A stretch of DNA of 64,000 bases from NCBI GenBank assembly GCA_965202805.1, contig OZ241869.1, forward strand, positions 1,728,001 to 1,792,000. The letters run 5' to 3'. Of this stretch, positions 1 through 64,000 are shown one piece after another (position 1 is the stretch's first letter; each line of letters opens with the position of its first letter). The stretch is from Longimicrobiales bacterium (GTDB lineage: Bacteria > Gemmatimonadota > Gemmatimonadetes > Longimicrobiales > Gaopeijiaceae). The notes under the pieces are model-generated. The model searched no databases. It saw nothing but the letters and a program-made list of their open reading frames with translations, and had not been told where the DNA came from. A program made the position numbers and the translations under genes.

Positions 1-998
1 ACGAGCGCCAGGCGGTGAAGGCGTCGCTCTGGTTCGCCTTCGCCGGAACGGTCCTCCTTACATGGCCGTGGATCGTCGTCGGTCTCGGATCGCTGCTGGT
101 CTTCCCCCCCGCGACCATGGACGCCGCGCTGGCCGCCGACCCCGAGCTCGCCTACCCGATGATGATCCGCGACCTGATGCCCGCCGGGCTGAGAGGGCTG
201 ATGGTCGCGACCTTCCTCGCGGCCTTCATGAGCACCATGGACACGCACCTGTGCTGGGGCGCGTCCTACATGGTCAACGACGTCTACCGGCGCTTCATGC
301 GCCCCGGCCGCTCCGAGCGCCACTACGTCGCGGCCTCCCGGGTCGCAGTCGTGCTGCTGGCCGGAGTCGCCGCGCTGGTGGCATGGCAGATGGACTCCAT
401 CCAGCGCGGCTGGATCTACATCATCGAGATCACCGCCGGCATCGCGCTGGTCTGGCTGCTCAGGTGGTACTGGTGGCGGGTCAACGCCTGGGCCGAGATC
501 GCCGCCATGGCCGGCTCGGTGGTGCTGGCCAACACCCGGGTGCTGCTCGGGCTGATCGAGCCCGTGGTCCCCGGCGCCGTCCTCCAGGCCGTTGATGTCA
601 TGTACGCGCCCGGGATGGACTTGGTTCGCGGCGTGCTCATCCTCATCGTCTGCACCGTTCTCTGGGTAGCGGTCGCCCTGGCGACAAAGCCCGAGTCCGA
701 CGAAGTGCTGGACGGCTTCTACCGCAGGGTGCACCCCGGAGGCTGGTGGGACCGGGTCGCGCGCCGTACCGGCATCACCTCGAACGATCCATCGGCGGGC
801 CGCATGTGGATGGGCTTCCTGCTCGGGGCGCTCTTTGTCTACGCCAGCCTGCTCGGCGTCGGTTATCTTCTGACCGGAAAGGCCGTCGCGGGCACGCTTC
901 TTGTTGTGGTTTCGCTGGGCGCGGGAGCGCTGGCGGTGCGGAGCGCACACACGAACGCCGGCGAGACGCCCCATCCGATGACAGGACCCCGCCAATGA
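1..998 (+). CDS. Sodium:solute symporter (SSS) family protein, 5' end outside window
   Basis: Multi-TM ORF with SSS motifs (LAAFMSTMDT..WGASY..NDVYRRF; LRWYWWRVNAWAE); open from window start. Confidence 0.85.
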   Translation, partial: ERQAVKASLWFAFAGTVLLTWPWIVVGLGSLLVFPPATMDAALAADPELAYPMMIRDLMPAGLRGLMVATFLAAFMSTMDTHLCWGASYMVNDVYRRFMRPGRSERHYVAASRVAVVLLAGVAALVAWQMDSIQRGWIYIIEITAGIALVWLLRWYWWRVNAWAEIAAMAGSVVLANTRVLLGLIEPVVPGAVLQAVDVMYAPGMDLVRGVLILIVCTVLWVAVALATKPESDEVLDGFYRRVHPGGWWDRVARRTGITSNDPSAGRMWMGFLLGALFVYASLLGVGYLLTGKAVAGTLLVVVSLGAGALAVRSAHTNAGETPHPMTGPRQ

Positions 999-1011
999 AA
1001 GAGCCCAGCCA

Positions 1012-2553
1012 ATGAAAGTCGTCCTGGTCGGTGCCGGAAGCCGCGAGTTCGGACCCGCCTCCATCCGCGACCTGCTGCTGAGCGACGCCCTCTGCGAGAG
1101 CGGACTCGACATCGTCCTCATGGATCTGGACGCCTCGGAGCTCCCGCGGATGAAGGCCTACGCGGAAGCCGTCGCCGGGCGCCTGGGCCGCTCGCCCCGG
1201 CTCTCCGTCACGACCCGCCTCGCCGACGCGCTCCCCGGAGCCGACGCGGTCGTGATGGCTATCGAACTCGACCGCTACTTCTACTGGGCGCAGGACTTCC
1301 ACATCCCGCGCACCTTCGGCTTCCCGCAGATCTACGGGGAGAACGGCGGACCCGGGGGCCTCTTTCACGCGCTCCGCAACATGGGCCCCTGCGTCGACGT
1401 GGCGCGCGCGATGGAGGAGCATTGTCCCGACGCGTGGCTCCTCAACTACACGAACCCGCTCACCAAGCTGTGCGAGGCCCAGTCCCGGCTCACAGACGTG
1501 CGCGTGGTGGGTCTCTGCCACGGGGTCTTTCACGGCATCGAGCAGATGGCGCGCATCCTCGGCGTCCCAGCCGGACATCTCGACGCCCGCGCCAGTGGAA
1601 TCAACCACTTCACCTGGTTCGAGTCGGTGCGCGACCGCGAAACCGGCGAAGATCTCTATCCCCGCCTGAAGGAGCGCGAGCGCGAGGCCCATCTGCTGCA
1701 CGACTGGGACGAGATCGCCCTCAGCCGCATCCTCTTCCGCGTCTTCGGCCGTTTTCCCAGCCCCGGCGCCAACCACATCGGCGAGTATCTGGGATGGGCG
1801 CAGGAGTTTCTCGGCAGCAGCGCCGTGCAGTTCTTCTACGATCCCGTCGAGGGCGCGCCCTGGGAGACGGGCGAGGTGCCGACCTGGATCTACAACCTCG
1901 CCGACCATCCCACCGACATGCCGGCATTCCCGGGCGGTCCCGTGCCCCGCATGAAACCCACCCGGGAACAGAGGGCAGCCGCAGCCGAGGCGCGGGCCGC
2001 GCGCGCGGAGGGAGGATCCGGGAACGCGGACGAAGCCTCCGGGCGCTCGGAGGCCCAATTCGGGAACGACGCCGGCACCGGGTCGGGCAACGACCCGGCC
2101 GGAGAATCCGGGAACGACTCCGGCGCCGGATCGGTCTCTTCGGGCGGACTGGAGTTCCCCGGCCCCCTCACCCCCTCCGGCGAGCTGGCCGTCCCGCTGC
2201 TGGAGGGCATCCTCTGCGGCGTCGACACCTATCTCGACGCGGTCAACATCCCGAACCGGGGCCATGTCCCGGGCCTCCCCGACGGCTCCGTCGTCGAGGT
2301 GCCGGCGCGCGTGGACGCGAACGGGCTCCATCCGCGCAGGATGAAAAGGCTGCCCGAGGGAATCCTGTCGCTGCTGCGCACCCAGACCAGCATCCACCGA
2401 CTCCTCGTGGATGCCTTCGACAGAGGCTCGCGAGGGACCCTGCTCCAGGCGCTGATGCTCGATCCCACGACCCATTCCTACCGCGCGGCGGTCAACCTCA
2501 TCAACGAGATGTTCCGCGTGCAGGGGGATGTGCTGCCGGAGATGGAGTGGTAG
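1012..2553 (+). CDS. Glycoside hydrolase family 4 (NAD+/Mn2+-dependent, alpha-galactosidase-like)
   Basis: N-terminal Rossmann VLVGAGS, GENGGPGG, NYTNP, GLCH, GINH motifs; carries a low-complexity insertion. Confidence 0.9.
   Translation: MKVVLVGAGSREFGPASIRDLLLSDALCESGLDIVLMDLDASELPRMKAYAEAVAGRLGRSPRLSVTTRLADALPGADAVVMAIELDRYFYWAQDFHIPRTFGFPQIYGENGGPGGLFHALRNMGPCVDVARAMEEHCPDAWLLNYTNPLTKLCEAQSRLTDVRVVGLCHGVFHGIEQMARILGVPAGHLDARASGINHFTWFESVRDRETGEDLYPRLKEREREAHLLHDWDEIALSRILFRVFGRFPSPGANHIGEYLGWAQEFLGSSAVQFFYDPVEGAPWETGEVPTWIYNLADHPTDMPAFPGGPVPRMKPTREQRAAAAEARAARAEGGSGNADEASGRSEAQFGNDAGTGSGNDPAGESGNDSGAGSVSSGGLEFPGPLTPSGELAVPLLEGILCGVDTYLDAVNIPNRGHVPGLPDGSVVEVPARVDANGLHPRRMKRLPEGILSLLRTQTSIHRLLVDAFDRGSRGTLLQALMLDPTTHSYRAAVNLINEMFRVQGDVLPEMEW
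2059..2130 (+). repeat. 3 x 24-bp degenerate in-frame tandem repeat (xGNDxxxx) inside the GH4 gene
   Basis: ttcgggaacgacgccggcaccggg / tcgggcaacgacccggccggagaa / tccgggaacgactccggcgccgga. Confidence 0.75.
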
Positions 2554-2629
2554 CGGCGAACCGCGGGATGAAGCGTGGCCTGGCGACACGGGATCGCCTT
2601 CGCGACGTGCCCGGCATGGATGTGGTGCG

Positions 2630-2869
2630 TTGACCAGGAGGCGCGTCCCGTTCCGGCGCGATCCTCATCATGACGTCGCCGTCGTCCGCACCTTCAGCTA
2701 CCGGTATCAGGGCGAAGTGGCCCGCGCCGTCCTCGATGCCGCGGGCATTCCCTGTATGCTCCAGGTCGATGACTCCGGCGGGTCCGAGATCGGCATGGCG
2801 TTCGCGAATCCGGCCCGGCTACTGGTCAGGGTGAAGGATCTGGAGGAGGCGGAGGAGTTGCTGGAGTGA
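2630..2869 (+). CDS. DUF2007 / putative signal-transducing small protein
   Basis: VRTFSYRYQGEVARAVLDAAGIPC...LLVRVKDLEEAEELL pattern; TTG start at 2630 inferred. Confidence 0.7.
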   Translation: MTRRRVPFRRDPHHDVAVVRTFSYRYQGEVARAVLDAAGIPCMLQVDDSGGSEIGMAFANPARLLVRVKDLEEAEELLE

Positions 2870-2945
2870 GTGGGAGCCGGCAAGGCCGGGACATGGCCGA
2901 CCGGCTCGAGGCGCTTGCCGGGTCGCTGTGAGGCCGGCCGGGTGC

Positions 2946-3668
2946 CTACCGCACCGGGCGGGCGTACCAGCCGGCCCACGCCGCCTTCCAGCGCCGGAAG
3001 AGCGCGATGAAGAGCGGGTTGGTCCAGACCAGCGTCTTCCACAGGGGCCACTCGTCGAACCGGCGACTGGAGGGTCTCACGCGCGGCGTCCGGATCAGCC
3101 GGACCCTGCCTCCCGTCTTCCGGGCCAGCCTTCTCAGGTTGCCGTAGAAGTCGGTGTCCTCGCCCATCCAGACGTCCTCCGGATAGCCTCCCACTTCGTC
3201 GAACGCGGACCTGCGGCAGAACTGGGTGGCCCCCTGTACCAGCGGGAGCACCGCGGCCAGCACCCGCCACGCCTGCAGGTGCAGCCGGACAACCAGGCGC
3301 CGCGGGTGGTGCTCGGTGTCCACGCCGCCCCCGAGGCACTGCGGGTCGCGCATCGTCTCGTGGATGACCTCGAGGAGGTCGCGCGGGATGTGAACGTCGG
3401 CGTCTACGAAGACCAGCACCTCGCCCGACGCACGGCGCGCCCCGGTGTTGCGCGCGCGGCCGATGCTGCGGACGGGTTCGTGGACGACGGTCGCGCCCCT
3501 GTCGCGCGCGGCGGCGGCGGTTCCGTCCGTGCTGCCGTTGTCGACGACGATCATCTCGACGCCCACGCCGGCTTGCGCGCGGACGTGATCCGCGGCGGCC
3601 CGAATGGAGTCGAGGGTGGCCGGGAGCCATGCCTCTTCGTTATGCGCGGGGACGATGACGGAGATCAT
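2946..3668 (-). CDS. Glycosyltransferase family 2
   Basis: MISVIVPAHNEE, VVDNGSTDGT, ARNTGA, FVDAD, GED motifs. Confidence 0.92.
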   Translation of the reverse strand: MISVIVPAHNEEAWLPATLDSIRAAADHVRAQAGVGVEMIVVDNGSTDGTAAAARDRGATVVHEPVRSIGRARNTGARRASGEVLVFVDADVHIPRDLLEVIHETMRDPQCLGGGVDTEHHPRRLVVRLHLQAWRVLAAVLPLVQGATQFCRRSAFDEVGGYPEDVWMGEDTDFYGNLRRLARKTGGRVRLIRTPRVRPSSRRFDEWPLWKTLVWTNPLFIALFRRWKAAWAGWYARPVR

Positions 3669-3747
3669 CGTACTTCCCGGCCCTCAGTCGCCGCGGCTCG
3701 CAGACCGGACCCGGACGTGGCCCGGGCCCGGTTCCACAAACCGCCGC

Positions 3748-4140
3748 TCAGGTTCCTGCCTGGCGGCCCGCCGGTGTCTCGCGGGGACAATGCAGAGCGA
3801 CCGCGTCAACGTTGCGCTCCATCCCACCATGGGGGATGGAGGGAGAGGACAACAATGTCAGGTTGTCCTGGGACGTGAACCGGAAGTGGATGGCATTGGC
3901 GCCGTAATCGCCGGCGTCCTCGCGCAGGCTGTTCCGGAGGCCACCGTCGGTGAAGTGCCAGTTCCGTTTGGCGAAGAGAAGCGCGACCCGCTCGCAGTCC
4001 GCGGGAATTTCGTCGTCGGGCTGGAAGATGTAGACCTCCTCCGCCGGGACCGAGTGCGCCGAGCGGTCCATGAGTACGTAATGGGGTACGTTGACGCAGG
4101 AGGAGACGAACAGGACGGCGACGGCGGCGGTCTTGTTCAT
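3748..4140 (-). CDS. Hypothetical lipoprotein, paralog 1
   Basis: MNKTAAVAVLFVSSC lipobox-like start; LREDAGDYGANAI; ATGA overlap with upstream paralog. Confidence 0.65.
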   Translation of the reverse strand: MNKTAAVAVLFVSSCVNVPHYVLMDRSAHSVPAEEVYIFQPDDEIPADCERVALLFAKRNWHFTDGGLRNSLREDAGDYGANAIHFRFTSQDNLTLLSSPSIPHGGMERNVDAVALHCPRETPAGRQAGT

Positions 4141-4544
4141 GAAGCCCCGCTCTGCCCCGTCCCGCTCAGGCAATGCAGCGCGAAGGCTCGTGCGTCGCGT
4201 CCCCGCCGGGCCGACATGAGGTATCGTGCATCCCTGATCTCGGGCAGGTCCGTGCCCTGCCAGTTCGCCGCCTCCGACATGAACTGGATCTGGATCGCGT
4301 TGGCGCCCAGTTGGCCCGCTTCCTTGCGGAGTTCGTGCAGCAGATCGCCGAAATCGCGCCCCATGTCCCCGGCGGCGGCGAGGACCGCGATTCGCTCGCA
4401 GCCCTCGGGAACCTCGTCGTCGGCCAGGAAGACGGTGACTTCCTCCAGCGGAACGGGATAGTCCGAACGGTCCACCAGAACCGCGCGCTTTACGCCGATG
4501 CAGGCGGTACTCAGGACGAGCGCCGCGACCGCAATCTTCTTCAT
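4137..4544 (-). CDS. Hypothetical lipoprotein, paralog 2
   Basis: MKKIAVAALVLSTAC lipobox; LRKEAGQLGANAI resembles YbjQ/DUF4156-type motif. Confidence 0.7.
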   Translation of the reverse strand: MKKIAVAALVLSTACIGVKRAVLVDRSDYPVPLEEVTVFLADDEVPEGCERIAVLAAAGDMGRDFGDLLHELRKEAGQLGANAIQIQFMSEAANWQGTDLPEIRDARYLMSARRGRDARAFALHCLSGTGQSGAS

Positions 4545-4633
4545 CAGGGCTGGCTCTCCCATCGTCGGGATCCCGTCCACGCCCTTTTCATACCGGAGCC
4601 TGCGCCTGCGGGTCCGCCGGCACGCCCGGAGTC

Positions 4634-6196
4634 TCAGCGAATCGGTACCCGGATCCAGATCTGATGGGTCAGCACGGTTACATCCTGAAGGGTCAGCGCG
4701 CCCCGGGGCGCGGCGATGAAATCCGGGGACGCCGGGGCCGCAGCGGCCATCTCCTGCTGGGCGAAGAAGTCATCGATGCCCGGAAAGCCGGTGCCCGACG
4801 TGATGCGGGTGCTCGAGTGCAACTCGAAGTCGCGGGAGCGGAAGTGGACCCCGAACGAGGGCGTCCACTCGGTCCACGCCTCGTCCTGATCGCGCGAAGT
4901 GGCCTCGACATGGTCGTCCTGCTCCAGGTGATAGGCGTAGGACCGCGCCTCCAGACCGAGCTGGAAGCCGAACCTGTCGTAGCGCTGTGCGAACCCTGAA
5001 CGCAGGACGACGTTGGAGAAGGTGAAGTGGTTCTCGATCGTCATGTCGCCGATTTCGAGGACGCCCCTGGGCGTTTCCATGCGACGTTCGGCCTCCTGCC
5101 AGGTGTGGCTCCAGATCGGCTGGTAGGCGACGTCTATGCCGAAGGAGGTCGACTTCCGGTGCCGCCCGATGCCGAGGCCCATCTCGTAGGCCCAGGTCGT
5201 TCCCGGGTCGCGCGGGATGTTCTGGATCTCGTAGTTGGGGATTTTGGGATGCGATTTGCGGTTCGCGGTCAGGGTCGCGCCGATGCTCCATCCTTCCGCC
5301 CCCAGCTGCCGGTCCCACTCCAGGTGCCCGCCCAGGGTGCGGGTCTTGTCCTCGTTGAGCTCCTCCCTGAACTCGAACGTGGGTTCCCAGGTGACGGTGT
5401 CCCGGGCGACGACGTCGGCGAAGTGCACCTCGTGCTCCATCGAGACCCGGTTGTGGATCAGCGTGAAGCCGATCCGGTCGCGTTCTCCGTCACGGAAGAC
5501 GCCCGCCCGCAGGTCGGTGACGGCGCCCTGCTGGTCTATGCGGTCGGCCCCCGCGTAGAGCTGGTCCACGCCGGTCATCATGTTCAGACCGGCCCGGAAG
5601 ACGGCGAGCCCGACCGACCAGTCCGAGTCGGCCAGCTTCCGGCCGATTGCCGCGCGCCCGTACAGGTTGCGCGCCGACCGCTCCGACAGCCGGGAAACCC
5701 TCGGAGCGGGCCAGGGCTCGATCCAGGCGCCGGGCTCCGTCCGGCCACTCAACTGCTGGAGCGCGACCGATGCCCCTCCGAACCAGGCGCCGTCCCGCAG
5801 GAGGCCGGTGAAGGGAAAGGTCTTCCCGCCGCCGCCATCGTCGGACACGCCGAAAAAGGTCGGGGCTCCGATGATGACGGACTCTCGAATGAACACACCC
5901 TTCGCGGGATTCGACCAGAGGTCGGCGATCGAGTCGTCCACGGCGATGGTGGTGCCGGCCATCCCCAGAGTCGCCGACGGCACCGTGAGGAACTGGTCGC
6001 CGCTCGCGACCGGGACGGTGCGGATGGGGATCAGTTGGGCGCTGAGGTGGGAAGCTGCCAGGAACAAGCACCCAAGGAACGCGATGAGACCGGAAATGAC
6101 GGACAATCGCCGCGGTATTCCGGGTATATTGTGGTTTCGCCAATACGCTCCTGCATCGCTATTGCGAGACTTCATCAGACCAATCATGCGAGACAT
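4634..6196 (-). CDS. Hypothetical exported protein, probable outer-membrane beta-barrel
   Basis: Signal-like segment ending HLSA|Q, alternating amphipathic strands, C-terminal HQIWIRVPIR; SD gagggagg before ATG. Confidence 0.7.
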   Translation of the reverse strand: MSRMIGLMKSRNSDAGAYWRNHNIPGIPRRLSVISGLIAFLGCLFLAASHLSAQLIPIRTVPVASGDQFLTVPSATLGMAGTTIAVDDSIADLWSNPAKGVFIRESVIIGAPTFFGVSDDGGGGKTFPFTGLLRDGAWFGGASVALQQLSGRTEPGAWIEPWPAPRVSRLSERSARNLYGRAAIGRKLADSDWSVGLAVFRAGLNMMTGVDQLYAGADRIDQQGAVTDLRAGVFRDGERDRIGFTLIHNRVSMEHEVHFADVVARDTVTWEPTFEFREELNEDKTRTLGGHLEWDRQLGAEGWSIGATLTANRKSHPKIPNYEIQNIPRDPGTTWAYEMGLGIGRHRKSTSFGIDVAYQPIWSHTWQEAERRMETPRGVLEIGDMTIENHFTFSNVVLRSGFAQRYDRFGFQLGLEARSYAYHLEQDDHVEATSRDQDEAWTEWTPSFGVHFRSRDFELHSSTRITSGTGFPGIDDFFAQQEMAAAAPASPDFIAAPRGALTLQDVTVLTHQIWIRVPIR

Positions 6197-6247
6197 CCTC
6201 CCTCACCCTTCTGGAAATGGATCGATCCGCGGTGAGCCGCGGCATGT

Positions 6248-6283
6248 ATCCAGGGAGCGAATGGAAAGCCCGGTTTGTGACGG
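6248..6283 (-). promoter_or_regulatory. Putative ECF sigma promoter, copy 2
   Basis: Minus strand CCGTCACA-N16-CGCTCCCTGGAT; matches copy at 9944-9979. Confidence 0.7.
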
Positions 6284-6395
6284 CGGGTTGGACGCGGACG
6301 CGAAGGCAGAGCCTGCAGTCCCAGCTCGAACGCGAGGCCCCACGATCCGCCCGCGACTCGGACGGCGGCGGGCGTGAGGATGTAAGGGTGGGACC

Positions 6396-8678
6396 TCAGA
6401 AGGTGATCGCGACGCCGATCACGGGCAGGAAGGGGCGCTCCGCGAGCGGGGTCAGGGAATCGCCGCGCCAGGGCTGGAAGGCGTAGAAGAGGGCGTCGCG
6501 GCGTCGCAGGGCGTTGATCACGCGCAGGTAGGGGCGCACGATCCAGTCATGGCCGCCCCACTGAGCGGTCAGCCGGGCGTGCAGTTCGAAGTCGAGGCGG
6601 AGGAAGTCGTCGTCCAGTCCTTGCAAGAGGGGCGAATCGGCGGCGGCCAGAGGCTGGAGCGCGGTCGTATCGGGCGGCTCCGGTGGTGGTGCGGTGGGCG
6701 CGGCAGCCTCCTGATCGAGACCCAGGGAGCGGAAGGGAATGGCGGTATACGGGAGGCCGGCACCGTACGCCAACCGGAATTCGCCGCGCACCGGTCCCCA
6801 GAGCTCGCTTGACACCCCCGCGGTGAGCAGGTGGCGGCCGGCGAAGTCGCGGCTGTAGCCGGACAGGTCGCGGTCGGACCAGAACCAGGAGAGGCCGTAT
6901 CCGAGCCAGACCACCTCTCGCTCGCCGGCGCTGCTCAGACGGACGTCGACGCCGGAGCTGCGGATCGATTCGCCACCGCTCGAAGCCGCCGCCAGCCCCT
7001 CGTACCCCTTCCAGAAGCCGTGCAGCCCGAGACGCACGCGCCCGGCCAGCAGCTGATCGAGTGAGACTACGACGTGGTCGGCCCGGGCCATCGGGAGGAG
7101 TTGCGGCGCGGACAGGTCGGAGGAGACGACCTCCTGGAGCGTGCGCTCGACCTCCACGTCCGGGGTGCGCGTGGGCTGGTGGTAGCGCCCGACCGCCACG
7201 CTCAGGAGCGCGCGGGGGTCGAAGGCCCACGCGAGGCGGGCGCGGGGAGCGAGGGCCAGGTCGCCGTCCGGGAAGAAGTCGGCGCGCACGCCCGCGCGCA
7301 GGGTGACCGCCGGCGCGAGCAGGCGGACGGCGTCGACATGGAGGCCGGTGGTGGTGTGGGTGGCGGCGGTCCTGGTGCCCACGCCGGCGGTTGGATCGCG
7401 CGCGCCGTAGGACGCATCGATGAAGTTGTGGGACACGCCGACCACCGTGCGGGCGGCGGCCCCTCCCCATTCCACCTCGGCGAGCAGGCGCGCGCGCCGG
7501 TTGGCGCCGGTCGCGAGCAGTGGGCCGGCCACGGGCACCGAATCGGTACTCGCCGGCTGCAGCGGAAGCGAGGCGTCATAGTCGCTGGCAGCCGCCAGAG
7601 CGCGCACGCGCGCACCTCCGGCGGCGCCTTCGTAGCTGAGCGAGAGGGCGCGGTTCGACCAGGTGGCGTCGTCGGGCGCGGCCTGGTAGTCGAGGAGCAC
7701 CGCCTCGGAATTGCGGAAGGCGGTGACGCCGATGCGATGGTCGTCGCCGGGTTCGTACTCCGCCGCCAACAGCACGTCCGAATACCCGTAGGGACGGTCG
7801 CCGCCCAGGGGTCCCGATCCGACATCGTGGAGCCCGCGCGCCGAGGCGAGAAAGCCGCCCCGGGGGCCCAGTGGGCCCTCCACCGCGCCCGATGCGGTGA
7901 GCAGATCGAGGGCCGTCGAGGCGCGCAACCGGTCGCGGCGGGGCGAACGGGTGCGGAGGTCGAGGATGTGGGTCAGACCACCGTCGTAGCGCGCGGGAGC
8001 CCCGCCCCGGTGGAGCGCGGCGGCCCCCAGCAGCGCCGGCTCGAACCCGGGCATCAGCCCGGCCACGTGAAACGGGGTGTACACCGGCGCGCCGTCGAGC
8101 AGGACGAGCTTCATGTCAGCGGTGGAGCCCCTCAGGTAGAGGACATCGGTGGCGCTGGCGGGATCGTTGCCGGGAAGCGCGCGCACCGCCGCAGCCAGGG
8201 CGGGATCCCCCACCCCCGGGGTCAGGTCGAGCGCCTGGATCTCCAGTTCCGGTATGGGCCGTGGTCGTCCGGGCTCGTCCCCGCCGGTGCTCCCGCCGAC
8301 AAGCCGGTCGGCCCGGACCTCGACCGGGTCGAGGCGCAGCGGCCGTCCGGTGAGTTCGAGGTCGACGCGCACCGAAGCGCCGGCAGCCACGGTGACCTCG
8401 ACCGCGATCGCCTCGTAACCGGGGTGGCGCACACGCACGGTGACCACGCCGGGCCGGAGCCCTTCCAGGGAATAGCGGCCATCCTCGCCCGCCTGCACCC
8501 ACCGCCGACCCGCGGGGGTCTCGACCGCCAGCAGGGCATGCGGGAGAGCGCCGCTGCGGTCCCGGAAGACCCCGGTGACCGTTCCGTGCAGAGCAGCGTC
8601 CGCACCATCGGGGGCGGCCTGAGGGCCGGCGATGCCCGCGAAGGCGGGAATGGCCCAGATCGCGATCACGCCGACCAT
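6396..8678 (-). CDS. TonB-dependent receptor with N-terminal carboxypeptidase-regulatory-like domain
   Basis: Signal peptide MVGVIAIW..., plug motifs LYLRGS..LLDGAPVY..FH, GGAPARYDG, C-terminal F; start reassigned to ATG 8678. Confidence 0.85.
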   Translation of the reverse strand: MVGVIAIWAIPAFAGIAGPQAAPDGADAALHGTVTGVFRDRSGALPHALLAVETPAGRRWVQAGEDGRYSLEGLRPGVVTVRVRHPGYEAIAVEVTVAAGASVRVDLELTGRPLRLDPVEVRADRLVGGSTGGDEPGRPRPIPELEIQALDLTPGVGDPALAAAVRALPGNDPASATDVLYLRGSTADMKLVLLDGAPVYTPFHVAGLMPGFEPALLGAAALHRGGAPARYDGGLTHILDLRTRSPRRDRLRASTALDLLTASGAVEGPLGPRGGFLASARGLHDVGSGPLGGDRPYGYSDVLLAAEYEPGDDHRIGVTAFRNSEAVLLDYQAAPDDATWSNRALSLSYEGAAGGARVRALAAASDYDASLPLQPASTDSVPVAGPLLATGANRRARLLAEVEWGGAAARTVVGVSHNFIDASYGARDPTAGVGTRTAATHTTTGLHVDAVRLLAPAVTLRAGVRADFFPDGDLALAPRARLAWAFDPRALLSVAVGRYHQPTRTPDVEVERTLQEVVSSDLSAPQLLPMARADHVVVSLDQLLAGRVRLGLHGFWKGYEGLAAASSGGESIRSSGVDVRLSSAGEREVVWLGYGLSWFWSDRDLSGYSRDFAGRHLLTAGVSSELWGPVRGEFRLAYGAGLPYTAIPFRSLGLDQEAAAPTAPPPEPPDTTALQPLAAADSPLLQGLDDDFLRLDFELHARLTAQWGGHDWIVRPYLRVINALRRRDALFYAFQPWRGDSLTPLAERPFLPVIGVAITF

Positions 8679-8680
8679 GC

Positions 8681-9409
8681 TCAATTCGGGACCTCGAACG
8701 TCACCAGGTCTTCCCCGCCGGCCGCCGTGGCCGGTCCCGTCACCTCCATCCCGGCCGCGTCCACGACCAGGTAGCTCGCCCCGTTCACGATCAGCGTCGC
8801 CGGCACCACCCCGTCCGGCAGCTCCACCGTGACCGGGCCCGCCACCACGGCGGCCCGCACTTCCCCGCTCCCGTAGGAGAACTCGCTGCCGGTCGCCGCC
8901 AGCACCCCGACGGCCCGGCCGGCGACCCGGCGGACGTCGATGACGGTGCCGGGCACGACGTTCTCCAGTCGAACGACCACCGGTCCGCTCACGACCTCCA
9001 TCCGCCCTCCGACCTGACCAGGCAGCTCCGGCGCCGAGGTGGACGGCGGGGCCGGCGGCGGTCCCCCCGTGAACACGCGCGGGATCCATCCGTTGAACGG
9101 CCCGGGCAGGGCGGACAGCGCACCCGCGCCGATGAGCACGAGCACGGCCGCCCGTCCGAGCCAACCAGGCGTCCAGACGGTGCCGCGCGTCCGGGTGCCC
9201 CGGATCGCATCCCTGCGGCCGCGCCCGATCGGCACCACCAGCGGCACCGTCAGCACCGACAGCGCCTGCTCGACGGCCTCGGCTCGCGACCGGGCATCCT
9301 CCAGGGCCCGCGCACCAGCGGCGGACTCGTTGAGGTGGGCCAGCACCTCATCCCCGACCGGCTCCCGGTCGCGCACCGCGACGATCATTCCTTCCGTCAG
9401 ATGGATCAT
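8681..9409 (-). CDS. Putative transmembrane anti-sigma factor
   Basis: Directly downstream of ECF sigma (ATGA overlap); N-terminal MIHL...HLNESAAG, single TM, Pro-rich linker, periplasmic beta domain. Confidence 0.7.
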   Translation of the reverse strand: MIHLTEGMIVAVRDREPVGDEVLAHLNESAAGARALEDARSRAEAVEQALSVLTVPLVVPIGRGRRDAIRGTRTRGTVWTPGWLGRAAVLVLIGAGALSALPGPFNGWIPRVFTGGPPPAPPSTSAPELPGQVGGRMEVVSGPVVVRLENVVPGTVIDVRRVAGRAVGVLAATGSEFSYGSGEVRAAVVAGPVTVELPDGVVPATLIVNGASYLVVDAAGMEVTGPATAAGGEDLVTFEVPN

Positions 9410-9945
9410 CGTCCCGCATCCTCCCCGGACGGTTTCAGGAGTTCGAGAAAGCGGCGCTCGGCCCGGGCCAGCAACGTGCCGACCGACCCGGACGCAATGC
9501 CGACCTGCGCGGCGATCTCGCGATAGCTGAACCCCGAATAGCGGAGCAGCAGGATTTCCCGGCTTCGGTCCGGCATCCTTCCCAGCACCTCGCGTACTCG
9601 TTGCCGCTCCTGCTCGCGCTCCAGGGCACGGTCCGCCTGCTCCGGCCCGGCGTCGTGCACCGGATTGGAAGCCAGCAGCCGCTGTCGGTTGCCGGCCACC
9701 TTTTCCCCGTCGAGGATGAGGTGCCGGGCGGTCGTGAACAGCCACGCTGCGGGATCCGCAGGAGGCTCCCCGGCGTCGCGCCGCCAAAGCCGCACCATCG
9801 CTTCCTGCACGATGTCCTCCGCCGCATCCGGATCTCCGCACCGGTACGTGCAGTAGCGCAGCAGCTTCGGCTTCAACTGGTCGAAGACGTCGCGAAAGGC
9901 CTCTGGCTCCACCCGAGCCCGCTCTCTGTTATGGAGTGTTGTCAT
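9406..9945 (-). CDS. ECF RNA polymerase sigma-70 factor
   Basis: Region 2 AEDIVQEAMVRLW...AWLFTTARH; region 4 GFSYREIAAQVGIASGSVGTLLARA. Confidence 0.92.
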   Translation of the reverse strand: MTTLHNRERARVEPEAFRDVFDQLKPKLLRYCTYRCGDPDAAEDIVQEAMVRLWRRDAGEPPADPAAWLFTTARHLILDGEKVAGNRQRLLASNPVHDAGPEQADRALEREQERQRVREVLGRMPDRSREILLLRYSGFSYREIAAQVGIASGSVGTLLARAERRFLELLKPSGEDAGR

Positions 9946-9979
9946 CCAGGAAACGACCGGGACACGGAAAATGTGACGG
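9944..9979 (-). promoter_or_regulatory. Putative ECF autoregulatory promoter, copy 1 (leaderless)
   Basis: Minus strand CCGTCACA-N16-CGTTTCCTGGAT(G), running into the sigma ATG; no SD present. Confidence 0.7.
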
Positions 9980-10284
9980 ATCGGCCCGCCCCCTCGACCG
10001 GCGTCCGGCAATCGACGCGGGCCATCCTCCTGCTTCCTTCTACCGGCGCCCGCCCGCCACCGTGCCCCGACGGGTTGCGGAAAGCCCCCGCAGGATAGAG
10101 CCTTGAGGTCGGCTGCCCGGGGACCTCCGCGGGCACACGGGCTCGACTGGCGGGAGACTCGGCGGGATTCACGATATTCCGGAGCCTCCGGGCGCACGCG
10201 GGTTCGACCAAGCCGCACCATTGCGGCGATTGGGCCGGGCCAACGGTGTGACCGACGCGAGGGTGGCCGACGCAGCGGTTCGGC

Positions 10285-12642
10285 ATGGGCTGGGTGAACG
10301 AGGACGATACGGGAAAGATGACGCTCTCTCGCATGCGGGCCGCACGCTCCGTGCCCGGCGGCCTCCCGTTCGCAACATCCCTGGTTGCCGCGGTTGTCGC
10401 GGCCCTGCTCGCCCCCTCCGCGCTCCACGGCCAGGCTCCGACCTCCGAGCCCGGCCCTTCGGCGGACGAGCCGCGCACCACGCCCATCCTCATCCCCCGC
10501 ATCTCCGGCCCCATCGAGCTGGACGGCATCGTGGACGAGCCGGCGTGGGACGACCTGGAGCCTCTTCCCGTCACGGTGTTCAGCCCCACCTACGGGGCGC
10601 CGCCCACCGAGACCACCGAGGTGCGGATCGCCCACGACGACGAGTACGTGTACGTGTCCGGCCGGCTCTACGACTCCGAGCCGGAGGCCGTCCGCACCAA
10701 CACCTTCTACCGCGACCGCTACAGCGGCGACGACGGATTCGCCGTCATCTTCGACAGCTACAACGACTTCGAGACCGGCGTCTGGTTCGTCACCAACCCC
10801 TCCGGGAATCGCATCGACCGCACGGTCTACAACGACGCCCAGGTCGTGCCGCGCGCCGGGATGCCGTCGAACGAGGACTGGAATGCGTTCTGGGACGTCG
10901 TCACCAGCCAGAGCGACGAGGGCTGGTTCGCGGAGTTCCGCATCCCCTTCGCCACCCTCGGCTTCCAGGTCGAGGGCGACGAGGTGACGATGGGGTTCAT
11001 CTTTTACCGGATCATCGCGCGCAAGAACGAGCGCCACACCTTCCCGGACATCGATCCGCGCTGGGGCGGGATCGCCTTCGCCAAGCCCTCGCAGGCACAG
11101 CGCGTCGTACTGCGGGGCGTGCAGCAGTCAACGCCCGTATACGTGACGCCCTATGTGCTGGGCGGAGTGCGGCAGACGCCGCAGCTCGTGGATGGTCCCG
11201 GCGGCCCGGAGTCCGCGTGGGAAACCGACCGGGAAGGGTCCCGCGAGGCCGGGCTCGACCTCAAGTACGCCCCCACATCGAACCTGTCGCTGAACGTCAC
11301 CGCCAACACGGACTTCGCGCAGGTGGAGGCGGACAGCGTCCAGGTGAACATCGAGCGCTTCGAGCTGTTCATCCCTGAGAAGCGCCAGTTCTTCCAGGAG
11401 CGCTCGGCGACCTTCGACTTCAACACCGGCGGCCCCTTCAACCGCCTCTTCTACAGCAGGAAGATCGGACTGGACGCGGGCGACATCGTCACGATCTACG
11501 GGGGCGCGCGCGCGGTGGGACGCGTCGGCGGCACCGACTACGGGCTCCTGAACATGCAGACGGCCGCGCACGGGGAACGCTCCTCCGAGAACATGGGCGT
11601 GCTGCGGCTGCGGCAGCAGGTGCTGAACTCCTATTCGAACGTGGGCGCGATGGTCACCAGCCGGCTCGGGACCTACGGGGGAGACAACGTCGCGTACGGG
11701 CTGGACGCGTCGCTGCGGCTGACCGGCGACGAGTACGCGCTCCTGCAGTGGGCGCAGAGCTTCGACGGGGCGACTGCGCACGCGGGCGGCCTGGAGACGG
11801 GATTGCTGAGGGCGCGCTGGGAGCGGCGGCGCGACGTGGGCTTCACCTACTCCTTCGATGCCGTCCGGGTGGGATCCGACTACAACCCGGGCCTCGGGTT
11901 CCAGCGTCGCAAGGCCTATAGCTTCATCGGCGGCGACGTGGCATACGGTTCGTTCCTGGACGACCCGGAGACGATGTTCCGATCACGGGGCGTGACGCTG
12001 ACCGCGCGGCAGTTCACCCGCAACTCGGACGGCACTGCGGAAACCCGGCTCGTGAATCCCGGGCTCGAGGCCCGGTTCAGAAGCGGCGGGCGCGTGGATG
12101 TGGGGCTGGAATCGCAGTACGAGAGCGTGCGCGACGCCTTCCCGATCGCCGACGTGGTGGTGCCGGCGGGCGACTACTGGTTCCACGAGGTGGTTGCAAA
12201 CCTCAACCTCGGCCGCACCGCCAGCTTCCGGGGCCGGTACAGCGTGTCCGCGGGGAGCTTCTACGACGGCAGCCGCTTCAGCCTGTCGGTCGGGCCGATC
12301 TGGAACCTGTCCCGCTATCTGGAGCTGGCCGCCGTGTATTCCCTCAACCGGATCGACTTTTCCGAGCGCGACATGGCCACCACCGCGCACATCGCGCAAC
12401 TGAAGCTGGAGGTGGCGCTCAACACGCACTTCGCCGTGAGCGCCTACGCCCAGTACAACGGGGTGGACGACCTGACCAGCATCAACTCGCGCATCAGGTA
12501 TCACTTCCGCGAGGGCACCGACCTCTGGATCGTCTACAACGAAGGACTGCTCACCGAGCGCGACGCCAACCTGATCCCGCGGACGCCGCTGTCGACGGGC
12601 CGGTCGATCTCGCTGAAGTACTCGCAGACGTTCGCGTGGTGA
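10285..12642 (+). CDS. DUF5916 / CBM9-like domain outer-membrane protein
   Basis: IELDGIVDEPAW, GWFAEFRIPF, NTDFAQVEAD, PEKRQFFQE, LFYSRKIG motifs; exact start uncertain (10285/10318/10333). Confidence 0.85.
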   Translation: MGWVNEDDTGKMTLSRMRAARSVPGGLPFATSLVAAVVAALLAPSALHGQAPTSEPGPSADEPRTTPILIPRISGPIELDGIVDEPAWDDLEPLPVTVFSPTYGAPPTETTEVRIAHDDEYVYVSGRLYDSEPEAVRTNTFYRDRYSGDDGFAVIFDSYNDFETGVWFVTNPSGNRIDRTVYNDAQVVPRAGMPSNEDWNAFWDVVTSQSDEGWFAEFRIPFATLGFQVEGDEVTMGFIFYRIIARKNERHTFPDIDPRWGGIAFAKPSQAQRVVLRGVQQSTPVYVTPYVLGGVRQTPQLVDGPGGPESAWETDREGSREAGLDLKYAPTSNLSLNVTANTDFAQVEADSVQVNIERFELFIPEKRQFFQERSATFDFNTGGPFNRLFYSRKIGLDAGDIVTIYGGARAVGRVGGTDYGLLNMQTAAHGERSSENMGVLRLRQQVLNSYSNVGAMVTSRLGTYGGDNVAYGLDASLRLTGDEYALLQWAQSFDGATAHAGGLETGLLRARWERRRDVGFTYSFDAVRVGSDYNPGLGFQRRKAYSFIGGDVAYGSFLDDPETMFRSRGVTLTARQFTRNSDGTAETRLVNPGLEARFRSGGRVDVGLESQYESVRDAFPIADVVVPAGDYWFHEVVANLNLGRTASFRGRYSVSAGSFYDGSRFSLSVGPIWNLSRYLELAAVYSLNRIDFSERDMATTAHIAQLKLEVALNTHFAVSAYAQYNGVDDLTSINSRIRYHFREGTDLWIVYNEGLLTERDANLIPRTPLSTGRSISLKYSQTFAW

Positions 12643-12681
12643 GGGGGGAGACGCGGCGCGCTCCGGCCTCCAGCTGATCCC

Positions 12682-15600
12682 TCACCCCAGCGCCCCCGCC
12701 AGCACCACCGCCGCATGCACTGCTTCGCGGCCGCTTCCGTGCGCGATCTGGCTCCGGCAGCTGGTGCCGTCTGCGACGACCAGGGCGTCGTCCGGGGCCG
12801 CGTGTACCGCGGGCAGCAGGTCCAGCTCCGCCATCTTCATCGACAGCTCGTAGTGCTCCGCCTCATAACCGAAGGAGCCTGCCATGCCGCAGCAGCCGGA
12901 CTTGATGACGGTGGGCCGGAGCCCGGGAATCCAGTCGAGAACCCGGGGCGTGGCCTCGAAGGCGCCGAAGGCCTTCTGATGGCAGTGCCCGTGGATTAGG
13001 GCCGAGTCCGCTCGCAACGGCCGAAGATCGAGTCTCGGGCGAATCCGTTCCTCATCGCGGGCGAGGAGTTCCTCCAGCAGCAGAGCGCGTTCGGCAACGT
13101 TGGCCGACTCGGCACCCGGGAGCATCGCCGGGATCTCGTCGCGAAGGGTGAGCAGGCACGAGGGTTCGAGGCCGACGATGGCCGCATCGCGGACGCGGGC
13201 GGCCGATAGCGCGTCCAGCAGCCGGTGCGCCTCCGTTCGAGCCTCCTCCACGAGTCCCGCGTTGAGGTATGTGCGGCCACAGCACAGGGGACGGGAACCG
13301 GAACGCGGCCCGGAGCCATTCCGCGGCCCGCCATTTCGGGGCCTGCCATTCCGGGGCCTGCCAGTCCGGGGCCTGAAAACACGCCGCTTCCGGGCACTCG
13401 TCCGGCGCCCCGGCCCACCCCGCGCCGCACGCCGGGCCAACGCCCCGGCCACCTCAACCCGATACCCCCCGGCCTCCAGCACCTTCATCGCCGCGCGCGC
13501 GTTCTCGGGCTCGAAGTAACGGCTGAAGGTGTCGACCAGCAGCAGCACCTCGGGCTCACCCCGAAGGGCCGGAGGATTCCGGAAGGGCCTGCTGGACCAC
13601 CTCGGCAGGGCACGTTCGCGGGCGATGCCGGCAAGCCGCTCGCCCACGCCCCGCAGAATCCGACTCCGTCCCCCGAGGTTGATGAGAGGCGCCAGCCGCG
13701 CGCCCCGCGCCGCAAGCCGCGGCAGATGCGCGAGCGCGAGATCCCGCGCGCCGGCGGGATGCTTCTTCCGGTAGTGGTGCAGGAACTCGACCTTCATGCG
13801 GGCCATGTCCACGCCCGCCGGGCATTCGCGGCGGCACGCCTTGCAGCCGATGCACAGGTCGAAGACCTCCTTCATCTCCGGCGAGCGCATCGCGTCGGAA
13901 CCCAGCTGCCCGGTCAACGCCAGCCGAAGCGCATTCGCGCGCCCGCGGGTGACGTGCTTCTCGTCGCCGGTGACCCGGTACGACGGGCACATGGTCCCCG
14001 GGTCGGACTTCCGGCAAGCGCCGTTGTTGTTGCACATCTCGGCGGCGCCGGCCAGACCGCCCCACCGGCTCCAGTCGAGGGTGGTCTCGAAGGGCCGGTG
14101 GGCGTAGCCGGGGCGGTAGCGCATGAGGCTGCGGTCGTCCATGCGCGGGGGATCGACGATCTTGCCGGGATTCATGAAGCCGTGCGGATCGAAGGCCTGC
14201 TTCACCTCTCCGAAGGCCGCCGCCAGCCGCCGCCCCATCAGCCCCTCGATGAACTCCGAGCGGACCAGCCCGTCGCCGTGCTCCCCGGAATGGGATCCTC
14301 CCAGGTCGAGCACGACCTCGTGCACCTCGGAGGCGATGGCGCGCATGCGGCCCACGTCGGGCCCCTGCTTGAGGTTGAGCGACGGGCGCACGTGCAGGCA
14401 TCCCACCGACGCGTGCGCGTACCAGGTGCCGTCGGCCCCGTGCCGGCCGAACACCTCGTTGACCCGCACGCCGAATTCCGCCAGGCGCGGCAGGGGCACG
14501 GCGCAGTCCTCCATGAAGGAGACCGGCTTCACGTCGCCTGGGGACGACATGACGATGCTCAGGCCGGCCTTGCGCACGCCCCAGACCCGGGCCTGGTCGG
14601 CCGGGGTGAGCGCGCGCCGCATGGGGCCCGGGTGGCCCAGATCGCCCATCAGCTGCTCGAGCCGGTTCAGCCCCTCATGCGCGGCGCGCTCTTCGAACGC
14701 CGAGAACTCCACCACCAGCACCGCCCCCGGACTTCCGGGAAAGACCCGCTCCACCACGGGGCGGAAGGTGGGGTTCGCGCAGGCCAGGCGGAGCACGTTG
14801 TCGTCCATCAGCTCGACCGCGGTGGGATCGAGGGTGACGATGTGCTGCACGGCATCGAGCGCGCTCTCGAGGTCGGGGAAACGGCAGATGCCCAGCAGGC
14901 GGTGCGGGGGCAGGCGGGCCAGATCGAGCTCGATGGAGGTGAAGAAGGCGAGCGTTCCCTCCGAGCCCACCAGCAGCGGCGCCAGGTTCAGCCCGGGACG
15001 CTCCAGGCGATGCAGGTTGTAGCCGGCGACGTGCCGGAGAACCCTGGGGACGCGCCTCGCCAACTCCTCCGCCTCGCGGGCGCGGATCTCCCACATGCGG
15101 CGCGCGAGGTGGAGTCCCGCGTCTCCGTTCCCTCCCTGCGAGCGCCCGCCGCGTCCAGACGATCCGTCACCGCCTTCGGGTGACCCATCTCGCGCTCCGG
15201 CATCCCTCAGCCACCCCTCCGGCGCCTCCCCGAAGCGGAGCGCGGTTCCGTCCGCGAGCACGGCGTCGATGGCGCGCACCCGGTCGGCCATGATGCCGTA
15301 GCGGATCGACCGCGCCCCGGAGCTGTTGTTCCCCGCCATGCCGCCCAGGGTGGCCCGGCTGGCGGTCGCCACATCCACCGGATAGAACAGTCCGTGCGGC
15401 GCCAGCCACCGGTTCAGGTCGTCGAGCACCACGCCGGGCTCGACCCGCACGGTCTCCGCGTCCACGTCCAGGCGGGAGATCGCGCCCAGGTGCTTGCTGG
15501 TGTCGACCACCAGCGCCCGCCCCACCGCCTGCCCGCCCTGCGACGTCCCCGCCCCCCGCGGCAGCACCGGCACCCCTTCCTGCACGGCGATCCCGATCGC

Positions 15601-15780
15601 GGTCGCCACGTCCCGCACGGTGCGCGGCACCACCACCCCCACCGGCTCGATCTGGTAGATGGAGGCGTCGGTGCTGTAGAGCCCGCGGCTGACCGGGTCG
15701 AAGAGCACCTCGCCCTCCAGCTCGCGCCGCAGCCGGGCCGCGAGGGAGAGGTCGCCGATGCGGGGTCGGTGGTCAGGCAT
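12682..15780 (-). CDS. FAD-linked oxidase with Fe-S and CCG domains (GlcD/GlcF-type fusion, YdiJ-like)
   Basis: PRGAGTSQGGQ, GSEGTL, SGEHGDG, CNNNGAC, CIGCKACRRECP, CCG motifs. Confidence 0.9.
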   Translation of the reverse strand: MPDHRPRIGDLSLAARLRRELEGEVLFDPVSRGLYSTDASIYQIEPVGVVVPRTVRDVATAIGIAVQEGVPVLPRGAGTSQGGQAVGRALVVDTSKHLGAISRLDVDAETVRVEPGVVLDDLNRWLAPHGLFYPVDVATASRATLGGMAGNNSSGARSIRYGIMADRVRAIDAVLADGTALRFGEAPEGWLRDAGARDGSPEGGDGSSGRGGRSQGGNGDAGLHLARRMWEIRAREAEELARRVPRVLRHVAGYNLHRLERPGLNLAPLLVGSEGTLAFFTSIELDLARLPPHRLLGICRFPDLESALDAVQHIVTLDPTAVELMDDNVLRLACANPTFRPVVERVFPGSPGAVLVVEFSAFEERAAHEGLNRLEQLMGDLGHPGPMRRALTPADQARVWGVRKAGLSIVMSSPGDVKPVSFMEDCAVPLPRLAEFGVRVNEVFGRHGADGTWYAHASVGCLHVRPSLNLKQGPDVGRMRAIASEVHEVVLDLGGSHSGEHGDGLVRSEFIEGLMGRRLAAAFGEVKQAFDPHGFMNPGKIVDPPRMDDRSLMRYRPGYAHRPFETTLDWSRWGGLAGAAEMCNNNGACRKSDPGTMCPSYRVTGDEKHVTRGRANALRLALTGQLGSDAMRSPEMKEVFDLCIGCKACRRECPAGVDMARMKVEFLHHYRKKHPAGARDLALAHLPRLAARGARLAPLINLGGRSRILRGVGERLAGIARERALPRWSSRPFRNPPALRGEPEVLLLVDTFSRYFEPENARAAMKVLEAGGYRVEVAGALARRAARGGPGRRTSARKRRVFRPRTGRPRNGRPRNGGPRNGSGPRSGSRPLCCGRTYLNAGLVEEARTEAHRLLDALSAARVRDAAIVGLEPSCLLTLRDEIPAMLPGAESANVAERALLLEELLARDEERIRPRLDLRPLRADSALIHGHCHQKAFGAFEATPRVLDWIPGLRPTVIKSGCCGMAGSFGYEAEHYELSMKMAELDLLPAVHAAPDDALVVADGTSCRSQIAHGSGREAVHAAVVLAGALG
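13315..13374 (-). repeat. 4 x 15-bp in-frame tandem repeat (RPRNG-like) within the oxidase
   Basis: Plus strand gccattccgcggccc gccatttcggggcct gccattccggggcct gccagtccggggcct. Confidence 0.85.
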
Positions 15781-15870
15781 GGGCGGACCCACGGCCGCGC
15801 TGGGGACGTCGGCGGCCGGGCCGCCCGCATCGGTGGCCGGGCATGGGCGCTCGGTGGTCAGGCATGGGCG
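15766..15870. repeat. Three 20-bp direct repeats containing the oxidase start region
   Basis: tcggtggtcaggcatgggcg at 15766 and 15851; tcggtggccgggcatgggcg at 15830. Confidence 0.8.
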
Positions 15871-15952
15871 CGCTTCATTAGCTTGCAGGGTTCGTCGCCG
15901 GGGGTCGCCGCATTCTAATCCGCGGCCCTCTCCACGTCACCCGAGGGCGCGC

Positions 15953-17125
15953 ATGACCACACGCAGCGGCCGGCACTTTCTCCAGCTCCCCGGCCCCACC
16001 AACGTACCCGAGCGCGTGCGGCGCGCCATGGACCGGGCGGTCATCGACCACCGCGGCCCGGAGTTTGCGGAGCTCACCCTGGCCGTCCTCGAGGACCTGA
16101 AGCCGGTCTTCCGGACCGACGGCACCGTCTTCGTCTTCCCCTCCTCGGCCACCGGCGCATGGGAGGCGGCGCTGGTGAACACCCTCTCCCCGGGGGACGG
16201 CGTCCTGGCCTTCGACCGCGGCTTCTTCGCCGGCAAGTGGGCCGAGGTGGCCGACCGCCTGGGACTCGATGTCGACCTGGTGCCGGGCGACTGGCGCGCC
16301 GGCGTCGAGCCCCAGCTGATCGAGGACAGGCTCCGCCGCGACACGAACGGCCGCATCCGCGCGGTGATGGTCGTGCACAACGAGACCTCCACCGGCGTGA
16401 CCACCAACCTCCCCGACATCCGCGCCGCCATCGATGCCGCCGGCCATCCCGCCCTCTTCATGGCCGACACGGTGTCCTCGCTCGCCTCCATCGACTTTCG
16501 CCACGACGAATGGGGCGTCGACGTGACCGTGACCGGCTCGCAGAAGGGGCTCATGCTCCCGCCCGGCCTCGGCTTCACCGCCGCAAGCGAGCGGGCCCTG
16601 GCCACCCGCCCGGCGTCGCCGCTGCCCCACTCCTACTTCAACTGGGACGACCATCTCGCGGCCAACGCGAGCGGCTTCTTCCCCTACACCCCCGCAACCA
16701 CCCTGCTCTTCGGCCTGCGCGAGTCGCTCGCCATGCTCGCCGAGGAGGGGCTCGACCGGGTGTTCGCGCGCCACAAACGCTTCGCCGAAGCCACCCGTGC
16801 CGCCGTGGCCGCCTGGGGTCTCGAGTGCTACAGCGCGAACCCGTGCGAGCACTCCAACTCGCTCACCGCCGTCCTTCTCCCGGAGGGCCACGACGCCAAC
16901 GCCCTGCGCCAGATCATCCTCGACCGCTTCGACATGTCGCTCGGCACCGGCCTCGGGAAGCTCGACGGACGCATCTTCCGCATCGGCCATCTGGGAGACC
17001 TGAACGAGCTCACCCTCGCCGGGACGCTCGCGGGCGTGGAGATGGGGCTGCGCCTGGCGCGGGTTCCGCACAGCGGTGGGGGCCTGGACGCGGCGCTCGA
17101 CCATCTCGCGATGACTCATGAATGA
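15953..17125 (+). CDS. sgaA: Serine--glyoxylate aminotransferase-like (class V PLP)
   Basis: GRHFLQLPGPTNVP, VHNETSTG, GSQKGLMLPPG, FRIGHLG. Confidence 0.85.
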   Translation: MTTRSGRHFLQLPGPTNVPERVRRAMDRAVIDHRGPEFAELTLAVLEDLKPVFRTDGTVFVFPSSATGAWEAALVNTLSPGDGVLAFDRGFFAGKWAEVADRLGLDVDLVPGDWRAGVEPQLIEDRLRRDTNGRIRAVMVVHNETSTGVTTNLPDIRAAIDAAGHPALFMADTVSSLASIDFRHDEWGVDVTVTGSQKGLMLPPGLGFTAASERALATRPASPLPHSYFNWDDHLAANASGFFPYTPATTLLFGLRESLAMLAEEGLDRVFARHKRFAEATRAAVAAWGLECYSANPCEHSNSLTAVLLPEGHDANALRQIILDRFDMSLGTGLGKLDGRIFRIGHLGDLNELTLAGTLAGVEMGLRLARVPHSGGGLDAALDHLAMTHE

Positions 17126-17144
17126 TATCACACGCTGGAGAGAG

Positions 17145-18137
17145 ATGATGTCCCGGAAGCACATTGTGGCGCCCGCCCTGATCGCCGTCTGCGCCCTGTC
17201 CGCCTGCGCCCCCGGCGACGACACCGGCCCCGTCGAGATCCGCCTGGGACACGTGGGCGCTCCCGAATCGCTGTACGACATCGTGGCGAACGAATTCGCC
17301 GAGCGCGCCAACGAGCGTCTGGGCGAGGCCGGACGCGTCATCGTCTACGGATCGAGCCAGCTCGGGGGCGACGACGTGCTGCTGCAGAAGCTCAAGCTGG
17401 GCACCGTGGAGATGTCGCTCCCGTCCACGGTCATGTCGTCGGTCATCGACGGCTTCGGGCTCTTCGAGATGCCCTACCTGGTGCAGGACCGGGAGCACAT
17501 GAAGCGCATCGAGGAGGATGTCTTCTGGGATCATCTGGCCCCGCTCGCCGAAGCCGAGGGCTACCGCATCCTCGCGCTTTGGGAGAACGGCTTCCGGCAC
17601 ATCACCAACAACGCGCGCCCGATCCGCGCGCCGGAGGACCTCGCGGGCATCAAGCTGCGCACCCCGCGCGGGGTCTGGCGGGTCAAGCTCTTCCAGGCCT
17701 ACGGCGCCAACCCTACGCCCATGCCGCTGGCCGAGGTGTTCGTCGCGCTCCAGACCGGGGTGATGGACGGGCAGGAGAACCCGCTGGCGCAGATCGCCTC
17801 GGCCAAGCTGCACGAGGTGCAGTCGTACCTGTCGCTCACCGGGCACGTCTACACGCCCGCGTTCGTGACCGTGGGCGAAGCGCGCTGGCAGCGGCTGCCG
17901 GAGGAAGTGCGCGCCATCCTCCAGGACACCGCGCGCGAGATGCAGGCCTTCGTGTACGAGACCGCCGCGCGCATGGACGCGGAGCTGCTGGAGGAGCTGC
18001 GTGCCGCCGGCATCGAGGTGAACGAGGCCGACCGGGCGCGCTTCCGCGACGCCAGCGACGCCATCTACGAGGAGTTCGCGGAAGAGGTCGACGGGGGCGG
18101 AGAGCTGGTGCGGAGGGTGGGGGAGTTGGCGGGCTAG
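17145..18137 (+). CDS. dctP: TRAP transporter substrate-binding lipoprotein
   Basis: LSAC lipobox, WENGFRH, GIKLRTP, ALQTGVMDGQENP; SD ggagag. Confidence 0.9.
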   Translation: MMSRKHIVAPALIAVCALSACAPGDDTGPVEIRLGHVGAPESLYDIVANEFAERANERLGEAGRVIVYGSSQLGGDDVLLQKLKLGTVEMSLPSTVMSSVIDGFGLFEMPYLVQDREHMKRIEEDVFWDHLAPLAEAEGYRILALWENGFRHITNNARPIRAPEDLAGIKLRTPRGVWRVKLFQAYGANPTPMPLAEVFVALQTGVMDGQENPLAQIASAKLHEVQSYLSLTGHVYTPAFVTVGEARWQRLPEEVRAILQDTAREMQAFVYETAARMDAELLEELRAAGIEVNEADRARFRDASDAIYEEFAEEVDGGGELVRRVGELAG

Positions 18138-18146
18138 AGGGAGTTC

Positions 18147-18302
18147 ATGAACTACTCTCATGATGAGTCGCCCAAGCGCCGCGTTGCCGAGCCTGTCCAG
18201 GTTTATCTGCGTCCGAGCGAAAAAGACCGTCTCGAGCGACTGACGGCGGAGCTCGACACTACCAGGTCCGATGTCCTGCGGCGTGGCCTGAAGGCCCGCT
18301 GA
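18147..18302 (+). CDS. Short ribbon-helix-helix (CopG/antitoxin-like) protein, possibly truncated
   Basis: MNYSHDESPKRRVAEPVQVYLRPSEKDRLERLTAELDTTRSDVLRRGLKAR; SD gagggag; below the ORF track cutoff. Confidence 0.65.
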   Translation: MNYSHDESPKRRVAEPVQVYLRPSEKDRLERLTAELDTTRSDVLRRGLKAR

Positions 18303-18315
18303 GGGGCTCCGAAGC

Positions 18316-20559
18316 TCACGGTCCGGGTTCCGATCCTGGGTTCGCAGGGTCGTCCTGCGGAGAGCCTCCCGCCCCTGCATCGAAGCGTCCGGCCAGCAGG
18401 TAGCGATACAGCCTCAGCGCCAGCCGCTCCTCGAGTTCCTCCAGCCGGCGCCGCGCGGGGGGTGTGAGCAACATCGTCTCGCAGGATCTGTCCGCCGTCA
18501 CCGTGGGCGCCTCCTCGTCCGACGGGTCGACCGGCCAGATCGCGTCGCCGGGGCCGTACTGCCGGAAGCGCCTGCCCCCGGCATCATGCGCGGAGGCCCG
18601 GCCGGACGTCAGCAGCTGCAGGCCTTCGTTCGGGACCTCACGCCCCGCGAGGGGCTCCCCCGCGGCATATCGGCGCGGATTCAGCCAGCCGCGAAGCTCG
18701 TCCATCAGCTCCTCGAAGCGAATCTGGCGCTCCAGATGGCGCTCGAGGTCGCTGGCGGCGCGCCTGAACAGCGAGGCCCGGCGCTCGTCGACATCGCTGG
18801 CGTGGGACTTCCACGCCGCGATCACGGTCTCCTCGCAGTATTCCAGCGCGCGGTCCGCATTGGGCTCGATCCGCACCCTGTCGAACTCCGGGGCGGGGAG
18901 GTTGCGCTCCAGGCCGGTCCTGAGCTGCGCGGACGGGCCGCTCAGCACCACCTTCACGCCCGCCGCGTTCGCCGATTGCACGAACCTGGCCAGGACGTTC
19001 ACCGCCGAGTAGTCGAAGCCTGAGACATCCCCGAAGTCGAGCATCAGGCAGGTGGGACGGGGATCGCCGCCAAGGGATTCCCTGAGATGGTCGGCCAGGG
19101 GGTAGACGCTTCCGAAGAAGACGTAGCCGCGCAGCCGGTACGCGAGCACCCGCTCGCCTTCCTCGAGCAGGATCGCGCGATCCGGGACGGAACGTGCCAG
19201 GGTGCTGCTGCGTTCGCGCGCGGTGAAGCGCGATTCGATCGGATCCACGCGGCTCAGGCGCACGGTGAAGAACATGAGCGTGGCCAGCATCCCGGCCGCC
19301 ACGGCCTCGAGCAGCCCGAAGGCGACGATGACCACGCCGATCAGCACGATGATGCCGTACTCCGACCAGGGCAGCCGCTTGCGGCTCATCACCAGCCCCT
19401 GGTCGAGCATGCCGGCGCCGGCGAAAAACAGCATGCCTCCCACGAACGGCACCGGGACCAGTTCCAGCATCCCGCCGCCCAGGAACACGGCGGCCGCGAT
19501 GACGAGGGCGGTGACGACGCCGGTCAGGCGGGTGGCCGCCCCGAACAGCTTGCTGCGCAGCGACGCGGGCACGATCATGCTCGCCGCGGTGCCGCCGCCG
19601 AGACCCGCCACCACGCTGGCGAGCCCCGCCGCGCTGAACTCGCGGTCCCAGTCCAGATCCTCGTTCGCGGCCATTTCGAGGCCTGCGAGGTTCATGATCA
19701 CGACGATGAGGGCGACCAGCACCAGGGCGAGGAGGGTCGGGAGCTGCGTGGCCATCGCCGCCCAGTCCACCTGCCCCAGGTCGCCGGGCGCGAACGCCGG
19801 CCACAGGCCGCCTTGTGCGGTGCTCGATAGCAGGAGGCCCGCCGCCCTCGCCTCCTCGCCGGAGATGCCGAACGCGGCGAGTACGAGATGGAACCCGCCG
19901 ACGCCCACCACGACGCTGGCGGGAAGGATGAGCGGGTGGCCCCACCGCTTCATCGCGAGATAGAGGGCGATCCCGAACGCTGCGCCCGGACTCCACTTCC
20001 ACAGCTCCGAGGTCTGCGCGAGCGCCGAAATCGCGCGCCAGTCCGGATCCACGCCCATCATGGACATGGAGGACAGGCACACGACGACGCCGATGCCGGT
20101 TACGAAACCGCCCGCGACCGGGTAGGGCACGAAGCGCACCAGGTTGGCGAGCCGGAATCGCCCGATCAGGAGAAAGCACAACCCTGTCGCGACCGCGCCG
20201 GTCGCGAGCGCCGCCACGGTGGTCACGAACAGCGCTTCGCCTTCCGCCGGCATCGTAGCCCCGATCAGCGCCATCACGATCACGAGCGCGGGAGACAGTC
20301 CCGATATCGCCCCGCGAAAGCCCCCTGCGAGCGCGATGACCAGGCAGGCGGCGAAGTTGCCGAACAGCACCAGGCCGACGCCCTGCGAGGAATACGGAGC
20401 CAGCGCGCCCGAGAAGATGAGGCTCCCGAAGGCGACCTGCGAGGCGACCAGGCCCAGGCCGGAGGTGACGCCCGCTGCCAGCGCCGGAACGGCCTTCGGC
20501 GACAGGGCGTCCGCGCAGAACTCCGACGCGAGGCTGCGGAGCGGGGATGTTGTCTGCAT
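18316..20559 (-). CDS. SulP family anion transporter with STAS and cNMP-binding domains
   Basis: Multi-TM with FVPYPVAGGF, LRGYVFFGS, DFGDVSGFDYSA (STAS), C-terminal cNMP-like domain. Confidence 0.88.
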   Translation of the reverse strand: MQTTSPLRSLASEFCADALSPKAVPALAAGVTSGLGLVASQVAFGSLIFSGALAPYSSQGVGLVLFGNFAACLVIALAGGFRGAISGLSPALVIVMALIGATMPAEGEALFVTTVAALATGAVATGLCFLLIGRFRLANLVRFVPYPVAGGFVTGIGVVVCLSSMSMMGVDPDWRAISALAQTSELWKWSPGAAFGIALYLAMKRWGHPLILPASVVVGVGGFHLVLAAFGISGEEARAAGLLLSSTAQGGLWPAFAPGDLGQVDWAAMATQLPTLLALVLVALIVVIMNLAGLEMAANEDLDWDREFSAAGLASVVAGLGGGTAASMIVPASLRSKLFGAATRLTGVVTALVIAAAVFLGGGMLELVPVPFVGGMLFFAGAGMLDQGLVMSRKRLPWSEYGIIVLIGVVIVAFGLLEAVAAGMLATLMFFTVRLSRVDPIESRFTARERSSTLARSVPDRAILLEEGERVLAYRLRGYVFFGSVYPLADHLRESLGGDPRPTCLMLDFGDVSGFDYSAVNVLARFVQSANAAGVKVVLSGPSAQLRTGLERNLPAPEFDRVRIEPNADRALEYCEETVIAAWKSHASDVDERRASLFRRAASDLERHLERQIRFEELMDELRGWLNPRRYAAGEPLAGREVPNEGLQLLTSGRASAHDAGGRRFRQYGPGDAIWPVDPSDEEAPTVTADRSCETMLLTPPARRRLEELEERLALRLYRYLLAGRFDAGAGGSPQDDPANPGSEPGP

Positions 20560-20684
20560 CGGCGGAATCTACCCACAACCGCGTACCGCGTCAGCAACGG
20601 CGGCCTGCGAGGCTGCCGCCCAGCCAGAGGAGGCGGATCAGAAGCCTCATCTTCGGCGCGCGGCCCACCCGGGACCGAGGCCTT

Positions 20685-21419
20685 CTAGCCCCGTCGTTTC
20701 CGCACGGGCAGCGACCGGGCGGATGGGGAGTCTCCGGCGGATCGGGATTGCGGCCCCCGGGCGGGCTGAAGCCCGGGACGCGCCGCCAATCGCGGGATGC
20801 GGTCCGGATCGACCCCGTCCGCCGCCCGGGCCAGCCGCTCGCGCACCGACCCGGGCACCCGGTGCAGATCGCCGTCTCGGAAGAAGGTGAGCGCCTTGAG
20901 CGTGGCGGACGGGTCGAATCGATCGCCGAACACGGCGGCGGCCGCGCCGAACGCGCGCCTCAGGCTCATGTCGTCCAGCCGGAGGAGGGCATCGACGTCG
21001 AAGTGGTCCGTCGCGCGCGAGCGGGTCTGGACGGACTGGAGCGCTGCGGCCGCCAGGTCCGTCAGGGAGGCGACCGCGATGCCGGGCGGCTCCGCCAGGT
21101 CCGGATCCTCCACATGGCTGCGGACGATGCCTCCGGAGAAGGAGACGCGCACGATTCCGCCACGATCCACGAGGCACGTGAGCGCGTCCCTGCCACGCCG
21201 GATGACCTCGGCGTCGCGCAGGTACGGGACGGTGTCGAGGAGCCGAAGGGGGTCAAACCGCTGCGCCGACAGGAAGCTGAATGCGTCCGGCCTGCGATGC
21301 GCCAGCCGGAGCGCGAGCGCGGCTCCGCCGTAGAGCACGAAACCATCCGGCGTTGTCCCAAGCTCCGCGAGTACGCGGTGCTGATGATGGGAGAGGGTGT
21401 CCAGCCGAAGTTGCAGCAG
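20685..21419 (-). CDS. AbiEii/AbiGii-type nucleotidyltransferase, degenerate
   Basis: FVLYGGAALALRLAHR, LKALTFFRDGDL; SD AAGGAGG precedes a CTG at 21419; catalytic acidic motif altered. Confidence 0.7.
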   Translation of the reverse strand: MLQLRLDTLSHHQHRVLAELGTTPDGFVLYGGAALALRLAHRRPDAFSFLSAQRFDPLRLLDTVPYLRDAEVIRRGRDALTCLVDRGGIVRVSFSGGIVRSHVEDPDLAEPPGIAVASLTDLAAAALQSVQTRSRATDHFDVDALLRLDDMSLRRAFGAAAAVFGDRFDPSATLKALTFFRDGDLHRVPGSVRERLARAADGVDPDRIPRLAARPGLQPARGPQSRSAGDSPSARSLPVRKRRG

Positions 21420-21534
21420 GAGATGCCTCCTTACCTTCCGATGCCAGGTTTCACTGCGGGGACCCGCCCGCTAGAGTGCCCGGACAAGATGGCGATGTGG
21501 CGTCGGTCGGGATCCGGCGCAACACCGGAGAGTA

Positions 21535-22098
21535 ATGTTGAAGAAGTCGCGTGCCGAGGACCGGGATCCCGGTCGAGCCGGGGCCGCGGGAGGGTCGCGC
21601 TCCGCCGTGGCCGCGTTTGTGGCCACCGCCATCCTGCTGCACGGAGTCTTCACGGTCGGTCTCCCCGCGCTGATCCTCGGGCGCACCGAAGGCATGGCGA
21701 TGCTCCATGCGGACATCGGCCCGGCACGCTGGCTGGGCGCGGGGCTCGCGGCCTTCGGCATCCATCTCTACCTGTGGTCGGCCGTGCAGTTGCTGCGGCG
21801 CCGGACGTCGGCCATACCCGGCAGGGAGGCCACGGTGCTGGTCACCCACGGCTGGTACGGCCGCACCCGCCATCCGCTGCTGCTGGGCGTGGTCGCCATT
21901 CTCTTCGGGGAGGCCGTCTTCTTTTCGTCCCTGGCGTTGCTCGCTTACGCGCTGGCGTACTGGCTGTGGCTGACCGCGTTCGTGGCGCTCAGGGAGGAGC
22001 CGGATCTGCGTCGTACATTCGGCGCGGAGTACGATGCTTACTGCCGCGAGGTGCCGCGCTGGATCCCGATCCTGCGCCGTAAGGCCGGGCAGGGATGA
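21535..22098 (+). CDS. Isoprenylcysteine carboxyl methyltransferase / PEMT family membrane protein
   Basis: LVTHGWYGRTRHP...EEPDLRRTFGAEYDAYCREVPRW. Confidence 0.85.
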   Translation: MLKKSRAEDRDPGRAGAAGGSRSAVAAFVATAILLHGVFTVGLPALILGRTEGMAMLHADIGPARWLGAGLAAFGIHLYLWSAVQLLRRRTSAIPGREATVLVTHGWYGRTRHPLLLGVVAILFGEAVFFSSLALLAYALAYWLWLTAFVALREEPDLRRTFGAEYDAYCREVPRWIPILRRKAGQG

Positions 22099-22247
22099 TG
22101 GAGCGGCCGGGTCCGCCTCGTCGCCCGGCCGCCGGATCGGCCACCGCCCGGCCATGATCTCCAACTTGCCCGACGGGCCAGGATCGCGGATGCTGCTCCG
22201 GTGATCGCGTCCGCCTTCCCCGGAGAAGCCCGCTGACTGCCCTGCCC

Positions 22248-22790
22248 ATGACCACGCTGCGCACCCGCTTCGAGCGCCTGCTCGAGGCCATCGTGCTCGT
22301 GCTGGTAGCCGCCCTGGCCGTGGTGGTGGTGATGGGCGTGGGCTTCCGCAAGTTCGGGGCGGCGCTGGTGTGGTACGACGAGGTGGCGTCCATCCTGCTG
22401 GCCTGGCTGACGTACTACGGGGCGGCGCTGGCGGCCCTCAAGCGCGCCCACATCGGGTTCCCCAACCTGGTGCGGCGCCTCGGGCGGCCGTGGCGGATCC
22501 CGGTCGTGGTCGCGGGGGAAGCGGTGGTGATCGCGTTCTTCCTGATCGCCGCGTGGGCGGGGTGGCGGGTGCTGGTCATCCTGGAGGGCTCCGGCATGGT
22601 GAGCCTGCCGTGGGTGCCGACTCGCCTGACCCAGTCGGTCATCCCCATCGGCAGCGTGCTCTTCGTCATCGCGCAACTGCTGAGCCTGCCGGAGATGCTG
22701 CGGGCGGGTGAGGAGGCCAGTCCGGAAGCTGCCGCGGGCACCGGCAGCGGCCCGACGGCAGCCGAAGCTCCGAGCGAGGGCGGCCCGTGA
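22248..22790 (+). CDS. dctQ: TRAP transporter small permease
   Basis: 4 TM, WYDEVASILLAWLTYYGAALA..HI; GTGA overlap with dctM. Confidence 0.88.
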   Translation: MTTLRTRFERLLEAIVLVLVAALAVVVVMGVGFRKFGAALVWYDEVASILLAWLTYYGAALAALKRAHIGFPNLVRRLGRPWRIPVVVAGEAVVIAFFLIAAWAGWRVLVILEGSGMVSLPWVPTRLTQSVIPIGSVLFVIAQLLSLPEMLRAGEEASPEAAAGTGSGPTAAEAPSEGGP

Positions 22791-24070
22791 CCCTGCTGCT
22801 GATGTTCCTGGGGATGATCGCGCTGGTGACGATCAACGTGCCCATCGCGGTCGCCCTGGGCGTCATCGCGCTGATCGCGATGGTGGTGACCTCCGGCGCC
22901 GCGGCGATCCCCAACGCCGGCCTCGTGCTCTTCACCGGCGCCACCTCCTTCCCGCTGATCGCGATCCCGCTCTTCATCCTCGCGGGCGCGATCATGAACG
23001 CGACCGGCATCTCGCGCCGCCTGATCGCCTTCGCCTCCGCCCTCTTCGGCGCCATCCGCGGCGGGCTGGCGATGGTGTCGATCTCGGCATCCCTCTTCTT
23101 CGCCGAGATCTCCGGCTCCGCGGTGGCGGACGTGGCCGCGCTGGGGTCGATCCTCATCCCCGCGATGAAGAAGCGCGGCTACTCGACGCCGTTCGCGGCC
23201 GCGGTCACCTCCTCCTCGGCGACGCTCGCGGTCATCATCCCCCCCTCCATCCCCATGATCATCTACGGCGTGATGTCGGAGAGTTCCATCGTCGAGCTGT
23301 TCGTGGCCGGAGTGGTGCCCGGCGTCGTCGGCGGCATCCTGCTGATGGCGGTGGCGTACGTGCTCGCGCTGCGAAACGGCTTCCCGGTGGAGCACGCGTT
23401 TCAGCTGAAACGCGTCTGGACCACCTTCCGCGACGCCGGCTGGGCGCTCCTCCTCCCGGTGATCATCCTGGGCGGCATCTTCACCGGATGGGTCACCGCC
23501 ACCGAGGGAGCCGGGCTGGCGGTGGTGGCCGCGCTGGTGGTGGGCGGGCTCATCTACCGGGAAATCGACCTGGCCGCGCTGCGCCGGGCCGCCCTCGACG
23601 GCGGCGTGCAGACGGCCGTGGTCATGCTGCTGGTGGCCACCTCGGCGCTGCTGGGCGACTACCTCACCGAGGCGCAGGTGCCGCAGCGGGTGGCGGACAG
23701 CATCATCGGAATCACCGAATCGCGCTGGGCCATCCTCGCGCTGCTGAACGTGTTCTTCCTGGCGATCGGGCTCTTCCTGCACTCCGCCGCCGCCATCATC
23801 CTGGTGGTGCCCGTGGTGATGCCCCTGGTGCACGCGGCCGGCATCGACCCGGTGCACTTCGGCCTGGTAGTGACCCTCAACCTGGGGATCGGGCAGCAGA
23901 CCCCCCCGGTGGCCAGCGTGCTGGTGACCGCGTGCTCGGTGGCGAAGGCCGACATCTGGGACGTCAGCAAGGTGAACGTCTGGTTCGTGGCGGTGCTGCT
24001 GGCCGTGCTGGTGATGGTCACCTACCTGCCGGTCGTGCCGATGAGCCTGGTGGAGCTGTTCTACCGGTAG
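22787..24070 (+). CDS. dctM: TRAP transporter large permease
   Basis: LIAIPLFILAG, SGSAVAD, IIPPSIP, GIDPVHFG, TPPV motifs. Confidence 0.92.
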   Translation: MTLLLMFLGMIALVTINVPIAVALGVIALIAMVVTSGAAAIPNAGLVLFTGATSFPLIAIPLFILAGAIMNATGISRRLIAFASALFGAIRGGLAMVSISASLFFAEISGSAVADVAALGSILIPAMKKRGYSTPFAAAVTSSSATLAVIIPPSIPMIIYGVMSESSIVELFVAGVVPGVVGGILLMAVAYVLALRNGFPVEHAFQLKRVWTTFRDAGWALLLPVIILGGIFTGWVTATEGAGLAVVAALVVGGLIYREIDLAALRRAALDGGVQTAVVMLLVATSALLGDYLTEAQVPQRVADSIIGITESRWAILALLNVFFLAIGLFLHSAAAIILVVPVVMPLVHAAGIDPVHFGLVVTLNLGIGQQTPPVASVLVTACSVAKADIWDVSKVNVWFVAVLLAVLVMVTYLPVVPMSLVELFYR

Positions 24071-24083
24071 CGAGTGCTCGAAA

Positions 24084-24143
24084 TCTGCCAAAATGGCAGA
24101 CTCATCGTCTGCGGGAGCGAGAAAGTCTGCCAAAATGGCAGAC
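24084..24143. repeat. Two copies of the palindrome (G)TCTGCCA-AAA-TGGCAGA(C) between convergent genes
   Basis: Copies at 24084-24100 and 24125-24143. Confidence 0.85.
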
Positions 24144-24154
24144 CGGCCCCCGTC

Positions 24155-24898
24155 TCAGACCGCCTGCTCGCGCACGATGCGCCGCACCCCCTCCTCCAGC
24201 CGCGCCAGGTAATCGTCCAGATGCTCCGCCGCGATGGGGTTGCCGTGGATGGGCGCCACCCAGGACACCTCGCGCTCTTCGACCATCTCGCGCAGCACCC
24301 CCATGAGCACGGCCGGATCCGCGTAGCGAAGCCAGATCAGCGTGTCGCGGTGGAAGGTATGGATCTCTTCGCTCCGGAAGCCGTCCGGCAGCCGGCGCGA
24401 CGTCAGCCCGGTCTCGTCGTCCGCGTGGTGGTAACCGAAGCCGTCGGCGACGAAGAGCACGCGCGATGCCCGGTCGTAGATCCACGAGGTGTGGGAGCGG
24501 TCCGCGAGCGGCGGGTCGAGGAAGTCGAGCACCCTCCCGGCCACCTCCAGGCTCCCCCCGATCCGGCTGCGGCGGGCGTACGGAAGCCCCTGGATCTCCG
24601 GCTCGCCGGAGGAGGCCACGATCTCGAAATCGCCCCAGCGGCGCCGGAACGCCGGGATGTTGCCGGAGTGCGGATAGTCGGAGTGCGACAGCACCAGCGA
24701 ATGGATGCCCTCCCCGGCAGTGGCGCGCGAGATGCGGCGCACCAGGCTCTCGCGATGATAGAAAGAGCCCGAGTCGATGAGGATGTTCCTGTCCCGCGCG
24801 CGGATCAGAAACACGCTGACGTGGACGTTGCGCCCCCCGCCCAGCGAGTAGTTCTCCGCGATCCAGGACACGTCTCGCGTGAGCTCCACCCCGCTCAC
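24155..24898 (-). CDS. MBL-fold protein (FprA/ODP-like di-iron domain), paralog B
   Basis: ILIDSG, SHSDYPHSGN, LFVADGFG, APIHG; GTGA overlap with paralog A. Confidence 0.82.
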   Translation of the reverse strand: MSGVELTRDVSWIAENYSLGGGRNVHVSVFLIRARDRNILIDSGSFYHRESLVRRISRATAGEGIHSLVLSHSDYPHSGNIPAFRRRWGDFEIVASSGEPEIQGLPYARRSRIGGSLEVAGRVLDFLDPPLADRSHTSWIYDRASRVLFVADGFGYHHADDETGLTSRRLPDGFRSEEIHTFHRDTLIWLRYADPAVLMGVLREMVEEREVSWVAPIHGNPIAAEHLDDYLARLEEGVRRIVREQAV

Positions 24899-25698
24899 AG
24901 CACCCCCGTCCGCCCACCGGTCGCCACCCGCTCGACGACCTCCTTCATCATTTCGAAATAGCGCGGCACGTCGGCGCGAATCACGGGCCCGTGCGCGGAC
25001 GCGATCATCGCCGGACGATACCTCTCCGCCAGCAGATCGATCTCCGCCTGTGTGCGCGCCACATCCACGTACCGCATCCAGAACATGACCCGTCCGTGGA
25101 ACTCCGCGTAGCGGTCCACGTCCACGGGGGAGCGGAACTCATCCGCGAACAGAAGCCCTTCCCCATCCATCAGCGGCAGCCCCATCCAGTCGACGGGCAG
25201 GAGCATCCCCGAGGTTTCCTCCGTCATCCACATCGACATCGCCGCGTCCAGGAAGGCGGCGTCGTGGAAATGCAGCCGCAGCCCGCCCAGGTCGAGCGAG
25301 TCGCCCGGCCCTACCTTGTGGGCGTCTTCGAGATGATAGAGCTCGTGGGTGCGTCCGAAGCGGGGCGCCACCAGCGTCGCCCCGGGATGGCGCTCCAGGA
25401 TGCGGAAGGTGTTGCCCGCGTGGGGAACGTCCGGGTGCGAAAGCGCGAGATAGTCGAGGTCGCGGCCATCGAGCACCGTCTCCAGGTCCGCGAGGATCTG
25501 CTCGTCCGCGGCCGGCGACAGGGTGTCGAAGAGGAGCGTCCGCTCCCCGGCGAAGAGGAAGGCGTTCTGCGGAACGTGGATCTCTCGCCCGGGACGGTAC
25601 CAGTGGGCTCCGCGATCGACCAGGGACCTGGCGATTCCCGGCCGGTCCGGCCCGAACTCCTGAATCCAGTGGATCCCGGGATGGATTTCTCTGGGCAT
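24895..25698 (-). CDS. MBL-fold protein (FprA/ODP-like di-iron domain), paralog A
   Basis: MPREIHPGIHWI, QNAFLF, LLFDT, SHPDVPHAGN, ASAHG; start reassigned to ATG 25698. Confidence 0.82.
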   Translation of the reverse strand: MPREIHPGIHWIQEFGPDRPGIARSLVDRGAHWYRPGREIHVPQNAFLFAGERTLLFDTLSPAADEQILADLETVLDGRDLDYLALSHPDVPHAGNTFRILERHPGATLVAPRFGRTHELYHLEDAHKVGPGDSLDLGGLRLHFHDAAFLDAAMSMWMTEETSGMLLPVDWMGLPLMDGEGLLFADEFRSPVDVDRYAEFHGRVMFWMRYVDVARTQAEIDLLAERYRPAMIASAHGPVIRADVPRYFEMMKEVVERVATGGRTGVL

Positions 25699-25826
25699 GG
25701 CGCGCCTCGGGGGAGATGACGCCTCTCCGGCGAGAGGCACCCGCGAAGGTGTAATGCGGCGAGCACCAGCGCCAGTGGCGCGCCGGGGGATCGGCCGCGC
25801 GTTGGTCACCCTTCGGGGCAACCGCC

Positions 25827-27257
25827 TCAGTCCGCTCCCCGCACCCGGCCGAGCCCGACCCCGGCGCCCGCGGCCACCAGCACGAGCAGTGCGCCGAGAA
25901 CCGTGAGCGGAACACCCGCACGTCGAGCCACGTCGGCGCCCTCCTCGTCGGCGAGCTGGAACTTCGGCACGTCGGGAAGCGCGCTCGCGTCCATCTGCTC
26001 GCTGGCCAGGATCGCCGGCACGAAGAACTCCCGCCACTGTTCGGCGAACGCGCGCACCTGCGACTGGAAGGAGGCGAAACGCGCGTCTCCCGTCCCGGCC
26101 GCGTCGATGAGCACCTCCTGGGCCAGCAGCGCCGGCGACAGGAAGCGGTAGCGGCGCACCAGGGCGATCTGCTCGGCGCGGCGTGCATCGTGTTCCCCCG
26201 TCACCTCCTCCAGGTGGCGGTTCACGGCGTCCGTGGCGGCCCAGGCGAGCGCGCCCAGACCGGGCTCTTCGGCCACTACGCCGCCCGCCATTTCCGGATG
26301 GTCCTCCAGGTAGCGGGCGAGCAGTTCGCTGCGGCGGTTTACGGCGTCGTTCGAGGCCTCGCGCTGGGCGGTGACCATCTGCACGCGGGACGGCAGCGGG
26401 TGCAGCAGACCCGACGCGATGTTGATGGCGGCGGGGAGCACCACGACGAGCACCAGCCACGCGCCTACCAGGACCGTGGCGTTCCAGGCGGAGGACCGCC
26501 GCAGGCTGTTCACCCACGCCGCGAGCACGAACCAGAAGAGCGCGTAGGTGACCACCGTGCCGCACCACAGAAGCACCCGGCCGGGCGAGGCGAAGCCTCC
26601 CGTAACCAGAATGCCGGCCAGCGAGGCCGCCAGCACCATGCCCACGACCAGCAGCGCCCGGAAGGCCAGCTTCGCCGCCACGACGCTGCGCGCCGAGACG
26701 GGCTGCGAGAGCGTCAGGGCCAGCGTTCCCTGCTCGCGCTCCTCGGAGAGGACATTGAAGCTGAGCGCCAGAACCAGGAGCGGCAGCAGGTAGATCACCA
26801 CGAAGGCCAGGTCGAAGCGCCCGACCATCAGGTTGAGGGGGTTCTCCACCTCGCCGTTCTGGTGGAACGACGATTCGTTGGTGTAGATGTTGACGTCGTA
26901 GTAGTACGGCAGGAGATCGCTCTGACCGACCGCCAGAGCCGTCAGGGGACCCGGCTCCAGCACCGCGGTGTGGCTGCCGCGGGCCCCGCCCATCACGTTG
27001 GGCAGGCGCGGATCCGCAAAGCGCGACGCCGGCTCGGCGCCGTTTTCGATGTCGGCCAGCTCCTGTTCGATGGCGCGGACGCGCTCGACGTTGCCGGTCT
27101 GCACGGCCTCCACCGTGCGCTCCTGAAAGCGCATCCAGACGACGCCGTTGGCCAGCGCGTAGGCGAGCAGGACGGCGAAGAGCCCGAGCACGATGCGGAG
27201 CGCCGGATCGGCCATGAGCAGACGCCACTCGTTCCGGAGGACGGTGCGCGCGGCCAT
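25827..27257 (-). CDS. ABC-2 type permease, DUF3526 family
   Basis: LAVGQSDLLPYY, NPLNLMVGRFDLAFV, SEEREQGTL, FLSPA. Confidence 0.88.
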   Translation of the reverse strand: MAARTVLRNEWRLLMADPALRIVLGLFAVLLAYALANGVVWMRFQERTVEAVQTGNVERVRAIEQELADIENGAEPASRFADPRLPNVMGGARGSHTAVLEPGPLTALAVGQSDLLPYYYDVNIYTNESSFHQNGEVENPLNLMVGRFDLAFVVIYLLPLLVLALSFNVLSEEREQGTLALTLSQPVSARSVVAAKLAFRALLVVGMVLAASLAGILVTGGFASPGRVLLWCGTVVTYALFWFVLAAWVNSLRRSSAWNATVLVGAWLVLVVVLPAAINIASGLLHPLPSRVQMVTAQREASNDAVNRRSELLARYLEDHPEMAGGVVAEEPGLGALAWAATDAVNRHLEEVTGEHDARRAEQIALVRRYRFLSPALLAQEVLIDAAGTGDARFASFQSQVRAFAEQWREFFVPAILASEQMDASALPDVPKFQLADEEGADVARRAGVPLTVLGALLVLVAAGAGVGLGRVRGAD

Positions 27258-27258
27258 G

Positions 27259-28665
27259 CTACCCCACCTCCGCGCGTCGCACCCGCGCCGCGGCCGCCAG
27301 GATGGTCCCGACCAGCCATGTCCCCAGCACCAGGATCGACAGGACGCGGTTGCCCAGCACCCAGCCCAGTGACGGAGCGGCGTACTGAAGCGGCGGCGTC
27401 TCCTCCCAGAGTTCGGGGCCCGCCAGGTATACCTCGCCGGTGCGGGAGTTGTCGGCCAGATCGCCGTTCATCCGCCGCATCAGATCCCGGCGGTACCCCT
27501 CCGCCGCCGTTGCGAAGTGCCGGTGCTGTTCGACGTCCGTCCCGGCCAGTCCCATGGACAGGGTGCGCACCGCCAGCAGCGGCGCCAGCACCGCGAGCGT
27601 CTCGTGTACGGCGCCCTGGCGCTCGAAGGTGTCCCACAGCGCGCTGTAGTTGCGGTCGAAGATCCGGTTGCCGAACTCCTCGCTCTCCTGCAGGTAGACG
27701 CCCACCTCGTTGATCGGCAGATCCTCGACCCGCTCCACTCCGTGCTCCGCCAGCAGGCGCTCGGCCAGCGCGGCCCGGTCCGGGCGGGGAATGCCCTCGA
27801 CGCCGGAAGCCATCTCGCGTTCGACGTTGCGCGCGAACTCGATCGCCGACGGCGTCGGGTGCAGCCACTTCGACAGGTCCACCGCGACGCGCGGCGCCAC
27901 CAGCCCGTTGACCACCCACACGCCCAGCAGGATCACCAGCGCGGTGCGCGCCGAGCGGGCCCGGGCGGACACGGCCAGGGAGAGCGCCAGGAAGGCGGTG
28001 AAATAGGCCAGGTAGACACCGGCCAGGACCACACCCCGGGCCAGCGGGGATGCCGCCGGACCGGGACTCCCGACAACCAGGGCGGCCGCCCCCACCAGGG
28101 CCGCCGGCACCAGCAGCAGCGCCAGCGCCCCGGCGATGCCCAGCGCCTTGCCCAGAGCCAGCTCCCGCCGCCCGATTCCGGTGGCCAGCAGCTGGCGCAG
28201 CGTCCCTCGCTCCCGCTCCCCGGCGAGCGCGCCGAAGGTGAGCAGGATGATGAGCAGGGGCACGAGATGCTGCAGCACCTGCGCCGCCGTCAGGGCCCCG
28301 ATGCGCTGCGCCGCGGTCGCATCCTGGGCCGGGCGCAGAAGGAAGTCGTTCTGACGGTGGGCCTCGAGCCATACCGAGGTCCCGGTGTAGGGATCCACGC
28401 CCTCGTCCACAAAGGACAATGCCAGACGCGGCTTGAACGCGTAGATGCCGTAGTGGGCCGCCGAATGGGGATTCTTCTCGCCCTGCGACTCCCAGTGTTC
28501 GCGGGCGGTGGCCTGCGCGGCAGCGTGCTCCTGCTGCGCGCTTCGTGCCTGGACCCACCCGTGGCCCAGGGAGACCAGCAACAGCGCGCCGACCAGGATC
28601 GAGCACCAGCGAAAGCGCCCGTCCCGAACGACGTCGGTGAACTCCTTGCGTACTATGTGCTTCAT
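27259..28665 (-). CDS. ABC-2 type permease, DUF3526 family
   Basis: KNPHSAAHYG, LEAHRQN, GERERGTLR, LAGTD. Confidence 0.88.
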   Translation of the reverse strand: MKHIVRKEFTDVVRDGRFRWCSILVGALLLVSLGHGWVQARSAQQEHAAAQATAREHWESQGEKNPHSAAHYGIYAFKPRLALSFVDEGVDPYTGTSVWLEAHRQNDFLLRPAQDATAAQRIGALTAAQVLQHLVPLLIILLTFGALAGERERGTLRQLLATGIGRRELALGKALGIAGALALLLVPAALVGAAALVVGSPGPAASPLARGVVLAGVYLAYFTAFLALSLAVSARARSARTALVILLGVWVVNGLVAPRVAVDLSKWLHPTPSAIEFARNVEREMASGVEGIPRPDRAALAERLLAEHGVERVEDLPINEVGVYLQESEEFGNRIFDRNYSALWDTFERQGAVHETLAVLAPLLAVRTLSMGLAGTDVEQHRHFATAAEGYRRDLMRRMNGDLADNSRTGEVYLAGPELWEETPPLQYAAPSLGWVLGNRVLSILVLGTWLVGTILAAAARVRRAEVG

Positions 28666-28677
28666 CGTCGGTGTCTC

Positions 28678-29445
28678 CTAGTCGTGCATGTGCTTCAGAT
28701 AGATGCGCTCGAGATCCGCGTGGCCGATCTCCTCCGTGCTCATCTCCGTGACCAGGCGTCCGTAGCGCATGATGCCCACGCGCGTCCCGGTCTCCTTGGC
28801 GCGAAACAGATCGTGGGTCGCCATGAGCACCGCGACGCCGCGATCCTTGAGCCGTTCGATCAGCCCGGAAAACTCGTTGGAGGCCTGCGGGTCGAGCCCG
28901 GAGGTCGGCTCGTCGAGCAGCAGCGCGTCGGCCTTCTTGGCGATCGCGATGGCGATGCCGACCTTCTGGCGCATGCCCTTGGAGTAATCGGACACGCGCT
29001 GATGGACCGCGGCGCGCTCCAGTCCCGCCTCGACCAGGATGTCGGTGAGCCGCTCAGGGGTCAGGGAACCCCTTCCACCCAGGGCGGCGAAGTACTCCAG
29101 GTTCTCCAGGCCGCTCAGGTTGCGGTAGAGCATGACCTGCTCGGGGATGTACGCGATCCGCTGCTTCGTCTCGCGGTTGTGGGTGGACACGTCCAGACCG
29201 GCGATCAGCGCCTGGCCGGATGTGGGATCCACGAATCCGAGGAAGAGGTTGATGGTGGTGGTCTTGCCCGCCCCGTTGGGGCCCAGCAGGCAGTAGACGT
29301 CCCCGGGCGCTATGGCCAGGTCGAGGGAGTCGAGGGCTCGCGTGGCGCCATAGCTCTTGCTGAGCCCGCGGGCCTCCAGAAGGGGCGTGCGCCCATTCCC
29401 CAATTCGGCGGGGTGCCGAGACTCGGGCGTATGCATGTGTTCCAT
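28678..29445 (-). CDS. ABC transporter ATP-binding protein
   Basis: Walker A GPNGAGKTT, signature YSKGMRQK, LLLDEPTSGLD, H-loop; SD ggagag before ATG 29445. Confidence 0.93.
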   Translation of the reverse strand: MEHMHTPESRHPAELGNGRTPLLEARGLSKSYGATRALDSLDLAIAPGDVYCLLGPNGAGKTTTINLFLGFVDPTSGQALIAGLDVSTHNRETKQRIAYIPEQVMLYRNLSGLENLEYFAALGGRGSLTPERLTDILVEAGLERAAVHQRVSDYSKGMRQKVGIAIAIAKKADALLLDEPTSGLDPQASNEFSGLIERLKDRGVAVLMATHDLFRAKETGTRVGIMRYGRLVTEMSTEEIGHADLERIYLKHMHD

Positions 29446-29536
29446 CTCTCCGGTTGGGTGCGCCCACGCGGACGCAACCATCGACAGGGTTTCGCCGACG
29501 CGCGCGCCGGCCGAGGGGCTCTGCTACAGAGAGATG
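29443..29536 (-). promoter_or_regulatory. Predicted anti-SD/SD duplex (translational attenuator)
   Basis: mRNA CAUCUCUCUG (29536-29527) is complementary to CGGAGAGAUG (29452-29443): 9 Watson-Crick pairs + 1 G-U. Confidence 0.65.
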
Positions 29537-29841
29537 TGGCGAGGCGGGGCTCGGCTGCGTTGAGGGGCGAGATGGATGACCGCGGGAACGAACCGGCGCC
29601 CGGGAAGTGCGGGAATCCGCAGGAAAACCGGTCGCGCGACGCTCGGAGTGCCCGAGACGGTGGCCGATCCGGGACTATGGACGACCTGGCACACGGCACA
29701 GGCGTCCGGCGAGTCGGGTCCGTCTTCGTGTGTGTGTGAGCTCTCCGTCGAATAGACGAGGAGGAGGGAGAGGACGACGGCCATTGCGGTCGGCGCGCGC
29801 ACGCGCTCCCGCGATGCCGTCAGGTCGAACAGGTGCCCCAT
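29524..29841 (-). CDS. DUF2946-like leader peptide with HxH, CxxC and C-terminal RAPP motif (CutF/CruR-like)
   Basis: Hydrophobic segment MAVVLSLLLVY, HTHED, CAVC, ...RSRAPPRHISL*; start may be the internal MAVV. Confidence 0.8.
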   Translation of the reverse strand: MGHLFDLTASRERVRAPTAMAVVLSLLLVYSTESSHTHEDGPDSPDACAVCQVVHSPGSATVSGTPSVARPVFLRIPALPGRRFVPAVIHLAPQRSRAPPRHISL

Positions 29842-29943
29842 CGCTCTCGATAGAACTGGTGCGCCATCGCTCCTTCCTCCACCTCACGGACTTCCCACCG
29901 GCCCACTCGCCGCCCCTGGACGATCGGGGATGCAGCGAACGCT

Positions 29944-29972
29944 ACCGTAGCGCGCCGGTGCGGAGAGGTCAA
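29944..29972 (-). promoter_or_regulatory. Putative sigma70 promoter for the leader/ABC operon
   Basis: Minus strand TTGACC-N17-TACGGT. Confidence 0.55.
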
Positions 29973-30080
29973 TACACGGGCCGCGCCGCGGGCAGTTGCC
30001 CCGACCTCACCCGAACCTGTTAGATTCAGGTCAGGCTCCGGCCGCAGGGCCGGCCGGTTCACCCGGAAGACAGGACGACC

Positions 30081-30629
30081 ATGAACGCTGCCGCCGCCAT
30101 CCTGCTCGCCGCTTCGGTTCTGCACGCCCACGGCGCGCCCCAGGAGCCCCTTTCCAGGGGTCCCTCGCACGACGGCTACACCGAGGCCGTCACCATGCGG
30201 CACGCGCACGAAGGGCCCCATGGCGAAGACCTCGTCCGCATCGAGCGGATGATCCGCTGCACCTGCGGCTGCACGCTTGACGCCCACACCTGCCAGTACC
30301 AGATGCAGTGCAGCGAGTCCCCCGTCTTCACCCGGCGCATTCTGGCGGCGCTCGAGGCGGGCGAGTCCGAGGAAGTGATTCTCGCCGGCTTCGTCGGCGA
30401 CTACGGCCAGAGCATCCTCGGCGCGCCTCCCAGGGAAGGCTTCAACTGGGTCGGCTACGTGATGCCCTGGGTCGCGTTGGCCTTCTCCGGCCTCATTGTC
30501 AGCTTCTTCCTGCGCAGGAACGTCGCCCGCGGGCGGGAGCGCGCGCCGGTCGTGGACTCGGACATCTCCGACACGGACTGGGATCGGCTCCGGAAGGAGA
30601 TGAAGGCGCTGGAGAAGGAAGACTGGTGA
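30081..30629 (+). CDS. ccmH: CcmH/CcmL-like cytochrome c biogenesis protein
   Basis: IRCTCGC...C, FVGDYGQSILGAPPREGFNWVGYVMP, C-terminal TM. Confidence 0.75.
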   Translation: MNAAAAILLAASVLHAHGAPQEPLSRGPSHDGYTEAVTMRHAHEGPHGEDLVRIERMIRCTCGCTLDAHTCQYQMQCSESPVFTRRILAALEAGESEEVILAGFVGDYGQSILGAPPREGFNWVGYVMPWVALAFSGLIVSFFLRRNVARGRERAPVVDSDISDTDWDRLRKEMKALEKEDW

Positions 30630-31063
30630 TGGCCGAACCCCAGCACTACGACAACCACGCCAAGCGTCCTCCCCGGCTGTTTCTCGTGGCGTGGTTCGCC
30701 GCGACGGCCGCGGCCGCGAGCTTCCTGATCCGACTGTTCATCGACTTCAGCGTCGAGACCCTGGCATTGTTCCTGACCGCGGGCGGGGCCTCGGTGGGAA
30801 TCATGTTGGCGCGCCGGTTCGCCCTGGGCGTCCAGGACCGGGTGATCCGCCTCGAGGAGCGCCTTCGCATGGAGAGACTCCTTCCGGACGATCTGAAGGG
30901 CCACATCGAGCAGTTGACGACGGATCAGGTGATCGGGCTGCGCTTCGCATCCGACGCGGAGCTGCCCGGGCTGGTGCGCCGGGTTCTCGCCGGCGAGCTG
31001 GCCGACCGGAAGACGATCAAGCAGGCCGTAGAGGACTGGCGGGCCGACCACCAGCGGGTCTGA
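30629..31063 (+). CDS. DUF6526 family membrane protein
   Basis: QHYDNH...RRFALGVQDRVIRLEERLR...IGLRFASDAEL...WRADHQRV; TGATG overlap. Confidence 0.75.
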   Translation: MAEPQHYDNHAKRPPRLFLVAWFAATAAAASFLIRLFIDFSVETLALFLTAGGASVGIMLARRFALGVQDRVIRLEERLRMERLLPDDLKGHIEQLTTDQVIGLRFASDAELPGLVRRVLAGELADRKTIKQAVEDWRADHQRV

Positions 31064-31076
31064 GGCGGGGTCGGTC

Positions 31077-31733
31077 TTGAGCCGCTCGCAATGCTGTGGG
31101 CTCGAACGCCAGTTCGACGACGCGCACGCGCGCAGGAGCCTGCGCAGATTCCGCCGAAAGGGGCCGGCCAAGCCCACCCGCTGGCTGCTCGGGGCCATCG
31201 CGGAGGACGGTGTCGAGGGCCGCACCTTCATCGATGTCGGCGGGGGCATCGGAGCCGTCCAGCACGAGCTGATGGCGCGTGGCGCAGCCGGGGGAACCCA
31301 CTCGGACGCAGCTCCGGCGTTCCTGCGCGCGGCACGCTCCGAAGCCGAGGCGCGCGGCTATGCGGACCGCATCCGCTACGTGGACGGCGATTTCGTGGAA
31401 CGGGCGGGCGAACTCCCCGCGGCGGACCTGGTGACCCTGGACCGGGTGGTGTGCTGCTATCCCGACATGCCGGCCCTGCTGGGCGCGGCGGCACCCCTGG
31501 CGAAGCGGACGCTCGGGCTGGTGATGCCGCATGGCGGACCGCTGGCGCGCTTCGGCGTCGGGCTGGTCAACTTCATCCAGCGCCTCAGGCGGCATCCGTT
31601 CCGGGTCTTCGCGCATGAGCCTTCCGCGGTGGAGGCGGTGGTGGAGCGCCATGGGCTCGCGAAGCGATTCGAGCGCGCCGGCGTGGTATGGCGGGTGTTG
31701 GTCTTCACCAGGCCAGAGGCCGGCCGGATCTGA
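31077..31733 (+). CDS. Class I SAM-dependent methyltransferase
   Basis: [22 protein letters not shown]. Confidence 0.82.
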
Positions 31734-33999
31734 GCTTCAGACGAAGGCTGTTCAGCACCACGCTGACGCTCGAGAACGCCATCGCCAGGGCGGCCAGAAC
31801 CGGGTGCAGCAGGCTGCTGGCGGCGGCCACCGGAATGAGCGCCACATTGTATCCGAAGGCCCAGAAGAGATTCTGGCGAATCGTCCGCATGGTGGCGCGC
31901 GAAAGCTGGATGGCGTCGTTCACGCCGGCCAGATCATCCCGCATCAGGGTGATGTCGGCGCTCTCGATGGCCACGTCGGTGCCCGTCCCTATGGCGATGC
32001 CGACATCCGCTCGCGCCAGCGCGGGCGCATCGTTGGTGCCGTCGCCCACCATGGCGACCGGTTCGCCCATCTCCTGAAGCGCGCTCACCACTTCGGCCTT
32101 CTCGCGCGGCGGCACACCGGCCCGCACTTCCTGGATGCCGGCCTCGTCGGCTATGGCGGCGGCGGTGGCGGCGTTGTCCCCGGTGACCATGACCACGCGC
32201 ATTTGCGTCCGCAGGTTCTCGATCGCGTCGCGGGCACCCGGCTTGAGTTCGTCCGCGATGGCGATCAGGCCGATCGCGCGCCCGTCGACCGCTACCCAGA
32301 CCACGGTATGCGCCTGCGCCTCCAGCCGCTCCGCCTCCGCCGCGAGACCGTACCCGTGACTGCCATGGACGCCCACGAACTGCTTCTTCCCCACCACCAC
32401 CCGGTGGTAGTCCACGGTGCCGATCACGCCGTATCCGGGAACGGCCTCGAAGTCTCGGGGAGGCTCCAGTGCGATCCCGCGCGCCTCCGCCTCCCGAACC
32501 ACCGCGCGCGCCAGGGGATGCTCGCTGCCCCACTCGGCGGAGCCCGCCATCCGGAGGATCCTGCGCGGGTCGTTTCCGGCCACCGCGCGCACGGACGGCT
32601 CGCCCCTGGTGATCGTGCCGGTCTTGTCGAGCACCACCACCCGCAGCTGCCGGGCGAGTTCGAGCGCCTCGCTGTTCCTGAAGAGAATGCCCTTCCCCGC
32701 CCCCACCCCCATCCCGACCATGACGGCCGTGGGGGTCGCCAGCCCCAGCGCGCACGGGCAGGCGATCACCAGCACCGCCACCATCCGGATCAGCGCGGCC
32801 GGAAAGCCGGCGCCCGCCGCCATCCACCACACCAGGAAGGTCCCGGCCGCGATCGCGATCACGATCGGCACGAAGACCCCCGCCACCCGGTCGGCCAGGC
32901 GCTGCACGGGCGCCTTGCTGCCCTGCGCCTCGCGGACCAGGCGCACGATCCCCGCCAGGGCGGTGTCGGCGCCCACGCGGGTCGCGCCCACCTGCAGTAG
33001 GCCCTCGTGGTTGAGGGTGCCGCCGATCACCTTCGCGCCGGGCTTCTTGTCCACCGGGAGGCTCTCGCCGGTGAAGGTGCTCTCATCCACCGAGGACCGT
33101 CCGTCGAGCACGATGCCATCCACAGGAATCCGCTCGCCGGGCCGCACCAGCACGACCTGACCCACCTGCACCTGATCGAGCGGCACCTCCCGTTCCTCCT
33201 CGCCCGCGAGAAGGGTCGCGGTGCGCGGGCGGAGCGCCATCATCCGGCGAATGGCGTCGCCGGTCTCGCCCCTGGCCCGGACCTCCAGCCACTTGCCCAG
33301 CTTGATGAGGGTGATGATCGCCGCGGCCGTCTCGAAGTAGACGTGCTCGCCCAGCGTGGTGACCCCGACGGTGAGCGCGACCGTCACGGCCACGCTGTAG
33401 AAGAACGCGGCGGAGGACCCCAGCGCCACCAGCACGTCCATGTTGGCGCCGCGATTGCGAAGCGCCTTGAAGGACCCCGTGTAGTAGCTCCAGCCGACGT
33501 AGAACTGGACCGGAGTCGCAAGGGTGAGGAAGGCCCAGTTCACCCATGGGGCGTGCGCCCACGCGCCCACCAGCCCGAAGTCGCGCGCCATGCTGACCAG
33601 GAAGAGGGGAAGGGTGAACGCCAGCCCGACACGGAACGCGCGGCCGTGCCGGTCGATTTCCCGGGCGCGGGCCGCCGCTTCGGCGTCCTCCGCCTTTGCC
33701 CCGCTACCCCTGTCCTCCTCCTGCACCGCTTCGGTGACCACCCCGTACCCGGCCTCCTCGATGACGCGGGTCACCTCGGCGGGGGTCACTTCGTCGGGCA
33801 GGTACTGGATGGTTGCGCGCCCGGAGGCGAAGTTCACGTCCGCGCTCACCACTCCGGCGACGCCCGCGCGCAGGACGTTCTCTATGGTGGCCGCGCATCC
33901 CATGCACGTCATCCCGGTGACGGGAAGCTCGAGCCGGGCGGGCCCGGCGCCGTCGCCGGAGGGGCCGGAGGGTGGTGCGGTTCGGGTTGCAACCGACAA
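31705..33999 (-). CDS. copA: Cu(I)-translocating P1B-type ATPase
   Basis: GMTCMGC HMA domain, TGES, CPC, DKTGT, SEHP, GDGTND, YN and MAFSS signatures. Confidence 0.92.
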
Positions 34000-34173
34000 G
34001 AGTCACCTCGTGTCCGCGGTCTGTTCGCGAGGACCGCAATTTTCTTTCACGGTTCTCACGATTCGACGCGCTGGCGTAGCGCGCGACAACCGGAAATGTT
34101 CACGTAAACTATTCACCGGGATCCGCAACAAGCCAACCCCCGGCGGTCACACTCCTACCCCGATCACGCCGAT

Positions 34174-35022
34174 ATGTCCTTCACTACGCTGGTATCCTCC
34201 GACGAACTGTTCGCGCACCTGGACGATCCCGACTGGGTCGTCCTCGACTGCCGCTTCTCCCTGGTCGACGCGGAGCACGGCCGGCGCGAATATGCCGCGG
34301 CGCACGTGCCCGGCGCAGCCTACGCCCATCTGGAGGAGGATCTTTCGGGTCCCATCCTTGCGGGCGTCACCGGCCGCCACCCCCTTCCCGAGGTCGCCGA
34401 CTTTGCGCGCACGCTCGCGGCCTGGGGCGTCGACGAGCGGGCTCAGGTGGTCGTCTACGACGACATGGGGGGCGCGATGGCGGGTCGGCTCTGGTGGATG
34501 CTCGGGTGGGTCGGCCACGACGCGGTCGCCCTGCTCGACGGCGGCTGGCAGCGCTGGTGCGGAGAGGGGCGGCCGGTCACGGCGGAGGTGGCCGCGCGGC
34601 CGGCGCGGGTCTTCACGGCCGCTCCGCGGCCCGAGCGCCTCGTCCCCGCGGCCGGGGTGGCGGCCCGCCTCGGCGATGCCTCCACCCCCCTCATCGACGC
34701 GCGCGCCGGCGAACGCTACCGCGGCGAGGTCGAACCGCTCGACCCGGTGGCGGGCCACATCCCGGGGGCGGTGTGCGCGGCCTTCGAGGAGAACCTCACC
34801 CCGGACGGGACCTTCAAGTCCCGCGAGGAGCTCCGACAGCGCTTCCGGACCATCCTCGGCGACACGCCCCCGGAGAACTCCGTGTCCTACTGCGGCTCCG
34901 GCGTCACCGCCTGCCACAACCTGCTCGCCATGGAGCACGCCGGGCTGTCCGGCGGGCGGCTCTACGCGGGCTCCTGGAGCCACTGGGTCACCGATTCCGA
35001 CCGCCCCGTCGAACGCGGCTGA
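34174..35022 (+). CDS. sseA: Tandem-rhodanese sulfurtransferase (3-mercaptopyruvate type)
   Basis: HVPGA, GRHPLP, GHIPGA, YCGSGVTAC, YAGSWSHW. Confidence 0.9.
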   Translation: MSFTTLVSSDELFAHLDDPDWVVLDCRFSLVDAEHGRREYAAAHVPGAAYAHLEEDLSGPILAGVTGRHPLPEVADFARTLAAWGVDERAQVVVYDDMGGAMAGRLWWMLGWVGHDAVALLDGGWQRWCGEGRPVTAEVAARPARVFTAAPRPERLVPAAGVAARLGDASTPLIDARAGERYRGEVEPLDPVAGHIPGAVCAAFEENLTPDGTFKSREELRQRFRTILGDTPPENSVSYCGSGVTACHNLLAMEHAGLSGGRLYAGSWSHWVTDSDRPVERG

Positions 35023-35089
35023 GGATCCGCACCCGTTTCGACGCCGCCCGGGAGGCGACAGCAGGCCGCCCAGCCGGGACCAGGCGCCT

Positions 35090-36253
35090 TCACCCGGGAC
35101 CGAGCACCCTCGCCACCCGTCTCGCGACCCTGATCGGCAGCGCGCGCAGCGCCCTCCCCAGCCCTCCCGCTCCGGAATCGCCGTCGCCCTCGAATCGCCG
35201 CGAAGCCTCCAGGTCCGGCTCCAGCACCCGGCGCCGGAACGCTCCGACGACCTCCGGTGACCGGAACACGGCGACGATCTCGGCCAGAAACCCGTTGTAG
35301 CTCATCAGGTCGAAATTGGAGGATCCGGTGACGAGCAGGCCGTCGTCGATCAGCATGCACTTCATGTGGATCATGCCCCCCTCGAACAGCCACACCTCGA
35401 AGCCGGCCCGCTCCGCCATCGCCAGCAGGTACTTCTGCAGATAGGCCTTGTTGTTGGAGCACGGGGTCACGATCCGGACCCGGACGCCACGCGCCGCGGC
35501 AGCCGCCAGATGGTCCGTGAAGGGCGGGCTCAGATAGGGGCTGATGACGTCGATCGAGCGTTCGGCGCCATCGATGAGCCCGAGCAGGTCGCGATAGGCC
35601 GCGCGGTTGCCTTCTCCCGGCAGCAGATGAATGTCCAGCTCCGGCCCGGCGAAGGAGGCGCGCGCATACTCGGAACGCCCCTCCCACGAGGACTCGAAGT
35701 CTCGCCTGAGGAAACGGGCGACATCGGCATCCTCGAGCCGCACCATGAGGTCGTGCCACTCGAAGTTGTGCTCGGAGAAGTTGATGCCCCCGATGTAGGA
35801 GACGCGGTCGTCGAAGAGGATGAGCTTCTTGTGGTCGCGGTTGAGGAAGCGCTGCCCGAGGATCCCGAAGGGACGGCCGAAGCGGACGCCCACGCCCTTC
35901 GCCCGCAGCAGGCGCACCAGCCGCCGGGTGTTGCGCACCTCCGCCCGGAACGCGGGGTCGAAGAGCGTGCCGGGGAGGGCGATCCAGCGGTCGTTCTGAT
36001 TGGCTCGCGTATAGGAGTCGACGAGCAGGCGGCGGTCGGGGGCTCGCGCGTCGAGCAGGGCCTCCGAGAGCGCCGTCCCCACCCAATCCCCCTCGAACGA
36101 GTAGGTCTGGATGAAGGCGTACTCGCGCGCTGCGGCGAGATCGGCCTGGACCGACGCCCACACGGCCTCGGAGTCGACCAGGACCTGGGCTCGCGCGTCG
36201 GCCTGCGGGCGACGTGCGTCGACCCGCGACGGACCCCCGCCGCCGTCACCCAC
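35090..36253 (-). CDS. Phospholipase D / cardiolipin synthase-like protein
   Basis: Two HKD motifs (DHKKLILFD, HMKCMLID), GGIN, GSSN; start approximate. Confidence 0.85.
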   Translation of the reverse strand: MGDGGGGPSRVDARRPQADARAQVLVDSEAVWASVQADLAAAREYAFIQTYSFEGDWVGTALSEALLDARAPDRRLLVDSYTRANQNDRWIALPGTLFDPAFRAEVRNTRRLVRLLRAKGVGVRFGRPFGILGQRFLNRDHKKLILFDDRVSYIGGINFSEHNFEWHDLMVRLEDADVARFLRRDFESSWEGRSEYARASFAGPELDIHLLPGEGNRAAYRDLLGLIDGAERSIDVISPYLSPPFTDHLAAAAARGVRVRIVTPCSNNKAYLQKYLLAMAERAGFEVWLFEGGMIHMKCMLIDDGLLVTGSSNFDLMSYNGFLAEIVAVFRSPEVVGAFRRRVLEPDLEASRRFEGDGDSGAGGLGRALRALPIRVARRVARVLGPG

Positions 36254-36255
36254 CC

Positions 36256-37728
36256 CTAGGAGAGCCCCTGCAACCAGAGCACCACAAAGGCCCCGTAGAA
36301 CACCGACGTCGCGACCAGCGCGACCCTTCGCCACATCGGCGGCCGGATCTCCTCCGGCAGGAAGCGCGTGTTGATGTACAGGAGATGGAGTGACGAGATC
36401 ACGAAGACGATGCCTGCCATGTTCGCGCCCAGCTGCAGCAGCACGATCGGCTGCGCCAGCCCCAGGCCGACGATCCCCCAGCCGGCGATCCCCACGAGCA
36501 CCGTGTAGTAGACGAAGCGCACGTCGCCTCCGCGCCAGCGCCGCACGCGCCGGGAGCCGGTCCAGAGGATGTCGGTGATGGCGCGCGTCATTCCGTCGAC
36601 GATGTCCAGCTGGGTCTTGAACAGGATCCAGACGCCCATCAGCGCGATGACGCCCCCGAAGAGCGCGCCCGCCCGGGTGGCCATGGCGTCGGCCAGCGCC
36701 GCCGCCACCGAGAGGCCGCGGATGTCGGTGCCGGCGTCGATGAAGGTCACGTAGAGCACGGCCGGCAGGATCATGCCCAGCAGCGCGCCACCGAAATAGA
36801 CGCCCCACTGGTCGGCGCGCACGATGCGCCACCACCCCCGCCACCGCCCCATCGCGTCCGGCGTGGGATCGAAGATGTAGCCGGTCGGGGCGAGGCGCAC
36901 CTGCTTCCCTCCCACCGCGGCCGGGATGTAGCCGACCACGCTGCCCATCCCGTACCCCTTGTCGCGGGCCCAGTTGGAGAGGGTCAGGTTGGTCATGCCG
37001 CCCGCGCCCGAATAGGCGGCAAACGCCCCGATCAGGAAGAAGTCGGCGCCCGCCGGGAGGAAGCGGAACGCCCCCTGCGCAGGGTCGTAGCCGACCAGCC
37101 CCGCCGCCCCCGCGACCCAGGTCTCCGGGGCCACGAACATCAGCGCCAGCACCAGAAAGGTCCCGAGGATCGCCACCACCAGGATCCAGTTCAGGATCTC
37201 CAGGGTGCGTTCGATGCGGCGCCCGAAGAGCAGGATGGCGACGCACAGCACGAACGTCCCCACCCCGAAGGCATGCACCAGCCCGGCGTTCTCCGGCCCG
37301 GCCAGGTCGCGGAACACCAGAAAGAACACCGCGCCCGCCGCCGTGCCCGCCCAGGCCGGCCATCCCAGCTGCAGGAAGTAGAGCAGGGCGTAGACGACCG
37401 CCCAGAACGGAGCCGCCGGCCGGGTGCGCATGAAGCCGGTGAAGGCGGGCTCGCCGGTCGCGATGGTCCAGCGCATGAGCTCGGTGTTGAACACGGTCTG
37501 CAGGAAGGTGGCGACCAGCGTGACCCAGAGCAGCACCAGGCCGTAGCGCACGAACGCCGACGGACCCAGCAGGAATTCCCCACCCCCGATGGAGGCGCCC
37601 AGCACGATCACGCCGGGGCCCACGACCCCGATCCAGGCCAGCCCCCGGGGGCGGGGCGGGACCGGCAGCTCGGCGCTGCGGAAGGGAGCCAGGCCGGTCC
37701 GCGATTCCGGCGTTTGTTCTTCAGGCAC
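36256..37728 (-). CDS. Nramp-like (APC superfamily) membrane transporter
   Basis: GPGVIVLGASIGGGEFLLGP, RWTIATGE, multi-TM. Confidence 0.75.
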   Translation of the reverse strand: MPEEQTPESRTGLAPFRSAELPVPPRPRGLAWIGVVGPGVIVLGASIGGGEFLLGPSAFVRYGLVLLWVTLVATFLQTVFNTELMRWTIATGEPAFTGFMRTRPAAPFWAVVYALLYFLQLGWPAWAGTAAGAVFFLVFRDLAGPENAGLVHAFGVGTFVLCVAILLFGRRIERTLEILNWILVVAILGTFLVLALMFVAPETWVAGAAGLVGYDPAQGAFRFLPAGADFFLIGAFAAYSGAGGMTNLTLSNWARDKGYGMGSVVGYIPAAVGGKQVRLAPTGYIFDPTPDAMGRWRGWWRIVRADQWGVYFGGALLGMILPAVLYVTFIDAGTDIRGLSVAAALADAMATRAGALFGGVIALMGVWILFKTQLDIVDGMTRAITDILWTGSRRVRRWRGGDVRFVYYTVLVGIAGWGIVGLGLAQPIVLLQLGANMAGIVFVISSLHLLYINTRFLPEEIRPPMWRRVALVATSVFYGAFVVLWLQGLS

Positions 37729-37792
37729 GGGTCACCGCCCTCTGTTTCGGTTTGACCGCGAATCGGCAACGGGACGCACGGCGTCTCAAATC

Positions 37793-37821
37793 TTGCACTC
37801 GGGGCCGTTCTCGTACATCAT
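37793..37821 (+). promoter_or_regulatory. Putative sigma70 promoter of the oxidoreductase operon
   Basis: TTGCAC-N17-CATCAT, followed by a leader of about 200 nt. Confidence 0.45.
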
Positions 37822-38031
37822 TGGGGGCAATCGGGGTCGTATGCGACCCCCACCGCCAACGGGCCTTCCGGCCCAGCTTCGAACGGGGTCGAACCCAGCT
37901 AAGCCGTTTTCGTGACGAACACTCGGCCCCTTCCCCGCCCCCGTCTCGCCTCCGGCTGCCCCGGCGGCGTGCCGCGCTGACGCCAACTCCGCGAGCCGCA
38001 TGCGCCCCTTCAGGTCCAACGGCGAGGACTG

Positions 38032-39831
38032 ATGCAACCTACGGACGTCGGCAATCCCGACTACTACCACAAGGTGGTGGACTGCCAGTGGGGCTGTCCG
38101 GCCCACACCAACGTCCCCGAGTACATCCGCCTGATCGCCAACGGCCGCTACACCGATTCGTACTGGCTCAACCGGTCGTCGAACGTCTTCCCGGGAATCC
38201 TGGGCCGCACCTGCGACCGTCCCTGCGAGCCCGCCTGCCGGCGCACGCGCGTGGACGGCAAGCCGGTCGCCATCTGCCGCCTCAAGCGCGTCGCCGCCGA
38301 CCTTCGCGACCCGGCCGACGACCGCCTGCCCGAGATCCCGGTGGTCAAGAACGGCAAGCGCATCGCCCTGGTCGGGGCCGGGCCCGCGTCGCTCACCGTG
38401 TGCAACGACCTCATGCCGCTCGGCTACGAGTGCGTGATCTTCGAGGGGCTCGACCGCCCCGGCGGGCTCATGCGCACCAACATCCCCGCCTTCCGGCTCC
38501 CGTGGCAGGTCCTCGACGAAGAGATCGACATGATCCTCGACATGGGCGTGGAGATCCACTACAACGCGCGCATCGAGTCGATGAAGGCGCTTCTCGAGGA
38601 GGGCTACGACGCCGTCTTCGTGGGCACCGGGGCGCCCAGGGGCAAGGAGCTCAACATCCCGGGCCGCCAGGAAGCCGCCGACAACATCCACATCGGCATC
38701 GAGTGGCTGGAGTCGGTGCACTTCGGGCATGTGGACTCCATCGGCGAGCGCGTGCTGGTGATCGGGGTCGGCAACACGGCGATGGATTGCTGCCGCACCT
38801 CGAAGCGCCTGGGCGGCATCGACATCAAGGTGATGGCGCGCAAGTCGCGGCCGTACTTCAAGGCGTCGCCGTGGGAGCTCGAGGACGCCGAAGAGGAGCT
38901 GGTGGAGATCGTCGAGAACTACTCCCCGAAGCGCTTCGTGCTGGAGAACGGCAGGCTGGTCGGGATGGAATTCGAGCTGGTCAGCTGGCACAAGGACGAG
39001 GCGAGCGGCCGGCTGAAGGCGACGGTGCACGACACCGAGATCCTTCCCTGCGACGACGTCATCCTCGCCATCGGCCAGGACAACGCCTTCCCCTGGATCG
39101 AGCGCGACATCGGCATCGAGTTCAACCACTGGGACATGCCCGAGGTCGACCGCACCACCTTCATGACCACCCGCGAGGGGATCTTCGTGGGCGGTGACGC
39201 GGCCTGGGGGCCGGAGAACATCATCTGGGCGGTGGAACACGGCCACCAGGCGGCCATCTCCATCCACAACTACTGCCAGGGGCTCTCGCTCACCGAAGAC
39301 CGTCCGCCCCAGGATCACAACCTCATCTCCGCCAAGATGGGGATGCACGAGTGGGCCTACTCCAACGACTACAATCCCTCGGCGCGGCAGAAGATGCAGC
39401 ACGTGGAGCTGGTGCGCCGCTTCGAGGAGCTCTCCATCGAGGTGGAGATGGGCTTCGACGCGGAGCAGACCGCGCGCGAGGTGGAGCGCTGCCTCAACTG
39501 CGACATCCAGACCCACTTCGAGGCGAAGCTGTGCATCGAGTGCGACGCCTGCATCGACATCTGCCCGGTGCACTGCCTCACGATCACCGTGAACGGCGAT
39601 GAAGAGGACCTCCGGACCCGTCTCATGGCGCCCGCGGAGAACCTCACACAGGATCTGATGGTATCAGAAGGACTCCCCCAGACCGGGCGCGTGATGGTCA
39701 AGGACGAGGATCTCTGCGTCCACTGCGGGCTGTGCGCGGAACGCTGTCCGACGGCAGCGTGGGACATGCGCAAGTTCGAACTGTTGATACCCTACGCGGG
39801 GCAGGAAGCGGCATGCCCGACCCACGTCTAG
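38032..39831 (+). CDS. GltD-like FAD/NAD(P)-dependent oxidoreductase with C-terminal ferredoxin domain (KorC-like)
   Basis: CQWGCP, CDRPCEPAC, GAGPA, GVGNTAMD, CIECDACIDICP, CVHCGLCAERCP. Confidence 0.9.
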   Translation: MQPTDVGNPDYYHKVVDCQWGCPAHTNVPEYIRLIANGRYTDSYWLNRSSNVFPGILGRTCDRPCEPACRRTRVDGKPVAICRLKRVAADLRDPADDRLPEIPVVKNGKRIALVGAGPASLTVCNDLMPLGYECVIFEGLDRPGGLMRTNIPAFRLPWQVLDEEIDMILDMGVEIHYNARIESMKALLEEGYDAVFVGTGAPRGKELNIPGRQEAADNIHIGIEWLESVHFGHVDSIGERVLVIGVGNTAMDCCRTSKRLGGIDIKVMARKSRPYFKASPWELEDAEEELVEIVENYSPKRFVLENGRLVGMEFELVSWHKDEASGRLKATVHDTEILPCDDVILAIGQDNAFPWIERDIGIEFNHWDMPEVDRTTFMTTREGIFVGGDAAWGPENIIWAVEHGHQAAISIHNYCQGLSLTEDRPPQDHNLISAKMGMHEWAYSNDYNPSARQKMQHVELVRRFEELSIEVEMGFDAEQTAREVERCLNCDIQTHFEAKLCIECDACIDICPVHCLTITVNGDEEDLRTRLMAPAENLTQDLMVSEGLPQTGRVMVKDEDLCVHCGLCAERCPTAAWDMRKFELLIPYAGQEAACPTHV

Positions 39832-41684
39832 ACAAGACCGACCGCACCAACGACTTCGCGTTCAAGATCGGGACCGTCAACGGCACCGGCTCGGCCAGCG
39901 CCAACGGTCTCATCATGCAGGCGATCTTCCGCATGGGGATCCCCTGCACCGGCAAGAACGTCTTCCCCTCCAACATCCAGGGGCTCCCGACCTGGTACGA
40001 GATCCGGGTGAGCCGGGACGGGTACTCGGCGCGCACCCCCGATTTCGACCTCATCGTGGCCATGAATCCGGCCACCTACGAGCGCGACATCGCCGAGGTG
40101 CGTCCGGGCGGATATCTGCTGCACGACTCCTCCTGGCCCATGGCGAAGGAGTTCCTGCGCGACGACATCACCTTCCTGGGCGTTCCGCTGGGCGAGATGT
40201 GCGTGCGCGAGTTCAAGGGCGCGCGCGTGCGCATCCTGATGAAGAACATCGCCTACGCCGGGGCGCTGGCCGCGCTGCTGTCGATGGACCTGGACGTCAT
40301 CCGCGGGATGATCCGGGAGAAGTTCGCGGCCAAGCCCAAGCTCATCGGCTCGAACTACAAGGCGATCGAGCTGGGCTACGACTATGCGATGGAGCACTTC
40401 GACTGCCCGCTGCCGATCCGGCTCGAGACGATGGACGCGACCTCGGACCACGTGCTCATGGACGGCAACACCTCGGCGGCGCTCGGCTGCGTCTATGCCG
40501 GTGCGACCGTGGGCGCCTGGTACCCCATCACACCCTCCACCTCGCTGATGGACGCATTCAAGCGCTTTTGCGAGCGCTTCCGCAAGGACCCCGAGACGGG
40601 CGAGCGCAGCTTCTTCATCGCGCAGGCCGAGGACGAGCTGGCGGCGGCCGGCGTGGTGGTGGGCGCGGGATGGGCCGGTGCGCGCGCCTTCACCCCCACC
40701 AGCGGCCCGGGCATCTCGCTGATGAGCGAGTTCATCGGGCTGGCCTACTACGCGGAAGTGCCGTCGGTGTTCGTGGACGTGCAGCGGGTCGGGCCCTCGA
40801 CGGGCATGCCGACGCGCACCCAGCAGGGGGACCTCGCGGCGGTCGCATACGCCTCGCACGGCGACACCAAACACATCGTGCTCTTCCCGGCCAACCCCGA
40901 GGAGTCGTTCCACATGGCGGTGGAGGCCTTCGACCTGGCCGAACGCTTCCAGACCCCGGTGTTCCTGGTGCAGGACCTGGACATCGGCATGAACGACTGG
41001 ATGATCCCGAAACTGACCTGGGACGACGGCTTCGCGCCCGACCGGGGCAAGGTGCTCGGGGCGGCGGAGCTGGAGCGCATCGAGAAGTTCTACCGCTACA
41101 TGGATGTCGACGGCGACGGGATTCCGTACCGCTCGCTTCCGGGCGTGCACCCGAAGGGGGCCTACTTCACGCGCGGCTCCGGCCATACCAGCCGCGCGAC
41201 CTACACCGAGGACGCCGACGAGTACACCGAGGTCATGGACCGGCTGCACCGCAAGATCGACTCGGCGGCGAGCGAGGTGCCCTCGCCGGCGATCGAGATG
41301 CGCGATGGCGCCAGGGTGGCGCTCGTCACCATCGGTTCGTGCGACGGGGCGGTGCGGGAGGCGGCCGACATCCTGGAGAGCCAGGGCGTGCCCGTGGACT
41401 ACATGCGCGTGCGCGGCTTCCCCTTCGACCCCCTCGTGCGCGAGTTCCTGGACGCCCACGAGCTCAACTTCGTGGTGGAGCAGAACCGGGACGCCCAGCT
41501 GAAGAGGCTGCTGGTGACCGAGACCGAGGTCGACCCGGGCCGCATCCACTCGGTTCTGGACTACGGGGGCTTCCCAATGAGCGCGGCCTTCGTGGCGGGC
41601 GAGGTGAACGAGCGCCTCGGCCTCACACCGGACGAAAGCAAGGTGCGGCCGGCGGCGGAGCGGCCGGAAGGAGCAGTGGCATGA
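39813..41684 (+). CDS. korA: 2-oxoacid:acceptor oxidoreductase alpha subunit
   Basis: NGTGSASAN, YPITPSTS, QAEDE, TSGPG, QRVGPSTGMPT; start ATG 39813. Confidence 0.9.
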   Translation: MPDPRLDKTDRTNDFAFKIGTVNGTGSASANGLIMQAIFRMGIPCTGKNVFPSNIQGLPTWYEIRVSRDGYSARTPDFDLIVAMNPATYERDIAEVRPGGYLLHDSSWPMAKEFLRDDITFLGVPLGEMCVREFKGARVRILMKNIAYAGALAALLSMDLDVIRGMIREKFAAKPKLIGSNYKAIELGYDYAMEHFDCPLPIRLETMDATSDHVLMDGNTSAALGCVYAGATVGAWYPITPSTSLMDAFKRFCERFRKDPETGERSFFIAQAEDELAAAGVVVGAGWAGARAFTPTSGPGISLMSEFIGLAYYAEVPSVFVDVQRVGPSTGMPTRTQQGDLAAVAYASHGDTKHIVLFPANPEESFHMAVEAFDLAERFQTPVFLVQDLDIGMNDWMIPKLTWDDGFAPDRGKVLGAAELERIEKFYRYMDVDGDGIPYRSLPGVHPKGAYFTRGSGHTSRATYTEDADEYTEVMDRLHRKIDSAASEVPSPAIEMRDGARVALVTIGSCDGAVREAADILESQGVPVDYMRVRGFPFDPLVREFLDAHELNFVVEQNRDAQLKRLLVTETEVDPGRIHSVLDYGGFPMSAAFVAGEVNERLGLTPDESKVRPAAERPEGAVA

Positions 41685-42736
41685 CCTATATTCCCAAGCC
41701 TGCAGTCCGGCATCCGGGTCTGGGCGCGAACGAGCTCGGACTTCACCTGCGCGACTACGAGGGCACCATCTCGACCCTGTGCGCGGGGTGCGGCCACGAC
41801 TCGGTGACGGCCGCCATCATCCAGGCCTTCTACGAGCTGTCCATCCCGCCGCACCGCATCGCCAAGATGAGCGGCATCGGCTGCTCGGCGAAGACGCCGG
41901 CGTACTTCGTGGACCAGGCGCACGGCTTCAACGGGGTGCACGGGCGCATGCCCGCTCTCGCGACGGGAGCGAACGCGGCCAACAAGGACCTCTACTACAT
42001 CGGCATTTCCGGCGACGGCGACTCTCTCTCGATCGGTCTGGGCCAGTTCTGCCACGCGATCCGCCGCAACGTCAACATGCTGTACGTGCTGGAGAACAAC
42101 GGCGTCTACGGGCTCACCAAGGGCCAGTTCTCCGCTTCCGCGGACGTGGGCTCGCGCTCCAAGCGCGGCGTGCCCAACAAGAGCGAGCCCATCGACCCGG
42201 TGGCGCTGGCGCTCACCCTGGGGGCCACCTTCGTCGCCCGCGGCTTCTCCGGCGACAAGCAGCAGCTCCTCCCGCTGCTCAAGGCGGGGCTGATGCACAA
42301 GGGCTTCGCCTTCCTGGACGTGATCTCCCCGTGCGTGACCTTCAACGACCACGTCGGGTCGACGAAGAGCTACCTCTACACCCGCCACCACGGACACGAA
42401 CTCGTCCCCGTGGACTTCGTGCCCATCCGCTCGGAGATCTCCGCGTCGTACAAGCACGGCGGCCGCACCTCCATCACCATGCACGACGGCAGCATGGTGC
42501 GCTTCCGCAAGGTGCCCGAGGACTACGACCCCACCGACCGCCTGTCCGCCTACGAGCACTACCGCAGCCTGCAGAACCGGGGCGAGGTCGTGACCGGGCT
42601 CCTCTACCTGGATCCCGGCGGCGAGGACATGCACGACGACAACGCGACCACCTCGACCCCGCTCGCCGAAATGGCCTACGAGGACCTCTGCCCCGGCAGC
42701 GAGCGGATGGACGCGCTGATGGAGGAGTTCAGGTAG
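41681..42736 (+). CDS. korB: 2-oxoacid:ferredoxin oxidoreductase beta subunit
   Basis: LCAGCGH, SGIGCS, HGR, GDGD...NNGVYGLTKGQ TPP motif, SPCVTFN. Confidence 0.9.
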   Translation: MTYIPKPAVRHPGLGANELGLHLRDYEGTISTLCAGCGHDSVTAAIIQAFYELSIPPHRIAKMSGIGCSAKTPAYFVDQAHGFNGVHGRMPALATGANAANKDLYYIGISGDGDSLSIGLGQFCHAIRRNVNMLYVLENNGVYGLTKGQFSASADVGSRSKRGVPNKSEPIDPVALALTLGATFVARGFSGDKQQLLPLLKAGLMHKGFAFLDVISPCVTFNDHVGSTKSYLYTRHHGHELVPVDFVPIRSEISASYKHGGRTSITMHDGSMVRFRKVPEDYDPTDRLSAYEHYRSLQNRGEVVTGLLYLDPGGEDMHDDNATTSTPLAEMAYEDLCPGSERMDALMEEFR

Positions 42737-42786
42737 GGATCAACCCGATCGGGGCTGATGGGTTGGGGGACGGTTCGGTAGCCGAA

Positions 42787-44286
42787 TCATCGGGAGACTC
42801 CGTCCTCCCCGTACACGAACCGCTCCACCTCGCCGTGCACGCGCTCGACCGTCTCGGCCGAGGGCCCGGCGGTGCGGGCGGATACGGCGACCGCCACCGC
42901 GAAGTTGGCTGCCAACCCCCAGAGCCCGCCGTGGATGCCCATCGGGTTCGGATCGAGCAGGAGGGACCACCACAGGGTGGCCACGCCGGCGGCCAGCCCC
43001 GCCAGGACTCCCGCCTTGGTCAGCGAGCGGCCGCCCGGGAAGCAGATCCCGAAGATGGCGGGCAGCAGCTGGAGGGCGCCCGAGCCCGAGAGGTTGATGA
43101 TGCTCACCAGCAGGGCGCTCTCCTGGAGCGACAGCCAGTAGGCCACAACCAGCAGCGCCAGCACGATGGCCTGGCCGACGCGCACGTAGTGCTTCTGGCT
43201 GCGGTCGCGCACCAGATAGCGCTGGTACACGTCGCGGGTGAGCACGGTCATGTTGGCGTGCAGGATTGAGTCCAGGGTGGACATGGCGGCGGCCGCCGCG
43301 CCGGCCAGGATCAGGCCGGTGAGCCAGGGGGGCGCGAAGGAGAAGAGCAGCTCCGGAAAGACGCGGTCGGCCTGGGCGAGATCCGGGAGCACCAGTGCCC
43401 CGCCGAGGCCCACCAGCGCCGCCGGGATGTAGAGCGTCATCAGGTAGATGGGCGTGGTGGCCCCCAGCAGCTTGAGCGTCTTGCCGTCCACCGCAGTGTA
43501 GTAGCGGATCATCATGTGGGGCTGGAGGACGATGCCGAACGAAAGCGTGATCACCATCCCCACCCAGATGCCCGGGGTGAACAGCCCTTCCGGGCCGGGG
43601 AGCGTGAGCAACTCGGGACGCTGGTCCGCCACGGCCCGCCACAGCTCGAGCGGCCCCCCGAACAGCTCGAACGAGAGCACCAGCGCGCCCGCCCACACCG
43701 CGACGTACATCCACACGCCCTGCATGACGTCGGTCCAGTAGACGGCCCGCAGCCCGCCGATCGCCAGGTGCACCGCGGCCACCGCCAGCATCACGAACAC
43801 GCCGACCTCGAAGGGAATGCGTCCGTCCGAGGCGACCTCCACGATGTAGCCCAGCGCGAGGGCCTGCACCTGGATGTAGAGGATGGTGAAAACCACCGAG
43901 AACAGCGCGATCGCCACCCGAACCGCCTCGGATTCGTAGAAGTCGGCCAGCATGTCCGCCGGCGTGATGTAGCCGAAGGTCTTGCCCAGCGCCCAGATAC
44001 GGGTGCCGACCACGTAGGTGATGCCTCCGACCAGCACGGTCCACGCCCCGGCGGCCCAGAAGCCGATGCCGTGGGTATAGAAGAACCCGCCCGAACCCAG
44101 GAACGCGAAGGCGGAGTGGAAGGTGGCCACAACCGTGAGGTAGAGAACGACGAACCCGGTGCGCCGTCCGGCCAGAAGGAAGTCCTCCATGTCCACCGAC
44201 ATGTGCCGGTTGGCCACCACGGCCACCCCGAGCGTGATCAGCAGGTAGATGAAGATCAGGCTGGTGGCGACGACCCAGGTCTCCAT
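42787..44286 (-). CDS. Sodium:solute symporter family protein
   Basis: DFLLAGR, SAFAFLG, GGLRAVYWTD..QG, AAAMSTLDS. Confidence 0.9.
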   Translation of the reverse strand: METWVVATSLIFIYLLITLGVAVVANRHMSVDMEDFLLAGRRTGFVVLYLTVVATFHSAFAFLGSGGFFYTHGIGFWAAGAWTVLVGGITYVVGTRIWALGKTFGYITPADMLADFYESEAVRVAIALFSVVFTILYIQVQALALGYIVEVASDGRIPFEVGVFVMLAVAAVHLAIGGLRAVYWTDVMQGVWMYVAVWAGALVLSFELFGGPLELWRAVADQRPELLTLPGPEGLFTPGIWVGMVITLSFGIVLQPHMMIRYYTAVDGKTLKLLGATTPIYLMTLYIPAALVGLGGALVLPDLAQADRVFPELLFSFAPPWLTGLILAGAAAAAMSTLDSILHANMTVLTRDVYQRYLVRDRSQKHYVRVGQAIVLALLVVAYWLSLQESALLVSIINLSGSGALQLLPAIFGICFPGGRSLTKAGVLAGLAAGVATLWWSLLLDPNPMGIHGGLWGLAANFAVAVAVSARTAGPSAETVERVHGEVERFVYGEDGVSR

Positions 44287-44370
44287 CAGCGGACGACTCC
44301 GGCGTCCGGGTCAGGCGGCGTCGGACCGCGAGGGGACCGGACCTGACGGGCCGAGCAGACTTCGTTCACC

Positions 44371-44604
44371 CTACAACCCCCGCCGGTAGGCCCAGATCAG
44401 CACACAGATGAGCACCGAGTAGACTACGAAGAGGGCGACGTAGAAGAACGGCAGCCCGAGAAAAGTCGGCTCGATCCGGTTGAGCACGCGGTGCGTCACC
44501 GGCGGCATGGCAAGCATGAAGAGCGCTACGAAGGCGACGAGGGCGATCCGCCCGTCGCGGGTGCGCGGCCAGTAATGGCTACGTGGAGGGTCGGGCCTGG
44601 ACAT
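44371..44604 (-). CDS. DUF3311-like small membrane partner of SSS transporter
   Basis: 2 TM, NRIEPTFLGLPFF motif, located upstream of SSS gene. Confidence 0.75.
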   Translation of the reverse strand: MSRPDPPRSHYWPRTRDGRIALVAFVALFMLAMPPVTHRVLNRIEPTFLGLPFFYVALFVVYSVLICVLIWAYRRGL

Positions 44605-44657
44605 GGCGGGGAAGATGTTCGCGAGGCATGCGGCGGGCAAGCGCGCGCGTCCGCATC

Positions 44658-45905
44658 TCAGTTCAGCAGCATCGGCTGACCCAGCAGCCTGGCCGGGTCG
44701 GCTCCCGGCCGGGGCACGAACTTCTGCACGTGCCCGCCGTTGTAGGAAGCCACGTACAGGTTGCCCTCCTGGTCCACCGCCGCCTGGTGGGGCAGCACCA
44801 GCCCGCCCGGCCACGGCGGCCGCCCGATCGCCCCCGCCTCGCCGTACGCGCCCCAGGTATCATGCAGGCGCCCGTCGCGGTCGTACTTGAGCAGCCGGTT
44901 CAGGGTCGCGTCCAGCACCCACACGGCGTGGCTCTCATCGATGTAGATGTTCACCGGGTCGAAGATGTCGGGCCATTCCTCGATGAACTCCCCGTCCTCG
45001 GTAAACACCTGAATCCGGCTGTTGCGGCGATCCGCCACGTAGACGCGCCGATCCACATCCACCGCGATGCTGTGCAGCAGGTTGAACTCCCCGGGGCCGT
45101 CCCCCGGAGCACCCCACTCCATCAGGTACTCGCCCTCGGCGCTGAACTTGACCACGCGGGTCTTCCAGTAGCCGTCCGCCACGTAGAAGCTCCCGTCCGG
45201 CAGGAAGGCGATGTCGGCCTGGCGTCCGAACACGTACGGCTCATCGTTGACGCGCGCCTCCACCATGGTCTCCGGGTAGTTCGCCCGCCCGATCTCCATC
45301 ACCAGCTCCCTGCCGTCGTTGGTGAACTTGAAGATCTGCATGCGGCGGTTGTCGATCACCCACACGTGCCGCTCCGGGTCGTAGGGGCTGATGTAGACCG
45401 TGTGCGGCTCCCGCATGATCGAGTCCCACTGGCTCCAGTTCTCAATGATGTTGCCGGTGCGGTCGACCACCACGACGAAGTTGCCGGGGCGCGCCTGCTC
45501 CGCCCACGGCCGGTCGTCGTCGAAGTCCACCGGCAGGTCGCCCCGGGTCACCACGATGATCCGGTCGGGGTTGTCCACCGCCACCCCCGCGACGCGCCCC
45601 CAGGTCCACTCCTCGTCGTGGCTGGCGGCGGCCTTCCACCACCCCTCCACCACCTCGTAGTGGCCGGTGCGGTCGTCGCCTCCCTTCGGGCCTCCGGCAG
45701 CCGCAGCCCCCACGGCGGACGACGCCTCTGGAGCGGGGCTGCAGCCCGCGACGACCGCAAGCAGTGCGATCACGGTCAACAAGCCACGCGATGCCGCCGA
45801 CAAGCCCGGTGATACCGTCAACCTGCGCCCCGACAGGCGCGATCCCCGCGCACCGCTCGAGGGCGGTGGCGAACCCGTTCTCATGACGTCGCCCTCGGGT
45901 CTCAT
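44658..45905 (-). CDS. NHL-repeat beta-propeller lipoprotein (peptidyl-alpha-hydroxyglycine lyase-like)
   Basis: VAGC lipobox; YVADGY, GEFNLLHSIAVD, YVADRRNSRIQVF repeats. Confidence 0.85.
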   Translation of the reverse strand: MRPEGDVMRTGSPPPSSGARGSRLSGRRLTVSPGLSAASRGLLTVIALLAVVAGCSPAPEASSAVGAAAAGGPKGGDDRTGHYEVVEGWWKAAASHDEEWTWGRVAGVAVDNPDRIIVVTRGDLPVDFDDDRPWAEQARPGNFVVVVDRTGNIIENWSQWDSIMREPHTVYISPYDPERHVWVIDNRRMQIFKFTNDGRELVMEIGRANYPETMVEARVNDEPYVFGRQADIAFLPDGSFYVADGYWKTRVVKFSAEGEYLMEWGAPGDGPGEFNLLHSIAVDVDRRVYVADRRNSRIQVFTEDGEFIEEWPDIFDPVNIYIDESHAVWVLDATLNRLLKYDRDGRLHDTWGAYGEAGAIGRPPWPGGLVLPHQAAVDQEGNLYVASYNGGHVQKFVPRPGADPARLLGQPMLLN

Positions 45906-45945
45906 GAAATCCTCCGCAGGCCGGAATTCTCCCTGCCGGCCCCAT

Positions 45946-45986
45946 GCCGATATGGGAATATGGCTAGCCGATATGGTGATATGGCT
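45946..45986. repeat. 2 x 20-bp direct repeat (21-bp period) with four ATATGG units
   Basis: gccgatatgggaatatggct / gccgatatggtgatatggct. Confidence 0.8.
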
Positions 45987-46062
45987 CCCAGCGCCCGGCG
46001 GCGAAGCCCGCTCCACGCGCAACCCACCTCGAATGCCCCCGCTCCCTCGCACCGGAAACCGA

Positions 46063-46094
46063 CCGACCCCGGAGCCGGCAAGCCCCGGGGTCGG
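46063..46094 (-). terminator. GC-rich hairpin downstream of susD (terminator-like or stabiliser)
   Basis: ccgaccccgg ... ccggggtcgg 10-bp inverted repeat; U tract is weak. Confidence 0.45.
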
Positions 46095-46120
46095 CGTGTC
46101 GGAACCTTCGGCCCGTCTCC

Positions 46121-47599
46121 CTAGAAGTTCACGGGCCGGGTGTTCGGATCGCAGAGCGTGCCGCGATCGGCGATGGTCACGTTTTCGTTGAGGTGGAATT
46201 CGTTCTCCGGCATGAGGAAGCGAACCCCGCCCTGCAGCTGATGGCCGCCGCGCAGCGTCGCTCCCACATCCCTCGGGAACCAGAGCAGATCCGGGTTCTG
46301 GAGCTTGGTCATGAAGTAGCGCGCCTCCAGGAAGAGGGCCCGGCGCCGCTCCTCGATGATCATGTAGCGGATCTCCTCGGCGTCCCCGGGATTGGCGTAG
46401 GTCACCAGCGGCAGCCCGTCGGCGGCGCGGAGTTCGTTGACCAGGTCGATCGCCCTCTGGCCGCCCTCGACTTCAGCGCGGATCAGGACCATCTCCTTCC
46501 AGTTGACGAGGGGAATGTCGGCGCCCTCCGCGTCGTACTTCGCGTTGACGAAGGACTCCACCCCGACGCCCTGGATCTCCGCCTCCATGTGCTGCACGCG
46601 CGTGTCGGATACCGCGGCGTCCTCGTCCATCATGCGGTGTTCGCCCGCGGTGCGGATCGGAATGCCGTCGTCCCGGATCGCCCGCCCGTCCGGCAGGATC
46701 CCGAGGTTGAGATACCCGGTGAAGGGGATCACATCGGGCCAGGGCTGGCCGGTCACCGGGTTGGCCGGGCCCTCCCACCAGTCGATCACGTCGTAGAGCT
46801 CGCCGTAGTGAATGAAGGTGCCCGCGTAGTAGGGCTTGTTGCGGCGCACCGGGTCTCCTCCGTCCCGGGTGACGTACGCGGCGAATCCCTGCGGCACCTG
46901 CTGCGCGTCGGCCAGCGCGCCCGAGCCGTCCCCGGACATCCAGCGCACCTGCGCCCGCAGCCCGTAGGCCATCGCCTGGGCGCTCGAGGCGATACCGAAG
47001 GGCATCTCGAAGTCGCCCGAGCTGCCGATCTCGCCGAGCGCCCGCGTGAGACGGTCCTCGGCCATGCCCAGCGTTTCCGCGGGCGTCATCAGAGAACCGC
47101 CGTCGACCGCCATCTCGCACATCGTCGAGCCCATCAGGCTGAAGACGGCTCCCTCGTAGACGGAAGCGATCGCCAGATACCGGGCGCGGTTGGAGACCTG
47201 ATCGGCGGTCCACTCGTTCTCGAGCTTGTCGTGCAGCCCGGCGGCGAAGCTGCGCGCGGTCATGAAGTCGAGGAACCGGAACTCGTAGTTGTACTGGAAG
47301 TGTCCGCAGTCGGTCCCGCCGCTGCAGAGGTAGACTTCACCGCCGTCCTCGCGGCCGTGAATCTCCCATACGTAGTCGTTGTAGGTGTTCTGGAAGTGGG
47401 TGATGATGGTGTTGACCTGGGTTTCGGCCCCGGCGGGGTCGATCAGCGCCTCATCCGTAAGCTGGGCGGGCAGATCGACCTCCAGCACATCGCTGCAGGC
47501 GCCGAGAACCGCGAGCCCGAATCCGGCAATGAGAACGGCGAGCGTGCGCCGCATCCAATGCGCGGTGTGCGCGAAATCAAGGAAGTTCTTCATATTCAT
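46121..47599 (-). CDS. RagB/SusD family outer-membrane lipoprotein
   Basis: LGAC lipobox, EMVLIRAE, VNELRAADGLP, EERRRALFLE; follows SusC. Confidence 0.85.
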   Translation of the reverse strand: MNMKNFLDFAHTAHWMRRTLAVLIAGFGLAVLGACSDVLEVDLPAQLTDEALIDPAGAETQVNTIITHFQNTYNDYVWEIHGREDGGEVYLCSGGTDCGHFQYNYEFRFLDFMTARSFAAGLHDKLENEWTADQVSNRARYLAIASVYEGAVFSLMGSTMCEMAVDGGSLMTPAETLGMAEDRLTRALGEIGSSGDFEMPFGIASSAQAMAYGLRAQVRWMSGDGSGALADAQQVPQGFAAYVTRDGGDPVRRNKPYYAGTFIHYGELYDVIDWWEGPANPVTGQPWPDVIPFTGYLNLGILPDGRAIRDDGIPIRTAGEHRMMDEDAAVSDTRVQHMEAEIQGVGVESFVNAKYDAEGADIPLVNWKEMVLIRAEVEGGQRAIDLVNELRAADGLPLVTYANPGDAEEIRYMIIEERRRALFLEARYFMTKLQNPDLLWFPRDVGATLRGGHQLQGGVRFLMPENEFHLNENVTIADRGTLCDPNTRPVNF

Positions 47600-47631
47600 T
47601 CATCCTCCGACAGTATTCGTTCCCGACAAAC

Positions 47632-50600
47632 TCAGAAGGTGACCCGCATTTCGAGGTGCAGGCTGGTGAGCGGCGCCATGAGCCGGTGGTTGGCGCTCCC
47701 GAAGTCGGATGTGCCCATCTCGGGATCCAGTACCGGAAGACCGGGATTCCCGGCCTGCGTGCCCAGGAAGTTCCCGACCTCCTTCTGCCGCTGCCAGATG
47801 GTCAGCAGCTCGCGGCCCGAGAAGGACAGTGAAGCCCTGTCCGCCCCGATGCGGTTGGCCATGCCTTCCGTGAAGTTGTAGCGGACTCCGACCTCGCGCA
47901 GCTTCCAGAAGTCGGCGTCGAAGTACCCCCAGGTGGCCTGGGAACGATACCGGTCGCCCGCGATCCAGACCGGGTCGCACTCGCAGCGGGAGTCGTAGCT
48001 GTTGTTGTAGCGGTGCCCCCACTCCTGGGCGCCGTCCAGCCCGACCTTGCCGTAGCCGCCGTCCGCCAGGATGTGGATGGAAACCGCGTTGTCCAGAAGA
48101 CTGATGCTCGGGTTGACGGAGAACCTGTACGGGAAGAAGGCCGGCCCCGCCATGATGTTGTATCCGGCGTCGCCGCACGGAACCACGGGACCGCCGAGGA
48201 TCACGCCGTACTGGTCGGTGGGCCCGGTGCCGGAGGGAACCGTGGCCGGGGTTCCATCGGGACCCACGATGATGCCCGCGTCACACATGGCGCTGACGTT
48301 CTCGCCGTACGCGTTGCGGACGGGACCGTTGGGGTCGAACTGGGCCGACATCACGTAGTACCGGGGTTCGGAGTAGTTCGGATACGGCAGTCCGATCCGG
48401 ATCTCGCGAGTGCCCGCGAAGCTCCCCAGGTCCTTGATCCGGTTCATGACGTAGGATCCGGTGAGGCCCAGGTTGATGGAGACGCCGGGTCGCTCGTACA
48501 GCCGGGTGTTGACCGAAGCCTCCCACCCCCAGTTGTCGATGCGGCCCAGGTTGCGCTGGGTGAACCCGCCGAAACCGAGGCTGGGCGGGAGCGGCACGGC
48601 CAGCAGCGCGTCCTCGTTCTTCTGGTCGAAGTAGGTGAATTCGGCCGAGACCCGGTCGTCCAGCAGCGCGACGTCGAACCCGACTTCGAGCTCGGTGCTG
48701 CGCTCGGGGCCCACCGCCGGGTTGCCCGGGTTGCTCGGATCGAGGGCCGTGGTCCCGCCGGCCCCGGGGATGACGCTGTACTGGTTGGTGCCGGCGAAGG
48801 CGTCCGGCTGGCGGCCCGCCTGGCCCCACGCGCCCCGCAGGCGGAACGAGTTGACCATGTCGAAGTTCCAGAAGCTCTCCTCGGACATGACCCATGTGGC
48901 CGAGACCTTGGGATAGGTCTCCGGCTCGAGCTCGGCGCCGAAGGCCGAGTTGTCGTCGAAGCGCACGGCGCCGGTCAGGAACAGGCGGTCGTTGTAGCTG
49001 AACTCCTCCTGCACATAGAACCCGATGGACTTGTTTTCGATGTACTCGAAGTTGAGGTCCGCGCTCGCGGGCGGCGTCTGGTTTACGGTGCGCGAGAAGG
49101 GAGAGGCGAATCCGCGTCCGGTCGTGCCCAGCTCCGAGAGACGCTCGAAATAGTACTGCGCACCGACCGAGGTTGCGCTGCCCCAGGAGTCGGTCACCGG
49201 CAATCTGGCGGTCGCGGACCAGTCCGCGGTGAAGTTGGTGGTGACCGGCCTCTCGAGAACGACGAGCCCGGACGCGGTCTCCTCGTACACCGGCGACAGC
49301 TGAACCTCCAGCGGCCAGAGCACGTTGTTCTCGTCCCAGCCCTTGTCGAGCCCGACCACGACCCGCGACGAGAGCCAGTCGCCGGTGGTGAAGTTCAGGG
49401 TCCCGCTTCCGGTGAAGCGGCTGAACTCACGCGTCGCCTCCAGCTTGGCCACGTCGGAGGGGAGATGCTCCTGGAAGCCCATCAGCCTGGCGCAGGCGTT
49501 GCGCCCGTTGATGCGCGGATAGCAGAAGCCGTTGCCCCAGGCCAGGTCCTCCCAGATGCCTCCGTCGCCGTCCGCGGGCGAGAGGAACCTCGTCTTGCCG
49601 TCCACATATCCCGTGGAGACGTCGAGCGAGAAGTTCTCCGAGAAGACGACGCCGATGTTGGCGCGCAGACGCAGCGCCTTGTTCCAGTTGTAGTAGGTGA
49701 TGCCTTCGTCGTTGTCGTAGTTGCCGGAGAGGAAGTAGCGGTAGTTCTGGGTTCCCCCGCGAACGCCCAGGTTGTAGCTCTGGCTGAGCCCGCTCTGGAA
49801 CAGCTCGTCCTGCGGCCACGGGAAGGCCCCCTGGTCGATCAGGACGTTGGACTCCTCGTAGGCGTTGTAGGGCACCAGCCCCTCGCCCTCGCGGCAAGGC
49901 GGATCGAAGCTCCCCTGGCAGGTCCACTTGGTCCCGATTCTCGATGCCGGATCGCGCAGGTAGTTGGTCCCCATGCGTATCGAGGCGTCGAACTGTGCCT
50001 CGCCCTCGGCGCCCCGCTTGGTGATGATCTGGATCACGCCGGCGGATGCCTCGGTTCCGTACAGCGTCGCCGCCGCCGGTCCCTTGATGATCTCGATGCT
50101 CTCGATGTCCTGGGGATTGAAGTCGTTGAGGACGTTGACCTCACGCTCATTCCCCAGATCGGGCCCGGCCTGGGAGTTGTTGTTCACCCGCACGCCGTCG
50201 ACGTAGATGAGCGGGTTGGAGCCGAGATTGAAGCTCCCGGTGCCCCGCACCTCGATAGCCGAGCCTGTGCCGACGTTGCCGCCCGCCCGGGCGAACTGGA
50301 CTCCGGGAGTCCGCGCGGTCAGCAGGTCCTGCATGTTGAGGACGGCGACCTCCTGGGTGACCTGCGCCGCCTCGAGGGTGGCGACCGCGTTTCCGATCGC
50401 GCGCCGCTGGGTGCCTCCGGGCGTCCCGGTCACGATGATCTCGTCGAGCCCGAGAGCTTCCTCGGTGAGCTGAAAGTCCAGCAGGGTGGTCTCGTCCGCG
50501 GTCACCGTCACTTCCAGGGTGACGGACGTGTAGCCGATCCGCTGGGCCGCGACCGAGTGCGTTCCGGCAGGCACGCCCGCCAACAGATAGCGTCCGTTCT

Positions 50601-50778
50601 GCTGGGTCAGGGCGCCGATGCCGGGTTCGGCGATGAAGACCTGCACTGCGGCGAGCGGCTCGCCGGTCTGCCGGTCGGTTACCGTTCCCGTCAGGGTCGC
50701 CTGCTGTGCATGCGCGTCCGACACAAGCAGCAGGCAGGCCACCGCGGACAGGGGAATAAGACAAAGTCGTCGAAGCAT
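47632..50778 (-). CDS. SusC/RagA family TonB-dependent receptor
   Basis: Signal peptide MLRRLCL..., PLIYVDGV, DIESIEIIKGPAAATLYGTEASAGVIQIITKRG, C-terminal F; SD ggagg before ATG 50778. Confidence 0.92.
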   Translation of the reverse strand: MLRRLCLIPLSAVACLLLVSDAHAQQATLTGTVTDRQTGEPLAAVQVFIAEPGIGALTQQNGRYLLAGVPAGTHSVAAQRIGYTSVTLEVTVTADETTLLDFQLTEEALGLDEIIVTGTPGGTQRRAIGNAVATLEAAQVTQEVAVLNMQDLLTARTPGVQFARAGGNVGTGSAIEVRGTGSFNLGSNPLIYVDGVRVNNNSQAGPDLGNEREVNVLNDFNPQDIESIEIIKGPAAATLYGTEASAGVIQIITKRGAEGEAQFDASIRMGTNYLRDPASRIGTKWTCQGSFDPPCREGEGLVPYNAYEESNVLIDQGAFPWPQDELFQSGLSQSYNLGVRGGTQNYRYFLSGNYDNDEGITYYNWNKALRLRANIGVVFSENFSLDVSTGYVDGKTRFLSPADGDGGIWEDLAWGNGFCYPRINGRNACARLMGFQEHLPSDVAKLEATREFSRFTGSGTLNFTTGDWLSSRVVVGLDKGWDENNVLWPLEVQLSPVYEETASGLVVLERPVTTNFTADWSATARLPVTDSWGSATSVGAQYYFERLSELGTTGRGFASPFSRTVNQTPPASADLNFEYIENKSIGFYVQEEFSYNDRLFLTGAVRFDDNSAFGAELEPETYPKVSATWVMSEESFWNFDMVNSFRLRGAWGQAGRQPDAFAGTNQYSVIPGAGGTTALDPSNPGNPAVGPERSTELEVGFDVALLDDRVSAEFTYFDQKNEDALLAVPLPPSLGFGGFTQRNLGRIDNWGWEASVNTRLYERPGVSINLGLTGSYVMNRIKDLGSFAGTREIRIGLPYPNYSEPRYYVMSAQFDPNGPVRNAYGENVSAMCDAGIIVGPDGTPATVPSGTGPTDQYGVILGGPVVPCGDAGYNIMAGPAFFPYRFSVNPSISLLDNAVSIHILADGGYGKVGLDGAQEWGHRYNNSYDSRCECDPVWIAGDRYRSQATWGYFDADFWKLREVGVRYNFTEGMANRIGADRASLSFSGRELLTIWQRQKEVGNFLGTQAGNPGLPVLDPEMGTSDFGSANHRLMAPLTSLHLEMRVTF

Positions 50779-51004
50779 GGCTCCTCCAGGGTGGAAGATG
50801 GCTGGGGACGCGCCACGGCGAGACTGGATCCGAGGCGGCGCCAGGCGGGAAGAAGGCACGAGAAAAAGCGCTCCGCAAGGTGGGTCACACGAGACACGCC
50901 GCAGGCGAGGGAAACAGGCAGCGCTACCGGTCCCGGCGACTCCGGCAGCGGATTTCCTCCGGCAGTCCGCGAGTCGCGATCGTTGATGCGGATCGCCCTT
51001 CTGA

Positions 51005-51033
51005 CTGATACGGAGCGGGGTTCCGCGTGTCAA
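51005..51033 (-). promoter_or_regulatory. Putative sigma70 promoter of susC
   Basis: Minus strand TTGACA-N17-TATCAG. Confidence 0.55.
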
Positions 51034-51082
51034 ACGGCAGGGTTTTCGGGGGTTGCGCGCCCCGTCGGCGGGAGGTGCGAGG

Positions 51083-51793
51083 TCAGCCCGGACCCGATCG
51101 GGTCTCGATATGGATGGAGCCGTCCGCGGATCCCTGAAGGAAGCCAGAGGCCGGACCGCGCAGCACCCGGATGTTGCGGACATCCCGTGCCGGGATCTGG
51201 CTGAGCACCTCCATCGCCGGACCGAAGGTCCCGATCCGCACGCCGTCCAGAAACACCGCCGGCTCGCCGGCGAGCCCGAAGGTCCCGGTCCCGCGCAGAC
51301 GCACCGGATTCGTGTTCAGGCCCAGGTTCCCGGAGTTCGGGTTCATGTCCAGAACCTTGCGGGCCACCAGTTCGGCGGCGGTTCTGGCGTCGCTCACGGC
51401 GCCGGGCGGGGTCACGAGCTCACCCAGGATGACGTCGGCCCTGGGCATCATGACCTGCATGTAGAGGATGACGTCCCGCACCACCTCCACCTGCTCCACC
51501 ACCACCGGATATCCCGGCGCCTCGATGCGCACGGCCAGCGAGCCGAGCGGCACGCCCTCGAACGAGAATGTGCCGTCTCCCGCGGTCACCGCCTCGAACT
51601 CCGTGCCCACCACCGTGACTCTGGCCGAGTCGATGAGCGACATGGTGGCCTGGTCGGCGACCACCCCGTGGAGCGGCCTCTGGGCCACGACCACAGCTGG
51701 CGTGAGCCCCACTCCCTGCAATGCGGCCAGGACGACGAATGCCGCCCGCGATCGGGAAACGAATGCACCTGGTGGGCAGGAAAACGGATTCAA
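51083..51793 (-). CDS. Carboxypeptidase-regulatory-like + TonB plug domain protein lacking a barrel
   Basis: VRLRGTG, PAVFLDGV, IRVLRGPA..GSIHIETR, then stop. Confidence 0.75.
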   Translation of the reverse strand: MNPFSCPPGAFVSRSRAAFVVLAALQGVGLTPAVVVAQRPLHGVVADQATMSLIDSARVTVVGTEFEAVTAGDGTFSFEGVPLGSLAVRIEAPGYPVVVEQVEVVRDVILYMQVMMPRADVILGELVTPPGAVSDARTAAELVARKVLDMNPNSGNLGLNTNPVRLRGTGTFGLAGEPAVFLDGVRIGTFGPAMEVLSQIPARDVRNIRVLRGPASGFLQGSADGSIHIETRSGPG

Positions 51794-51998
51794 TGAAGCC
51801 CCCCGCGGACCGTTTTGCCTGTTGCTGGATTAAGAACATATGCGTCTCGGCGCGGTTGCGCCTTACTCGAGCCCGCGGAAGCGTTCCCGGGCCGACGCAC
51901 AGCCACCCGCTGGAAGCGATGTCCGTCCCATGCGATCCACAGACAGGCCTGGAACGATGCCGGAGGCCGGCGGGCATCAGCCCCCCGGCAGCCCGCGC

Positions 51999-52424
51999 AT
52001 GAATCCGTCCGCGCACCGGGGGCGGCGAGGCGCCGGGCTGGCGAGGCGCTTCGGAGGCCTGTGTGCCGTCGCGCTGGCGCTCGCCGCCCTTTCCGGGTGC
52101 ACCTCGGCGCGGGGTGAGCCCCGGCCGCCCGGCCGAGTGGAGGGCATATCCCTGGAGGTCCGCAACCAGAGCCGCAACGCGGTCACCATCTACGTGTGGA
52201 GCGACACCTACCAGAACCGGCTGGGGATGGTCGAGGCGCTCAACCGCGACACCTTCAGCTTCCGGTGGAATCTGGCGGGTCGCGTGTACTTCATGATGGA
52301 CTTTCTCGCCCAGGGATGCGTGCTGTCCGAACCCATCGACGTCATCGACGGCGACGAACTGATCCTCACCGTGCAGCCGATCGACCAACGGCGCGCCTCC
52401 CGCGCCGCCTGCCGCAGGCCTTAG
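51999..52424 (+). CDS. Hypothetical lipoprotein
   Basis: ALSGC lipobox, small beta-rich domain (LEVRNQS...RLGMV). Confidence 0.65.
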   Translation: MNPSAHRGRRGAGLARRFGGLCAVALALAALSGCTSARGEPRPPGRVEGISLEVRNQSRNAVTIYVWSDTYQNRLGMVEALNRDTFSFRWNLAGRVYFMMDFLAQGCVLSEPIDVIDGDELILTVQPIDQRRASRAACRRP

Positions 52425-52488
52425 GCGGTCAGCCCGGACCGGGTGCGCCGCCGAGCGCCGGTGCCGCCGGGAGTTCGTCCACGCGCTG

Positions 52489-53871
52489 CTACGGGGTCCC
52501 GCCCCCATCCAGCTCGTAGCGGTACCCGAGCGCGCGCGCCTCGATGGAAACGCGAAAGTCGGCGCTGGCGCCCGGAGCCGGAGCGCTGGCCTCCAGGACC
52601 CTCTCTCCCAGCGACCCGGCGCTGTCATGGAAGATGAAGCGCACCCGCACCGGTGCGCCCTCCGGCAGCGCGTTCCCGACGATGCGCCCCTGAACCAGGG
52701 TCCCCCCGTCGGTCACGCTCAGCCTCAGTTCCTCGAGGAGGACCGGCAGGCTGTCGGCACGGGCCACCCCGGCGCGCGCCCCGGCTTCATCTCCCGACTC
52801 CAGCCGGGCCCGCGCCGTGATGAGATGCGCGGATTCACCCAGCGGGTCGACCGCCAGCAGCCGATCGCCGGCTTCCGCGAGCACCGGCCATGCCTCGGCA
52901 GCGAACAGCGCGTTCGCGTAGTTGAACCACGCGTCCCGTGAGTCGGGCTGCCTTTCCGTGAGCAGTTCGAACGCCCGCCCGGCCTGCTCGTAGCGCGACG
53001 AGCGGAAGAGCGCGATCCCCAGGTTGAACAGGTCGGCGGCGGCCAGCGACTCGTCGGTCAGGAGCGACGCGTAGAGTTCAGCGGCCTCGTCCGCGCGCCC
53101 CAGTTCCACGAGGGTCCTCGCGAGGTTGCTGCGCACCCGGATGCTCCCGGGATCCCGCGCCAGCTGCCGGCGCAGCAGCGGTTCCGCGTCGGCGAAGCGA
53201 CCGGCGGCGAGAAGGAGCTGGACGAGCCGATTCTCCGTGTCGCCACGCAGTTCGGCGCGTTCGTGGACCTCGTCCTCCTCCAGCACCCGCGTCGCCGGGC
53301 GCCGGTCCAGACCGTGCAGGGCGTCCCGATACACGCCGATCGCCTCGTCCCGGCGTCCCAACTCCACCAGCAGGCTGGCGACGTTGCGGTGGGCCGCGGG
53401 CCGCAGGTCGTAGATGGCCGTGGCCCCGAGCCAGTGCTCGGCAGCCGCGTCCCGCTCTCCCCGCGCGTAGGCCTCCAGGCCCGCGTTGAACGCCCTGGCC
53501 CAGGCGGCCTCGCGTTCCGGCTCGATGTCCAGTTCGTAGGCCGGATAGATGCGTTCGGCCTCCGCAAACCAGCGGTGGGCCTCGCGGTACTCCCCGAGCC
53601 GGGCTCCGGCTACCCCGGCCAGGAAGTAGTGGATGGAGTTCTCCGGGTCGGCTTCGATCCCCTCCAGAGCCTGCGCGAGCGCGGCCGCCTCCTCACCGTC
53701 GATGTTCAGGTACAGGGTGGCCGTCTGCGAAAACCGGGTCTCGGCGGGCGGCACTCCCGGAGGGTAGACGATCCCGGTGGGGGATCGCACCGGCCCCGAG
53801 GGTCCCCGGCCGACCGCGCAACCCAGGACGAGCGTCATCGCCAGCGCGGCCCGGCCCGCGGGACGCGGCAT
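52489..53871 (-). CDS. Tetratricopeptide-repeat lipoprotein
   Basis: LVLGC lipobox, repeated TPR-like helices (AFNAG, LFNLG, AWFNYANALF); TGATG overlap with tonB. Confidence 0.8.
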   Translation of the reverse strand: MPRPAGRAALAMTLVLGCAVGRGPSGPVRSPTGIVYPPGVPPAETRFSQTATLYLNIDGEEAAALAQALEGIEADPENSIHYFLAGVAGARLGEYREAHRWFAEAERIYPAYELDIEPEREAAWARAFNAGLEAYARGERDAAAEHWLGATAIYDLRPAAHRNVASLLVELGRRDEAIGVYRDALHGLDRRPATRVLEEDEVHERAELRGDTENRLVQLLLAAGRFADAEPLLRRQLARDPGSIRVRSNLARTLVELGRADEAAELYASLLTDESLAAADLFNLGIALFRSSRYEQAGRAFELLTERQPDSRDAWFNYANALFAAEAWPVLAEAGDRLLAVDPLGESAHLITARARLESGDEAGARAGVARADSLPVLLEELRLSVTDGGTLVQGRIVGNALPEGAPVRVRFIFHDSAGSLGERVLEASAPAPGASADFRVSIEARALGYRYELDGGGTP

Positions 53872-54743
53872 CAGGTCCACGGGAACGGGATGCTGAAGAC
53901 CGCGGATCGCGCCACCGCGACACCCTGCTCCCGGGCCGGCCGGAACGAGATCACTTCGTTGACGAGTTCAAGCGCGATCTCGTCGACGCGCCGATCGCCG
54001 CTGGACTCCATGATCTCGGACCACTCCACCGACCCGGTGCGGTCGATCCAGAGGGTGACGCGCACGGTGCGGAAATCGACCTCGGCGAGACCCGCGCTCG
54101 CTGCGGACCGACGCATGAACTCCATGACCTCGTCGGGATTCCGCACCAGCACCCAGGCGGAAAGCGCGGTCAGGGAGAGTTCGGGTTCGAGCACGGACAG
54201 CCGGTCGAGGTCCAGTTCGTCGGGGTCGGGAAGCGATTCCAGCGATGCCGTCGAGGCACTGCCCCCGATGGAGAGCGCGTCGTCGGCATGGGCCTCCTCG
54301 CTACCGGAATCGACGGGGGACTCCGGCTCGGCCGGCTCCAGCTCCGGTTCGGCGAGAATCGGCCGGGGAGCGGCGCGCCCGCGCAACCGCTCCAGGAAGC
54401 CGCGCGCGCGACCATCCCGGCCGGCATCCGCAAACCCGGCGGCATCGGCATCCCCTTCCTCTTCCCCCGCTTCGATTTCCGCGGCGGAGGCCGAGTCTTC
54501 ACCCGCACCCGACACCGCCGCGAACGCGATGGCCTCCACCCCCGGAACCCGGCCGGGAGGCTGGAGAAGGATCCATTCGGTACCCCGGGCCCCGAAAACG
54601 GGCTCGGGCGAGAGGTCCCGCAGCCGCCATCCCGGGAAGAAGGCGAACCCCGCCATGTGGACGAACACGGCAACCACGATCGACCAGGCCAGCCGGTTGT
54701 CCCACTGTGCCTTGAAGCGATCGTTGGCGGTGGGAGCGAACAT
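53871..54743 (-). CDS. Energy transducer TonB family protein
   Basis: N-terminal TM with SxxxxxxxH, linker, TonB_C (IDRTGSV..SSGDRRVDEIAL..FRPA). Confidence 0.8.
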   Translation of the reverse strand: MFAPTANDRFKAQWDNRLAWSIVVAVFVHMAGFAFFPGWRLRDLSPEPVFGARGTEWILLQPPGRVPGVEAIAFAAVSGAGEDSASAAEIEAGEEEGDADAAGFADAGRDGRARGFLERLRGRAAPRPILAEPELEPAEPESPVDSGSEEAHADDALSIGGSASTASLESLPDPDELDLDRLSVLEPELSLTALSAWVLVRNPDEVMEFMRRSAASAGLAEVDFRTVRVTLWIDRTGSVEWSEIMESSGDRRVDEIALELVNEVISFRPAREQGVAVARSAVFSIPFPWT

Positions 54744-54821
54744 GGGTCACACTAGGGAGGGGCGTGCGGAAAGGACAAGCCCGATCCGCGTCATCGGGAG
54801 ACCGCACCGGAACGGAGTTCC

Positions 54822-55613
54822 ATGAAGATATCCCTCCCCTGGCTGGCGGCGATCCTGACCGTGTGCGGGTTCATGGTCTGGTTGTCGTCGGCCCGACCGG
54901 AGCCTGCCGGGGACCCCGCGCTTCCAGGGCCTGCCGCAGTACCCCCGCTCCCGGCTCCCGCCCGGGCCGGGCCGGACCGCGTCGACCTCCCGGCCGAGGG
55001 TTCGGCGATGCCCTGCCAGGTCCCCCTGCCGTGGCGGCTTGCGCGACTGGACGAGGAATTCGGGCTGGACTCCACGACCGCGGAAACGGTGCTCGGGGAG
55101 GCCGCCGGACTCTGGGAAGCGGCGGTCGGACGGCCGCTCTTCCCGCACGATCCGGACGCGGGCATGCCGGTCCGTTTCATCTACGACGAGCGGCAGGCGC
55201 GCACCGACGAGCGCAGGCGCCTGGAAGCCGACCTCGAACGGCTGCGCGCGACTCTGGATTCCGCCGGGTTCGAGGCTCGCGCCCGCGCGCTGTCCGAGCT
55301 CCTTCCCCCCGATACCGCCGAGGCGGGCGTCTACCGCGAAGCGGTGGTCCGCGACGCCGCGGGCGGGGTCGCCGTCAGCCGTGAAATCCGCATCCATCGC
55401 TTCGCCGATCCCGACGACCTCCGGCGGGTCATCGCGCACGAGCTGGGCCATGCCCTGGGACTCGGCCACGGGTCGGACCCGGGGTCGCTGATGCGGGGTG
55501 GACCGGGATTCGGGGACCACGTTCGCGCAGGCCCCTTCGTCGGCCCCGAGGACCTCGACCGGCTGCGCGTGCTGTGCCCCGGATTGTGGGGCGAAGGCGG
55601 GGGCGCAAACTGA
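54822..55613 (+). CDS. Matrixin-family zinc metalloprotease
   Basis: HELGHALGLGH, Met-turn SLM, signal peptide. Confidence 0.85.
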   Translation: MKISLPWLAAILTVCGFMVWLSSARPEPAGDPALPGPAAVPPLPAPARAGPDRVDLPAEGSAMPCQVPLPWRLARLDEEFGLDSTTAETVLGEAAGLWEAAVGRPLFPHDPDAGMPVRFIYDERQARTDERRRLEADLERLRATLDSAGFEARARALSELLPPDTAEAGVYREAVVRDAAGGVAVSREIRIHRFADPDDLRRVIAHELGHALGLGHGSDPGSLMRGGPGFGDHVRAGPFVGPEDLDRLRVLCPGLWGEGGGAN

Positions 55614-55624
55614 CCCCCTACGCT

Positions 55625-55653
55625 TTGCGGCTGCCGTCTGCCTGCCCTATACT
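55625..55653 (+). promoter_or_regulatory. Putative sigma70 promoter of the DUF1592 operon
   Basis: TTGCGG-N17-TATACT. Confidence 0.55.
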
Positions 55654-55699
55654 GAAGGCTGGTGTGGAGTGTCTCGTCGAGACGAGGCGGATCCCCTAA

Positions 55700-58147
55700 A
55701 TGGTTCAGGCGGAGGCAATGAGGACACTCGTCGTCGGCACGTCCCTCGGTGTTGCGCTGGCCCTGCTCGGCGAGCCCCCTTCCCATCCCTCCGCGGAATC
55801 CCGACCGGAGGTGGTGCGGCCCCCCTCCGCGGCCCATGCCGCGTCCATCGAATCCCCGGTTCTCACGCGGGTCGTCGTCCAGTACTGCCAGGTATGTCAC
55901 AACGACGCGCTGCTGACCGGCAACGTCTCGCTGCAGGGATTCGACGTGGAGCGCGCCCCGGAGCAGGCGGAGACGGCGGAACGCATGATCCGCAAGCTGC
56001 GCGCGGGCATGATGCCGCCTCCCGGGATGCCGCGCCCGGCAGGCGACACCCTCCAGGTGCTGGTGCAGACGCTGGAGCAGCTGGTCGATGAAGCCGCGGC
56101 CTTCCGCCCCAATCCCGGAACCCGCCGCTTCCAGAGGCTGAGCCGCGCGGAGTACGAGCGCGTCGTCCGCGACATGCTGGACCTCGAAATCGACGCCGGC
56201 CGCTGGCTCCCCGCCGACGTGCTGCTCGGCAGCTTCGACAACCTGTCGGCGGCCCAGGGGCTGTCGACGACGTTGCTGGCCGCCTACATGCGCGCCGCAA
56301 CCGAGGTGAGCCGCCTCGCGGTGGGCAACCCGGACGCGGTCTCGACCTCGGCGAAGTACACCAACCCGATCGAGGTGTCGCAGCACGCATGGGACCACAT
56401 CGAGGGAACCCCGTTCGGCACCCGCGGCGGGATGGTGGTCACTCACGACTTCCCGGCCGACGGCGAGTACGTCCTCACGGTGGAGACCCTGTTCGGACAG
56501 GGCACCGGCTTCGAGGATCTCGACATCTCCATCGACGGCGAGGGCGTGGCGGTCATCCCCATCCCGCACAACGGAGAGGGCGGCGTGCCGCTCACCACCG
56601 ATCCCGTCTTCGTGCGCGCCGGCCAGCGCCAGGTGGCGGCGGCGTTCGTTCGGCGCATGGACGGCCCCTACGACGACCGCTTCAGCCCCTTCGACTGGTC
56701 GTTCGTGGGAGGCGAGGACGCGCAGCAGTGGGCCAACTACGGCATCACCGCCCTTCCGCACCTGTCGAACCTCATGATCACCGGGCCCACGGCCGTGGCC
56801 GGCGTCTCCGACACGCCGACCCGGAACAGGATCTTCAGCTGCCGGCCCGCGTCCGAATCCGGAGAGAGGCCCTGCGCCGAGTCGATCGTGGCGCGGCTCG
56901 CGGAACAGGCCTACCGCCGCCCGGTCACCGACGAGGACATGCTGGGACTGATGGCGTTCTACGACCAGGGATCCGACGAAGGCGGATTCGAGATCGGCGT
57001 GCGCACGGCGCTCCAGGCACTGCTCGCCAGCCCCTCGTTCGTCTTCCGGCTGGAGCGGGAGCCGTCCGGCCGGGGTGAAGGCGAGAACTACTACCTCGGC
57101 GACCTCGATCTGGCTTCCCGGCTGTCCTTCCTGCTCTGGGCCTCGGCGCCGGACCAGGAGCTGCTCGACATCGCCGCCGGCGGACGGCTTTCCGACGACG
57201 CCGTGCTCGAAGCGCAGGTGCGGCGCATGCTCGCCGATCCGCGCTCCGAGGCGCTGGGAACCCGCTTCGCCCATCAGTGGCTGCGCCTGCAGGATGCCGC
57301 CAAGAACAACCCGGAGCCCTACCTGTACCCGGACTTCACGGGTCAGCTGAGCGACGACCTGGTGCGGGAAACCGAGCTCTTCTTCAATCATCTCGTGCAA
57401 CAGGACCGCGGTTTCCTGGAGTTCTTCAGCGCCGACTACACCTTCCTCAACGAGCGCCTGGCCCGGCACTACGGGATCGAAGGCGTCACCGGCGGCGACT
57501 TCCGCCTGGTGGAGCATCCCGACGACAAGCGGCGCGGCATCCTCGGCCACGGAAGCGTGCTGCTGCTGACCTCGATGTCGGCGCGCACCTCTCCGGTTCT
57601 GCGCGGGAAGTGGGTCATGGAGGTCCTGATGGGTACGCCTCCGCCGCATCCTCCGCCCAACGTGCCCGCCTTCGACCAGACCGAGGGAACGGCGGACGGG
57701 CGCCGCCTTACCACGCGCGAGCGCATGGAGCGGCACCGCGCCAACCCGACCTGCAACGCCTGCCATCGCTTCATGGATCCCATCGGCCTCGCGCTCGACA
57801 ACTACGACGTGACCGGCCGCTGGCGCATCCGCGAGAACATGGTGGCGCTGGACACGCGCGGCGACTTCTACGACGGAACCCCCATCACCACGCCGGCGGA
57901 ACTGACCCGGGTCATGCTCAAGCGTCCGATTCCGCTCGTGCGCAACTTCACCGCGCATCTGCTGGCGTACGCGATCGGCCGCCCCGTGGAGTACTTCGAT
58001 CAGCCGACCATTCGAGCCATCGCGACAGACGCGGAGGCCGAAGGATACAGCATGTCCGCCTTCGTTCTGGGGGTCGTGAAGAGCGATCCCTTCCGGATGA
58101 GACGAACCGAGGCGACCGCAGACACGGAAGCCAACCAGGGAGTGTAA
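55700..58147 (+). CDS. DUF1592/DUF1588 (PSD/PSCyt) di-heme c-type cytochrome protein
   Basis: CQVCH and CNACH, MPPP, RLSRAEY, LASRLSFLLW, RTSPVLRGKWV. Confidence 0.9.
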   Translation: MVQAEAMRTLVVGTSLGVALALLGEPPSHPSAESRPEVVRPPSAAHAASIESPVLTRVVVQYCQVCHNDALLTGNVSLQGFDVERAPEQAETAERMIRKLRAGMMPPPGMPRPAGDTLQVLVQTLEQLVDEAAAFRPNPGTRRFQRLSRAEYERVVRDMLDLEIDAGRWLPADVLLGSFDNLSAAQGLSTTLLAAYMRAATEVSRLAVGNPDAVSTSAKYTNPIEVSQHAWDHIEGTPFGTRGGMVVTHDFPADGEYVLTVETLFGQGTGFEDLDISIDGEGVAVIPIPHNGEGGVPLTTDPVFVRAGQRQVAAAFVRRMDGPYDDRFSPFDWSFVGGEDAQQWANYGITALPHLSNLMITGPTAVAGVSDTPTRNRIFSCRPASESGERPCAESIVARLAEQAYRRPVTDEDMLGLMAFYDQGSDEGGFEIGVRTALQALLASPSFVFRLEREPSGRGEGENYYLGDLDLASRLSFLLWASAPDQELLDIAAGGRLSDDAVLEAQVRRMLADPRSEALGTRFAHQWLRLQDAAKNNPEPYLYPDFTGQLSDDLVRETELFFNHLVQQDRGFLEFFSADYTFLNERLARHYGIEGVTGGDFRLVEHPDDKRRGILGHGSVLLLTSMSARTSPVLRGKWVMEVLMGTPPPHPPPNVPAFDQTEGTADGRRLTTRERMERHRANPTCNACHRFMDPIGLALDNYDVTGRWRIRENMVALDTRGDFYDGTPITTPAELTRVMLKRPIPLVRNFTAHLLAYAIGRPVEYFDQPTIRAIATDAEAEGYSMSAFVLGVVKSDPFRMRRTEATADTEANQGV

Positions 58148-58153
58148 GCGACC

Positions 58154-59584
58154 ATGAACTTCATTACGGGAAAGCACCTTTCTCGCCGTACCTTCCTCCG
58201 CGGGATGGGCACGACCGTTGCGCTCCCCCTGCTGGACGCCATGGTGCCCGCGGGCAAGCTGTGGCGTGACCGCGCCGCCGGTGACTTCACGCGCATGGTG
58301 GCCATCGAGGAGTCGATGGGGTGTGCGGGTGGAAGCGACTGGGGCGACCAGCAGTTCCTGTTCGCACCCGAGAAGGTCGGCCGCGACTTCGAGTTCGTGG
58401 CGACCAGCCAGCTCAAGCCGCTGGAGCCCTTCCGCGAGTACCTGACGGTGATCAGCAACACCGACTCGCGCATGGCGGAGGCGTACCGCGCGGAGGAGAT
58501 CGGCGGCGACCACGACCGCACCACCGCCGTCTTCCTGACCCAGGCCCATCCCAAGCAGACCCAGGGATCGGACGTCTACCTCGGGACCTCGCTGGACCAA
58601 CTGCACGCGCGCCGCTTCGGCCAGGACACGGCGCTGCCCTCGCTCGAGCTCACCACCGAGTCCATCGATCGCGGGGGCGGATGCGCCTACAACTACCACT
58701 GCGCCTACACGACCTCCGTGGCGTGGGCCTCCCCGACCCAGCCGCTCCCGGCCATTCGCGAGCCGCGCGCGGTCTTCGAGCAGCTCTTCGGCGCGGGTGA
58801 CTCCGCCGCCGACCGGGCCGCCCGCCGCCGCACCGACCGCAGCGTCATCGACTGGATCGCCAGCGAAGTGGCGCGCCTGAAGAGAGAGCTGGGGGCCGTC
58901 GACCGCCGGGCCATGGACGAGTACCTGACCCACATCCGCGAGCTGGAGCGCCGCATCGAGCTGGTCGAGGAGCGCAACACCAGCGGCGAGGAGCGGGCGA
59001 TGCCCGAGGCTCCTTCCGGGGTTCCCGATTCCTGGGAAGAGCACATGGAGATCATGTTCGACCTCCAGCTGCTCGCGCTGCAGACGGACATGACCCGCGT
59101 CATCACCTTCAAGATCGGCTTCGATCAGTCGAACCGGACCTTCCCGCTGAGCGGCACCAACAAGTCGATCCACGGAGCGTCGCACCACGGCAACGTCCCC
59201 GCCGACATCATGGACTTCAACCTCATCAATACCCACAGGCTGAGCCTGATGGGGTACTTCCTCGAGAAGATGAAGAACACGATGGAGGGCGACGCCTCCC
59301 TGCTGGACAAGACCGCAATCGTCTGGGGTTCGTCCATGGGCGACCCCAACCTGCACAACCACCGCCGCTGCCCGCTCATCCTGATGGGGCACGCCAACGG
59401 CGCCCTGGAAGGCAACATGCACCTGCGTGCGCCGAAGGGGACGCCGATGGCCGACGTCTTCGTGAGCCTGATGCAGGGCATCGGACACGACGACATGCGA
59501 GCGTTCGGGGACAGCGTGAGCCCCTTCCCGCTTACGTTCCCGAGAGGCGGGGTAGCCGACGCGTTGCGGGAGGCCGGATCGTGA
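58154..59584 (+). CDS. DUF1552 family protein (Tat-exported)
   Basis: LSRRTFLRG..VALPLLDAM, PRAVFEQLFG, HGASHH, SSMGDPNLH. Confidence 0.9.
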   Translation: MNFITGKHLSRRTFLRGMGTTVALPLLDAMVPAGKLWRDRAAGDFTRMVAIEESMGCAGGSDWGDQQFLFAPEKVGRDFEFVATSQLKPLEPFREYLTVISNTDSRMAEAYRAEEIGGDHDRTTAVFLTQAHPKQTQGSDVYLGTSLDQLHARRFGQDTALPSLELTTESIDRGGGCAYNYHCAYTTSVAWASPTQPLPAIREPRAVFEQLFGAGDSAADRAARRRTDRSVIDWIASEVARLKRELGAVDRRAMDEYLTHIRELERRIELVEERNTSGEERAMPEAPSGVPDSWEEHMEIMFDLQLLALQTDMTRVITFKIGFDQSNRTFPLSGTNKSIHGASHHGNVPADIMDFNLINTHRLSLMGYFLEKMKNTMEGDASLLDKTAIVWGSSMGDPNLHNHRRCPLILMGHANGALEGNMHLRAPKGTPMADVFVSLMQGIGHDDMRAFGDSVSPFPLTFPRGGVADALREAGS

Positions 59585-61548
59585 GGGCGTCCGGCGATGT
59601 GGTGACGCGCCACCGCACGGGAGTGCTGGGCGCGATCCTGCTGCTGGTCTCGCTCGCCGGCTCCGCCGAGGCCCAGGACGCCGGACTGATCGAGGCGGCG
59701 AGGCAAGGCGACGCGGAAGCTGTTCAGGCGCTGCTGGCCGGAGGCGCGGACCCGAACCAGGCGCAGGGCGACGGCACGACCGCGCTGCACATGGCGGCGC
59801 TCGAGGGCCACGGCAAGGTGGTGGAGTTCCTGCTGGCGGCAGATGCCGAGGTCGCCGCGACGACCCGCATCGGAGCGTACACGGCGCTTCACCTGGCCAG
59901 CCAGGGCGGACACGGGGCGGCGGTGCGCGCGCTCCTCGAGAAGGGCGCGGATGCGACGCTCGCGACCAGCAACAGCGGGGCCACCCCGCTCCACCTGGCC
60001 GCGCGCGTGGTGGCCGGCGAGGAGGCCGTCGCCGCGCTGCTGGAGCACGGCGCCGACGTGAATGCGCGTGAGGGCTCCGCGGGCCAGACCCCGCTGATGT
60101 TTGCGGCGGCGTTCAACCGGACGGCTGCGGTTCGGGTGCTCCTGAAGCACGGGGCCGACCCGAATGTGGCCACCAGGGTGGTCGACGTGCTGCGCAGCGT
60201 GGCTATCGACCGCGAGGCCAGCCAGCTCCTGCGCGACCGCATCGAGGGCCTTCGCCTCGCGGCCGAGCCGGGCACGGAGCGCGAACTGACGCCGGCGGAG
60301 GTGCAGGAGGCGATCGCCGCCCAGCGGGAGTTCCTGCGCGCGGACCACTCGCAGCGGGACTTCGACCCCGACGATCTCATCCAGTACCGGCCGGACTACC
60401 CCGGCGGCCCGGCTCTCGCCCGTCCCCCCTACCGGGAGACGCTGGTGGGCATGACCGGCGGCATGACCGCGCTGCTGCACGCGGCGCGCGAGGGACACGT
60501 CGAAGCGGGGCTCGCCCTGCTGGACGGCGGGGCCGACATCGACCAGGTCAGCGGCGACGGCACCAGCCCGCTGCTGATGACCATCATCAACGGCCAGTTC
60601 GACCTGGCCATGGAGCTGGTCGAACGCGGCGCCGATCCCGACCGGGCGGCCGACACGGACGGCATCTCACCCCTGTTCGCGGTTCTGCAGACCCACTGGG
60701 CGCCCAAGTCGAACTACCCGCAGCCGCGCGCGCACGACAACGAGCAGACCGAATACCTGGAGCTCCTTCAGGCGCTTCTGGACGCGGGCGCCGACCCGAA
60801 CGTCCAGCTCAACACGCACCTGTGGTACTGGGAGTTCGGGCTCACCAAGATGGGCATCAACCTGGAGGGCGCAACGCCGTTCTACCGGGCCGCCTTCGCC
60901 CAGGACATCGAGGCGATGAAGATGCTGGCCGCCCACGGGGCCGATCCGAACATCCCCACCCGCTGGCCGGCCGTGGGCATGCGCGAGCGGCGCCAGCAGG
61001 ACGGGCGCCAGCAGGAGGATTCGGGGCTTCCCTGGATTCCCGAGGGGTCCTACAACGCCTATCCCGTCCACGCGGCGGCCGGAGGCGGCTGGCAGGGGCT
61101 CGGCGCGTTCAGCGTGCGCGCGGTCCCCGACAACTTCCTCAACGCGGTCAAGTATCTGGTCGACGAGCACGGGGCGGACGTGAACCTGGCCGACTCGTGG
61201 CTGTACCGGCCGATTCACTACGCCGCGGCCCGGGGTGACAACGAGCTCATCATGTACCTGGTCGAGCAGGGCGCGGATGTGACGGCCATCACCCGGCTGG
61301 GCCAGTCCGCGGCCGACATGGCGCGCGGCGGGCGGTCCGGCTTTTTCGTACGGGTCGCCTACCCGGAGACCGAGGAGCTTCTGGTCGAGCTCGGCTCCAG
61401 CCGCGAGTGCGAGCACACCCATTTCCTCGACACCGGCGACTTCTGCGAGGGCCTCGGGGTCTTCGATCCGTGGAAGGAAAAGGGGATTCCGCAGACGACG
61501 GAGACCGTGGTGCCGCCACCGCCTCCTCCGGGAGGGAATCGGCGGTAG
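59581..61548 (+). CDS. Exported ankyrin-repeat protein
   Basis: Signal peptide; multiple TALHxAA / TPLxxAA...GADPN repeats; GTGA overlap. Confidence 0.9.
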   Translation: MRASGDVVTRHRTGVLGAILLLVSLAGSAEAQDAGLIEAARQGDAEAVQALLAGGADPNQAQGDGTTALHMAALEGHGKVVEFLLAADAEVAATTRIGAYTALHLASQGGHGAAVRALLEKGADATLATSNSGATPLHLAARVVAGEEAVAALLEHGADVNAREGSAGQTPLMFAAAFNRTAAVRVLLKHGADPNVATRVVDVLRSVAIDREASQLLRDRIEGLRLAAEPGTERELTPAEVQEAIAAQREFLRADHSQRDFDPDDLIQYRPDYPGGPALARPPYRETLVGMTGGMTALLHAAREGHVEAGLALLDGGADIDQVSGDGTSPLLMTIINGQFDLAMELVERGADPDRAADTDGISPLFAVLQTHWAPKSNYPQPRAHDNEQTEYLELLQALLDAGADPNVQLNTHLWYWEFGLTKMGINLEGATPFYRAAFAQDIEAMKMLAAHGADPNIPTRWPAVGMRERRQQDGRQQEDSGLPWIPEGSYNAYPVHAAAGGGWQGLGAFSVRAVPDNFLNAVKYLVDEHGADVNLADSWLYRPIHYAAARGDNELIMYLVEQGADVTAITRLGQSAADMARGGRSGFFVRVAYPETEELLVELGSSRECEHTHFLDTGDFCEGLGVFDPWKEKGIPQTTETVVPPPPPPGGNRR

Positions 61549-61599
61549 GCTGCCCGCGACCCGGCTTCGGGAGACGCTCCGCGCCGTGAGGGCCGGAAG

Positions 61600-62040
61600 C
61601 TAGTCCTCCCAGCTTACCGCGTCCCCCACCTGGATGCGGGCGTCGCTCAGCACCGTGCAGAACACACCCCCGCGCCAGTCCGGGTCCAGGGCGTCGCGCA
61701 GACCGCTGAGCTGCTCCTCCATGATCGTGCAGGGCCGGGTCTCGCCGCGGATCTGAAGCAGGCAGTCCCCGATACGGATCCTGCGGTCGCGGGTCTCGGC
61801 CAGACGGACGCCGCTGACCATCAGGTTGGCGCGTCTCAGCGCCGGATCGACCGGTGTGCCCAGCTCGTCGTCGAGTTCGTCGAAGACTTCCTTCTCGATC
61901 AATGTGACCTGGCGCCTGGGCCGCCCGAAGTTCGCGTCACCGGCGAGTCCACCTCCCGCTTCCGCGCTGGCCTCGGAGACGGCGCTCATCTCGCCGCCAC
62001 GCTGCCGCTTCAGCCAGATCGCCTCGAGTCTTCCGCTCAT
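61600..62040 (-). CDS. MOSC domain protein
   Basis: GLAGD, RQVTLI, RRANL, ETRPC, GGVFC, IQVGD. Confidence 0.85.
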   Translation of the reverse strand: MSGRLEAIWLKRQRGGEMSAVSEASAEAGGGLAGDANFGRPRRQVTLIEKEVFDELDDELGTPVDPALRRANLMVSGVRLAETRDRRIRIGDCLLQIRGETRPCTIMEEQLSGLRDALDPDWRGGVFCTVLSDARIQVGDAVSWED

Positions 62041-62407
62041 CCGTATCGCTCCTGTCGGTTTCTCTCCGGTCCCCGGAGGTATCGTCGGTTCCGGGTTTAT
62101 CGTCGCCCCGGTCCCGCTCGCACCATCGTCACGTCCTCTGCCCGAACCGCTCCAGAATACCCTATCGCGTCCCCGAAGGCGAGAGACGATTCCCGCCGGT
62201 CCGGTACCGACCCTGAGCGCCGGCCGACCCTGCCGGGATCACTCGCGCCGAGTTCCCGGTGAAGTCGTCCCATCCAGCCATGGCTTCGCCCGTGTGAACG
62301 GCTTCGGAATGGTCCCTGAATGGCCTCAAGGCAATGAGGAGCGGGGCGGTCCGTGGCTTCGGGCCGCGGACTCGAGCCCCGGAGAGCCCACCGCCAACAC
62401 GGAGACC

Positions 62408-62632
62408 ATGAACATGACCCCTCGACGCAAGACTTCGAGCCGTCTCACGCTGGGCGCGCTGTCCCTCGCGGCTGCCCTGGCCCTGCAGACCGGACCTGCG
62501 GTCGCACAGTCCCCCTATCACGACCCGCCTGTCGAAGAAGAGATCATCGATGGGCGTCCCGACCGCGACGCCAACGGCAACTGGACCTGGTGCTGGCCGC
62601 TGTACTGGTTCTTCTACTGCTGGACCCGATAG
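62408..62632 (+). CDS. Small secreted Trp/Cys-rich peptide (74 aa)
   Basis: GGAG at 62401 (better spaced for the alternative ATG at 62414), signal peptide ending AVA|Q, C-terminus WTWCWPLYWFFYCWTR. Confidence 0.65.
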   Translation: MNMTPRRKTSSRLTLGALSLAAALALQTGPAVAQSPYHDPPVEEEIIDGRPDRDANGNWTWCWPLYWFFYCWTR

Positions 62633-62764
62633 CAGGGCACCCGGTGCTGGTGCGGCCCAGCCCCCGGTGGCGGCGGTCGGCGGTCGTCCAGGCCGCTGCC
62701 ACCGGCGGGCGCAGCCGCCCGCGGACCGAGGGAGGGTGCGCCCTGGCCCGGGAATGACCCCGCC

Positions 62765-64000
62765 TCAGTTCGCCGGCACGGCCTCCATCAGAAGGCGCAG
62801 CGCCTCGTCGAGGGCCTGCCCCCCGGGTCCGGAGCCGCTGTAGTGTCCCAGCCGGACCACGACCATGTCGTGCGTGGGGATGATGATCGTGCTCTGGCCG
62901 CCCGCCCCGGCCATGCGGAATGCGCTCCGCGGAACCGGGTAGCCGCCGTTGGCATTCACCCAGAAGAACGCGCCCCCGTAGACATGTCGTCCGTCGGCCT
63001 CCCAGGCGGGCGCGAGCGTGGACGCGTACTCCACGTATCCCTCGGGGAGAATGCGCTCGCCGTTCACGACGCCGTCCGTCAGGTAGAGGTTGCCGAGGCG
63101 GGCCCAGTCGCGGCCGCTGCCGAAGCCGTATCCCTGGAGCAGGAAGTTGCCGTAGGGATCGGTCATCGCGTAGAAGTTGCGGATGCCCAGCTTGTCGAAC
63201 AGATGCCGTTGCGGGAACTGGTGATAGTTCTCGCCCAGCGTCCCTTCGACGCCCAGGCGGACCAGGTAGTTGGTGAGCACCGGGTCGCAGTTCCGATACC
63301 GTCCCACCGTGTCGGGCTCCCACTGCTGGTCCTTGCCGGCCGCCCACTCGAAGGAGTTGACGGTGCCCGTATAGAGGTACAGGTGGTCGGGGTATCCGAT
63401 GCTCGGGTCGTCGCCCGGATCGCCCAGGTTCCGGCAACGCAGCCCGGATGACATGCGCATGATGTCGCCGATGCGGATCGCCTGGCGCGGGTCGCCCTCG
63501 GACTGCCACTCGGGAACGGGCGCCGACTGCCAAAGGTCGTAAACGCCCTTCTGGATGAGGATGCCCATGAGGGTGCCGGTCAGGCTCTTGTTCATGGACC
63601 AGCTCTCCAGCGGCGTGGTGTGGTCGATGCCCTCGCGGTAGCGCTCCGCGAGCAGGCGGCCGCGGTGGGTGACCACGAAGGCCGCGGTGAGCGCCTCCGG
63701 GGGCGCGAAGGCCGCATCCACCGCCTGCGCGACCTTGTCCATGTCCACGTCGGCCGGGAACGGATCGTCCGGGAGCAGGTCGCCCAGCGGCCACGGGGTG
63801 GTCTCGGCGTCGGGGAGGGTGGATTCCACCTCGACCGTCTCGTAGTACGGCTCCTCCTCGCCGATGGGGAGCGCCAGACACCCCTGGTCGCCGTGCAGCT
63901 TCGCCGACCGCACCGTCCCGTCCGCGAGGGTGAGGTGCACGCGCTGGTTCTCGTAGTCGACCACCCGGTCGGTCACCGCGCCCCGGTGCTCGCCCAGCGC
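62765..64000 (-). CDS. Serine hydrolase, beta-lactamase class C / NylB-like, 5' end outside window
   Basis: SWSMNKS (SxxK), YRN, RDWARLG, GAGGQ. Confidence 0.88.
   Translation of the reverse strand, partial: ALGEHRGAVTDRVVDYENQRVHLTLADGTVRSAKLHGDQGCLALPIGEEEPYYETVEVESTLPDAETTPWPLGDLLPDDPFPADVDMDKVAQAVDAAFAPPEALTAAFVVTHRGRLLAERYREGIDHTTPLESWSMNKSLTGTLMGILIQKGVYDLWQSAPVPEWQSEGDPRQAIRIGDIMRMSSGLRCRNLGDPGDDPSIGYPDHLYLYTGTVNSFEWAAGKDQQWEPDTVGRYRNCDPVLTNYLVRLGVEGTLGENYHQFPQRHLFDKLGIRNFYAMTDPYGNFLLQGYGFGSGRDWARLGNLYLTDGVVNGERILPEGYVEYASTLAPAWEADGRHVYGGAFFWVNANGGYPVPRSAFRMAGAGGQSTIIIPTHDMVVVRLGHYSGSGPGGQALDEALRLLMEAVPAN

Follow-up and report, generated by a model that had tools for sequence, protein, structure and literature searches.

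A conserved DUF2946-like leader ORF with a predicted ribosome-arrest motif precedes an ABC/DUF3526 operon and may set its translation by metal supply, most likely zinc

The window, meaning the whole 64,000-nucleotide stretch of a Longimicrobiales bacterium that was analyzed (GCA_965202805.1 OZ241869.1:1728001-1792000), carries on its minus strand an ABC transporter operon preceded by a small leader ORF. The features of this locus, and the evidence for each, are as follows.

29944..29972, minus strand: sigma70-like promoter, TTGACC (29972-29967) -N17- TACGGT (29949-29944); sequence, both boxes kept in relatives
29821..29872, minus strand: diverged 26-bp tandem duplication of the leader start; sequence, relatives
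29524..29841, minus strand: leader ORF, 105 aa, DUF2946-like predicted arrest peptide; sequence, profile, homologue comparison
29752..29787, minus strand: hydrophobic residues 19-30 preceded by a basic stretch, putative Sec signal; sequence
29677..29736, minus strand: predicted metal site H36-x-H38 ... C48-x-x-C51 ... H55; homologue alignments
29542..29553, minus strand: RAPP, predicted arrest motif, residues 97-100 (codons 29553-29542), 45 residues past C51; sequence
29527..29536, minus strand: last leader codons, predicted to act as the anti-RBS strand of a 10-bp helix with 29452-29443; computed fold, alignment
29437..29523, minus strand: intergenic region of 87 nt, with two inner hairpins that show compensatory changes followed by a purine-rich RBS (29452-29440); alignment, fold
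28678..29436, minus strand: ABC ATPase (PF00005), starting at the second ATG; domain match, aligned start
27259..28665, minus strand: permease 1 (PF12679 + PF12040/DUF3526), NosY-like membrane fold, conserved periplasmic His motif H67, H71, E101, H103; domain match, model
25827..27257, minus strand: permease 2 (PF12679 + PF12040/DUF3526); domain match
25781..25787, minus strand: deletion junction, about 2.85 kb lost together with permeases 3 and 4; short repeat, permease 3 reduced to its first codons

The sequence-only reading had described a small ORF with a hydrophobic segment, HTH, CAVC and a C-terminal RAPP, and all of these are present: residues 36-38 are HTH, residues 48-51 are CAVC, and RAPP ends five residues ahead of the stop. 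The leader is the first gene of the operon, on the same strand as its ATPase target. Its hydrophobic segment is a putative Sec signal, probably cleaved just N-terminal to the HxH motif; a structure model placed a helix at residues 7-34 with low confidence (pTM 0.28). A search of NCBIfam returned no family for the leader, and the pairing of CxxC with R[AGS]PP is by itself common, occurring in 31 of 33,575 stop-to-stop frames of this 68% GC genome. A profile built from relatives, when run against the genome, matched the leader ORF alone (E 1e-24; next E 0.31), and dN/dS against 13 relatives was 0.28-0.77. Sequence comparison thus confirmed that the leader ORF is more than a chance occurrence.

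A survey of DUF3526 operons for upstream leaders, which the same reading had proposed, revealed one upstream of the ATPase in 39 of 47 loci of the same phylum and in 65 of 77 across phyla, the two sets overlapping. Six residues (H36, C48, C51, R97, P99 and P100) were invariant in all 43 aligned leaders, of which H36 alone is a free result because these leaders had been picked by the CxxC/RxPP motif. In 26 homologues that were not so selected, these residues and H38 were all invariant (26/26). The distance from CxxC to RAPP, searched within 30-60 residues, was 45 in 37 of the 39 motif leaders before an ATPase, with single cases of 44 and 47. Moreover, three of the five operons that hold a TonB receptor carry a second leader copy before it, in keeping with a cis element. 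In unrelated leaders upstream of porin-ZnuA-ZnuB operons the spacing was likewise 44-45 (7/7), and the RBS-covering fold looked similar by eye (6/7). The proposed kinship with DUF2946 was borne out as a resemblance but not as membership: the leader scored 17.8 bits against PF11162 (E 0.0058, profile positions 49-117 only), below the gathering cut-off of 23.7 bits. Matches at E <= 0.1 were found in 36 of 43 leader relatives (best 1.1e-5), and none of a set of 19 proteins reached the cut-off. Published work describes leaders of this kind as widespread and possibly responsive to other metals (PMC9973294), and places RAPP uORFs upstream of many metal genes, with "zinc-regulated TonB-dependent receptor" given as the neighbour in at least nine rows of one source-data file (PMC12992588).

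We then considered how the leader could act on the ATPase. The gap between them, given as 78 bp in the sequence-only reading, is 87 nt when counted from the second ATG (29436), the ATPase start that falls in invariant alignment columns. The outer, anti-RBS helix appeared in both the MFE and the centroid structure and was paired in 98.6% of alignment cells. It is nearly invariant, showing a single two-sided change, and this invariance could in part reflect constraints from coding and from the RBS. The whole structure showed 47 two-sided changes against 18.9 in shuffles, every slid control being lower. Taken in full, the region is no better folded than its shuffles (z -0.08). With the first 22 nt blocked, the computed cost of freeing the RBS dropped from 10.5 to 5.6 kcal/mol, and a reduction of at least 3 kcal/mol was obtained in 37 of 44 relatives; when the post-RAPP segment was shuffled, 7 of 200 shuffles reached 10.5 kcal/mol. 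As a universal rule the pairing was rejected, there being no consistent helix in Acidobacteriota or Latescibacterota leaders. Since the last codons of this leader pair with the ATPase RBS, a stall should switch translation on. The conservation before DUF3526 operons, together with an RNA arrangement through which a stalled ribosome could act on the ATPase, supports the earlier proposal of a CruR/CutF-like cis-acting leader.

The downstream genes also proved to be as first read, an ABC ATPase and two DUF3526 permeases by their PF00005 and PF12679 + PF12040 matches. The nearest solved fold to the membrane part of permease 1 is NosY (PDB 7o0y, 7znq; TM-score 0.64-0.66 over the target, E 3e-5 to 3e-4). 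Residues 71-124 of the model have pLDDT below 50, and the His motif falls in this part, so no site geometry can be read from it. A TonB-dependent receptor lies inside the operon in some relatives and near six of eight plasmid DUF3526 operons; in this genome none lies beside the operon and no orthologue of the operon-type receptor was found. Two metallo-beta-lactamase-fold genes after permease 2 were discarded as a part of the system because they adjoin the operon only within the genus. The literature searched gave no mention of DUF3526. The earlier suggestion that DUF3526 systems are linked to metal handling is supported by metal genes that are gated by related leaders or lie near DUF3526 operons.

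Which metal is read was addressed from context. One leader-gated receptor family matched ZnuD best among NCBIfam models (190 bits, below cut-off), ZigA was found above cut-off beside one operon, and other targets of related leaders include CobN-like and MerC-like genes; PA1922-PA1923 is Zur-regulated (PMC4542158). A Bacteroidota DUF3526 operon is flanked by MerC, COG0523 and a receptor. Neither ZnuA nor ZIP was found in this closed, 98% complete genome. Among the genomes compared, whose kinship makes the counts not independent, ZnuA occurs in 1 of 41 with a leader-gated operon versus 11 of 26 without the operon (the other 15 of these 26 also lack it); five of seven genomes with a leaderless operon have ZnuA. 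Caulobacter, which also lacks ZnuA, was the sole one of 14 control genomes with DUF3526 (PF12040), and its ZnuH and ZnuI may carry this domain. The best matches of this genome's three Fur-family proteins were Fur, PerR and PerR, all below cut-off, and no Caulobacter-type Zur box was seen by eye in the aligned promoter. A Zur-site scan of metagenome contigs, aimed at Caulobacter znuGHI, gave 35 loci, none with a DUF3526 permease; it missed ZnuH/ZnuI and is uninformative. On a Bacteroidota Zur box, nothing relevant was found among the 12 of 24 papers listed, and the main text of the COG0523 paper gives none; the palindromes concerned were left unassigned. Taken together, copper is poorly supported, zinc scarcity fits better, and the metal is most likely zinc.

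The same switch could instead read copper, in a CruR-like manner (copper turning the operon off) or a CutF-like one (a copper-induced stall turning on an export or delivery system), which we consider rather unlikely. Both tested DUF2946 leaders respond to copper, CxxC is a Cu(I) motif, and the permease fold nearest to permease 1 belongs to a copper-delivery ABC system. The sequence-only reading had pointed to copA about 2 kb away, and the distance stands: copA (TIGR01511, above cut-off) ends 1.86 kb from the leader start and is syntenic within the genus. As a hint of copper, however, this was rejected as genus-level synteny. In the fetched regions, copA turned up in 10 relatives belonging to the genus of the window and in none of the 30 leader-bearing genomes outside it; it lay near 6 of 80 loci in the across-phyla survey, and one genus member has the operon inverted away from it. 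Nor was a PCuAC, CopC, SCO or OprC-type target found behind the leaders when 47 non-ATPase ORFs were clustered and one representative per main cluster was annotated, and the neighbours and other leader-gated genes look to be of zinc-starvation type. Another divalent metal or complex (Co, Ni, Mn, Fe, or corrinoid, haem or siderophore cargo), or several, is also unlikely, though a little less so. A siderophore-class score was obtained for the receptor that this type of operon contains, leader-gated genes include siderophore-class and B12-like receptors and a CobN-like chelatase, Fur-box-like palindromes were seen by eye upstream of leaderless operons, and an alternative binding protein scores AztC first and MntC second, both below cut-off; His-rich CutF-like clusters have been proposed as Ni or Co binders (PMC9973294). 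Against this, ZigA and the ZnuD-like, MerC-like and CobN-like genes form a recurring zinc-starvation set, and repression of Caulobacter znuGHI is described as zinc-specific (PMC4176598).

A different doubt concerns the copy in this species, which may be largely silent in a family that is otherwise as described, through out-of-frame loading, a rarely translated leader, a closed RBS and a decaying operon; this we hold to be improbable, and it overlaps with the metal-switch explanation. The TTGACC-N17-TACGGT promoter noted at the outset is there (a consensus scanner that returned no sites is too strict for the TACGGT -10 box), and a 6-1-6 palindrome at 29940-29952, present at a single site in the genome and conserved no further than the genus, overlaps the -10 box. 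Because of the 26-bp duplication, which occurs in no other fetched locus, the ancestral leader ATG (29867) with its strong GGAGG site is out of frame with the leader and now opens a 15-codon mini-ORF (29867-29820); permeases 3 and 4 are deleted, and the receptor orthologue is missing. However, the motif residues, spacing and helix are all intact, the ATPase and permeases are full length, and two-permease operons are common among relatives. The second copy of the duplication has an ATG in frame with the leader, served by a weaker purine-rich site, and re-initiation would be possible because translation of the mini-ORF stops 21 nt inside the leader. Moreover, with sequencing runs of small shares left out, the duplication was gap-free in contigs of three runs from three studies, one strain having 25 other differences; two runs crossed the deletion junction gap-free. 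One RNA run, available as contigs only, barely covered the leader and is uninformative for expression. The start-site duplication may have weakened or damped the leader switch in this species. It is highly improbable that the leader monitors secretion or acts as a constitutive coupling device (SecM/ApdA-like) independent of metal, or works mainly through Rho-dependent termination as in CruR. Signal-peptide RAPP leaders elsewhere monitor Sec/YidC, rho is present, and the 3' part of the leader is C-rich (31 C and 11 G in 60 nt). Yet the Cys/His cluster is invariant at a fixed distance, the targets are metal-uptake genes rather than sec genes, and the short gap holds a conserved RBS-covering helix, on top of which Rho could act.

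We slightly favor the reading in which the leader is a cis-acting CruR/CutF-like ribosome-arrest peptide that sets ATPase-permease translation by metal supply, with zinc the most likely metal. By analogy, its product probably jams its own ribosome; as in CruR, the two RAPP Pro codons would occupy the P and A sites of the stalled ribosome. In the computed fold, a ribosome held there would cover the first half of the 10-bp helix and free the RBS, a stall meaning ON. The 45 residues would span the exit tunnel and, were the chain in SecY, the membrane as well, placing the HxH/CxxC/H cluster just outside, where metal binding could fold or pull the chain, release the arrest and permit termination, whereupon the helix would re-form and metal would mean OFF. 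The scheme thus joins the polarity of CruR, in which metal relieves arrest, to the output of CutF, an RBS hairpin. In vitro, an arrest peptide can be released by zinc-dependent folding, an effect that for ADR1a peaks at 24-26 residues (PMC4571824); the leader spacing is 45. Context suggests that the operon would be an uptake-side system like Caulobacter znuGHI, partnered with a TonB-dependent receptor and most likely for zinc.

What is added here is the pairing of the leader's last codons with the ATPase RBS. The leader looks like a built-in metal switch of the type demonstrated for copper, standing here before an ABC/DUF3526 operon, with zinc uptake the likelier role. The metal sensed by both tested members of this leader class is copper. 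Should the present leader sense zinc, arrest of the ribosome would be a general metal-sensing device that can replace a metalloregulator, and the determinants of metal choice could be mapped cell-free on a peptide of 105 aa, so that an uncultured symbiont is no obstacle. The locus also offers a first functional handle on DUF3526, as uptake-side and metal-limited with a conserved periplasmic His motif open to mutation. More tentatively, it is possible that sponge-symbiont Gemmatimonadota, Acidobacteriota and Latescibacterota control their response to zinc starvation one gene at a time and without Zur, by means of nascent peptides that sense zinc at the SecY exit, on the outer side of the inner membrane. 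Each uptake unit would have its own leader (with as many as four in one island), interchangeable between DUF3526 and ZnuAB systems. The DUF3526 ABC-2 system would then be a binding-protein-free importer of zinc or zincophore, or a NosFY-like metal-stripping machine, replacing ZnuABC, and the leader the first natural zinc-released arrest peptide.

Several known systems resemble parts of this arrangement. The arrest peptides ApdA/ApdP and SecM lie upstream of sec/yidC genes (PMC10951233, PMC10987492). They share with the leader a RAPP-type motif, a signal-like N-terminus and predicted RBS opening upon a stall, but as described they are without a Cys/His site and precede sec/yidC, whereas the gene downstream here is an ABC ATPase. 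NosDFY supplies the nearest solved fold to the membrane part of permease 1, and NosFY is an energy transducer for copper hand-over; however, identity is 16-17%, the DUF3526 operon has no NosD-like gene, and its permeases are heterodimeric by gene layout, with large periplasmic insertions that bear the His motif. ZnuGHI of Caulobacter crescentus (CC1518-CC1520), with ZnuK, is Zur-repressed (PMC4176598) and likewise consists, as described, of an ABC-2 ATPase and two ABC-2 permeases without a binding protein. A TonB-dependent receptor lies beside it, as also happens in some relatives of the present operon but not in this genome. It differs in its transcriptional control by Zur, whereas control here would be exerted by a leader, with no such box seen upstream.

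In CutF of Rhodobacter capsulatus, a copper-induced, EF-P-sensitive stall yields a detoxifying oxidase (PMC9973294, bioRxiv 10.1101/2025.02.05.636593). The present leader is shorter than 150 aa, has PP within its last 15 residues and is followed on the same strand by a gene within 1,000 nt, the features of CutF-like candidates. Like CutF, it is small, putatively exported and Pro-rich at its C-terminus, and in both a stall would melt a stem-loop shielding the next Shine-Dalgarno site, as predicted by computation for the leader here. CutF carries CxxxC and PPP where this leader has CxxC and RAPP, and with the same kind of hairpin the present leader probably works in the reverse polarity. CruR (Bp2923) of Bordetella pertussis is a DUF2946 (PF11162) protein with CxxC 45 residues before a C-terminal RAPP (PMC9426467), and its arrest has been shown in vitro (PMC12992588). 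The two leaders are alike in being the first gene of an operon, in their export-like N-terminus, the 45-residue spacing and the uptake-type genes downstream, and the relief of arrest by metal is predicted to be shared. Unlike CruR, the leader here falls below the Pfam cut-off, has an extra HxH and H around CxxC, and would gate an ABC-2/DUF3526 operon in a context that suggests zinc rather than copper; and where CruR combines a 162-nt gap with Rho termination, this locus has an 87-nt gap with an RBS-covering helix.

Inspection of the sequence together with profile searches located the small ORF with its motifs, the promoter-like boxes, the ABC ATPase gene and two DUF3526 (PF12040) permease genes where the sequence-only reading had put them. 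The 105-codon leader (window 29524-29841, minus strand), which that reading had compared with DUF2946, matches the PF11162 HMM with an E value of 0.0058, yet its 17.8 bits fall below the cut-off of 23.7; since the cut-off failed, formal membership was rejected and we class the leader as a diverged relative instead. Because the pairing of CxxC and a terminal R[AGS]PP often arises by chance (31 of 33,575 frames in the window's genome), the case depends on conservation. H36, H38, C48, C51, R97, P99 and P100 occur without exception in 25 homologues (50-78% identity), and dN/dS is below 1 against all 13 relatives (0.28-0.77). Judged by these comparisons, the leader is real and well conserved. C51 and R97 are spaced by 45 residues, a distance described as both conserved and required in CruR of Bordetella pertussis (PMC9426467). 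A leader-profile search of the window's genome returned a single leader of this kind, the one before the ATPase. The labelled metagenome runs containing this stretch are sponge or marine, so the host probably lives in symbiosis with a sponge. Other genes near the operon are as follows.

Genes near the leader operon in the window
30081-31063, plus strand: CcmH-like and DUF6526 genes, transcribed away from the leader and syntenic in the genus
24155-25719, minus strand: two tandem ODP-type metallo-beta-lactamase-fold genes after permease 2, operon-linked in the genus only
20685-21338, minus strand: AbiEii-type nucleotidyltransferase (profile search), probably accompanied by a small upstream partner gene at about 21340-21530

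The region 5' of the first metallo-beta-lactamase-fold gene contains short CATCTC/GAGAG-type complementarity. Elsewhere, a genome contig carries a shorter rho-like gene (G000:C1:282933-284039; 474 bits, below the cut-off) in addition to full rho.

Of 401 genomes in the phylum Gemmatimonadota, 64 contain PF12040; regions were fetched round the stronger matches, leaving out genomes with weak scores or no listed coordinates. The best 80 of 602 loci (70-97% identity) were added from a scan across all species genomes. The survey for upstream leaders that the sequence-only reading had proposed was productive: a CxxC...R[AGS]PP leader lies directly 5' of the ATPase in 39 of the 47 phylum loci where both an ATPase and the DNA upstream of it were available, and a leader precedes the ATPase in 65 of the 77 testable loci among the best 80, although these two sets overlap and related genomes within them are not independent. 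The motif spacing is 45 in 37 of the 39 phylum leaders; the remaining eight phylum loci comprise one RDPP variant and seven without a leader. The other 12 of the 77 comprise two with one altered motif, two with a looser homologue and eight in which the ATPase sits inside a longer operon, five of these having the leader at the operon head. Since the best 80 of 602 loci come from Gemmatimonadota, Acidobacteriota and Latescibacterota assemblies at such identity, their distribution suggests lateral spread. A second leader copy stands before the TonB-dependent receptor in three of the five operons that hold one, and in 11 loci there are three or four distinct leaders, every one preceding a gene of its own. 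A Hymenobacter plasmid carries a His/Cys-RGPP ORF before a receptor-ATPase-DUF3526 operon (weak profile score, E 0.34).

Several fetched loci (numbered L) showed further variation. Acidobacteriota islands (L140, L144, L147, L168, L174, L176, L195; also L170-L172, L196) hold 3-4 separate CxxC-R[AG]PP leaders; the genes that follow, with one leader apiece, are those of a ZnuD-like receptor, of a propeller protein resembling gluconolactonase, of a B12-like receptor or a CobN-like protein, and of the DUF3526 ATPase. Single altered motifs in L057/L184 (RDPP), L131 (one CxxC Cys lost) and L169 (LGPP) mark candidates for natural switch-dead leaders or sequence errors. The Longimicrobiales relatives L051, L054 and L136 have an extra leader on the opposite strand downstream of the operon, which in L136 precedes a MerC-like gene. 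A very His-rich ORF with a LAPP end (L062:8938-9420), divergent from the ATPase and 5' of a TonB receptor, is possibly another leader variant. Leaderless Gemmatimonadota operons (L062, L065, L066, L078, L081) have, by eye, Fur-box-like palindromes directly 5' of the ATPase, and those of L078 and L081 adjoin COG0523 genes. A palindrome, TGCAAC-N3-GTTGCA, lies 5' of MerC/COG0523 and of Bacteroidota DUF3526 operons that have no leader (L204:754, L205:1163/1202/2929, L206:4025/4086). It may be a Zur-type box; our literature search found no paper confirming this.

The ATPase start that is invariant across relatives is the second ATG (29436). The leader's final codons (29536-29527) can base-pair with the purine-rich site ahead of it (29452-29443), and this helix is present in the MFE and centroid folds as well as in the consensus fold of 36 sequences, where it encloses two hairpins. 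Across 35 distinct rows, 97% of cells are paired, with 47 two-sided changes; shuffles gave 18.9, and slid controls no more than 11. The inner hairpins carry most of this signal, and the outer helix, with a single two-sided change, hardly varies. Total folding energy of the region gave no excess stability over shuffles (z -0.08). In the CruR stall, two Pro codons are described as occupying the P and A sites (PMC12992588); a ribosome stalled likewise at the leader's RAPP would extend into the first half of the helix. With the first 22 nt blocked, the computed cost of opening the ribosome-binding site (RBS) falls from 10.5 to 5.6 kcal/mol, and the same block lowers it by at least 3 kcal/mol in 37 of 44 relatives. 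Shuffling the post-RAPP segment closed the RBS as tightly in 7 of 200 cases. As computed, a stall is ON for the ATPase; that the leader stalls the ribosome we infer by analogy. No consistent helix over the RBS was seen for the Acidobacteriota and Latescibacterota leaders, which have longer gaps and may act via Rho, as CruR does.

Independent support for a stall-controlled RBS layout comes from porin-ZnuA-ZnuB operons of Gemmatimonadota, whose leaders belong to a different sequence family, with a spacing of 44-45 in 7/7 and, by eye, a similar RBS-covering fold in 6/7. In L214:9638-9973, L215:6737-7078, L216:6784-7119, L217, L218 and L221, HxxC replaces CxxC at spacing 45 before these genes, and genomes with this arrangement have no DUF3526 operon.

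For permease 1, the model (pTM 0.79) and a fold search gave a membrane domain like that of NosY, carrying two periplasmic insertions. H67, H71 and H103 are invariant, and E101 nearly so, among 25 aligned phylum homologues; H71 and H103 persist in 11/11 once Bacteroidota and Alphaproteobacteria are included. This His motif, in an unresolved part of the model, could plausibly bind metal or a metallophore, and the complex may be an importer or only a periplasmic metal stripper.

The metal read by the leader is probably zinc. One leader-gated receptor family has ZnuD as its best match (below cut-off), a gene divergent from one operon exceeds the ZigA cut-off, and further leader-gated genes are CobN-like and MerC-like; a Pseudomonas receptor-cobN operon is described as Zur-regulated (PMC4542158). 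Receptors lie near plasmid DUF3526 operons in 6/8, one of the plasmid operons being also near MerC, a COG0523 GTPase and folE. In Caulobacter, znuGHI encodes an ABC-2 ATPase and two ABC-2 permeases, has a receptor alongside, and is reported as Zur-repressed and 12- to 38-fold up in the mutant (PMC4176598). Of 14 controls, Caulobacter alone has PF12040, and it has no ZnuA; we infer that the znuGHI permeases are DUF3526 proteins. Copper, for which CruR and CutF (Rhodobacter capsulatus) provide precedent and NosY the nearest fold of permease 1, is improbable: the hint that the sequence-only reading took from copA close to the operon was not borne out, copA occurring within fetched regions in the window's genus only. 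Another metal, or a mixture, is a doubtful possibility; the siderophore-class score of the receptor within this operon type counts against zinc.

Profile searches found neither ZnuA nor ZIP in the window's genome. Among 79 genomes picked by the author from earlier lists (78 and the window's own), ZnuA is present in 1/41 with a leader-gated operon versus 11/26 in which no operon was found, and in 5/7 with a leaderless operon, 1/4 with upstream DNA missing and 0/1 with a single weak match. Counting against zinc, 15 of the 26 genomes lack both ZnuA and the DUF3526 operon. The two near-complete genus members without that operon have a leader-gated ZnuA operon in its place. An uptake system should be ON under metal scarcity and, with a stall being ON, metal should therefore release the arrest. 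Release by zinc-dependent folding has been described for an engineered SecM fusion, at a shorter tether than the leader's (PMC4571824).

The leader motifs and helix are intact in the window copy, which has changed in other respects. Through a diverged 26-bp duplication, the ancestral start and GGAGG site now open a 15-codon out-of-frame ORF that stops 21 nt inside the leader, which must begin at the second copy. The duplication was found in no other fetched locus and recurs in contigs from three sequencing runs, each belonging to a different study, one of these studies being that of the window's likely source. Permeases 3 and 4, kept in the nine genus relatives whose fetched region extends far enough, were lost by a deletion at a short repeat, and no orthologue of the receptor known from some relatives was found in the window's genome. 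Switching may be weaker in this species. In one genus relative, permease 3 is apparently frameshifted (L039:7864-9187), another apparent sign that the pair is dispensable.

In the literature searched, with subscription papers largely outside it, we found neither the term DUF3526 nor a paper testing a zinc-sensing RAPP leader, and none of the follow-up literature on znuGHI tested such a leader. It is already in print that these leaders could read other metals (PMC9973294), and a published source table has at least nine rows with zinc-receptor neighbours of RAPP uORFs (PMC12992588). By analogy, CruR has the same sensor layout as our leader, and CutF and SecM the type of output predicted for it, an RBS hairpin. 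New relative to the known leaders are the target family, DUF3526, and probably the metal.

Follow-up and report, generated by a model that had tools for sequence, protein, structure and literature searches.

The 64,000-nt stretch of Longimicrobiales DNA analysed here (the window) carries on its minus strand a short leader ORF that is followed by a gene for an ABC-2 type ATPase and two genes for ABC-2 permeases with DUF3526 (Table 1). The nearest named relatives of the ATPase belong mostly to Gemmatimonadota, order Longimicrobiales. Two genes with the ODP/metallo-beta-lactamase fold (24155-25710, minus strand) are located 3' of the permeases and may be co-transcribed. Within 4.5 kb of the leader there are also a heavy-metal P1B-type ATPase with an HMA domain (31705-33999, minus strand) and a CcmH-like gene (30081-30629, plus strand). 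Searches of the locus for a sigma-70 promoter and an intrinsic terminator gave no match, and the Rfam covariance models returned no family match, the one chance hit scoring 19 bits against a cut-off of 83.

Table 1. Features of the leader, ATPase and permease locus, in positions of the window.
Feature	Position	Strand	Basis or remark
Leader ORF, 105 aa, DUF2946/CutF/CruR-like	29524..29841	-	Pfam match below cut-off, motifs
ABC-2 type ATPase, 252 aa, start at 29436	28678..29436	-	Profile match and conserved start
ABC-2 permease with DUF3526	27259..28665	-	Weak similarity to NosY (7o0y_D, E 3.8e-5)
Second ABC-2 permease with DUF3526	25827..27257	-	Profile match
CxxC (CAVC), putative metal site	29689..29700	-	C48-C51
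RAPP arrest motif (predicted)	29542..29553	-	First Pro (29547-29545) expected in the P site, by analogy
26-nt tandem duplication of the leader start	29820..29867	-	Not in the relatives compared; in contigs of runs X4 and X5
Upstream anti-SD copy UCCAUCUC, codons I-H-L	29569..29576	-	Complementary to 29448-29441; -29 to -22 from the P site
Main anti-SD arm CAUCUCUCUG (+12 to +21), last leader codons	29527..29536	-	Pairing, folding, conservation
Conserved inner hairpin A, 7 bp in the window	29494..29511	-	Pairing in 93.3% of cells; both sides changed in 3 pairs
Conserved inner hairpin B (UGCGUC/GGCGCA)	29459..29476	-	Pairing in 98.9% of cells; both sides changed in 2 pairs
SD arm of the helix CGGAGAGAUGGA; contained AUG not the start codon	29441..29452	-	Pairing, frame, conservation

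The leader peptide starts with a basic-hydrophobic N-terminus, which is followed by an ExxHxH motif, a CxxC motif, a RAPP motif 45 residues further on, five more residues and the stop codon. Alignment of 11 leaders revealed that E33, H36, H38, C48 and C51 are invariant in all of them. The basic region precedes a 13-residue hydrophobic stretch (mean hydropathy 2.35), and, as judged from its sequence, the nascent chain is probably exported or membrane-targeted. The leader matched PF11162 (DUF2946) with 17.8 bits (E 0.0058), which is below the curated cut-off of 23.7, and 10 of the 11 aligned leaders matched this family, the best with E 7.7e-5. The leader is therefore classed as DUF2946-like and not as a DUF2946 member. 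It shares with CutF-like proteins the small size (105 aa, below the limit of 150), a PP within the last 15 residues (positions 99-100) and a same-strand gene less than 1000 nt away (87 nt on). The upstream neighbour is divergent (30081, plus strand) and the spacer between leader and ATPase is 87 nt, which places the leader, like CruR, as a first gene with a long spacer. The distance from CxxC to RAPP is 45 residues in the window and in all 48 orthologous loci described below, in agreement with the approximately 45 residues of the CruR type.

A six-frame motif scan of the genome gave six matches, one of which was a credible leader. The second PF11162 match of the genome (L096) was considered as a leader and rejected as spurious. 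Elsewhere in this genome, two Rho-like genes (G000:C1:2283321-2284556 and 282933-284039) score one above and one below the TIGR00767 cut-off, and there is one Smr-domain protein in an 869-aa frame, which is MutS2-like by size.

An earlier note on this DNA had described an anti-SD segment close behind the RAPP codons, and both of its statements about this pairing were borne out. The segment CAUCUCUCUG (29536-29527) starts 5 nt past the last RAPP Pro codon and pairs with CGGAGAGAUG (29452-29443) over 10 bp, of which nine are Watson-Crick pairs and one is a G-U pair. Folding of the minus strand, which the note had proposed as a check, gave a mixed answer: the mean probability of the helix was 0.97 in the fold of 29400-29560 and fell to 0.04, 0.00 and 0.59 in three longer folds, because the upstream copy of the arm (29576-29569) takes the same partner. 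The stability of the fold of the whole region was no better than that of shuffled sequences (z = -0.29), and the long interior arm of the single-sequence MFE was discarded as not being the conserved fold. Among 400 genes taken as background at the same distance from the start, 1% had an uninterrupted helix of at least 10 bp and 5% one of at least 8 bp, and 9% matched the duplex energy of the main helix. As a single case the helix is only moderately unusual, and the claim rests on conservation.

According to the earlier note, the helix hides the SD together with the start codon of the ATPase. The SD part of this statement stood, whereas the AUG within the helix (29445-29443) is not the conserved start, being in frame in 12 of the 48 orthologous loci, out of frame in 33 and absent from 3. 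The conserved start is 29436, and the best SD duplex, calculated with the genome's own 16S end (-7.0 kcal/mol), ends 7 nt before it. Position 29481, which had been named as an alternative start, is not conserved, and AUG 29445 and AUG 29481 were both ruled out as ATPase starts by frame and conservation. Comparison of the sequences thus indicates that the helix covers the SD and not the start codon. The second hairpin of the note was retained in its inner UGCGUC/GGCGCA core (hairpin B), which is conserved, while its outer GGUUG/CAACC stem found no support: its probability was at most 0.20 in every fold, and its bases are shared with the inner stem and the main helix. Hairpin A is absent from the earlier note. 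In the resulting model, the leader RNA would form a multibranch structure closed by the anti-SD/SD helix; this predicted, covarying stem would sequester the downstream SD with its 5' arm beside the stall site, as in systems of the CutF/SecM type.

Conservation was assessed at 224 ATPase loci. A CxxC-RAPP leader within 450 nt was present at 83 of them (69 unique) and missing at the other 141. The orthologous set comprises 48 loci with at least five residues after RAPP, from which L121 (distant) and L190 (no anchor) were left out; these loci are close kin from two genera. The main helix reaches at least 8 bp in 44 of the 48 loci and at least 6 bp in all of them, and the 11 loci of a third genus all have it, with energies of -17.4 to -18.4 kcal/mol. 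Counted from the first base of the P-site Pro codon, the 5' arm starts between +7 and +13 (median +11) in 48 of 48 loci. The R-A-P-P codons are likewise present in all 48, a set which was chosen on a RAPP-like motif, and synonymous change is free there. Among the loci examined, L017, L018 and L178 are near-identical copies in bins labelled Binatia, Gammaproteobacteria and another genus, which points to misbinning or transfer.

Covariation in homologs, another check proposed in the earlier note, came out in favour of the structure. In an alignment of 47 leaders (L022 was left out because of a long insertion), 90.1% of cells were paired in the three-helix structure, and 8 of its pairs had changed on both sides. 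None of 500 shuffles reached its covariation score and slid controls were 31-52% paired, with the qualification that kinship inflates such tests. Inner hairpins A and B account for most of the covariation. Of the core pairs in the main helix, three are invariant and one shows two-sided change (in L023 alone); A-U has changed to G-U six times in this helix. Compensated versions of the main helix were found in L023 (CGAUCUCUCA/UGAGAGAUCG), L022 (CUCCAU/AUGGAG) and L212 (CCCAUCUC/GAGAUGGG). A stronger sign of selection than this covariation is, at the sequence level, the choice of the codon UCU for Ser: it is used in 46 of 48 loci, against 2.3% in the genome, and its third position requires 2 parsimony changes, compared with 8-14 at nine other A/T-majority third positions of the leader. 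The main arm also beats synonymous recoding (p<0.05) in 39 of 48 loci. On this comparative evidence, the anti-SD/SD helix is real, conserved and under selection.

The start of the leader carries a 26-nt tandem duplication in the window. It was found gap-free in contigs of two further studies (X4 and X5; X2 was set aside as a possible source) and is therefore no assembly error. As a consequence of the duplication, the strong SD now serves an out-of-frame ORF of 15 codons that overlaps the leader start at 29841, and the leader frame is intact with a weaker SD of its own. The duplication may lower leader translation in this strain. These changes, together with a fold that is not unusually stable, would suit a helix that is a constitutive dampener, setting a low ATPase level without any signal, or a relic in front of a leader that is barely translated since the duplication. 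We consider this explanation highly improbable, as the leader has kept its frame and an SD, and CxxC, RAPP, their spacing and the register of the helix are all kept in 48 loci.

Related leaders were found before genes of another kind. A paralogous leader with the same inner hairpins (L260-L272) precedes a TonB-dependent receptor in several genomes; the genome of the window is without it. In all nine paralogs analysed, GUCUC pairs with GAGAC, so that G-C replaces A-U at the corresponding position. The paralog helices are short and, taken alone, not longer than those of shuffles (p 0.13-0.48). In L275 (496-7310), a leader, a TonB receptor, two DUF3526 permeases, a second leader and an ATPase lie in a row, and that genome has four leaders. 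In 28 other leader entries, with noisy automatic start calls (8 without a start), no helix longer than in shuffles was detected. Distant leaders before the same ATPase family (n = 19, largely Vicinamibacterales) are mostly without such a switch; in the distant leaders L121 and L224, which are of unrelated sequence, a helix also begins at +11. A metagenome scan yielded 3 leaders among 80 loci. As far as the sequences tell, the switch is no general feature of the ATPase family.

The RAPPA-stop leaders of the Vicinamibacterales type (L030-L032, L034, L037-L040 and L098) have a very strong GGAGG-rich run approximately 40-45 nt before the likely ATPase start. A conserved GC hairpin that follows would loop the gap out; just 5' there is a pyrimidine run. 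These leaders possibly represent a different, structure-bridged SD design. In L031, L035, L037 and L039, a second CxxC-RGPP/RAPP leader is located on the same strand 0.8-3.3 kb farther upstream of the ATPase.

For RAPP peptides, CruR included, stalling is reported to occur when the first Pro occupies the P site (PMC10951233, PMC12992588), and the mRNA channel is reported to extend 11 nt 3' of +1 (PMC7282821). The earlier note had assumed that the stalled ribosome masks the anti-SD segment. A mask that reaches +15 did open the helix in our folding, whereas in the window the first base of the arm is +12 (+7 to +13 in the relatives, +5 in SecM), at the mouth of the 11-nt channel, and the arm is not simply covered. 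The stalled ribosome would therefore meet the end of the helix without burying it, and opening would depend on fraying at the channel mouth. The predicted probability of the helix in the window was 0.99, 0.68 and 0.02-0.04 with masks to +11, +13 and +15, respectively. Over the 48 loci, the mean cost of opening the RBS was 13.6 kcal/mol with the mask at +9 and decreased to 8.6 (+13), 7.3 (+15) and 6.5 (+17); once opened, the RBS still costs 6-7 kcal/mol in these folds. In the paralogs, masking lowers the opening cost less, from 16.0 to 12.6 kcal/mol.

The start at +12 also bears on the opposite polarity, in which release = ON. Here the helix would abut the entry channel unmelted and might strengthen the arrest, and the SD would open when released ribosomes terminate behind the arm. 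Stem-loops 11-12 nt from the P-site codon are described to inhibit A-site binding and to pause ribosomes (PMC7282821), the stop codon (29526) directly follows the arm, and a terminating ribosome fully covers the arm, with a cost of 5.3 kcal/mol if the upstream RNA is masked. However, in 23 of the 48 relatives the first pair of the helix lies within the channel, at +10 or earlier, the upstream anti-SD copy would close the SD during termination, and arrest-defective mutants are reported to lose expression in the SD-hairpin systems that were tested (PMC10987492, PMC9973294). We therefore judge release = ON to be distinctly unlikely. According to the modelling, stall = ON is most likely the polarity, and the geometry leaves room for the reverse.

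Taken together, we favour with moderate confidence a reading in which the conserved, predicted mRNA structure locks the RBS of the ABC/DUF3526 operon and is loosened by the RAPP-stalled ribosome, a prolonged stall being ON and release allowing the lock to re-form. The basis for this is given by the sequences, the reading frames, their conservation and covariation and the fixed register to RAPP. In analogy to CruR, ApdA/ApdP and CutF, the nascent leader would arrest on RAPP once the first Pro has reached the P site, and binding of a metal to ExxHxH/CxxC of the probably exported chain would change the arrest. The parked ribosome would destabilise the closing helix, with the SD opening, according to folding, once +13 to +15 are held, and a 30S subunit would then load at 29436. 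As to its kind, the mechanism in the earlier note is probably correct; it names the wrong start codon and overstates how far the ribosome covers the arm.

Concerning the signal, we lean slightly towards the polarity of CruR, in which scarcity of the metal would keep the stall (ON) and the metal would release it (OFF). What favours scarcity = ON is the frequent presence of TonB receptors beside these transporters, along with one occurrence each of ZIP and CobW genes. A scan of 42 neighbouring proteins, chosen from 81, revealed 8 TonB-dependent receptors with a plug domain, and ZIP, cation-efflux and CobW proteins at single loci. By their annotation, the neighbour genes mildly favour a role in uptake.

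The octamer of the main arm is repeated in a different reading frame 38-40 nt upstream, and this second anti-SD is located 5' of the stalled ribosome. It suggests a variant of stall = ON in which the SD would be free only when a queued second ribosome also covers the upstream arm, which would otherwise capture the SD during transit, termination or a brief stall. We regard this variant as fairly unlikely. In most relatives the copy ends about 28 nt before the main arm, and its mean duplex energy is -15.9 kcal/mol compared with -16.9 kcal/mol for the main arm. A scan of 50 offsets between leader and RBS revealed only two peaks, at +12 and at -30/-24 from the Arg codon. The copy pairs over at least 8 bp in 34 of 48 loci, and in 43 of 59 across three genera, and beats composition shuffles in 34 of 48. 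Its codons are in line with such pairing: where the partner has the AUG, the His codon is CAU in 38 of 42 loci (21% in the genome), it is CAC in 9 of 9 paralogs whose RBS partner is without AUG, and Leu is encoded by CUC or CUU in 42 of 42, never by CUG. Stacked ribosomes are reported to be approximately 25 nt apart, with the 5' edge approximately 12 nt before the A site (bioRxiv 2021.08.16.456513), and a queued ribosome would therefore cover the upstream copy. In folding that takes no account of ribosome sterics, the mean cost decreased only from 14.5 to 13.1 kcal/mol with a lone stalled ribosome around which the upstream copy can pair, a point against opening by a lone ribosome, and to 8.4 kcal/mol with a queued one; the corresponding values in the window were 11.6 (lone) and 7.4 kcal/mol (queued). 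With a terminating ribosome, the probability of the upstream helix was 0.99 in the window.

Analysis of selection on the upstream copy spoke against this variant. On the tree, the copy requires approximately 12 gains or losses, and their clustering is not clearly above that of shuffles, of which 40-47 in 500 had counts as low. At the informative third position there are 8 changes, at the low end of the background of 8-14, and the octamer is outside the 20 most conserved by parsimony. A majority-based measure of conservation had ranked the copy high, which tree parsimony did not, and the latter was followed. Synonymous recoding is beaten (p<0.05) in just 20 of 48 loci, compared with 39 of 48 for the main arm. 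No two-sided compensation was seen: where the SD arm changed (L023, L015 and L179), the upstream copy did not follow. In the paralogs the copy pairs over 5-6 bp only. The same calculation on secM gave a similar upstream site (-15.2 kcal/mol), with erratic lone and queued costs (12.4 and 14.4 versus 9.9), and the pairing around the ribosome was modelled without steric constraints. Finally, a CU-rich tract at this place is also a trait of CruR, where it is read as a rut site (PMC9426467). As far as can be judged from these sequences, selection on the upstream copy is weak. It is likewise fairly improbable that the leader counts ribosome collisions, in which case metal-controlled arrest would become a thresholded switch that filters out transit, termination and short pauses. 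Listings of the literature gave no attenuator gated by a queue in this manner; if the second anti-SD acts as such a gate, collisions between ribosomes, known to date as a signal for rescue, would serve as an input to regulation too.

The C-rich sequence around RAPP (36 C versus 16 G from -30 to +45) is consistent with transcription attenuation of the CruR type as the main control, in which this stretch would be a Rho loading site that is masked by the stalled ribosome. The helix would then merely lower ATPase translation and aid uncoupling, which is compatible with a lock that is opened by the stall. The genome has Rho, the locus has no intrinsic terminator-like site, and RAPP with its 45-residue spacing matches CruR, for which Rho control was shown (PMC9426467). 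A rut site, however, calls for C-richness, and a precise register and covariation with the SD are not required of it; in addition, the C-rich tract is predicted to be paired in the free mRNA, and the spacer of 87 nt is structured. We consider Rho as the main control unlikely and retain the lock opened by the stalled ribosome as the preferred reading.

The class of mechanism, a translational switch of the CutF/SecM type, is already known, so that the helix as such comes as no surprise. Control of the SecM type through RAPP-like peptides is described as general (PMC10987492, PMC12992588), and stall = ON was demonstrated for SecM, CutF and uDF_RQH (PMC10987492, PMC9973294, bioRxiv 2025.02.05.636593). 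CutF is a closer precedent than SecM. In Rhodobacter capsulatus, stalling on CutF is reported to melt the stem-loop that covers the SD of cutO, and mutants in the anti-SD escape this control (PMC9973294; bioRxiv 2025.02.05.636593). CutF has in common with the leader described here that it is short and DUF2946-like, with a Cys metal motif, a C-terminal Pro-rich arrest motif and an anti-SD/SD stem over the next RBS. It differs in its CxxxC and PPP motifs, its dependence on EF-P, its induction by copper and its target, a multicopper oxidase. The present leader has instead CxxC and RAPP, an ABC/DUF3526 target, a multibranch leader RNA, the arm within the last leader codons and possibly a second anti-SD.

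CruR, which controls bfrG in Bordetella pertussis, resembles the leader in the CxxC and RAPP motifs 45 residues apart, RAPP near the C-terminus, the C-rich tract and stall = ON (PMC9426467; arrest, PMC12992588), and the paralogous leaders found here also precede TonB receptors. Unlike the leader of the window, which scores below the PF11162 cut-off and precedes its target by 87 nt, CruR acts via Rho-dependent termination with a spacer of 162 nt, and the parts of its description that were consulted report no SD helix (PMC9426467). SecM-secA of E. coli, ApdA, ApdP and uDF_RQH share the RAPP/RAGP arrest chemistry and the pairing of an anti-SD arm in the last codons with the downstream SD; these leaders are described as monitoring Sec/YidC and are without a metal motif (PMC10987492, PMC10951233). 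The arm of E. coli secM, determined by the same calculation, extends from +5 to +15, compared with +12 to +21 here, approximately two codons further 3'.

ABC/DUF3526 targets and Gemmatimonadota were not encountered in the main texts and supplements searched, and File S1 of PMC9973294 and Fig. 4 or the Appendix of PMC12992588 may list ABC neighbours. What the locus adds to the known systems is an example from Gemmatimonadota relatives that is backed by covariation, a likely connection of ABC/DUF3526 transporters to a metal and a second anti-SD copy where a queued ribosome would sit. In addition, the approximately 70 leaders form a compact natural series for asking at what distance 3' of the P site a helix can still be opened by a stalled ribosome, with the arm at +12 here and at +5 in SecM.
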